The position numbers and the translations under genes were made by a program. Shown one piece after another: positions 1 through 12,895 of a stretch of DNA of 12,895 nucleotides (within the stretch, counting starts at the first letter, position 1; every line of letters starts with the position of its first letter). Source of the stretch: Promethearchaeota archaeon. GTDB lineage: Archaea; Asgardarchaeota; Lokiarchaeia; Sigyniarchaeales; SOKP01. Under the pieces are notes generated by a model. It had not been told where the DNA came from. It made no database searches and worked only from the letters and a program-made list of their open reading frames with translations. The stretch is from positions 1 through 12,895 of the forward strand of contig JBHLME010000126.1 of NCBI GenBank assembly GCA_048938445.1, written 5' to 3'.

Positions 1-5
1 CATAA

Positions 6-13
6 TTTATATA
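6..13 (+). promoter_or_regulatory. Candidate archaeal TATA box for 67..1302
   Basis: TTTATATA lies about 55 nt upstream of the ATG. The AT-rich background makes chance matches likely. Confidence 0.35.
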
Positions 14-66
14 TATTTTAAAGGAATGCTAACATAATTACTTATTAAAACCAATGGGAATATAAA

Positions 67-1302
67 ATGAATATTAAGGATATAGAAGCAATTAGTAAAA
101 AGTACGCAAACTTGTTAATAAAAGAGGGATACACCCAGATTGAGGAACTACTAAATTTAACAAAAAGCCAAATGTCAAAGTTAGCAAAAAAAACTGGAAT
201 CCCAGTAAGAATGATAGATACATTTCAAGAACTAGCTGATTTAATGAGGATAGACGGTGTAGGAGACAAAATTGCGAACGTGTTAAATAAAATTGGGATT
301 GATTCAGTCAAAGAGTTTGCTCAAAGAAATGCTAAGAATACATTAGACAAAATGAAAGAATTTAAAGATGAATTAGCTGGAAAATTGCCAACTTTGAATG
401 ATGTAAAAGATTGGATTCAACAGGCAACAGCACTATCATTAGGAACAACACCAAAAAAGAAAACAACACCAAAGAAAACAACACCGAAGAAGGAACCATC
501 AAAAAGGCCTGAAGGAGATTATGGACCTGACTATTGGAATAATAAATATCAAAAGGCACCTATTATATATACGGGGAGGGCTTTAAGAGGACAGGATTAT
601 TATAAACAAATTGATGCAGATGTTAAGTCATTCATTAAAAAGAATGATGCTATTCTCTTTCATGTCATTGATCAAGCACAATTAAAAAAAGGAACATTTA
701 ATAAAACAGCATTAGCTATACAAGATTTTGTAAACGGTTTCCTTAAATATAAATTTGATGAAGAAACATCAGACTGTCCTGAATTTTGGCAGTTTCCTTT
801 TGAATCAATTCAATCTGGGATTGGAGATTGTGAGGATGGAGCGATCTTAATCGCTAGTTTACTAATCAACGCTGGAATTCCATCTTGGAGAGTTAAGGTC
901 GCTGGAGGAGGTGTTTTACCAGATCCTGTGTTTGCTCCATCTGAAACTGAATTGGGAGGTCATGCTTGGTGTATATATTTAGCTGATAGGTCTGATTCTA
1001 AACGTGGATTAGAATGGGTTATCCTAGACTGGTGTTATGCACAGGATCCAGATGTGCCAATTGAGGAAAAACCATTAGCAAAAGACGGAGGCCAACAGGG
1101 AGGGTATAAAGAAACATGGTTTACATTTAACGATGAATATAGTTGGGCCTTGGATTTAACTCAAATTCCAACAGGAAGAATAAGTAATAATAGAACGACA
1201 AAAAAAGATGAAGTTTTAATAAAAATGGAAGATCTAATGAGAAACTTCGCAAAAGAACAAATGTTAAAAGTATTCGAAAAATACGGAATTAAAATAGACT
1301 AA
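67..1302 (+). CDS. DUF4332-like HhH domain fused to a transglutaminase-like (BTLCP/LapG-type) cysteine protease domain
   Basis: The N-terminal ~120 aa show the DUF4332 pattern (LAKKTGIP...LADLMRIDGVG...LNKIGIDSVKEFAQRN...LPTL..VKDWIQQA). The C-terminal part has FWQFPFE...GDCEDGAIL (Cys255), GHAW (His299) and ILDW (Asp321), a papain-like/transglutaminase triad. No signal peptide is visible. Confidence 0.85.
   Translation: MNIKDIEAISKKYANLLIKEGYTQIEELLNLTKSQMSKLAKKTGIPVRMIDTFQELADLMRIDGVGDKIANVLNKIGIDSVKEFAQRNAKNTLDKMKEFKDELAGKLPTLNDVKDWIQQATALSLGTTPKKKTTPKKTTPKKEPSKRPEGDYGPDYWNNKYQKAPIIYTGRALRGQDYYKQIDADVKSFIKKNDAILFHVIDQAQLKKGTFNKTALAIQDFVNGFLKYKFDEETSDCPEFWQFPFESIQSGIGDCEDGAILIASLLINAGIPSWRVKVAGGGVLPDPVFAPSETELGGHAWCIYLADRSDSKRGLEWVILDWCYAQDPDVPIEEKPLAKDGGQQGGYKETWFTFNDEYSWALDLTQIPTGRISNNRTTKKDEVLIKMEDLMRNFAKEQMLKVFEKYGIKID
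445..492 (+). repeat. Three imperfect coding tandem repeats (ACAACACCRAARAAR) encoding TTPKKK-TTPKK-TTPKK
   Basis: Read directly: acaacaccaaaaaagaaa acaacaccaaagaaa acaacaccgaagaag, in frame within 67..1302. Confidence 0.9.
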
Positions 1303-1306
1303 TATT

Positions 1307-1358
1307 ATTTCAAATTTCTGTTTTTACTTTTTTATGTCGTTTGTTTTTTTTATTTTTT
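1307..1358 (+). terminator. Oligo-T tract, probable archaeal-type terminator
   Basis: Several T4-T8 runs immediately follow the TAA at 1302. Confidence 0.45.
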
Positions 1359-1460
1359 AAAAAAATATTATTAAATAAGATAAGTTTCTTTTAATTCTTT
1401 GATTAGAAAAAACTTGTTTGAAAAACATTAGATAATTATTAGGATTAATTTTTTCTTTAA

Positions 1461-2957
1461 TTGAATAAGATATTTTGCAAGAATAAGAATATTAAGAAGA
1501 TGCAAACTAAAAATACTACTTTTTATCCCAAACGGTGTACATTCTTAGTCGATACTAATAATCTAATAGATTTTCAGATGATTGAGAGAATTATCGAAAA
1601 ATTTGATAATAAAAGTATTGAAAGATTAAATGAAGTTATAAATGGGATAAAATTCTATGTGGGTGGAAATCATTGGCATGTTAATGAAAAAGGCTATATA
1701 AAATATCCCGCATTCGAATTTAATTTTAATAATGGAACTCTTCTAATTTTTCTTTATAAAATCTTTAATTTGGGTTTTCTCAGATGGAGAAATATGTTAT
1801 ATGGGGCACTAAGAAGATTTATTTGGGAGTCTTTTTGTCATGAAGTTATCATGAGTTTAGTACATATAATAAAACTTAATTTAAATTTAGCCGAAATTGC
1901 AAAAGAATATTATCTTAATGATGAAAATGAATTTACCCAAAAATTTATAAGCGAATTATTTAATTATGAAGAGAATTTTCCCCTAAGAGTTAATTTCATC
2001 GCAATAAACAATAGTCTTTGGCATGAATCAATACCAAAATTAGGATTCTTAGATTTATTATATAGGAGGAAAATGAATCAATTAAAAAATACTATAAATT
2101 CCCGAAATTCAAATAGATTTCTAAAAATCAAGTTTTTCAATGAATTACGAAAAATTAAGTTGAATTATGATTATGAATACAATTTTAGTGAATTAATAAA
2201 TTATTGTATTCATAACAATCACTTTGAAACATTATTTAGATATAATTGGGAATTTTACGATAAATTTCGTAGAGAATTCTATTATAAAGCTAAAAGGTTA
2301 ATCTTAAAATTTTTTAAGCAATATGAGATTAACCATAGGTTAAAAGAATATAAAGATTCAGCCAATCGAACGCATTATTTTCTTACTCATCAAACATTTG
2401 AGCGAGTAAAAAGTACATGTTTACAGATATGTATAGCAAAGTTAAAGAATCAAATCTTAGAAGAATATGAATCATTTAAAAATTTTTATTCTTTGTGTCC
2501 TATTTGTCAAAAAGAGAATCTTAACCATATTAATTGCGAGAAATTTTATTTTTACTCTAAATTTACCTTTTTTAAAAATGTTTTGCTTGAAAAAATGAAT
2601 AAGGTTAATCATTTAGAAGAGTTAAACGATGATGAATATTATTTTGGCATACCCTGTGAAGATTGTTATAAAATTGTTCGTAATATTCAAGGAAAGTTCT
2701 CTGATTTAGATCAAATCCAAAAATTTATTTTAAATTATAGAATCTGCCCGATTTGTGGTACAAAGAATCACGATAATTATCTTCTAGAATTCTATTACGA
2801 TAATTCTAAAATTGATTTGAGAAATAATTTAATCCAATTTATGGATTTTAGCAGAAGAATGAAAAATATTAAAGTAAATTTCGGAATACCCTGCTGTACT
2901 TGCTTTACTAAGATTTTTGGAGAGATTCCAGAATATAATCTAAATCATTTTTTTTAA
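1461..2957 (+). CDS. Uncharacterised protein with two tandem C-terminal CxxC-x(45-49)-CxxC (GIPC) putative Zn-binding modules
   Basis: 498-aa uninterrupted ORF in very AT-rich DNA. It contains CPIC...FGIPCEDC and CPIC...FGIPCCTC. The true start may be the ATG at 1500 (MQTKN) rather than the TTG at 1461. Confidence 0.8.
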   Translation: MNKIFCKNKNIKKMQTKNTTFYPKRCTFLVDTNNLIDFQMIERIIEKFDNKSIERLNEVINGIKFYVGGNHWHVNEKGYIKYPAFEFNFNNGTLLIFLYKIFNLGFLRWRNMLYGALRRFIWESFCHEVIMSLVHIIKLNLNLAEIAKEYYLNDENEFTQKFISELFNYEENFPLRVNFIAINNSLWHESIPKLGFLDLLYRRKMNQLKNTINSRNSNRFLKIKFFNELRKIKLNYDYEYNFSELINYCIHNNHFETLFRYNWEFYDKFRREFYYKAKRLILKFFKQYEINHRLKEYKDSANRTHYFLTHQTFERVKSTCLQICIAKLKNQILEEYESFKNFYSLCPICQKENLNHINCEKFYFYSKFTFFKNVLLEKMNKVNHLEELNDDEYYFGIPCEDCYKIVRNIQGKFSDLDQIQKFILNYRICPICGTKNHDNYLLEFYYDNSKIDLRNNLIQFMDFSRRMKNIKVNFGIPCCTCFTKIFGEIPEYNLNHFF

Positions 2958-2988
2958 TTTAATTTCTAAGAAAAGAAGGAGAATAAAT

Positions 2989-4371
2989 TTATTTAGAATT
3001 TTCATTCTTCAAAATTGTCGCTATAGACATTCCGAATCCAACACACATGGCACTAATTGCAAATTCTTTCCCTGTTTTTTCTAATTGGAGTAAGTTTGTT
3101 CCAATTAATCTGCATCCTGTCATTCCTGTCGGGTGACCAAGTGCAATAGCTCCACCCCAAGGATTAAATCTTGGATCGTTCCAATCTATCCCTAATTCTT
3201 TACAACAAGTCCATACAACAGGACTAAAAGCTTCGTTGATTTCGATAAAAGCCATATCATCAAATGTTAAGTTAGCACGCTTTAAAGCTTCAGGCATAGC
3301 TTTAACTGGACCATCTAACATTATCACAGGATCACTACCGATGATAGCAAAATTTAAAATGGTAGCTCTAGGTTTAAAACCTAATTCCTCAGCTAATTCT
3401 CTCGTCATCCAGATTTGGGCTCCAGCACCATCACTTGTAGGACAACTGTTTCCAGCCGTTAAAAAGGCTTGACTTTTACGCCCTACTATTGTTTTTAATT
3501 TTGATAATACTTCCATGTTGGTAGTTGGGCGAGGTCCCTCGTCTCGAGATGTTAATACAGAGAGCCTTTCATCTTGAGCAACATTATTATTTTCATCAAG
3601 CATAGGTTTTCCGTTTTCGTCAATTTTTGGGCACCAAATAGGTTCGATTTCTTTAGCTCTATCATCCCATGTGCTACAGGCTTTTTGATGAGAAAGTAAT
3701 GAAATCTGATCTAATTCTTGTTTAAATTCATCTCGATATTCACCTTTAAATTCATTCATTGATATCCCTTTATGTTTACTATAATAATGAACACCTAAAA
3801 CATGAGCAGAATTAATTTGTCCAGATAGAGAGGTTTTTAATTCTTTTAATTTAGCAGCAACTTCAGGATTAGTTAATATCTTTTTATTTGGTGCAATCAT
3901 TATGGGTTTTCCTAAGTTTTCATCAAATACATATGCATCCGCCATAATGGGATATTTGTTTTGAATTTCGATACCACCACATATAACAGCATCGTGAGTA
4001 CCGCAAGCGATAGCTTGCCAGGCTGAGAGAATTGCCTGAGTACCACTGGCACAATGTCGATTTATTGACATACCTGGAACACTCACAGGTAAATGTGCAC
4101 TTAAAGCAGTATTTCTACCAATATCCATTGCACATTCACCTATCTGACTATTACAGGAAACAATCGAATCGCCAATAATACTTTTATCAAAATTATTTCG
4201 TTTTAAAAGCGTTTCGTAGCAATGTATAATCAAATCATCGCCCCGATGTCGTACGATGGTCCCTCTTCTCTTTCCAATAGGCGTCCTAACATAGTCAATT
4301 AAAACAGGTTCGCGCTTTGGATCCTTAAAATACTTCTCATATATACTTACAGGTTCAACCATAAAATACAC
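2989..4371 (-). CDS. Thiolase (acetyl-CoA C-acyltransferase), catalytically intact
   Basis: Motifs RTPIGK, INRHCASG (nucleophile Cys107), DEGPR, TAGNSCPTSDGA, EINEAF, NPWGGAIALGHP and MCVGFG are present. The start is probably the ATG at 4362 (MVEP). Confidence 0.95.
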   Translation of the reverse strand: MYFMVEPVSIYEKYFKDPKREPVLIDYVRTPIGKRRGTIVRHRGDDLIIHCYETLLKRNNFDKSIIGDSIVSCNSQIGECAMDIGRNTALSAHLPVSVPGMSINRHCASGTQAILSAWQAIACGTHDAVICGGIEIQNKYPIMADAYVFDENLGKPIMIAPNKKILTNPEVAAKLKELKTSLSGQINSAHVLGVHYYSKHKGISMNEFKGEYRDEFKQELDQISLLSHQKACSTWDDRAKEIEPIWCPKIDENGKPMLDENNNVAQDERLSVLTSRDEGPRPTTNMEVLSKLKTIVGRKSQAFLTAGNSCPTSDGAGAQIWMTRELAEELGFKPRATILNFAIIGSDPVIMLDGPVKAMPEALKRANLTFDDMAFIEINEAFSPVVWTCCKELGIDWNDPRFNPWGGAIALGHPTGMTGCRLIGTNLLQLEKTGKEFAISAMCVGFGMSIATILKNENSK

Positions 4372-4560
4372 TTCTTATAAATTTTTGATAAGTAACTAGA
4401 TTTTATCTAAGAATTTTAAATATTAGATTTAAAATAATAATTTTGCTTATAATATTAAAGTTAATTGACTTAAATGTAATGAATCATTCAGCTTTACAAA
4501 ACAATTATTAACATAAACAAATATTCAAATGATTAAATTTAGTAAAATGATGATAATTAG

Positions 4561-4575
4561 GAAAAAATATAAATA
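4561..4575 (+). promoter_or_regulatory. Candidate BRE + TATA for the PAP2 gene
   Basis: GAAAAAA is directly followed by TATAAATA, about 65 nt before the start. Confidence 0.4.
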
Positions 4576-4641
4576 TCTGAGGTTCTACTAAATTAAAGTC
4601 TAAGAATAATATTATTTCGCATAACCAAAATCGAATTAAAC

Positions 4642-5280
4642 TTGTCAGATAAAAATTCTTCAATGGGAATAATTCAAAGAATCAACGATTGGGATCAAAA
4701 AACTTTTTTGAAGTTCTATAAGAATAAATTTCTAAAAGGTAAAAAAATTATTTTATTTGCCAAAGTATTCTCATTCTTTGCCAATATGCAATTTTGGGGT
4801 GTATTATGGCTCATTTGGGCAATTTATGGGTATATTACTAAAGATTATTATCTTTTTGTATTATTTACTGGCGGATTTATTCAAAGCATAATCCTTCATA
4901 TAATTATTCGATATAAAATTGTTAAAAGACACCGACCTTATATAAAATTACAAGAGAAAGGAGTTGAACAACGAGATGAATTAATTAGAGAACATAAATC
5001 ATTCCCATCCGGACATGTAACCTTCTTTTTGTTTTTTGGGATAATTTTTGCTTTTTTCTTCCAAAATTGGATAATTTTATTAATTTTTATCTTATTAGAT
5101 ATAATCGTGGCAATAACTCGTCTGATATTAGGAGCTCATTTTCCCACTGATGTACTATTTGGATTCTTATTTGGTATTGGTTATGGACTTTTATATCTAG
5201 GTTTAACATGTATTTTTTGGGTGTATTTTTTCTATTGGTTAGGTGAAACTTTTTCACCAATAATTCATTTTTGGTTATAA
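4642..5280 (+). CDS. PAP2-family integral membrane (lipid) phosphatase
   Basis: Motifs R-x5-RHRP (C1), SFPSGH (C2) and TRLILGAHFPTDV (C3) plus several hydrophobic TM segments. An alternative start is the ATG at 4663. Confidence 0.93.
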   Translation: MSDKNSSMGIIQRINDWDQKTFLKFYKNKFLKGKKIILFAKVFSFFANMQFWGVLWLIWAIYGYITKDYYLFVLFTGGFIQSIILHIIIRYKIVKRHRPYIKLQEKGVEQRDELIREHKSFPSGHVTFFLFFGIIFAFFFQNWIILLIFILLDIIVAITRLILGAHFPTDVLFGFLFGIGYGLLYLGLTCIFWVYFFYWLGETFSPIIHFWL

Positions 5281-5820
5281 TTAATGATACCATTCGGTAA
5301 ATTCTTCTAAAGCCTTTCTTTCTCTCGAACCTTCTCTTTGTAATTTAATTGAATCTTTATCTATTTCACCGATAGCTATTACTCCCATTAACTCATATTT
5401 TTTTGGATTTAATTTGAATATATCGTTAACTTTTTCTTTTTGGTTTAATATTGATCCTATCCAAACGCCACCTAGATTCAGAGCGTGAACTCCTAGAAGA
5501 ATATTTTGCATAAATGCTCCTATTGATTGAATATCTTTAACTCTATCATATACCTTTTCTAAATCCAAAAATACTACAAAATTTACATAAGCATTTTCTA
5601 TTATGTCGCCATTGTGAGTTAGTTGAGCTAGCATTTTTTTAACTGCGGGATGAATTACCACATTAACACGCCATGCTTGATTATTAAGACCCGAAGGACT
5701 CCAGCGTCCACATTCCAAGATTTCTAATATTATTTCTTTTTGAATTTTACTTTCAACAAATTTCCTAATACTTCTTCTTGATTTAATAAATTCTAAAAAT
5801 TTTTTTGAATCACTTTCCAT
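5281..5820 (-). CDS. Nitroreductase family FMN-dependent oxidoreductase
   Basis: Motifs IKSRRSIRKF, WSPSGLNNQAW, QNILLGVHALNLGGVWIG, IAIG and C-terminal RKALEE. Confidence 0.95.
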   Translation of the reverse strand: MESDSKKFLEFIKSRRSIRKFVESKIQKEIILEILECGRWSPSGLNNQAWRVNVVIHPAVKKMLAQLTHNGDIIENAYVNFVVFLDLEKVYDRVKDIQSIGAFMQNILLGVHALNLGGVWIGSILNQKEKVNDIFKLNPKKYELMGVIAIGEIDKDSIKLQREGSRERKALEEFTEWYH

Positions 5821-5842
5821 AAATTTAATTAGTTTCTTATGA

Positions 5843-5850
5843 ATTTATAA
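5843..5850 (-). promoter_or_regulatory. Candidate TATA box for a leaderless nitroreductase transcript
   Basis: TTATAAAT on the minus strand ends about 23 nt before the ATG at 5820, and no SD motif is present. This is the spacing expected for an archaeal leaderless mRNA. Confidence 0.4.
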
Positions 5851-6026
5851 TTTTAATCATTTCTTATCTAATGAAATCATCAAAACTAAAGTGTTAAAAA
5901 GCAGAATAATTTTTATAACGAATAATGTTTAATAGTAATTATATATTATAAAAAGTTGAAAAAACAAATCCAAGTTGTTTGAAAGAAATATAATTGTTTA
6001 GATGATGTTTAATTAATATATAAATT

Positions 6027-6032
6027 GGAGGT
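6027..6032 (+). promoter_or_regulatory. Shine-Dalgarno site for 6041..6268
   Basis: GGAGGT lies 8 nt upstream of the ATG. Confidence 0.7.
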
Positions 6033-6040
6033 AATAACTA

Positions 6041-6268
6041 ATGGGAAAAATTTTTCATAGATTTTTATTAATATTAGGAATATTTATCGCTTTTATGTGT
6101 ACGATTACTTTTTTTATGAATGGTGGTATAAGAAAATGGGATGAACTAATTTGTATAAATCTTATTAGATATACATTATGTACATCTTTTCTGATATTTA
6201 TGATAACCTGGATTGCTTCAATGGTTATTATCTTTTTTGCGATTTTAATGATTAAAGGTGAGTTATAG
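6041..6268 (+). CDS. Small hypothetical membrane protein (75 aa, two predicted TM helices)
   Basis: Strong SD, ATG start, two long hydrophobic segments around a short polar loop (NGGIRKWDE). It occupies an otherwise empty 650-nt gap. Confidence 0.65.
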   Translation: MGKIFHRFLLILGIFIAFMCTITFFMNGGIRKWDELICINLIRYTLCTSFLIFMITWIASMVIIFFAILMIKGEL

Positions 6269-6468
6269 TAGTACTGAAAATAATTTTTAAAAATTAATAT
6301 TTAATCATTTCAAAATTCTTTTCCAATATCTAATAGTATTGAATAAATAATTAAAATTGATAACTACGTCTGAAAAGAGTACAAATAGTTGCATTAAAAT
6401 TAGAATAAATAACAAATATAAAAATAAAATAATTTAGATATGAAAAGTAAAAATTAGTTTATTATATA

Positions 6469-7002
6469 TTAGTCTAAATCATCCGCATCATCTTCTATTT
6501 TATCGTAATATTCGATGTCCATAAGACCTCCTGTCCTTTCGTCTCTCCAATGAACTTTAACTGGCATATTTATATAGGTTCCCTTGACATCAATATTCGG
6601 AGCTAATTCAGCTACAGAACAAGTATCTGCGCCATCATGCTGAACTAAAACCATTGGTTTTTCTTCCGTTTCACCCGTATCAGGATTCTTCAAATAAGCA
6701 ATTCCATAAGTAGACACATTTGCAGTTTCTCGAATATCTACCCATCTATCAGGTTTTAATAAGCATTCCCCGCAAACTTGTCTAGGAGGGAAAAAGATTC
6801 TATTACATCCAGAACATCGATTTCCAACAAGTTTTTTGTCTTTTAACTTCTTTAAGAAAGGTTGCATATGAGTAATATTAAATCTAAATTTATAACTGGA
6901 TAAATACCAAGCACCAGGCATCGTACGTGTTCTGATATAGTCTTTTTTAATATATTCTAATGCTTTTCTTTCTGTCCTTTGCGACAACTTTTTTTCTGAC
7001 AT
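6469..7002 (-). CDS. DUF35 family Zn-ribbon/OB-fold protein (ChsH2-C/Rv3521-like thiolase-fold partner)
   Basis: KLVGNRCSGC...FFPPRQVCGEC Zn ribbon, then an OB fold ending MPVKVHWRDERTG. SD GGAGGT at 7011-7016. Confidence 0.92.
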   Translation of the reverse strand: MSEKKLSQRTERKALEYIKKDYIRTRTMPGAWYLSSYKFRFNITHMQPFLKKLKDKKLVGNRCSGCNRIFFPPRQVCGECLLKPDRWVDIRETANVSTYGIAYLKNPDTGETEEKPMVLVQHDGADTCSVAELAPNIDVKGTYINMPVKVHWRDERTGGLMDIEYYDKIEDDADDLD

Positions 7003-7008
7003 TTTATT

Positions 7009-8256
7009 TTACCTCCATTTTCTTTTTGGTTCATCCGAAAATACCATAAGTGTACATAAATTAAGTGAACCACCCCATCCATGCCCAATGGATGTATGTA
7101 CAGTCTTAGGGACCTGATTGCTTGCTTTTCCCATTATTTGAAGTGCTGCTACTGCGGGTCTTTCCATTGCTGATGCTCCTATTGCATTGGTAGCATTTAC
7201 ACCTCCAGAACAATTTATTGGTAATTCTCCATTAAAATCTGTTACGCCTGTTTTATACATTTGTGGAGCTGTAGTTTCCTCGAATAGGCCGAGCTTTTCA
7301 CTCCACATTAAGGTCTGATTTGGGAAAGGACCATATAATTCAGCATAATCGATTTCCTTTCTTGGAAAAGAAATACCAGCTTGATTATAAGCCAATTCTG
7401 ATGATCGCATGGCACCTAACTGAGTTGAAGGATCAAGTTGCGCTGAACCGCCTCCATCATACCCTAGAATCGCTGTTTCATTTGCAACACTAGCTACTCC
7501 ATTTACGTAAACAGGAATGTCTGCCCATTCTTTGGCTTTTTCTTCAGTAGTAAATAACATCGCACAAGCTCCATCAGATGCGGGACAAACCATCCCATAA
7601 CGCAATGGATATTGAATATATGGAGTATCAAGCACGTCTTCAATTGTAAGATTTGGCATTTTTAAGTGAGCCCACCATGTTTTTGCAGCATTTCTTCTTT
7701 CTTGCACTACAACTCTTGCTAAATCTTCTTCAGTTGTTCTTGTTTTGCTCAAATAAGTAGTTGCTTGATATGCTGCCACTCCAATTGCCGCACCTGCGGA
7801 TAATAAGCGTGTAAGCTGCTCATAAGTTATTCCTAAAGTATTAAGGATCGATATTTCACCTAATGCAACACTTGCAAGACCTAAACTCGTGTCACCTTGA
7901 CTTTGCTGTTCAAAAGCGATAGCTAACACAGTATCAATACCAGGTATTCCAGCGGCAATATTATAGTATCCACATATAGCGACCGACCCACCAGTAGTCC
8001 CTCCCGTTGTTATTCGCATTAAAGGCTTATTTCTTGCCCCCATCCAATCTGTCATCCATAATTCAGGAATATTAGATCCTTCAAAAGCAGGCATATTTCC
8101 GTTTGCAAAAGCATCAATATCATCCATACTAACACTTGGAACTTTCTTCATACAATCTTGAATTGCTTCGTTAATTAATTCTGGCATACTAACATCAGAG
8201 CGTTTTGATGCATGTTCTGAAAAACCTGCACTTATACAACATACTTGTCGTCCCAT
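7009..8256 (-). CDS. SCP-x-type thiolase-like protein, Ltp3-like (lacks canonical thiolase catalytic residues; putative retro-aldolase subunit)
   Basis: KRSDVSMPELINEAI, FEG...PELWM...GARNKPLMRITTGGTTGG, AFEQQS, AHL, CPASDGACA, AELYGPF, NAIGAS, QIMGKA and GHGWGG match motifs I recall from mycobacterial Ltp3 (Rv3523). There is no nucleophilic Cys and no GHP His. Confidence 0.85.
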   Translation of the reverse strand: MGRQVCCISAGFSEHASKRSDVSMPELINEAIQDCMKKVPSVSMDDIDAFANGNMPAFEGSNIPELWMTDWMGARNKPLMRITTGGTTGGSVAICGYYNIAAGIPGIDTVLAIAFEQQSQGDTSLGLASVALGEISILNTLGITYEQLTRLLSAGAAIGVAAYQATTYLSKTRTTEEDLARVVVQERRNAAKTWWAHLKMPNLTIEDVLDTPYIQYPLRYGMVCPASDGACAMLFTTEEKAKEWADIPVYVNGVASVANETAILGYDGGGSAQLDPSTQLGAMRSSELAYNQAGISFPRKEIDYAELYGPFPNQTLMWSEKLGLFEETTAPQMYKTGVTDFNGELPINCSGGVNATNAIGASAMERPAVAALQIMGKASNQVPKTVHTSIGHGWGGSLNLCTLMVFSDEPKRKWR

Positions 8257-8258
8257 TT

Positions 8259-9401
8259 TTAATTATCTCCCTCCAATACATATAAAATATTATTTTGAGC
8301 ACACATGCCAATTTGCCCTGAAGCTAAAGCCTTTTTTGCGCCATTAACTTGATAACCATTTGCTTCGCCTCTAATTTGTTTAACAGCTTCAATAATTCTA
8401 ATTAATCCTGTAGCACATTGAGGATTACCACCAAGAGCTCCACCAGACGGATTTATTGGAAATTCACCGTCAATTTCAGAGTTCAAGCTTGGTCCTTTAC
8501 CTTTCTCTGCCAGGCCTAAAGCTTCTGCTAAAATTAATTCTTCGTGTGCATAAACTTCAAATAATTCGGCCACATCAATTTCACTTTTAGGATTTTTAAT
8601 ACCTGCTATTTCAAACGCTTTCTTACCAGCAACTTCCATTGATTTAATTGTAGATAAATCTCTATCGCCCAAATAATAAGTATCTTGAGACCATCCTACG
8701 CCAGTAATCCAAACAGGTTTATCCGTGATTTTTAGGGCTTGTTGTTCTGGAGCTAGCAATAAAGCAGCAACACCATCACAAGGTTGAGCTACCATTAATT
8801 CTGTGACAGGATCGGCATAACTCTCAGAATTTAATATATCTTGAGGAGTTAAATTAGGATTTTGTGCTTCAGGTAACGCTAAAGGATTCTTAGCTGCATT
8901 TCTCCTATTTTTAACTGCTATTTTAGCGATATCTTCAGCACTTATACCATATTTTTCCATGTAAGCTCTCATTTGAAATCCGCCAGCTGTTATATCATTT
9001 ACTAATGCTGTTGGTCGTTCCCACGTAGGGTCTGTTTCATATAATTTCGTGGCATGATAGGGAAAACAAGAAGCCATACTTCCGCCCCACACCACAGCTA
9101 ATTTGTGATTGCCCGATAAAATACGCATTAATCCATATAATACAGCATGAGCACCATCCATCTCTACTTTACTCTCATCTGCTAAATAACCACCACCTAT
9201 TTCAACAGTAAAGCAATTTGAAATTGTACGCCCATCATAATAATCATTAGTACAAGAGATTACTGTTGTTATATCCTTTTTTTTTAAGCCAGCTTTGTCT
9301 AACGCTCCTCTTACAGCCTCAAAAATCATTTCATAACGGCCATAATTCGCATTTGCTGATAATTTAACTTGATTATAACCAACTATTCCAACTTTTTCCA
9401 A
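8259..9401 (-). CDS. SCP-x-type thiolase-like protein, Ltp4-like (lacks canonical thiolase catalytic residues)
   Basis: DYYDGRTIS, ESKVEMDGA (Asp at the nucleophile Cys position), TDP, NPSGGALGGNP (Asn replaces His) and terminal QNN...VLEG match motifs I recall from mycobacterial Ltp4 (Rv3522). TTG start with SD GAGGTGA at 9411-9417. Confidence 0.85.
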   Translation of the reverse strand: MEKVGIVGYNQVKLSANANYGRYEMIFEAVRGALDKAGLKKKDITTVISCTNDYYDGRTISNCFTVEIGGGYLADESKVEMDGAHAVLYGLMRILSGNHKLAVVWGGSMASCFPYHATKLYETDPTWERPTALVNDITAGGFQMRAYMEKYGISAEDIAKIAVKNRRNAAKNPLALPEAQNPNLTPQDILNSESYADPVTELMVAQPCDGVAALLLAPEQQALKITDKPVWITGVGWSQDTYYLGDRDLSTIKSMEVAGKKAFEIAGIKNPKSEIDVAELFEVYAHEELILAEALGLAEKGKGPSLNSEIDGEFPINPSGGALGGNPQCATGLIRIIEAVKQIRGEANGYQVNGAKKALASGQIGMCAQNNILYVLEGDN

Positions 9402-9410
9402 TTAATCTAT

Positions 9411-9417
9411 TCACCTC
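9411..9417 (-). promoter_or_regulatory. Archaeal-type Shine-Dalgarno GAGGTGA overlapping the upstream stop codon
   Basis: The minus strand reads TGAGGTGA-N9-TTG. The first TGA is the stop of 9416..9877. Confidence 0.75.
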
Positions 9418-9877
9418 ACAATTTTACAAACCCTTTAATATCTGAAGGTTCTCCCTTTGTTTTTTCAGCCCATTCTATTTTAACCTTCATCCCTGTTTTA
9501 ACCTCTCCAGGTCCCATATCTAATATTTTGTATACCATTCCTGTATTACTTCCATCAATATTTACCATCCCGATTATCTGCCCTTTTTTCACCTTTCTTG
9601 AACCTCTATCAGTGACTTTATAAGGTGTAATTGTATAATTCACCAATGTGCCGGTATCAGGTAAATCAACCCAATTTTGGTCTAACGGAATAGTCACATT
9701 GCATTTTCCACATATTTTTCTAGGTGGAACAAAGACATCACTACATTTGGTGCATTTATTTCCAATTATTTTTTTTTGTTCTAAACTATCGTAGAATTTA
9801 TCCAAGTATTGCCCAACCCAAAAGCTAAATTCAGCACGTACCATCCCTTTATTTGTTATAATTACTTTTTCGGTCAT
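9416..9877 (-). CDS. DUF35 family Zn-ribbon/OB-fold protein (ChsH2-C/Rv3521-like)
   Basis: KIIGNKCTKC...VFVPPRKICGKC, then GTLVNYT and an OB fold ending GMKVKIEW...G...DIKGF. Confidence 0.93.
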   Translation of the reverse strand: MTEKVIITNKGMVRAEFSFWVGQYLDKFYDSLEQKKIIGNKCTKCSDVFVPPRKICGKCNVTIPLDQNWVDLPDTGTLVNYTITPYKVTDRGSRKVKKGQIIGMVNIDGSNTGMVYKILDMGPGEVKTGMKVKIEWAEKTKGEPSDIKGFVKL

Positions 9878-9963
9878 TTTCTTTTATTTATAATTTTTGA
9901 TTTTAATATTCTTTTTAGGACTTTTAATTAAATTAACAATTAATGATAAATTTGTCGCAAGGT

Positions 9964-9971
9964 TATTTATA
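9964..9971 (-). promoter_or_regulatory. Candidate TATA box for the DUF35-ltp4-ltp3-DUF35 operon
   Basis: TATAAATA on the minus strand is preceded by AAAATG. It lies about 87 nt from the start in an AT-rich context. Confidence 0.3.
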
Positions 9972-10135
9972 CATTTTAATTCAATTTAAAACTCTATTTT
10001 TTAACCTTAAGCCTTCAATTGTTATATTTGGATACTATATTTTTTAAAATATTAGTGAAATTAACTTTAATCATAGAATTTAGAAGAAAAATTATCAAAA
10101 ATAGTTAAAATCTTATTATTCTTTTTTATCCAAGT

Positions 10136-12523
10136 TTATGACCAGATCTCTTTACCATTTTGAAAGCTTACGGTAAATATCTTCATTGGATCATCAGTGA
10201 TCTCAACATTTGGAATAATTTTCCCTGATACTATATTAAATTCAGCAGGTACATATAGAATAAAATCCAAGGGCTTTATCTTATTTCTTCTTACATCGGA
10301 AATATATTTGCTAATTGCTCTAGGATTAGGATGACTGCGTAATTCGCCGGCATATTTTCCATCATTTTGAGTCAAATCAGCATAAAATAAAGCATTGCTG
10401 TAGAGGCAGGGATAAGTGATTGAAAGAGGAAACATTGTGCCATAAATTGCGCTGCCTGTATGAACATACCGAGTAAGTTGCAGGCTTGGCCACTTTCCCT
10501 TACCATACATACGGCCAGGAATGAAAATATCTGGAAATTCCATATCTAATTGAGAAATTGCTAAAGCAATGTAACAGACAAAATTGAGATTATGCTCCTT
10601 CATGAACTCATAATTGCCCGAATTGTTTTGTTTATTGCTATACCGATAACTAAAACTCAGCAATTTAAACGCTGCTTCTAAATAACCCAATTTTTCTCTA
10701 CCCATTAAAGATACATAATCTGCAAAAGCATGAAGAACAACACTCGTTGCTCCATTTTTACCAAATTCTTCGTATGAGACTATACCATCATTATCCTCAT
10801 CAAATTTTTCAAAAAATTCTTCCCTCAATTTAGTACCCTCTAGTTTGTCGATTACCGCTAAATAATTGATAGCAGTCCGTTGCAAATCCCAAGGTACCTT
10901 AAACATATCATAAAAAAGGGTTTTAGTTATTAAATCTGAAAACCTTTCGTTTTTTATTGTACCTAAGTGCCCTTTAAGTGAAATTATTGGTGAATCGGTT
11001 AAAAGATCATAACCCATAACATGATAATCCATTTGTCCCAATCCTCTCTTTTGTGCGCTTTCAAAAGTAATATCTCGAGCTAATGGGGAATCATAACCTT
11101 CTTTTGATATGATATCTTGTCCATTTATAGTTGGGATGGGCACTTTCTGAGGGAAGCCACCTGCAGTTCCGCCCTCCAGATTAACTTCAAGAGATTCTTT
11201 TAAAGAAACGTTGCTAAACATGTACCGAGCACACAAAAGATCAGTTGCAACAGGATCTAAACCTCCAAAAACCATGCCTTCAGCTGTTCTTACGCCACTT
11301 ATACCTTGATGATCAACATTTATTGCCTCTATACCGTCAACTATATGAAGCATCATAATATCCAAATTATCTACTGCTTTGATAATATCAATCATCGTTG
11401 CTATAATTCCTCCGGTCTTTTTTAATATGAAATTACCTTCAGTGTCTCTTTTAGGCAGGGAACTGTCATGTTCCACTTCAGGTATCCAGATTTGGTGTGG
11501 GATACCTGCTTTCATGCCAACAACGGTAGTACCTTGAGGTCTAGCATAATCCCATTTTTTATCTCCTTCGCTGGCATAATGCATTGGATAAAGTCCAATT
11601 CCTAAATTTTTTATGATATTCGTGAAAAGAGCAATAGCATGAACTTTAAATTTAGGAACGTTTATTAAAATACATCCGGGATAAGCTTTCATATCTTCAG
11701 AATCATCACTATAACCGCCGGTAATAACTTTATGTAATACGATAGACTTATAATTTACCCCATCTGGTACCTTACATTTCCTACCCTTATTTGGATCATC
11801 GTATATCCGGTTCAGATCATATACCATCAATTTATCAGAAACAAGTCCCGGAGGTATATAAGTACCGTTGATACTTTCCTCGTAACCTCTGAAGGGATCG
11901 TCACTTTCCCCTTCTTTTAAAGATTCGGAAAGATATTGTCGAACAAAATAAAATCCCCACCCTCCTATAAAATATCCGGATTTTCCCTCGATGATAGCTT
12001 CCGTTGTAATTTCTCTCCCATCAGGATTTATTTTTGAACAAATACTTGCCGAAGTTTTAAATACAGTTGCTGCCTCACCAAGTGCCATCTGATAATAACT
12101 TATTTCGCCCTTATCATGGAACCATCTCATTAAAGCAGCGATAAATGCCCAATCCGTACAAGTGTCGCGCCCTTGAGAATATCCATGAGTCTGCGGATCA
12201 ATACATATAGGACTAACGAGATTAGGTTTAAATAAAAGTTTCTGACCTTTTTCCAATTTCTCTTTGATCTGAACAAAAAATGAAGTATCTTTCTCTAAGG
12301 GAGTTAGTGCGTAATCTAGGCTATTTAATGTATAATCAATTTTCTCTTTTATTTTATTCCAGCTTTCCTGATCTGAATCATTAATATATTTTTGTAATAA
12401 ATTATCAATACCCTTATATGATTTTTTGACGTCCATTCTCACAACTCCTATGGGAGATCCAGAAGAGTCGTTCACTTGTTTTCCTAAGGGTGAATTAAAA
12501 TTTATCGTTTTTTGACTATTCAT
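10136..12523 (-). CDS. Large DUF362 domain-containing protein with a C-terminal extension carrying an EF-hand-like loop
   Basis: DUF362-type motifs LLFKPNLV, GEA, LINVPKFKVH, IKNLGIG, IVDGIEA and DPVATD. DEDNDGIVSYEEF lies in the C-terminal third. Confidence 0.85.
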   Translation of the reverse strand: MNSQKTINFNSPLGKQVNDSSGSPIGVVRMDVKKSYKGIDNLLQKYINDSDQESWNKIKEKIDYTLNSLDYALTPLEKDTSFFVQIKEKLEKGQKLLFKPNLVSPICIDPQTHGYSQGRDTCTDWAFIAALMRWFHDKGEISYYQMALGEAATVFKTSASICSKINPDGREITTEAIIEGKSGYFIGGWGFYFVRQYLSESLKEGESDDPFRGYEESINGTYIPPGLVSDKLMVYDLNRIYDDPNKGRKCKVPDGVNYKSIVLHKVITGGYSDDSEDMKAYPGCILINVPKFKVHAIALFTNIIKNLGIGLYPMHYASEGDKKWDYARPQGTTVVGMKAGIPHQIWIPEVEHDSSLPKRDTEGNFILKKTGGIIATMIDIIKAVDNLDIMMLHIVDGIEAINVDHQGISGVRTAEGMVFGGLDPVATDLLCARYMFSNVSLKESLEVNLEGGTAGGFPQKVPIPTINGQDIISKEGYDSPLARDITFESAQKRGLGQMDYHVMGYDLLTDSPIISLKGHLGTIKNERFSDLITKTLFYDMFKVPWDLQRTAINYLAVIDKLEGTKLREEFFEKFDEDNDGIVSYEEFGKNGATSVVLHAFADYVSLMGREKLGYLEAAFKLLSFSYRYSNKQNNSGNYEFMKEHNLNFVCYIALAISQLDMEFPDIFIPGRMYGKGKWPSLQLTRYVHTGSAIYGTMFPLSITYPCLYSNALFYADLTQNDGKYAGELRSHPNPRAISKYISDVRRNKIKPLDFILYVPAEFNIVSGKIIPNVEITDDPMKIFTVSFQNGKEIWS

Positions 12524-12583
12524 ATTTTAAGGATTCCTTCTGTTTTAATAAGTGACAGATATGTAAATATTTGATCTTATTAG

Positions 12584-12591
12584 TATATAAA
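12584..12591 (-). promoter_or_regulatory. Candidate TATA box for the DUF362 gene
   Basis: TTTATATA on the minus strand lies about 60 nt upstream of the ATG. A weak SD-like GAAGGA is at 12535-12540. Confidence 0.35.
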
Positions 12592-12851
12592 TATTTATCA
12601 TTTCTAGTGAATGGATTTAAAAATAGAGTAATATTTTATTGAAAAAGTTAAGAAAAAAGAAATAAAAGGATGCACACAGGAACATACGCCCTTTTTCCTA
12701 ATAAATTACTGGTGTTTCGCACTATGCTTATCAATCCGAGAGTGTAATGAACTAAAAAAAATAATATACTGATATCATTTTTTTTAAAATAGGAAAAATC
12801 GTATGATAAAGTATAAAACTAAGAAAATTTTTTGAAAAAAAAAGAAAATTT

Positions 12852-12895
12852 TCATAATACCTCAATATTACTCTTGTTATCTTCTACATCATATA
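12852..12895 (-). CDS. Possible 3' end of a minus-strand gene truncated by the window edge (...YDVEDNKSNIEVL*)
   Basis: An open frame runs from the edge to a TGA at 12854-12852 and is followed by a long T tract on the minus strand. It is too short to confirm. Confidence 0.4.
   Translation of the reverse strand, partial: YDVEDNKSNIEVL

Follow-up and report, generated by a model that had tools for sequence, protein, structure and literature searches.

The need for Ltp3 and Ltp4 in the removal of C24-branched sterol side chains is reported on genetic evidence (cited in PMC6678751 and PMC6593523). The first of these describes Ltp3-Ltp4 as a heteromeric aldol-lyase, and the aldolase label, as relayed by citing papers, rests on Rhodococcus genetics. 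Searches of the literature and the PDB found no Ltp3/Ltp4-type enzyme with purified activity or a solved structure, and no PDB entry matched near the 35% level. In Ltp2 and Sal, the thiolase Cys is replaced by Gly and a Tyr is the catalytic base (PMC12329534). Asgard genomes contain 3.8 “ketothiolase/DUF35 pairs” each, which have been read as possible fatty acid synthesis (bioRxiv 2024.07.05.601840).

The window analyzed here, the whole stretch of 12,895 nucleotides, contains a cassette of four co-oriented minus-strand ORFs that encode thiolase folds of 380 and 415 aa between two DUF35 proteins (Table 1). The gaps of 14, 2, and 6 nt described in the original prediction were seen again. We consider it fairly likely that the four genes encode one heteromeric retro-aldolase acting on a non-sterol 3-hydroxyacyl-CoA.

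Table 1. Genes of the cassette, with positions in the window
Gene	Position	Strand	Length	Features
DUF35a	9416..9877	-	153 aa	ChsH2-type zinc-ribbon/OB-fold partner; CxxC at 42 and 56
Ltp4-like thiolase-fold subunit	8259..9401	-	380 aa	TTG start
Ltp3-like thiolase-fold subunit	7009..8256	-	415 aa	
DUF35b	6469..7002	-	177 aa	Second zinc-ribbon/OB-fold partner; CxxC at 63 and 77

Both large proteins contain Thiolase_C_1/Thiolase_N domains in Pfam, and both small proteins contain zf-ChsH2/OB_ChsH2_C (DUF35) domains. DUF35a scores over the cut-off with PF01796 (31.3 bits) and PF12172 (23.1 bits), as does DUF35b with PF12172 (29.8 bits). The two are homologous (E 6e-17), and the four Cys of each are invariant (87 rows for DUF35a and 88 for DUF35b).

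The four genes are found in the same order and on the same strand in 75 of 80 related Asgard loci, with 70 to 92% identity (median among relatives, 81 to 82%), although the related genomes are not independent in these counts because of kinship. Contig ends truncate four of the other loci; the fifth is likewise truncated and has an insertion ahead of DUF35b. Since so many related loci keep order and strand, the arrangement is not due to chance. Cassette order is also kept in 24 of 50 metagenome loci. Of 68 sampled family genomes, 17 lack the cassette, as do most other Asgard families. An Asgard-like host had been proposed, and this was borne out by the 54 of 80 related loci that are labeled Promethearchaeota/-ia. 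The contig looks misbinned from a neighboring genus.

Active-site residues and the subunit pair

AF2 models of the 380-aa and 415-aa proteins had pLDDT values of 93.5 and 89.5, respectively, and Foldseek matched the latter to SCP2-type thiolase folds, including 6OK1 and 9MYR. Both proteins had been predicted to lack the nucleophilic Cys and the GHP His of thiolases, and alignment confirmed these losses. The 380-aa protein has the motifs VEMDG (79-83) and GGNP (324-327), and the 415-aa protein has ITTGG (82-86) and ATNA (355-358). Across 168 aligned rows, all 12 Cys-thiolases have Cys in the nucleophile column, which here is occupied by Gly83 and Gly86; Asn326 and Asn357 occupy the GHP-His column.

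The fold and the source annotations would make these proteins ordinary thiolases (acetyl-CoA acetyltransferases), as database labels say. We give this reading almost no chance of being correct, as neither subunit has the nucleophilic Cys, the HDxF His/Cys, or the GHP His, the two score 28 and 19 bits with TIGR01930 against a cut-off of 240.55, and a separate classical thiolase that exceeds this cut-off is encoded at positions 2989-4371 of the window. Mislabeling as acetyl-CoA acetyltransferases, which had been anticipated, does occur: among 120 listed homologs of the 380-aa protein, 29 carry names, divided between “acetyl-CoA C-acetyltransferase” (14) and “thiolase family protein” (15). A systematic misannotation, in which Cys-less proteins are labeled as thiolases, is thereby corrected. 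A share of the Asgard ketothiolase/DUF35 pairs may lack this Cys and be capable of neither condensation nor thiolysis, which bears on lipid-divide arguments.

As in Ltp2, Gly fills the nucleophile column of the Ltp3-like proteins (48 of 49 rows), and all 49 rows have Asn in the His column. Where Ltp2 has Tyr294, 39 of 49 Ltp3-like rows also have Tyr, versus 4 of 40 Ltp4-like rows. By sequence alignment, the 415-aa chain has Tyr308 (YGPF) at the position of Ltp2 Tyr294 and Sal Tyr302, and the 380-aa chain has Phe281 at the catalytic Tyr position. The general acid of Ltp2 (Tyr344) or Sal (Cys304) is not kept in the 415-aa chain, where Asn357 and Pro310 occupy these columns, and half of the known catalytic pair is therefore missing. 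Column comparison found Ltp2 His296 to be absent from this chain as well. Invariant columns make up 41% of the 415-aa subunit and 25% of the 380-aa subunit, in which the N-terminal interface loops are conserved and its own site is variable. Judged from these residues, the 415-aa protein is the probable catalytic subunit, and the 380-aa protein, with its degenerate site, is probably structural, completing the site of its partner.

The heterodimer model scored 0.95, while the best of three controls scored 0.00; for comparison, 116 of 157 solved complexes pass the mark applied to this score, as do 2 of 215 mismatched pairs. The runs shared at least 92% of contacts, the partner pLDDT was at least 93, and residues 52-81 of the 380-aa subunit, an invariant stretch, belong to the modeled interface. 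This pass may stem from resemblance to solved thiolase homodimers. The original prediction was of a heteromeric retro-aldolase rather than a thiolase. The model supports the heteromer, and the lost Cys and retained Tyr308 make an aldolase probable; use of sterols was not supported (see below).

The absence of the acid residue of known aldolases would also fit another Cys-independent reaction of CoA esters (decarboxylase, dehydratase, or acyl transfer) or a binding or scaffold role for beta-oxidation enzymes. Divergent clades are numerous in the superfamily, weak malonyl-CoA decarboxylase activity is known for a thiolase-like protein (PMC12329534), and DUF35 proteins scaffold multienzyme assemblies (bioRxiv 2024.07.05.601840). 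Conversely, conserved positions of the Ltp3-like clade include the Tyr base column, Asn357, and the glycine loop, and the sole genetically studied member acts at a step read as aldol cleavage (PMC6678751). We judge such alternative functions to be unlikely, if deserving of attention.

Family placement and the sterol question

The best NCBIfam match of the 415-aa protein, the actinobacterial Ltp3 model PRK08313, gave 343 bits and did not reach the cut-off of 514. The 380-aa protein scored below cut-off with PRK06065 (220 bits), PRK06066 (210 bits), and the actinobacterial Ltp4 model PRK07937 (191 bits; cut-off, 419). Control scores over the Ltp3/Ltp4 models were 750 and 596 for Nocardia Ltp3 and Ltp4 and 694 and 495 for Nonomuraea. 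An exclusive clade with actinobacterial Ltp3/Ltp4 was rejected for both subunits (AU P = 0.025 with 49 rows and P = 0.014 with 48 rows; tests on LG+G4 quick trees), and the two sets are not sister clades. The sister groups are other Asgard and metagenome cassettes; the 168-row tree was built by FastTree from a set without partial representatives and without 7 others whose matches were discontinuous. The proteins do belong to a broad Ltp3-like/Ltp4-like superclade, as an adjacent Cys-less pair with one chain per subclade and two DUF35 domains. Of the predicted Ltp3/Ltp4/DUF35-type operon, the Ltp3-like chain, the Ltp4-like chain, and the two DUF35 proteins stand, but membership in the actinobacterial sterol Ltp3/Ltp4 families is not supported. 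Ltp3/Ltp4 is one branch of a wide anaerobe family; gene contexts in the wider Ltp3-like family were sampled in one sister clade only.

Several observations would agree with true functional Ltp3/Ltp4 by which the archaeon strips C24-branched sterol side chains. PRK08313 is the top NCBIfam model for the 415-aa protein, the window proteins are 34 to 37% and 30 to 32% identical to four actinobacterial pairs, the DUF35-Ltp4-Ltp3 order is shared, and NMO/FabK-family genes flank both actinobacterial and several Asgard cassettes. In addition, the bin encodes an SDR with 42 to 46% identity to a pair of SDRs from the Nocardia steroid cluster, and KstD is not required if only side chains are used. Against this reading stand the subthreshold scores, the rejected clades, and gene content. 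The KstD model found no match in 81 family genomes (15 candidates scored per genome), and the sole full-length FAD_binding_2 match of the bin is an L-aspartate oxidase. The sitosterol route requires a carboxyltransferase at the C28 carboxylation step; a biotin carboxyltransferase was found in 6 of 81 family genomes and not in this bin. BLAST searches of the bin with 82 Nocardia steroid-region ORFs (a set from which some genes, such as IpdA, were absent) returned generic beta-oxidation, SDR, and CoA-transferase matches only, with none for KstD, P450, HsaC, or Mce-type ORFs. No sterol-ring genes were found among the cassette neighbors. The bin contains six MaoC matches away from the cassette, and no MaoC fusion or neighboring gene was found in 80 loci; a MaoC partner was rejected for lack of an adjacent gene. 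The KstD, carboxyltransferase, and BLAST results count against sterol catabolism and against the sterol use first suggested for this host. We conclude that the sterol reading is poorly supported and that functional sterol Ltp3/Ltp4 is highly improbable. The cassette is a lead on the diet of abundant sediment archaea, and sterol use by an Asgard archaeon is not demonstrated thereby.

Neighboring genes and the predicted reaction

Neighbors across the 80 loci include genes for acyl-CoA dehydrogenase (25), ligase (15), a beta-keto acid-cleaving enzyme (BKACE; 14), crotonase (12), and SCP2-like proteins (11). At least 21 of 28 genomes have a BKACE within 6 kb of the ~40% paralogous cassette, and BKACEs also lie beside cassettes of two other Asgard families; the HxH and RxGxED motifs are kept in 27 of 27 such enzymes. 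None is encoded in this window. BKACE was rejected as a universal partner: among orthologous loci, only 14 of 80 adjoin one, and among metagenome loci 1 of 50 does; 7 of 12 genomes without the cassette also have one. Among genomes that have the cassette, 25 of 45 carry acetone-carboxylase-like genes, versus 0 of 12 among those that do not. As 20 of 45 cassette genomes lack the alpha subunit, this enzyme is not obligatory, and a methyl-ketone route was rejected as a general rule.

For a retro-aldolase acting on a non-sterol substrate, the alpha2beta2 structures of Ltp2-DUF35 and Sal-DUF35 suggest an Ltp3-like/Ltp4-like heterodimer with its own DUF35 on each half. The working site would lie in the 415-aa subunit, where Tyr308 would deprotonate the 3-hydroxyl group of a 3-hydroxyacyl-CoA, alongside a mainly structural 380-aa subunit. 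Retro-aldol cleavage of the C2-C3 bond would then give acetyl- or propionyl-CoA and a carbonyl fragment. The substrate would be a non-sterol acyl-CoA made by the products of the neighboring ligase, dehydrogenase, and crotonase genes, and the fragment would probably reach BKACE as a beta-keto acid, either as released or once a methyl ketone has been carboxylated.

A tertiary alcohol or isoprenoid substrate would be plausible. A more specific proposal, which we regard as tentative and rather doubtful, is that Loki-type archaea degrade beta-methyl-branched acyl chains via a biotin-free, thiolase-free route composed of ligase, acyl-CoA dehydrogenase, crotonase, aldolase, acetone-carboxylase-like enzyme, and BKACE. 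This route could be fed by archaeal necromass lipids through their isoprenoid/phytanyl chains or by leucine through isovaleryl-CoA. The aldolase would split a tertiary 3-hydroxyacyl-CoA into acetyl-CoA and a methyl ketone, from which the acetone-carboxylase-like enzyme would make a beta-keto acid that BKACE would convert to acyl-CoA and acetoacetate. Literature searches found no such route and nothing relevant on anaerobic phytol cleavage by retro-aldol.

Aldolases are reversible, and the complex might instead join acyl-CoA and a ketone or keto acid into a 3-hydroxyacyl-CoA for lipid or isoprenoid building. The very high conservation of the cassette and its FabK/NMO-family neighbors would suit synthesis, which archaeal thiolase/DUF35 complexes serve (bioRxiv 2024.07.05.601840). 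However, the neighbors are mostly catabolic (ligase, acyl-CoA dehydrogenase, and BKACE), and the patchy spread disfavors a core membrane-lipid role. The synthetic direction is improbable in our view.

Comparison with known systems

The top structural matches are archaeal ketothiolase/DUF35 complexes (thiolase-HMG-CoA synthase 6ET9 and Sulfolobus fatty acid synthase; TM 0.80 to 0.85), which also have a DUF35 partner but keep the catalytic Cys and His that the window proteins lack. Archaeal PRK06065/PRK06066 “thiolase domain-containing” pairs are likewise Cys-less and Ltp3-like/Ltp4-like with two DUF35, and at some Asgard loci (L101, L016, and L056) they adjoin this cassette. They form a separate clade, the window proteins score far below their cut-offs, and the family models give no function. 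One PRK06065-type paralog, P0210, has a C-terminal extension with two zinc-ribbon-like repeats, as judged by eye.

Ltp2-ChsH2(DUF35) (6OK1) and Sal-Shy(DUF35) (9MYR) share the SCP2-type thiolase fold (TM ~0.75), the Cys-to-Gly replacement, the DUF35 partner, and the catalytic Tyr column of the 415-aa chain, which keeps neither Tyr344 and His296 nor Cys304. Both are homodimers in which DUF35 is fused to a MaoC hydratase, whereas here a heterodimer with free DUF35s is modeled. The window proteins are 23 to 27% identical to a Nocardia Ltp2.

Actinobacterial Ltp3-Ltp4 with its Rv3521-type tandem-DUF35 protein likewise has two Cys-less paralogs in Ltp4-Ltp3 order and two DUF35 domains, and it shares the VEMD[GA] loop of the Ltp4-like chain and the YxPF and xN motifs of the Ltp3-like chain. 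The Asgard cassette has a separate DUF35 gene on either side of the pair, whereas the actinobacterial DUF35s form one fused gene, a natural fusion also seen at locus L102. This fusion and the P0210 extension favor the proposed heteromeric enzyme. The 415-aa chain has insertions relative to actinobacterial Ltp3, and unlike the actinobacterial setting, the host family is without a sterol cluster, KstD, and, mostly, carboxyltransferase. As a small conserved four-gene unit with one Tyr and no known acid, the cassette offers a way into the missing mechanism of Ltp3/Ltp4.

Cassette content, conservation, and host

The four ORFs of the cassette are co-oriented, with the strand, coordinates, and gaps (14, 2, and 6 nt) of the original prediction. 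Pfam assigns the small proteins to DUF35 (zf-ChsH2, OB_ChsH2_C), each with two CxxC motifs that are invariant in 87 to 88 aligned orthologs, and the large ones to SCP2-type thiolase folds. Both thiolase-fold proteins had been said to lack the nucleophilic Cys and the GHP His, and a 168-row alignment agrees: the nucleophile column, Cys in 12/12 Cys-thiolases, holds Gly83 in the 380-aa Ltp4-like protein and Gly86 in the 415-aa Ltp3-like protein, with Asn occupying the GHP-His column of each. Source annotations misname the cassette proteins, as had been anticipated.

The 80 relatives analyzed, of 93 confirmed in GTDB contigs, are 70 to 92% identical; 54/80 carry a Promethearchaeota/-ia title, and most others are Asgard or "uncultured archaeon." The complete set occurs in the same order at 75/80 loci and is interrupted by contig ends at 4 more; the remaining locus (L066) has an insertion. 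An identical four-gene order is found in a sister clade on metagenome contigs of 45 to 68% GC (24/50 loci, the others being short or cut). We conclude that the cassette is real, conserved, and misannotated. The open-access literature yielded no description of an archaeal Ltp3/Ltp4-like cassette, subscription papers being outside the scope of the search.

A survey of 301 genomes of the phylum gave 72 with a match at an E value of 1e−40. Close orthologs (67% or more) are present in 51/68 other genomes of the same family and in 3/19 of one other family. Paralogous cassettes of ∼40% identity, again composed of Ltp4-like, Ltp3-like, and DUF35 proteins, occur in several families, with up to six matches per genome. 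Asgard genomes are reported to average 3.8 ketothiolase/DUF35 pairs each (bioRxiv 2024.07.05.601840). Islands at four loci (L101, L056, L016, and L100) hold two or three adjoining cassettes that differ from one another, all Cys-less and Ltp3/Ltp4-like and including the PRK06065/PRK06066 type, together with BKACE (beta-keto-acid cleavage enzyme); this set also shows a thiolase-like/DUF35/SCP2-like trio in which HDAF and GHA are kept and the Cys is absent.

The bin (G000) is 96.5% complete and 8.2% contaminated, and the window contig, C62, looks misbinned, with a neighboring genus as its source. C62 proteins are 76 to 92% identical to those of genus g7 genomes versus 58 to 62% for the bin's own genus. 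For one C62 protein besides those of the cassette, identity is 76 to 88% to g7 and 58 to 62% to own-genus genomes, and elsewhere in the bin it has a duplicate at 60% identity. Contig C66 is syntenic with C62, the flanking genes being present and the cassette absent; second copies of C62 flanking genes lie on C255 and C66, both without the cassette, which is also absent from 2/2 other sampled own-genus genomes. In the window, the cassette has a DUF362 protein, a nitroreductase, PAP2, and a classical thiolase as neighbors.

Coordinates of the cassette and associated features
Location	Feature	Remarks
Window 67-1302	DUF4332/helix-hairpin-helix domain, Lys/Thr/Pro-rich linker, transglutaminase-like Cys protease-type domain (weak LapG match)	Conserved in 46/81 family genomes
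Window 1461-2957	498-aa ORF, several CxxC motifs in C-terminal third	No Pfam or NCBIfam match; also adjoins cassette in loci L001 and L057
Window 2989-4371	Classical thiolase, 460 aa, long insertions	Exceeds TIGR01930 cut-off; second copy on C66
Window 6469-9877, minus strand	DUF35a (153 aa), Ltp4-like (380 aa), Ltp3-like (415 aa), DUF35b (177 aa)	Cassette
Window 10136-12523	795-aa DUF362 protein, EF-hand-like stretch	Upstream of cassette, same strand; neighbor not conserved
L066, 2473-5694	Insertion in related cassette	Three ORFs inserted between Ltp3-like gene and DUF35b
G000:C28:9740-14643 and C156:1909-6807 (L188, L189)	Acetone-carboxylase-like three-gene operon	Order beta, alpha, gamma
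G000:C186:9153-10385	Further SCP2-type thiolase-like gene with DUF35	Apparently without nucleophilic Cys; HDAF and GHP kept

Relation to actinobacterial Ltp3 and Ltp4

The references were four actinobacterial tandem-DUF35/ltp4/ltp3 loci, which passed the NCBIfam models PRK08313 (Ltp3) and PRK07937 (Ltp4) where scanned, and, for Ltp2, a Nocardia protein with 608 bits to 6OK1. Trees resolved Ltp3-like and Ltp4-like superclades, with actinobacterial Ltp3/Ltp4 as one tight subclade among many. The predicted Ltp3/Ltp4 identity held in that the 415-aa protein falls in the first superclade and the 380-aa protein in the second, but both are below the curated cut-offs (343 of 514 bits for PRK08313 and 191 of 419 for PRK07937). 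Identity to the four actinobacterial pairs is 34 to 37% (415-aa) and 30 to 32% (380-aa). AU tests rejected a single clade of Loki and actinobacterial proteins in the case of each subunit (P = 0.025 and 0.014), a result of moderate weight because the trees were quick and the model site homogeneous. The low scores, low identity, and AU rejection thus place the cassette outside the curated families. It represents a diverged form of the Ltp3/Ltp4 module, predicted from sequence to share a common ancestral heteromer with Ltp3/Ltp4 and to work like them.

A linear plasmid of Streptomyces clavuligerus (L091) carries tandem-DUF35/ltp4/ltp3 with acyl-CoA synthetases and NMO, adjoining a terpene synthase; annotated sterol-ring genes are absent from the 21 kb viewed.

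Genomic context and possible substrates

The original prediction raised sterol use by the host. In the sitosterol route, C28 carboxylation is described as preceding hydration and aldol cleavage (PMC6678751; PMC6593523). A carboxyltransferase domain was found in 6/81 family genomes and KstD in 0/81 (15 candidates scored per genome), counts that take in 10 g7 genomes. The bin has no carboxyltransferase domain and no BLAST match to Nocardia KstD, P450, HsaC, or Mce-type ORFs, absences that weigh less than the family-level counts because C62 is seemingly foreign to the bin. MaoC, KstD, P450, and carboxyltransferase were all missing within up to 8 kb of the cassette at 80 loci. These results did not bear out sterol use, which is very unlikely to be what the cassette serves.

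Within the same distance at the 80 loci, 41 of which span at least 14 kb, the neighbors were acyl-CoA dehydrogenase (25), ligase (15), BKACE (14), crotonase (12), and SCP2-like proteins (11), followed by CrtI-type oxidoreductase (10), NMO/FabK (7), and SDR (7). BKACE is the most telling of these. It is present in 72/81 family genomes. In at least 21 of 28 genomes (by coordinates among the matches listed), it lies within 6 kb of a paralogous cassette of ∼40% identity, and it also adjoins cassettes in two other families and at one metagenome locus. Motifs that we take to be catalytic are found in 27/27 BKACEs. These enzymes convert a beta-keto acid and acetyl-CoA to an acyl-CoA and acetoacetate. 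The NetSyn preprint supports this substrate class for the family, and the Ltp3/Ltp4 product is described as a carboxylate that requires re-activation (PMC6678751). BKACE would re-activate such a product without ATP.

Without a biotin enzyme, the carboxyl must derive from the substrate or from another carboxylase. The bin encodes an acetone-carboxylase-like alpha/beta/gamma operon twice (577 bits to 5M45), and an alpha-type gene is found in 42/81 family genomes: 25/45 with an orthologous cassette, 2/4 with a paralogue only, and 0/12 with neither. Because the genomes are kin and 20/45 cassette genomes are without the gene, this co-occurrence is only a lead. Loki-3, which may differ from the window's family, is reported to have expanded and expressed beta-oxidation genes and to be involved in lignin and humic acid degradation (PMC8027215).

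Modeled heterodimer and proposed catalytic site

AlphaFold models of both large proteins are confident (pLDDT of 89.5 for the 415-aa and 93.5 for the 380-aa protein). The best structure matches of the 415-aa model are archaeal and SCP2-type thiolases (TM 0.80 to 0.85), and the aldolases Ltp2 (6OK1) and Sal (9MYR) match at a TM of about 0.75, all at ≤25% identity; no solved structure close in sequence to the cassette proteins was found. The modeled 380-aa/415-aa heterodimer scored 0.95 (best of 3 controls, 0.00), passing a mark reached by 116/157 solved complexes and 2/215 mismatched pairs, and as it uses what is presumably the expected thiolase-dimer face, its high score may stem from resemblance to homodimers of known structure. 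Runs had at least 92% of contacts in common, with a partner pLDDT of at least 93.

Invariant columns among orthologs make up 41% of the 415-aa chain versus 25% of the 380-aa chain. In the latter, the chain's own site motifs are variable and the 52-83 region, which sits in the modeled interface, is fixed. There is probably a single working site, in the Ltp3-like chain, that the Ltp4-like chain would complete. Conservation suggests Cys224, His197, a water on Asn357, or the partner's Asp53 or Asp82 as candidate proton donors. The cassette product is probably, though by no great measure, a heteromeric retro-aldolase; the modeled pairing and the base Tyr support that earlier claim, but the known acid residues are replaced.

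In Ltp2, Tyr294 is described as the base and Tyr344 as the acid, with His296 also involved; the catalytic residues of Sal are Tyr302 and Cys304, and both aldolases have Gly in place of the thiolase Cys (PMC12329534). The base column is Tyr in 39/49 Ltp3-like rows versus 4/40 Ltp4-like rows, and the acid-position column is Asn in 49/49 Ltp3-like rows. Like Ltp2 and Sal, the 415-aa chain retains the base position, as Tyr308; unlike them, it has Pro310 at the His/Cys position and Asn357 at the acid position.
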